Shown piece by piece: positions 1-18,924 of a DNA stretch of 18,924 bases (its first letter is position 1; every line of letters starts with the position of its first letter). The stretch lies in assembly GCA_977017575.1 (NCBI GenBank), contig CDRNVI010000123.1, positions 1-18,924 of the forward strand. The letters are read 5' to 3'. This stretch comes from Paramoeba atlantica. Taxonomy: Eukaryota > Protista > Discosea. The translations under genes were made by a program, and so were the position numbers. The notes beneath the pieces were generated by a model. It did no database searches. It saw nothing but the letters and a program-made list of their open reading frames with translations, and was not told the DNA's origin.

Positions 1-354
1 TTTGGTTATTGTCAATCGACAAAATTTATTTTATTTCCGCCGAAGAATGCAAGAAATGATTGAAAAATATTATATATATTATTTAAAACAATTATTAGTG
101 ATGAAAAGATTATGAAATTATCTTTTAGTAATATTAGATTATTATTAAGTTCTTATAATATAAATATAAATACTATATTAAATATATATAATAATAATGA
201 AATATCAAATTATAAAAATATTATGGTTTTGAAAAATAAAAATTTATATAAAAATATGACTAATATATATTCTAATAATAAATTTTTACAATCATCAAAA
301 ATTTTAAACAGTTGTTTAATTAATTCTAAAAAAATATATAATAATTTTCATTAA
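1..354 (+). CDS. nad11: NADH dehydrogenase subunit 11 (NuoG homolog), 3' part, mitochondrial; open at window start
   Basis: With TGA(61-63)=Trp, frame +1 is open from base 1 to TAA 352-354: FGYCQSTKFILFPPKNARNDWKIL... This resembles the NuoG/Nad11 C-terminal 'PPGxARxDWKI' segment. The end 'NIYSNNKFLQSSKILNSC' resembles the terminal 'FY.T..I.R.S..M..C' motif. It lies directly upstream of nad1, the nuoG-nuoH order. Confidence 0.75.
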
Positions 355-367
355 AAGATTTTAAAAT

Positions 368-1356
368 ATGAATTTTTTTGTTAACTTTAATTATAACAAT
401 ATTAAAATATTTAATTTTAATAGTACCTGTATTAGTAACTGTAGCTATTTTTACAGTTTTTTGAAAGAAAAGTTATGGGTTATATACAACGAAGACAAGG
501 TCCTATAAAAGTAGGTTTTTAGGTATTTTGCAACCTTTTGCCGATGGTTTAAAATTAATGATAAAAGAACCTGTTATACCGGTAAATTCAAATTATTTAA
601 TGTATATAGCAGCTCCAATATTAACATTATTATTAAGTTTAATAAATTGAATATTAATACCTTTTGATGAAAATGTAGTAATATCTAATATTAATATAGA
701 GAGTTTTGTTTATTTTGGGTATTTCTTCTTTAAGTGTATATGGTGTTATTATAGCTGGTTGAGCTAGTAATTCAAAATATGCATTTTTAGGTGCTCTTAG
801 ATCTGCTGCACAAATGATATCTTATGAAGTATCTATAGGTATAATATTAATAACTCTTCTAATAGGTGTAGGTTCTTTAAATTTAAGTAATATAGTATTA
901 GCTCAAGAGGATATTTGATTTATTATACCATTTTTTCCTTTATTTTTATTATTTTTTATATCTTCTGTTGCAGAAACTAATAGACACCCTTTTGATTTAC
1001 CTGAGGCAGAAGCAGAATTAGTTTCTGGTTATAATGTAGAATATTCATCAGTAGGATTTGCTTTTTTTTTTATCGGTGAATATGCTAATATTATATTAAT
1101 GAGTGCATTAAATGTAATTTTATTTTTAGGAGGTTGATTACCACCTTTTAATTTTAATTTTTTTTTACCGCCTATAGTATGATTTACAATAAAAATTGTT
1201 TTAATGATATTTTTATTTATAGTAATAAGAGCCATGTTACCTAGATATAGATATGATCAATTAATGATATTAGGTTGAAAAGTATTTTTACCGTTATCAT
1301 TAGGTTTATTAGTTTTCTATGCAGGTATAATGATTGGTTTTGATTTTTTACCTTAA
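368..1356 (+). CDS. nad1: NADH dehydrogenase subunit 1, mitochondrial (several 1-nt indels near the 5' end and ~700)
   Basis: Motifs [87 protein letters not shown] 368, TAA 1354-1356. TGA falls at conserved Trp sites. Frame changes at ~375, ~460, ~520 and ~700, mostly in T-runs. Confidence 0.97.
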
Positions 1357-1389
1357 TTTTTTAGAATAATAAAATATAAAAAATTTTGA

Positions 1390-2865
1390 ATGTTATTAAA
1401 AATTTTACTTTTTTTACCATTATTTTTTGCGTTTATTTTAAGTTTAATACCTAAGAAAAAAATTATATTATTAAAACAATTATCTTTATTATTTAGTATA
1501 ATAATTTTTTTTTATTGTATTAAATTATTAGGTAATTTTAATATATATTATTCGTATATTCAATTTCAATCAAGTATTAGTTATTATCCTGGTATGGATT
1601 TTAGTATAGGTATAGATGGTATTTCTATTTTTTTTATATTATTAATGAGTTTACTTTTACCTATTTCGTTATTAGTAAATTGAGAAAGTGTGAAATATCG
1701 TAATAAAGATTTTACTATTACTTTATTTATATTAGAATTTTAGTTTTTTGTATTTTTTGTTGTTTAGATATATTTTTTTTTTTATATATTTTTTGAAGGT
1801 GTTTTAATACCTATGTTTTTTATTATAGGTATATGAGGTTCAAGACAACGAAAAATTCATGCTGTTTATCAATTTTTTTTATATACTTTTTTTGGATCAA
1901 TATTTATGTTAGTATCTTTTTTAATAATTTACTTACATGTAGGTTCTACAAATTGAAATATAATTAAATATATTGAATTTTCTGATCAACGACAATTAAT
2001 ATTATGATTAGGTTTTTTTATAGCATTTGCTATAAAAGTACCAATGATACCTTTTCATATATGATTACCAGAAGCTCATGTCGAAGCACCTACAACAGGT
2101 TCTATCTTATTAGCTGGTATTTTATTAAAATTAGGTACTTATGGTTTTTTAAGATTTTTATTACCTTTATTTCCTTATGGAATGAAATTTTTTTCACCTT
2201 TAGTTATAGTTATTTGTATAATTAGTGTTATATACGGTTCGTTAGTAACAATTAGACAAATAGATTTGAAAAAAATAATAGCATATTCATCTGTTGTACA
2301 TATGAATTTTGCAATAATAGGTTTATTTGCTAATAATTTAGAAGGTTTACAAGGTAGTTTATTCTTAATGATTAGTCATGGTATAATATCAAGTTCTTTA
2401 TTTTTTTGCATAGGTGTTTTATATGATCGTTATCATAGTCGTATATTATATTATTATGGAGGTTTAGTACAAGTTATGCCTATATTTGCTGTAATATTTA
2501 TGATTTTTTCTTTAAGTAATATGGGCTTCCCTGGAACAAGTGGTTTTATTGGTGAAATTTTAATATTAATAGGAGTTTTTTTATGAAATATAAAAATTTC
2601 ATTATTATTATTTACTAGTGTTGTTTTTGCAGCTGTTTATTCAATATGGTTATATAATAGATTAATTTTCGGTGAAATAAAAAATTATAATAATATAATG
2701 ATTTATAATAATTTTTATTATAAAAAATGATTTATAAAATTTTCAGATATTACTAAAAGAGAATTCTTTTTAATATTACCATTTATTTTTTTAAATTTTT
2801 TATTAGGTTTTTATCCTGATTTAATTTTTAATGTAACTTATCTATCAATTTTATCACTTATTTAA
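1390..2865 (+). CDS. nad4: NADH dehydrogenase subunit 4, mitochondrial (compensating indels at ~1740-1795)
   Basis: Motifs [98 protein letters not shown]. Stop TAA 2863-2865. Confidence 0.97.
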
Positions 2866-2876
2866 ATTTAATTATT

Positions 2877-4371
2877 ATGAATTTTACAATTATTTTTAAA
2901 AATCAGGAATATCATTCTATATATAATGATATTAAATATTTATTACCAGAAATATTTTTAATTTCTGGTGTTTTATTAATTTTAGTATTTATTATTTTTT
3001 ATTCAAATATTAATGTATATAAATATATAAAATTAGTTTATTGTACTATTAATTTATTGGTATTTATATTAATATTATTTATATTATTAAATATTAATAA
3101 TATAGATAATAATTTTATTATTTCATCTTATTTATTATATAGTGACGGTATAATTTTTTTTTATAAAAATTTATTGTCAATAATTATGATTATATTATTA
3201 GTTACTTCTTATAATTATATGAGATTAAATAAATTATTAATATTTGAATTTTATATATTAATGTTATTATCTTTTATTTGGTATGATAACTTTATTATTA
3301 TCATATGATTTTATTACAGCATATCTTTCTATCGAATTACAAAGTTTATGTTTTTATATTTTAGCGGCAATAAATAGAAATAAGAATAGTTCTATAGAAG
3401 CTGGTTTAAAATATTTTATATTAGGATCATTTTCATCAAGTTTATTAATAGTAGGTATAGCAATTATATATGGTGTAACTGGATTTACTAATTTTTATGA
3501 TTTATCAAAATTATTTGAATTAGGTTTATATAATATAAATTGGGATTCTTATATATTTATAGGTTTATTATTTATTAATATAGGATTATTTTTCAAATTA
3601 GCTATACCTCCGTTTCATATATGATTACCAGATATTTATGAAGGTTCTTTGAAAATAGTATTAGCTATTTTTGCATTATTGCCTAAATTGGCTATATTAA
3701 TATTTTTTTGAAAAATATATTCTATAATTTTAATAAAAGATTTAATCGACTGACAAATATTTTTTTTAATATTTATACTATTATCTTGATTTATAGGTAT
3801 ATTAGGGGCTTTACAATCTAAAAAATTTTCAAGATTAATAGCTTACAGTTCTATTAATCATATGGGTTTTATATTATTAATTTTAATATTAAATGATGTA
3901 TTGACTTTAACTTTATATATAATAATTTATATTTTAGCTTTAATAAATATTTTAATAATATGATTAAATATATTTAAATTTAATAATTATAAAGGGATTA
4001 ATACTATATATCAATTTTTATATATTATAAAATCTAATAATTTATTATTTATAATTTTATTAATAGCTATATTTTCATTAGCAGGAATACCACCATTAGC
4101 TGGATTTTTCAGTAAATTTTTTATTTTCATTAGTGCATTAAAACAAAATTATTATTTATTAGTAGTAATTGGACTTTTATTTAGTGTAGTTAGTTGTTTT
4201 TATTATTTAAGGTTAATAAAAATTATTATGTTTAATAATAGTTTTTATTGATTTTTTTTAACTCCTTTAAAAAGAAGTTATGCTTACATAATTGTTATAT
4301 TATTTGTAGTAAATTCGATTTTTATATTATTATTGCCTTTTTTATTAGAATATTTAAATTATATAATATAA
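2877..4371 (+). CDS. nad2: NADH dehydrogenase subunit 2, mitochondrial (one frameshift at ~3275-3290)
   Basis: Motifs YLSIELQSLCFYILAA, SIEAGLKYFILGSFSS, FKLAIPPFHIWLPDIYEGS, RLIAYSSINHMG, SLAGIPPLAGFFSKF, SVVSCFYYLRLIK. It follows nad4 (nuoM-nuoN order). Stop TAA 4369-4371. Confidence 0.95.
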
Positions 4372-4383
4372 TAATAATAATTT

Positions 4384-4989
4384 ATGAAGTATTTATATTT
4401 AAATCAGTTAATTTCAAGTAATTATAATATATCTTTACATAAAAAAAATAAATGAGGTAGACAACAAATTAATAATATAATTGGTTGATGTAAATTACAT
4501 AATTATGTAATTATAGATATTGTTTCTATATTTTTTAATATAAAAAATATAATTAATATAATTAATTATATTTCAACTAAATTAGGTATATCTTTATTAT
4601 GTTTATTATCAGATAGTAATATAATTAATACTTCATTAAAAAGAGTAAAAATAAAAAATTTTTATATGGTATATTTAGATAAAATTTATGGTTTTATATC
4701 TAATTTTTATATGTTTATTAAAAAAGGTCGAAAACATTATAAAAATATAGTTAATTATAGATCAAAAAGGTTACCTGATATAGTATTTATGTCAAAAGAT
4801 AGTTGAAAAGATTATAATAATTTTTTTAAAATATTTTTAGAATATAAAATATTATCTATAAAAAACACATCATTTTTAGAAAAGGATATTCATATTTGTT
4901 ATAATATTATGGTTAATAATTCTTTAATTATATATAATTTATGAAAATATATATATAAGCAAAATAGAATTTTATTTAAAAAATGTTAA
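4384..4989 (+). CDS. rps2: Probable mitochondrial ribosomal protein S2 (highly divergent), 201 aa
   Basis: Open with TGA=Trp: MKYLYLNQLISSNYNISLHKKNKW...IIGWCKLHNYVIIDI...IYGFISNF...RLPDIVF. The layout matches S2: early W, 'yi.G......iidl', 'G.lsN', 'lPd.i'. The position after nad2 fits. Similarity was judged by eye only. Confidence 0.6.
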
Positions 4990-5696
4990 AAGTAAATTAT
5001 AAAAAATTAAATTTAATAAGAGTTTATAAAAGAGATCTTTGAGGTAGAATAATATTAAATAGAAAATTATTATTAATTAGAAATTATATTATTAAATTAT
5101 TAAAAATAAAAAAATTTAAATATAATAAAAGAATAAATTTTTATAGGATTAATAATTTTGAGAAACCTGTATATTTTAGAAGAAGAACTAGATATGGTAA
5201 ATATTTTATTTTACGAAGACAATTTAGAATTTTTTATGGTTTTTTAAGTATTAAAAATATAAAAAAAATCATAAAAAAAAGTTTTAAAAAAAAATATGCT
5301 TTAAGTTATTTTATTTATATGATGGAATCTAGATTAGATGTATTAGTTTATAGATTACATTTAGTTAAAAGTGTTAGATCAGCTAGACAATGAATATTTA
5401 ATGGTAATATTATTGTTAATAATAATATTATAATTAATCCACAATATAATTTAAAAAAAGGTGATATATTAACTTTAAATAAAAAAAAAATATTATATTT
5501 TAAAAAAAAATTATATTATAATATAAAAACAAAAAATTGATCTCGAAGTATTATACCTAATTATATTGAATATGATTATAATAATTTTGTTTTTAAATTT
5601 ATAAGTCTTAATATATATGATGTACCTTTTTTTGCTCCGGTTACTTCTTATACTTTTTTAAATATAATGAATTTTTATACAAGATATTATTTTTAA
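4983..5696 (+). CDS. rps4: Mitochondrial ribosomal protein S4, 237 aa; overlaps the upstream ORF by 7 nt
   Basis: Intact with TGA=Trp. S4 motifs: KRDLWG, YGKYFILRRQFRIFYG, MESRLDVLVYRL, SVRSARQWIFNGNIIVN, PQYNLKKGDIL, IPNYIEYDY. Confidence 0.88.
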
Positions 5697-5811
5697 TTTA
5701 TTAAAATAATAATATCTTTAAACTTGATCTTTTTTTGTTTTGTGTGTTTATTTATCGTTATTACACATAAATTTATTATAATAATAATTATGTATTTTAA
5801 GATAAATAATT

Positions 5812-7311
5812 ATGGACGCTAATAATCAGCAAAATAATATTTATTTTGGAATTGTAATTAAAGTTAAGGATGGTATTGCAACAATTAAAGGATTAGAAAA
5901 CGCTAAAGCAGGAGAAGTTTTAGAATTTTCTAGTGGTGCTAAAGGATTAGCATTAAACTTAGCTGAAAATGAAATTAGTTCTGTTATTTTTGGTAATGAA
6001 CAATTAATTAAACAAGGGGTTCGAGTCAAAAATACAGGTAAATTAATGACTATTAATATTTCTTCTAAATTATTAGGTAGAGTTATTAATGCTATAGGTG
6101 AGCCTATAGATAATGATACAGCTATTGCTGCAACAGAAGTTAAAAATGTTGAGCAAAAAGCAGTAGGTATTATCGCTAGACAATCTGTTCATGAACCTAT
6201 GTTAACAGGTATGAAATCTATAGATTCTTTAATTCCTATAGGTCGTGGTCAACGTGAATTAATTATTGGTGATAGACAAACAGGTAAAACTTCTATAGCT
6301 GTCGATACTATTATTAATCAATTAAATTATAATAATAATGTTGATTTTAAAAATGTTAATTTATATTGTGTTTATGTAGCTATTGGTCAAAAAAAATCAA
6401 CAGCTGCTAGAATATTTAGTACTTTACAATCATTTCAATCAGCGCAATATACAGTTATTGTAAGTGCATTTGCTTCTGAATCTGCATCATTACAATATTT
6501 AGCACCTTATGTAGGTACTTCTATAAGTGAGTATTTTAGAGATAATAAAAAACATTGTGTCATTATATATGATGATTTAACTAAACATGCTGCCGCTTAT
6601 AGACAAATGTCTTTATTATTAAGAAGACCACCAGGTAGAGAAGCTTATCCAGGAGATGTTTTTTATTTACATTCTAGATTATTAGAAAGATCTTCTAAAT
6701 TATCTACTAAATTAGGTTCAGGTTCAATAACCGGTTTACCTGTTATTGAAACATTAGAAGGAGATGTTTCGGCTTATATTCCAACTAATGTTATATCTAT
6801 TACAGATGGTCAAATATTTTTAGATACTGAACAATTTTATTCAGGTATAAGACCAGCAGTAAGTGTTGGTTTATCGGTTAGTAGAGTTGGTGGAGCTGCA
6901 CAACCTAAATTAATGAAATCATTAGCAGGTTCTTTAAAGGTTGGTTTAGCCCAATTTAGAGAAGTTGAAAGTTTTGCTAGTTTAGGTTGTGATATAGATC
7001 CTGTTACTCAACAATTATTAGATCGTGGTTATAGATTAACTGAATTATTTGTACAAAGTAGATTTAATAATTATTCATTAGATTTATCTTTATTATCAGT
7101 TTTTGCAGGTTCTAAAGGTTTTTTTGATAAATTAGCTATAAATAAAATAAATGGTGTATTTGAAGAAATGGTTTTAGAAAGTAAAAAATTATTTTGATTA
7201 CCTTTTTTTCAATTTTTAAATGATGTAATTCATCCTGATAAAGTTGGTCTAAATTATAACTTTTTAGAAAGTTTTTTAGGCTCTTATAATAAATGATGTA
7301 TTAATATTTAA
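5812..7311 (+). CDS. atp1: F1-ATP synthase alpha subunit, mitochondrial, 499 aa
   Basis: P-loop [58 protein letters not shown]. It reads through TGA 7195 and TGA 7294 to TAA 7309-7311. Confidence 0.98.
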
Positions 7312-7316
7312 AAAAA

Positions 7317-8336
7317 ATGATTAATTTTGTAAATAATATAATTTTTTCAAATTTAGAGGCAGATTATGCTTTACCTGGACAATTAGGTTTTCAATACCCA
7401 GCTAATACTATAGCTCGAGGAATTATTGATTTGCATAATCATATTATGTTTTTTTTAGTTTTTATTGTTGTATTTACTTTTGCTATGATTTATTTCACTT
7501 TAAGTACATTTACAATAAATAATAATAGTAATTTAGAGATTTTTAATAAAGTAAAAAATTTTTATAATGTAAGAATTTCGCATAATACATTATTAGAAAC
7601 TCTTTGAATTATAATACCAAGTTTAATATTAATATCTATAGCAATACCGTCTTTTGCTTTATTATATGCTATGGAAATATCTGGTGTAAGTCTGTTAACA
7701 ATGAAAGTTACAGGACATCAGTGATATTGATCTTATTCTTTTGTATTTAGTTTAGATAATCCTCAAATTGTATATGATATTGCGAGTAATACAAATATAG
7801 AGTTAGGAGGTTCTTTTTCAAATAATATAGCTGAATTTAGTTTCGATAGTTATATGGTACCTACTAATGAATTATCAGATAAAGGTTTACGTTTATTAGA
7901 AACTACAAATCCAGTAGTATTGCCTGTAGATACTTTTATAAAAGTATATGTAACAGCTAGTGATGTATTACATTGTTGAGCTGTCCCTTCATTAGGTATA
8001 AAAATAGATGCTTGTCCTGGTAGGTTAAATCAGGTAAATTTATTTATAGATAGAATTGGTCATTTTTATGGTCAATGTAGTGAATTATGTGGTGTAAATC
8101 ATGGTTTTATGCCTATTGAAATATATAGTATAACTAAATTAGATTATATTACATATTTATGTTTAGCTTGTGAAGATTTTAGAAATAATTCGTTTAATCA
8201 ACTAATAAATTATTATCATTATTTTTATGAAGATGGAAGTAATGCTATTGTTTTTACTAGAGGTTTCTATGATTGATGACAAGATCAACTTAATTTATCA
8301 ATAAAAGAATTTTTAAATAAAGAAAATAGTATATAA
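7317..8336 (+). CDS. cox2: Cytochrome c oxidase subunit 2, 339 aa, with insertions and a C-terminal extension
   Basis: Motifs [45 protein letters not shown], and the CuA ligands DVLHCW...[15 protein letters not shown]. No frameshift. Stop TAA 8334-8336. Confidence 0.98.
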
Positions 8337-8339
8337 AAT

Positions 8340-9209
8340 ATGATTAATAAATTTAAACATTTTCATTTTTGACATATTGTAACAATTAGTCCATGACCTT
8401 TATTATTATCTATGTTTGCATTATCAATGCCAGTAGGTTTAGTAACTTTTTTTCAAGGATTTTATTATGGTGTACCTGTATTTTTTATAGGTTTAATTAT
8501 GGTAATATTTATTATATGTTTATGATTTAGAGATATAGTAATTGAAGCAAGTTATGAAGGTCATCATACTAAACAAGTTCAATCAAGCTTAATTATAAGC
8601 TTTTTACTTTTTATTTTTTCAGAAGTAATGCTTTTTGTAGCTTTTTTCTGAGCTTTTTTTCATTCAAGTATTTTTCCTACAGTAGAATTAAATTGTAGTT
8701 GACCTCCCGTAGGAATGAGTGAAATAATTATGGATCCTTTTGGTATTCCTTTATTAAATACTTTATTATTATTAACATCAGGTGCTACTTTAACTTTAGC
8801 ACATTTATATTTAAAACAAGGATATATGGATAAATGTTTATTAACTATGGTTGTTACAATTGTATTTGCTGTATTATTTTTATCTTTTCAGTTTTATGAA
8901 TATAGTGTTTCTGCTTTTGATATTTCAGATGGTGTTTATGGTTCAACTTTTTTTTGTTGTACTGGTTTACATGGTTTTCACGTTATTGTTGGTACTATAG
9001 CTTTAAGTATGACTACTTATCGTATATATTTATCACATTTTTCACGTAATCACCATTTAGGTTTTGAATTTGCAGCTTGATATTGACATTTTGTTGATGT
9101 AGTATGATTATTTTTATATATGATTATATATTGTTGAGGTAGTGATATGGTAGCTCCTCTTATATTAGAATTAAAAGATGGAAAAGAGAATATTTTTTAT
9201 TTAGTATAA
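8340..9209 (+). CDS. cox3: Cytochrome c oxidase subunit 3, 289 aa
   Basis: Motifs HIVTISPWP, WFRDIVIEASYEGHHT, FIFSEVMLFVAFFWAFFH, PLLNTLLLLTSG, FDISDGVYGSTFF, TGLHGFHV, FEFAAWYWHFVDVVWLFLY. Stop TAA 9207-9209. Confidence 0.98.
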
Positions 9210-9216
9210 ATTTACA

Positions 9217-10689
<1,473 letters not shown>

Positions 10690-10892
10690 ATTATATTAAT
10701 TTATATTTTAAAAATATTTATTGTACCATTATAATACCTAATTTAATTAAAATAGGTATTGTACGAGGTAAGAATGAAGATGAATTTTTTAAAATATATT
10801 ATGATGTATTTTATAATTTAAAAAATTCTAAAAAAAGTAATTTATTTTTACGTTTTTTATAAAATTAGTAAAATAATAATTTTACTAATATA

Positions 10893-10966
10893 ATCCCTCT
10901 GGTCTAATTGGTTAAGACATATCACTCATAATGGTACTGATATAGGTTCAAGTCCTATGGGGGATA
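10893..10966 (+). tRNA. tRNA with CAU anticodon (elongator Met or lysidine-modified Ile)
   Basis: Cloverleaf: acceptor ATCCCTC/GGGGGAT, anticodon arm TATCA-CTCATAA-TGGTA, T arm ATAGG-TTCAAGT-CCTAT. Confidence 0.92.
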
Positions 10967-10967
10967 A

Positions 10968-11039
10968 ATAGTTGTAGTGTAGTGGTTAACATATTAGTCT
11001 TCAAAACTAATGACATAGGTTCAAATCCTATCAACTGTG
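10968..11039 (+). tRNA. trnW: tRNA-Trp(UCA)
   Basis: Anticodon arm TTAGT-CTTCAAA-ACTAA (TCA at 11001-11003), T arm ATAGG-TTCAAAT-CCTAT, acceptor ATAGTTG/CAACTGT. Consistent with TGA=Trp in the CDSs. Confidence 0.93.
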
Positions 11040-11071
11040 TTAATTATAGATGATATAATTAAATATAATAA

Positions 11072-11143
11072 AATAGGGTGACTGAAAGGTAAAGTATTGT
11101 TTTTTGGCAGCAAATCGTGTAGGTTCGAGTCCTACTCCTAAGT
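11072..11143 (+). tRNA. trnQ: tRNA-Gln(UUG)
   Basis: Anticodon arm TTGTT-TTTTGGC-AGCAA, T arm GTAGG-TTCGAGT-CCTAC. Acceptor AATAGGG/TCCTAAG is mismatched at positions 1 and 2. Confidence 0.88.
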
Positions 11144-11156
11144 ATTAAAATTTTTT

Positions 11157-11229
11157 TTAAGGATAGTATAAATGGTTATTATAATTGATTGCAAATCTAT
11201 AGATATCGGTTCGAGTCCGTTTCCTAACT
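11157..11229 (+). tRNA. trnC: tRNA-Cys(GCA)
   Basis: Anticodon loop TTGCAAA, T loop TTCGAGT, U73 discriminator. Acceptor TTAAGGA/TCCTAAC is mismatched at positions 1 and 3. Confidence 0.88.
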
Positions 11230-11256
11230 TTTTTAAATTTAATATAAATATAATAA

Positions 11257-11329
11257 ATACCTATAGTTTAATTGGTTAAAACATGCATTTGATAAGTGCA
11301 AATTGATAGTTCGAGTCTATCTGGGGTTA
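11257..11329 (+). tRNA. trnI: tRNA-Ile(GAU)
   Basis: Anticodon arm TGCAT-TTGATAA-GTGCA, T arm GATAG-TTCGAGT-CTATC. Acceptor ATACCTA/TGGGGTT is mismatched at positions 2 and 3. Confidence 0.92.
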
Positions 11330-11338
11330 TAAATAAAA

Positions 11339-11412
11339 AAATAGTTAGCTCAATTGGTAGAGCATCGGCCCTTTTAAGCTGAGGGTTATAGGTTCGAGCC
11401 CTATACTATCTA
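11339..11412 (+). tRNA. trnK: tRNA-Lys(UUU)
   Basis: D arm GCTC-AATTGGTA-GAGC. Anticodon arm TCGGC-CCTTTTAA-GCTGA has an 8-nt loop, probably one spurious C. Acceptor AAATAGT/ACTATCT is mismatched at position 2. Confidence 0.85.
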
Positions 11413-11418
11413 TAAAAA

Positions 11419-11491
11419 TATGGAATGGTGTAATAGGTTAGCACATCGAGTTGTGATTTCGATAGTATGAGTTCAAGTCTCATTTCTTACC
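11419..11491 (+). tRNA. trnH: tRNA-His(GUG)
   Basis: Anticodon arm TCGAG-TTGTGAT-TTCGA, T arm ATGAG-TTCAAGT-CTCAT, C73. Acceptor TATGGAA/TTCTTAC is mismatched at positions 1, 2 and 3. Confidence 0.9.
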
Positions 11492-11557
11492 TAAATTAAG
11501 AATAATAAAATTAATAAAATATATATTTTATTAAAATTTTTTTATTAATTTGTAAAG

Positions 11558-11631
11558 ATAGATGTGATGGAATTGGTAGACATATTAGTTTTAGGCACTA
11601 AATTTTAGGGGTTCGAGTCCCCTCATCTGTA
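11558..11631 (+). tRNA. trnL: tRNA-Leu(UAG), short variable loop
   Basis: D region ATGGAATTGGTAGACAT (Leu type), anticodon arm TTAGT-TTTAGGC-ACTAA, T arm AGGGG-TTCGAGT-CCCCT, acceptor ATAGATG/CATCTGT. Confidence 0.88.
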
Positions 11632-11666
11632 TTGTATGTATAAAAAAAGAAAAAAATATTTTTTAT

Positions 11667-11737
11667 AAGGATGTAGTTTAAAGGTAAAATATCTATTTTG
11701 GGTGTAGACGTTATAGGTTCAAATCCTATCGTCCTGA
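11667..11737 (+). tRNA. trnP: tRNA-Pro(UGG)
   Basis: Anticodon arm TCTAT-TTTGGGT-GTAGA, T arm ATAGG-TTCAAAT-CCTAT. Acceptor AAGGATG/CGTCCTG is mismatched at position 1 (A1xG72). Confidence 0.92.
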
Positions 11738-11750
11738 TAATTATAATAAC

Positions 11751-11824
11751 AAGGAGGTAGCTTAATAGGCTAAAGCTTTAACCTGTCGAGTTAAAAGATG
11801 AGGGTTCGAATCCCTTCCTCCGCA
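11751..11824 (+). tRNA. trnD: tRNA-Asp(GUC)
   Basis: Anticodon arm TTAAC-CTGTCGA-GTTAA, T arm GAGGG-TTCGAAT-CCCTT. Acceptor AAGGAGG/CCTCCGC is mismatched at positions 1 and 2. Confidence 0.92.
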
Positions 11825-12125
11825 TAAAATATAATAAAATATGTTTATTTTATTACTATATAATCAAGATGTTTTGTATATAAAATATAAAATATTATCT
11901 ATTATATCTATTATATCAATTTATGATAAATGTACATTTACCATATGAAATAACAGTCATAAAACATACATATTTTACTTAAAATTTTTTTAAAAAGAGA
12001 AAAAATTATAAAATAAATAATTATAGTAATTTAAAAGATTTTATTTTTTTAATAAAATAAAAAAATTAGTAAATTAATATGATTATTTATTTTAGATATA
12101 TCTTACTTTAATAATATATGATTTA

Positions 12126-12197
12126 TTTTTCTTCGTCTAATGGTTAGGACATTGCTCTTTCACAGCAGAAATAAGGGTTCAAATCCCTTAGAAATGA
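12126..12197 (+). tRNA. trnE: tRNA-Glu(UUC)
   Basis: D arm GTCT-AATGGTTA-GGAC, anticodon arm TTGCT-CTTTCAC-AGCAG, T arm AAGGG-TTCAAAT-CCCTT. Acceptor TTTTTCT/AGAAATG has U1:G72 and a U2xU71 mismatch. Confidence 0.9.
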
Positions 12198-12370
12198 AAT
12201 TATTTTATCCGTATTAATTTAATTTAATAAAATTTTTTTGTAAATTTTTGAATCTATTATACACTGATTTAAGTATATTATTTGTCACATATAATAAGGG
12301 GGGTTTGGGGGGTTTGTATAAGAGATAATATTTTATTTTCATATACAAAAATTTTTATTAATTATTTTTT

Positions 12371-12453
12371 AATGGTGTGATAGAATTGGTAAACATGATA
12401 GACTTAAAATCTATTGCCTTTTAGGCTTGAGGGTTCGAGTCCCTCCTCCAATA
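12371..12453 (+). tRNA. trnL: tRNA-Leu(UAA)
   Basis: Anticodon arm ATAGA-CTTAAAA-TCTAT, long variable arm GCC-TTTTA-GGC, T arm GAGGG-TTCGAGT-CCCTC. Acceptor AATGGTG/CTCCAAT is mismatched at positions 2 and 6. Confidence 0.92.
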
Positions 12454-12471
12454 ACGATGAGTTAATTATTT

Positions 12472-12544
12472 TTTAAGATGGAGTAATAGGTTAACTCAGT
12501 GGTCTCATGAGCCACAGATGTAGGTTCGAGTCCTACTCTTCTTA
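12472..12544 (+). tRNA. trnM: tRNA-Met(CAU), probably initiator
   Basis: Anticodon arm GTGGT-CTCATGA-GCCAC. The D stem GAGT/ACTC gives a purine11:pyrimidine24 pair, typical of fMet tRNAs. Acceptor TTTAAGA/TCTTCTT is mismatched at positions 1-3. Confidence 0.85.
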
Positions 12545-12615
12545 TATAATTACGTAAATATTATTATGGATTACATTTGAATATGTAATCAATTTGAATT
12601 TTTATTAATTAGTAA

Positions 12616-12846
<231 letters not shown>

Positions 12847-12929
12847 TAATTCATGGCTTTCTTGCTAAAAGTACTTTGCAGCGCTTGAACGAGCATTTTT
12901 CTTTCCCGTTTTCGCTATAGCTTTAATTC

Positions 12930-13585
12930 ATGAAGACCTTGACTTTTTTATGTGGATTACTGTTCTGTTGCCACCTACAGGGTCAAAAGGTGGTCAAAAA
13001 AGCACTAGTGGATTCCCATACCACTTACATTCAAATAGATTCCCAGAATTGTTACTATATAGCACTCAATACAGGCCAAACCAATGAGGTGAAAGTGGAG
13101 GCAAATATTGAGGGTGAATATGCAGAGGATTTGTTGGTTAACCTTGAAGAAAAGGGAGCAACCATGTTGATTAGTTCTGGTTTTCATCCCAATTTCACCA
13201 ACCCCAATGACAAATTAAGCGCCCATAAGGTAATTTCCATTGCCCTGAAGATAACCGTACCAGCGTATAAGGAGGTATCAATTTTTGGTACCAACTGCAA
13301 CGTAGAAGTCGAAGGCAAATACAAAAATTTAGAGGTGCGTTTATCAGATGGGAGATGTGTTTTAAAAAATGTGGAGGAAGTAGTACATGTGGAGACTCAA
13401 AAAGGAGATATTTTGCTTGCCACCCAAAACGGACAATTTCAGCAAAAAGCACCTATGGAAAAGTTAATGAAGCGGATATACCACTAGGACGTAACCAATA
13501 CATTCTGAACACTGTGGAAGGCACAATTCTACTCAAGAAACAAAATAATATCCCTACTTTTGCGCAATCTCTTTTAAAGGCATGA
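12930..13585 (+). CDS. Hypothetical exported protein (Bacteroidota; possibly DUF4097/adhesin-like beta-strand repeats), frameshift at ~13430
   Basis: Signal-peptide-like N-terminus MKTLTFLCGLLFCCHLQG and repetitive beta-type segments (VEVEGKYKNLEVRLSDGRC, VETQKGDI, STYGKV, TVEGTI). The supplied ORFs 12930-13487 and 13355-13585 join across one indel. The true stop may be TAA 13546-13548. Confidence 0.65.
13555..13562 (+). promoter_or_regulatory. Candidate Bacteroidota sigma70 -7 element (TAnnTTTG) for lspA
   Basis: TACTTTTG matches TAnnTTTG about 20 nt upstream of the lspA ATG. No clear -33 TTTG at canonical spacing. Confidence 0.45.
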
Positions 13586-14216
13586 ATTTAAAAAAGTCCC
13601 TCTTAATTATAGTATTGATCCTGTTGGTGGATCAAATCAGCAAAATATACGTAAAAACCCATTTTGAGTTGGGGGATTTCCATACCATTTCTGGATGGTT
13701 CAAAATCCTCTTTATTGAAAATGAAGGTGCCGCTTGGGGCACCAAGCTCAGTGATTTGTTACCCATTTCAGATTCTGCTGGGAAGCTTGTTTTAACCATT
13801 TTCAGACTGTTTGCAATTATAGGAATTGGTTATTGGCTTTTAGATATAATAAAAAAGCAATCCCCCAAGACCTTGATCTTGGCAGTGTCTTTGATATTTG
13901 CGGCGCTTTGGGTAATATCATTGATTCTGTTTTTTATGGGATGATTTTCGACCATAGTGTGGACCAGGTGGCCACCCTTTTTGCCGAAGAACCCTATGGC
14001 AAACTCTTTTATGGAAAAGTGGTTGATATGCTTTATTTCCCGTTGGTGGATACTACATGGCCAGATTGGGTGCCTTCTATTGGCGGTAGTAGGTTCCGTT
14101 TTTTTGAACCCGTTTTTAATATTGCCGATACTGCTATAAGCACTGGCGTAGGGATATTGATTGTCTTCAACAAAAAAGCATTTCCAAAAAAGAAAACAGA
14201 GGAAGTAAATGCTTAG
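13582..14216 (+). CDS. lspA: Lipoprotein signal peptidase II (Bacteroidota long form), frameshift at ~13905
   Basis: Motifs ILLVDQISK, FIENEGAAWG, then in a shifted frame GALGNIIDSVFYG, LFYGKVVDML, FFEPVFNIAD (catalytic Asp motifs). Confidence 0.93.
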
Positions 14217-14775
14217 AATTTATAGATTTTACTAGGGGTAATGCAATAATCGAGTGACACATCATTTTCGTGTGTATCCTCAATTGATTGCTCTGCTTCA
14301 AATAACGAAAGACCAATTTTCACAACCTCTGGATTACAGTTATTCAGAAAAGTATCGTAAAACCCTTTACCGTATCCCACACGGTTACCTATGTGGTCAA
14401 AGGCTAAAAGGGGTAAAAACACCACATCTATTTTATTATCTGGTATGGTAATTCCCTTCCACAGGTTCTGGAATATGCCATTTGTTTTTTCGAAAGACGG
14501 TACTATCTGTCAACAAGTAGTTTTCCATGGTGTATGCTCCAACCACCTTTGGAACAACAACATGTTTGTCCCTCCCTTGGAGCAGGGTAATAAGGGGAAG
14601 TGTGTCCACTTCCTTATGAGTTTCAATGCTTAAAAAAATATGGAAATAAAAAAAAATCCCAAATAGGGATTTCTAATGCATGATTTGCTAGAATAAGACT
14701 TAAATCCGAGACTTTTACAGGATTAATTCCTGCTCTCAGTGTTTTATATTTTTTTCTTAGTTCATGCTTCAACAT
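14213..14775 (-). CDS. 5-formyltetrahydrofolate cyclo-ligase, one frameshift; convergent 4-nt overlap with lspA
   Basis: The minus strand reads MLKHELRKKYKTLR...HIFLSI...KEVDT...NKWHIPEP...DVVFLPLLAFDHIGNRVGYGKGFYD...LDYCITP. The RxGYGxGFYD motif is diagnostic. Confidence 0.92.
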
Positions 14776-15243
14776 CTAGTGTTGAAAATTTTTGGGGTAG
14801 GTGTTTTGGGGACCTAATTTTATTCTCTGGTTGAAACCGAAAAAAAGATTTTGAAAAATAACATCAAAATCAAATACATTCCCAAAACGATAACATAGTT
14901 CTCCATAGAATTGTATTTATACGGTTAAATGTAGGTAAAAGAATTGAAAAATTCACCATGAAATGCACTTATTATCGATGAACCGCATCATTTTTAGCAA
15001 CTGTTTAACAAGTTCAATTTATTTCGATGTCTTTTCTGACAAATTTAATTTCAATTTTCAACCATTTTTTAAGTTTAGCTTAACTTCTCATTTTAAGTAT
15101 ATTAAGCTAAATCCATGGCAATTTCCCGTTTTGAGAAAATCAATAGAGGTGTTGGCTGTAGCATTCATCAATTGAGAAACGCCAACTGTCAAAGTAGCAA
15201 AGGTTTTGATCAATTTTAACAAAAAAACACTATTATTAAAACC

Positions 15244-15251
15244 TACTTTTG
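15244..15251 (+). promoter_or_regulatory. Candidate Bacteroidota sigma70 -7 element (TAnnTTTG) for uvrC
   Basis: TACTTTTG lies in the intergenic region about 28 nt upstream of the uvrC ATG at 15279. Confidence 0.5.
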
Positions 15252-15278
15252 TTAAGGAGTCAATTTTTTGGAAGTTAT

Positions 15279-17072
15279 ATGTCCAACCCACCATCCATTA
15301 GTGTTCAGATTAGCGTATTGCCGAACAACCCCGGAGTCTACCAATTCTATGATATGGATGGGAAAATTCTATATGTGGGTAAGGCCAAGAACTTAAAAAA
15401 AGGGTGTCTTCCTATTTCAACAAAAAACAGGAATATGGGAAGACCAGGGTTTTGGTCAAAAAAATACATTCCGTTAAGCACATTGTGGTTGCCACCGAAT
15501 CTGATGCGCTGTTGTTGGAGAATAATCTCATAAAAAAACTACTGCCCAGGTACAATGTTTTGCTAAAAGATGATAAGTCCTATCCATGGATTTGTATCAA
15601 AAAAGAGCGTTTTCCCAGAGTGTTTTCAACTCGGAAGCTAATCAAGGATGGTTCTGAATATTTCGGCCCCTATACTAGCATGAAAACGGTAAGGACATTG
15701 CTTGAATTGGTAAAAAGCTTGTATCCGCTTCGCACCTGCAACTATGACCTCTCCAATGAAAAGATTGCCGCAGGGAAATATAAAGTCTGTTTAGAGTATC
15801 ATTTGGGAAATTGCTTGGGGCCCTGCGAGGGCCTCCAAAGTGAGGAAGAATATCATGGGCAAATTGAAAAACATTCGCCAGATTATTAAGGGCAATCTTA
15901 AAAGCTCTTTGCAGTTCTTTAAATCCCAGATGAAGACGTTGGCCGAAAATATGGAGTTTGAGAAGGCTCAACGAATCAAGGACAAAATTGAGATTCTAGA
16001 AAAATTATCAAGCCCGATCTACGGTAGTTAACCCCAAAATCAACAACGTAGACGTTTTTACCATCATTTCTGATGAAACGCATGGATATGTGAACTTTTT
16101 ACAAATTTCACATGGCTCCATTGTTAGATCACATACCCTTGAAATCAAGAAAAAAATTGGAGGAGACCGATGAAGAATTACTCCAATTGGCCATCATAGA
16201 AATACGACAGCGATTCAGTTTCCCAATCCAAGGAAGTTTACTTGCCATTTCCAGTTCTGGTGGAAGAGAACATCAAGATTACTTTGCCCAAATTAGGTGA
16301 AAAACGAAGAATCTTGGAATTATCCGAACGCAATGCCCGTTTCTTTAGACAGGATCGATTCAAACAGATTAAAATAACCGACCCCGACAGACACACCAAA
16401 CGCATCATGGCCCAAATGAAGGCAGACCTTCGGCTTTCCGATGAACCAACCCATATAGAGTGTTTTGACAACTCAAATATTCAAGGGAGTAATCCTGTGG
16501 CCGCCTGCGTTGTGTTTAAAAATGGGAAGCCTTCCAAAAAAGACTACAGGCATTTCAATATTAAAACGGTGGAAGGGCCAGATGATTTTGCCAGCATGGA
16601 AGAAGTGGTTTTTAGGCGTTATAAAAGATTGGTCTACGAAGATGAATCCTTACCGCAGCTCATCGTTATTGATGGAGGCAAAGGACAATTGTCTTCAGCA
16701 TTAAAAAGCTTGGAAATTTTGGGGCTACGGGGCACAATCGCCATTATCGGCATTGCCAAGCGCTTGGAGGAAATCTACTTTCCAGATGACCCTATTCCCC
16801 TGTATCTGGACAAAAAGTCGGAGAGCCTAAAAATCATTCAGCAATTGAGGAATGAGGCGCACAGATTTGGGATAACCCATCATCGGAACAAAAGGAGTAA
16901 AGGGGCAATCGACTCCGAACTGGAAAATATTGAAGGCATCGGAAAGAAGACCGCGGAGCAATTGTTGAAAAATTTCAAATCAGTTAAACGCGTTAAGGAA
17001 GCAACCATTGAGAGCTTAGCGGAATCTATAGGTATGGCAAAAGCGAAAAAAATTTACAAATCCTTTCATTAG
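15279..17072 (+). CDS. uvrC: Excinuclease ABC subunit C, several 1-nt frameshifts
   Basis: GIY-YIG domain PGVYQFYD...[41 protein letters not shown], Cys cluster, UVR domain [41 protein letters not shown], HhH IEGIGKK. Confidence 0.97.
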
Positions 17073-17078
17073 AGCGCA

Positions 17079-18924
17079 ATGAAAATTATAAACTTATCAG
17101 TCACACTATTGCTTTTGATGGGATTTTCAGGATGGTCCCAGGACACCAACAATTTGGATACGCCCAAAGTTGGTCTGGTACTAAGTGGTGGTGGAGCAAA
17201 GGGCTTGGCTCATATTGGAGCGCTCAAGGTATTTGATGAAGCCGGAATTAAGGTAGACTATATTGGAGGCACCAGTATGGGGGCCATTGTTGGGGCGTTA
17301 TATGCCTCTGGTTACTCAGCCAAGGAACTGGATTCCATTTTTCCGTGTAACGGATTTTTCAAAGCTCATTCAGGATAATGTACCTAGAGGAGCCAAAACT
17401 TTTTATGAAAAGGAGGACTCTGAGCGCTATGCCCTTGGACTCCCATTTACTAATTTCAATGTTTCTTTCCCACAGGCAATTTCGGGGGGTCAGAACATTT
17501 ATAACGAATTGGTTCGCCTCCTCTTTCATGTGAAGGACATTCAGGATTTTAAGCGTTGCCCATTCCTTTTTTATGCGTAGCCACCAATGTAGAAACCGGG
17601 GAAGAAGTACTGTTGGACCGAGGGTATCTCCCGGAGGCTATCATGGCCAGTGGAACTTTTCCTTCGTTATTTGAACCTTCCGAAATTGAGGGGGAAGTTT
17701 TAATAGATGGTGGTGTAGCTAATAATTATCCCATAGATGAGGTTCTGGACATGGGTGCAGATGTTATAATAGGAGTGGATGTGCAGCACGGTTTGGTAAC
17801 TAGGGAAGCCTTGGGGTCCGCAACTGAGATTCTGCTCCAAATCAACAACTACAGAACGGTTAGGGACATGAAAGTAAAAGCTGAAAAGACTGATATTTAC
17901 ATCAGGCCTGATATTGATGATTTCTCGGTCATTGATTTTGATCGTAGCAAGGAAAATTGTCGCCAGCGGAGAAGCTGCTGCCCTTTCCAGAATTGTTGAA
18001 CTGGAGGACATTGCCGAAATGCAAAGCTATAACCCAAAACCAAAGAAAAGGATACAGATAAAGGACAGTTTGACCATTAACCGCTTGATTTTAGAGGGTA
18101 ATGATAGGTACACCCGAGGTTATATTAAAGGAAAACTTAGGTTTAACTTAGCGGAAAAAACGTCCTTTGAAAAACTAAAACAGGGGATAAACAATTTGTC
18201 TGCCACAGGTAACTTTAAAGCCATCAGGTATGAATTGGTCTCCAATGGTCTGGGGACAGATTTAGTTTTTAAAACTCAAAGAAAACCCTACCAAGATGTT
18301 CATCAAAATGTCTGCCCATTATGATGATCTCTATAAAAGTGCCGCCTTGATTAATTTGACCAAAAAGAATTTTATTCTTAAGGATGATGTGGCCTCCTTC
18401 GATTTTATCCTTGGTGATCATTTAAGGTACAATATGCAATACTATCTGGATAAAGGATACTACTGGAGTTTTGGAATAAACTCCAAGTTCACTGATTTTG
18501 ATGAGGAAATTGATTTTGGATTTATCCGCACCAACTTTGATGTGCCGAACGATCCCAATATTCGTGAAATCAATTTAGATGTAACGGACCTTACCAATCA
18601 AGTTTATATCCAAACTGTCCTTAGAGAAGAGTTTGCTTTTACCCTGGGAGCGGAACATAAACTTTTGCGCTACAGTACTCGTACACTTAATCAAATTGCA
18701 GACGAAAGTGCCAATGCCTTTGCTCCAGAGCCAGAAGATAGGACATACTTTGATGATTCAAATTACTATAGCGCCTTTGGCAAAATAACCTTGGACACCT
18801 ATAATGATAAATACTTTCCAACAAAAGGACTGTTCTTTGACAGCGACTTCCATTTGTACCTGTTCTCCTCGGATTTTAACGACAATTTCAGGGAATTTTC
18901 TGTAGGAAAAGCAAGATTAGGGAC
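17079..18924 (+). CDS. Patatin-like phospholipase with signal peptide, POTRA-like segment and probable C-terminal beta-barrel (PlpD-like); frameshifted, runs off the window end
   Basis: Motifs [10 protein letters not shown] (oxyanion hole), GTSMG (GxSxG nucleophile), IDGG (catalytic Asp), and a POTRA-like segment 18040-18280. An aromatic-rich frame ([14 protein letters not shown]...YFPTKG) stays open to 18924. Frame changes at ~17345, ~17570, ~17950 and ~18290. Confidence 0.88.

Follow-up and report, generated by a model that had tools for sequence, protein, structure and literature searches.

Acceptor-stem mismatches in the mitochondrial tRNA genes of a Paramoeba-like amoeba suggest 5' editing of the transcripts

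Organization of the tRNA gene cluster

The window analyzed here is a complete contig (C123) of 18,924 bases from a 45.7-Mb assembly of 248 contigs. Bases 1-12818, across which the G+C content ranges from 14 to 30%, encode nad1, nad4, nad2, atp1, cox2, cox3 and cox1, behind which lie the clustered tRNA genes and the beginning of atp9, with UGA read as Trp. The window is chimeric, and from base 12819 onward it consists of bacterial DNA. In atp1 the closest named relative is Paramoeba pemaquidensis (80% identity), and metagenome proteins reach up to 87%. The gene order atp1-cox2-cox3-cox1 is common to the window, P. pemaquidensis and related metagenome mtDNAs. Because of the atp1 identity and this common order, sequence comparison identifies bases 1-12818 as the mitochondrial DNA of a Paramoeba-like amoeba (Amoebozoa).

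TGA codons split cox1 into pieces of no more than 81 residues. The frameshifts found in cox1, nad1 and nad2 are private to the window. All three genes are intact on another contig of the assembly, C131, which rules out insertional editing of the Physarum type as the cause of the frameshifts.

ARAGORN finds 13 tRNA genes at 10893-12545, and all of them lie on the forward strand. The genes do not overlap and are spaced by 1 to about 300 bases. As ARAGORN gained pairs in several genes by displacing the 5' end by one base, the canonical registers were taken from the Rfam tRNA model. For tRNA-His, the second tRNA-Met and tRNA-Gln this model yields local alignments only, which start at model positions 5, 4 and 3, respectively, because their first acceptor pairs fail. 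The registers were also set by an independent procedure that is blind to acceptor pairing. It is anchored on the anticodon position, the D stem, U8, A14 and A21, with the 3' strand placed from the T arm, and it was run on the majority sequence of 15 contig copies of the cluster. The anchor and Rfam registers coincide in 12 of the 13 genes; tRNA-Cys is a tie, which was decided by the Rfam model. The ARAGORN boundaries of six genes were discarded, since the Rfam model and the D-arm anchors both contradict the one-base shift of the 5' end.

The cluster opens with the first of two tRNA-Met(CAU) genes (10893-10966), whose acceptor stem is wholly paired and for which no edit is predicted. It is followed by tRNA-Trp(UCA) (10968-11039), which decodes UGA as Trp and is wholly paired with a U2:G71 wobble. 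ARAGORN, the Rfam model and the anchors all place these two genes. The preliminary description counted 13 genes but gave the feature as 11072-12544, a span that omits this unmismatched pair at 10893-11039. The third wholly paired gene of the window, tRNA-Leu(UAG) at 11558-11631 (Rfam, anchors), again has a U2:G71 wobble.

Each of the other ten genes carries mismatches in the acceptor stem. In tRNA-Gln(UUG) (11072-11143; local Rfam alignment from model position 3, anchors) the mismatches are A1:G72 and A2:A71, with predicted edits A1C and A2U. tRNA-Cys(GCA) (11157-11229; Rfam coordinates) has a U73 discriminator and the mismatches U1:C72 and A3:A70, which would be repaired by U1G and A3U. The Rfam model and the anchors both place the next two genes, tRNA-Ile(GAU) at 11257-11329, with U2:U71 and A3:G70 (predicted U2A, A3C), and tRNA-Lys(UUU) at 11339-11412, with A2:C71 (predicted A2G). 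All three outer pairs fail in tRNA-His(GUG) (11419-11491; local Rfam alignment from model position 5), where U1:C72, A2:A71 and U3:U70 would require U1G, A2U and U3A. Its discriminator is C73 and the base at position -1 is A, so that G-1 is not encoded.

Further along the cluster, three genes are again placed by both the Rfam model and the anchors. tRNA-Pro(UGG) (11667-11737) has the single mismatch A1:G72 (predicted A1C), and tRNA-Asp(GUC) (11751-11824) has A1:C72 and A2:G71 (predicted A1G, A2C). tRNA-Glu(UUC) (12126-12197) combines the mismatch U2:U71 with a U1:G72 wobble, and the predicted edit is U2A, together with U1C if position 1 is resynthesized as well. tRNA-Leu(UAA), which has a long variable arm (12371-12453; Rfam coordinates, anchors), is mismatched at A2:A71 and U6:U67, and A2U is predicted. 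The second tRNA-Met(CAU) (12472-12544; local Rfam alignment from model position 4) has U1:U72, U2:U71 and U3:C70 (predicted U1A, U2A, U3G). Compared with the edits predicted earlier, the affected positions agree, but U1A of this tRNA-Met had been omitted, and the prediction for tRNA-Glu is now refined by the possible U1C.

Of atp9 the window retains the 5' part (12645-12818, forward strand), the gene being truncated at the chimeric junction. Contig C131 carries the whole gene and, behind it, a wholly paired tRNA-Arg(UCU) and a tRNA-Tyr(GUA) with mismatches at positions 1, 2 and 3, for which G1, G2 and A3 are predicted in the mature tRNA. The native cluster thus comprises 15 tRNA genes, 11 of them mismatched, as compared with 10 of 13 in the window.

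Distribution of the mismatches

Counted over the 13 genes of the window, acceptor positions 1 to 7 have 6, 8, 4, 0, 0, 1 and 0 mismatches. Non-standard pairs therefore make up 18 of 39 at positions 1-3 versus 1 of 52 at positions 4-7 (Fisher p = 1.8e-7), the sole inner mismatch being U6:U67 of tRNA-Leu(UAA). With the Rfam and anchor registers, these totals reproduce exactly those of the preliminary description, and the list of mismatches derived anew for each tRNA is identical to the earlier one. In the other stems, 4 of 52 D-stem pairs, 1 of 65 anticodon-stem pairs and 1 of 65 T-stem pairs are mismatched. The predicted changes are of all kinds and not transitions alone, with A to C, U to G, U to A and A to U among them. 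With the predicted edits introduced, the tRNAs take full cloverleaf minimum-energy folds, and the energy of the acceptor helix is lowered by 1.5 to 6.4 kcal/mol.

A noisy contig might produce mismatches through sequencing or assembly error, and the window does have private errors besides the frameshifts mentioned above. The extra C at 11369, in tRNA-Lys, is absent from 14 other contigs; the anticodon loop of 8 nucleotides that it creates is an artefact, and because of this loop ARAGORN left the gene unnamed. The A at 12382, in tRNA-Leu(UAA), is likewise private, the 14 other contigs having a G that restores the pair G12-C23.

The acceptor stems are a different matter. The cluster is present in these 14 further contigs at 99-100% identity, and nearly all differences in the 15-way alignment are singletons, mostly one-base indels, none of which falls at acceptor positions 1-3. 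For eleven of the 13 tRNAs the sequence recurs unchanged in 13 or 14 of the 14 other contigs, and five independent related mtDNAs have a matching positional pattern. The agreement among the 15 copies and with the five relatives excludes read error as the cause of the mismatches, and this explanation, to which next to no probability attaches, is in practice refuted. The earlier statement that random read error is not responsible is borne out by the 14 other contigs, which agree with the window at all acceptor positions 1-3.

Comparison with relatives and the choice of template strand

The same mismatch analysis was applied to the mtDNA of P. pemaquidensis (L020) and to four metagenome mtDNAs. 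In P. pemaquidensis 23 of 57 pairs are mismatched at positions 1-3 and 0 of 76 at positions 4-7; within the 21.5-kb stretch, 15 of 19 tRNA genes are mismatched at positions 1-3 and none at 4-7. The corresponding fractions for the metagenome mtDNAs are 14/27 and 0/36 (L021), 18/45 and 2/60 (L022), 22/36 and 0/48 (L024), and 4/9 and 0/12 (L025). No tRNA gene lies within the examined part of a further related contig (L023). The mtDNA of P. pemaquidensis (KX611830; Tanifuji et al. 2017, PMC5601477) is thus like the window both in its atp1-cox2-cox3-cox1 order and in having its mismatches confined to positions 1-3, whereas it belongs to another species and its tRNA genes are arranged differently. 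By word search, the main text of that paper refers to tRNA solely where the annotation method is described and to editing solely in connection with the kinetoplastid.

Comparison of orthologous genes separates the two parts of the acceptor stem. Where both sides of a pair have changed, 53 of 55 pairs at positions 4-7 are still paired versus 14 of 45 at positions 1-3. Where one side has changed, the numbers are 19 of 24 and 3 of 44. These differences in co-variation indicate that selection at the DNA level keeps pairs 4-7 and does not keep pairs 1-3. Such relaxation of the three outer pairs fits what post-transcriptional repair of these positions would allow.

Mismatches by themselves do not reveal the strand that is repaired. 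In the window, each of the 18 mismatches at positions 1-3 has A or U on its 5' side, and the content of A or T is 36 of 39 at positions 1-3 and 24 of 39 at positions 70-72. The unmismatched tRNAs of the window are also A/U-rich at their starts (AUC, AUA and AUA), and the base bias of the 5' strand is for this reason a weak argument when taken alone. Positions 70-72 as a whole are not more conserved than positions 1-3 (42% versus 40% identity) among these highly diverged relatives.

Single positions are more informative. tRNA-Pro has G72 in 4 of 4 genomes, and C72 is present in tRNA-His in 3 of 3 and in tRNA-Cys in 3 of 4, while A and U predominate at position 1 of these three tRNAs and a base complementary to base 72 occurs there in a single gene, tRNA-His of L021. 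This stability of base 72 beside a variable base 1 favors the 5' strand as the one replaced, with the 3' strand as the template. Copying of the 3' strand would give the canonical ends C1-G72 in tRNA-Pro and tRNA-Gln and G1-C72 in tRNA-His, tRNA-Cys and tRNA-Asp. The preliminary description had derived the same ends for tRNA-Pro (C1:G72) and for the last three (G1). The discriminators, U73 in tRNA-Cys and C73 in tRNA-His, agree with reading the 3' strand as template.

The opposite arrangement, known from some animal mitochondria, in which the 5' strand would guide repair of the 3' strand, gains something from the ambiguity of the mismatches and from the A/U-rich starts of the unmismatched tRNAs. 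It is highly improbable in view of the base 72 conserved among relatives where position 1 varies, and it would erase the canonical G1-C72 and C1-G72 ends. Overlapping genes are the usual setting of 3' editing (PMC4284800), whereas the genes described here do not overlap. The defective 3' strand of the animal mitochondrial systems is not found here either, and in all amoebozoan cases studied it is the 5' side that is edited (PMC4284800).

Probable 5' editing and the candidate enzyme

By combining the gene sequences with what is known of other amoebae, it is possible to describe how these tRNAs would mature. The genes are most probably working mitochondrial tRNA genes whose transcripts undergo post-transcriptional 5' repair, as in Acanthamoeba, a reading to which we assign a probability of roughly 85%. 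Following the processes in Acanthamoeba and Dictyostelium, the 5' nucleotides would be removed down to the innermost mismatch, and 3'-to-5' resynthesis with positions 70-72 as the template would then create Watson-Crick pairs. If removal in tRNA-Glu extends to the innermost mismatch, C would take the place of U1, the wobble partner of G72. tRNA-His would in addition need a G-1 placed opposite C73, since this discriminator is present and G-1 is not encoded.

In every feature that DNA can show, the genes fit the gene-level signature of Acanthamoeba-type editing. Mismatches of this kind occur in 12 of the 15 mitochondrial tRNAs of Acanthamoeba, where sequencing of the RNA revealed replacement of the 5' bases (PMC4284800). 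RNA sequencing has also established editing in Dictyostelium, Polysphondylium and Physarum, in no case beyond the first three pairs (PMC4284800), and some chytrids share 5' editing within these pairs (PMC4284800, PMC3561963). The repair is carried out by Thg1-like 3'-5' polymerases, whereas for the preceding removal of the mismatched bases no nuclease is known (PMC4284800, PMC3561963). Acanthamoeba castellanii, an amoebozoan that reads UGA as Trp, resembles the window in the restriction of mismatches to 1:72, 2:71 and 3:70, in the share of genes affected and in the occurrence of base changes of all kinds. Editing there is known from RNA, whereas here it is predicted from the genes; a further difference is that cox1 and cox2 form separate genes in the window.

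Dictyostelium discoideum is similar to the present case in its gene-level signature, in the post-transcriptional G-1 of its mitochondrial tRNA-His and in its canonical nuclear Thg1. In that organism DdiTLP3 serves mitochondrial 5' repair and DdiTLP2 provides G-1 of the mitochondrial tRNA-His.

The search for Thg1 and Thg1-like paralogs that had been proposed earlier was run on the assembly and yielded one gene of the Thg1 superfamily, located on contig C151 at 44301-45456 on the minus strand and composed of three exons. The queries were the Pfam models Thg1 and Thg1C, an exon of the gene itself and two bacterial Thg1-like proteins (TLPs) obtained by tblastn from plasmid records, and all of them led to this gene only. 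Searched exon by exon, the gene matches Pfam Thg1 with an E-value of 3.5e-21 and Thg1C with 4.8e-42. Its product matches the structure of human THG1L (3otb) with E = 1.8e-56, and its translation contains the HINNLYN motif, which to our knowledge Thg1-like proteins lack. Because of this motif and the match to human THG1L, the sequence identifies the gene as a canonical tRNA-His guanylyltransferase (Thg1) rather than a member of the Thg1-like proteins. Its introns assign it to the host, since the genes of Perkinsela are reported in PMC5601477 to be intron-free.

A Thg1-like paralog was not found in the 45.7-Mb assembly, which is a mixture of host, symbiont and bacterial DNA and from which part of the host genome may be missing. 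A search with the Thg1 exon of bacterial and archaeal genomes gave no TLP match, and no NCBIfam model matches this exon. This negative result may stem from an incomplete host genome in the mixed assembly or from the limits of the first-pass filter used in the search. The situation is the reverse of that in Acanthamoeba, which has two Thg1-like proteins (AcaTLP1 and AcaTLP2) and no canonical Thg1 (PMC3561963), whereas here one canonical Thg1 and no TLP were detected. It also differs from Dictyostelium, where three Thg1-like paralogs exist besides Thg1 (PMC5041481) and of which no counterpart was found. It is unlikely, but conceivable, that the amoeba edits most of its mitochondrial tRNAs and is truly devoid of a TLP, so that the single canonical Thg1, acting in both compartments, or an unrelated enzyme would perform the repair. 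Yeast Thg1 does not repair 5'-truncated tRNAs (PMC4284800).

An alternative is that the mismatches stay in the mature tRNAs, being either tolerated or carried by relic genes whose function is covered by imported cytosolic tRNAs; that no Thg1-like repair enzyme was found in the assembly speaks for it. Some animal mitochondrial tRNAs do function in spite of imperfect stems. Nevertheless, three consecutive mismatches would leave tRNA-His, the second tRNA-Met and tRNA-Tyr with an acceptor helix of four pairs. The rest of each gene is clearly under selection, as judged from the 53 of 55 double changes that remain paired at positions 4-7 and from the other stems, whose pairing is put at 96-98%. Decay at exactly three positions of one strand in many lineages is unlike the behavior of relics, and retention of the mismatches is thus very unlikely.

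The reading that the 5' ends are edited after transcription is supported by the signature, the lineage and the relatives. The earlier proposal that the same system operates here is upheld to this extent; its enzymatic part is not, as only a canonical Thg1, and no Thg1-like protein, was found. No paper was found that describes 5' tRNA editing in Paramoeba-like amoebae, in agreement with the earlier suggestion that the instance may be new. On the evidence of its genes, the cluster is thus a well-supported further case of a process already known, in a group for which no earlier account was found.

The point of wider interest is the enzyme, only canonical Thg1 having turned up. For annotation, the cluster illustrates that tRNA finders shift the 5' ends of such genes or mislabel them. 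The relatives display the relaxed selection that a repair system would permit, with positions 4-7 co-varying strictly and positions 1-3 drifting freely. The Paramoeba-like amoeba and the five related mitochondrial genomes can thus be added to the organisms predicted to repair the 5' ends of their mitochondrial tRNAs.

Contig structure and sequence errors

The mitochondrial DNA (mtDNA) is represented in the assembly by overlapping pieces on about 15 contigs of 18-34 kb each. The contig that constitutes the window is a chimera with its junction at 12818/12819. The atp9 gene is broken in mid-codon after 12818, and it runs on normally in C131, a second contig carrying overlapping mtDNA. The segment 12819-18924, with a G+C content of 35-44%, is bacterial DNA. 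The genes in it encode signal peptidase II, UvrC and a patatin-like lipase, and this part too has frameshifts. Near base 24,000, C131 too changes to DNA of about 45% G+C.

Three mitochondrial protein genes, nad1 (345-1353), nad2 (2832-4368) and cox1 (9205-10686), are frameshifted in the window and have intact reading frames on C131. These frameshifts are indel errors; insertional RNA editing was rejected as their cause because the frames are intact on C131. The nad4 gene (1357-2862) is split in the window and on C131 alike. Two further changes fall within tRNA genes: an extra C at 11369 gives tRNA-Lys an anticodon loop of 8 nt, and an A in place of G at 12382 breaks the G12-C23 pair of tRNA-Leu(UAA). 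As both are absent from the 14 other contigs, they are errors private to the window contig.

Duplicated tRNA genes and intergenic spacers

Tandem tRNA duplications are found in two related metagenome mtDNAs: tRNA-Lys and tRNA-Ile in L022 (15796-15974 and 16483-16662), and tRNA-Met in L024 (7568-7758). The acceptor-stem sequences and their mismatches are identical between the copies.

The long A/T-rich spacers between the tRNA genes of the window contain imperfect palindromes (11492-11544, 11994-12109 and 12220-12372), the arms of which are 25 to 56 nt long, 70-78% complementary and, in two cases, separated by only 3-4 nt. In the genome search these spacers match themselves on the opposite strand. 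In such A/T-rich DNA the palindromes may be due to chance. A G-rich run at 12300-12320 (two G5-6 TTT units) is conspicuous within the A/T-rich spacer between tRNA-Glu and tRNA-Leu(UAA).

The Thg1-superfamily gene and tRNA-His

Across the 45.7-Mb assembly a single gene of the Thg1 superfamily was found: L001, on the minus strand of contig C151 (G000) at positions 44301-45456. The gene is divided into three exons, and its product carries HINNLYN, a motif of canonical Thg1. Translation from an ATG lying upstream in the same frame would add a low-complexity extension of 91 residues, the reality of which is doubtful. A Thg1-like paralog was looked for across the same 45.7 Mb and none was detected.

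The tRNA-His gene (window 11418-11491) has the discriminator C73, and its position 1 is preceded by A; the extra 5' nucleotide G-1 is therefore not encoded. Post-transcriptional addition of G-1 opposite C73 would be needed.
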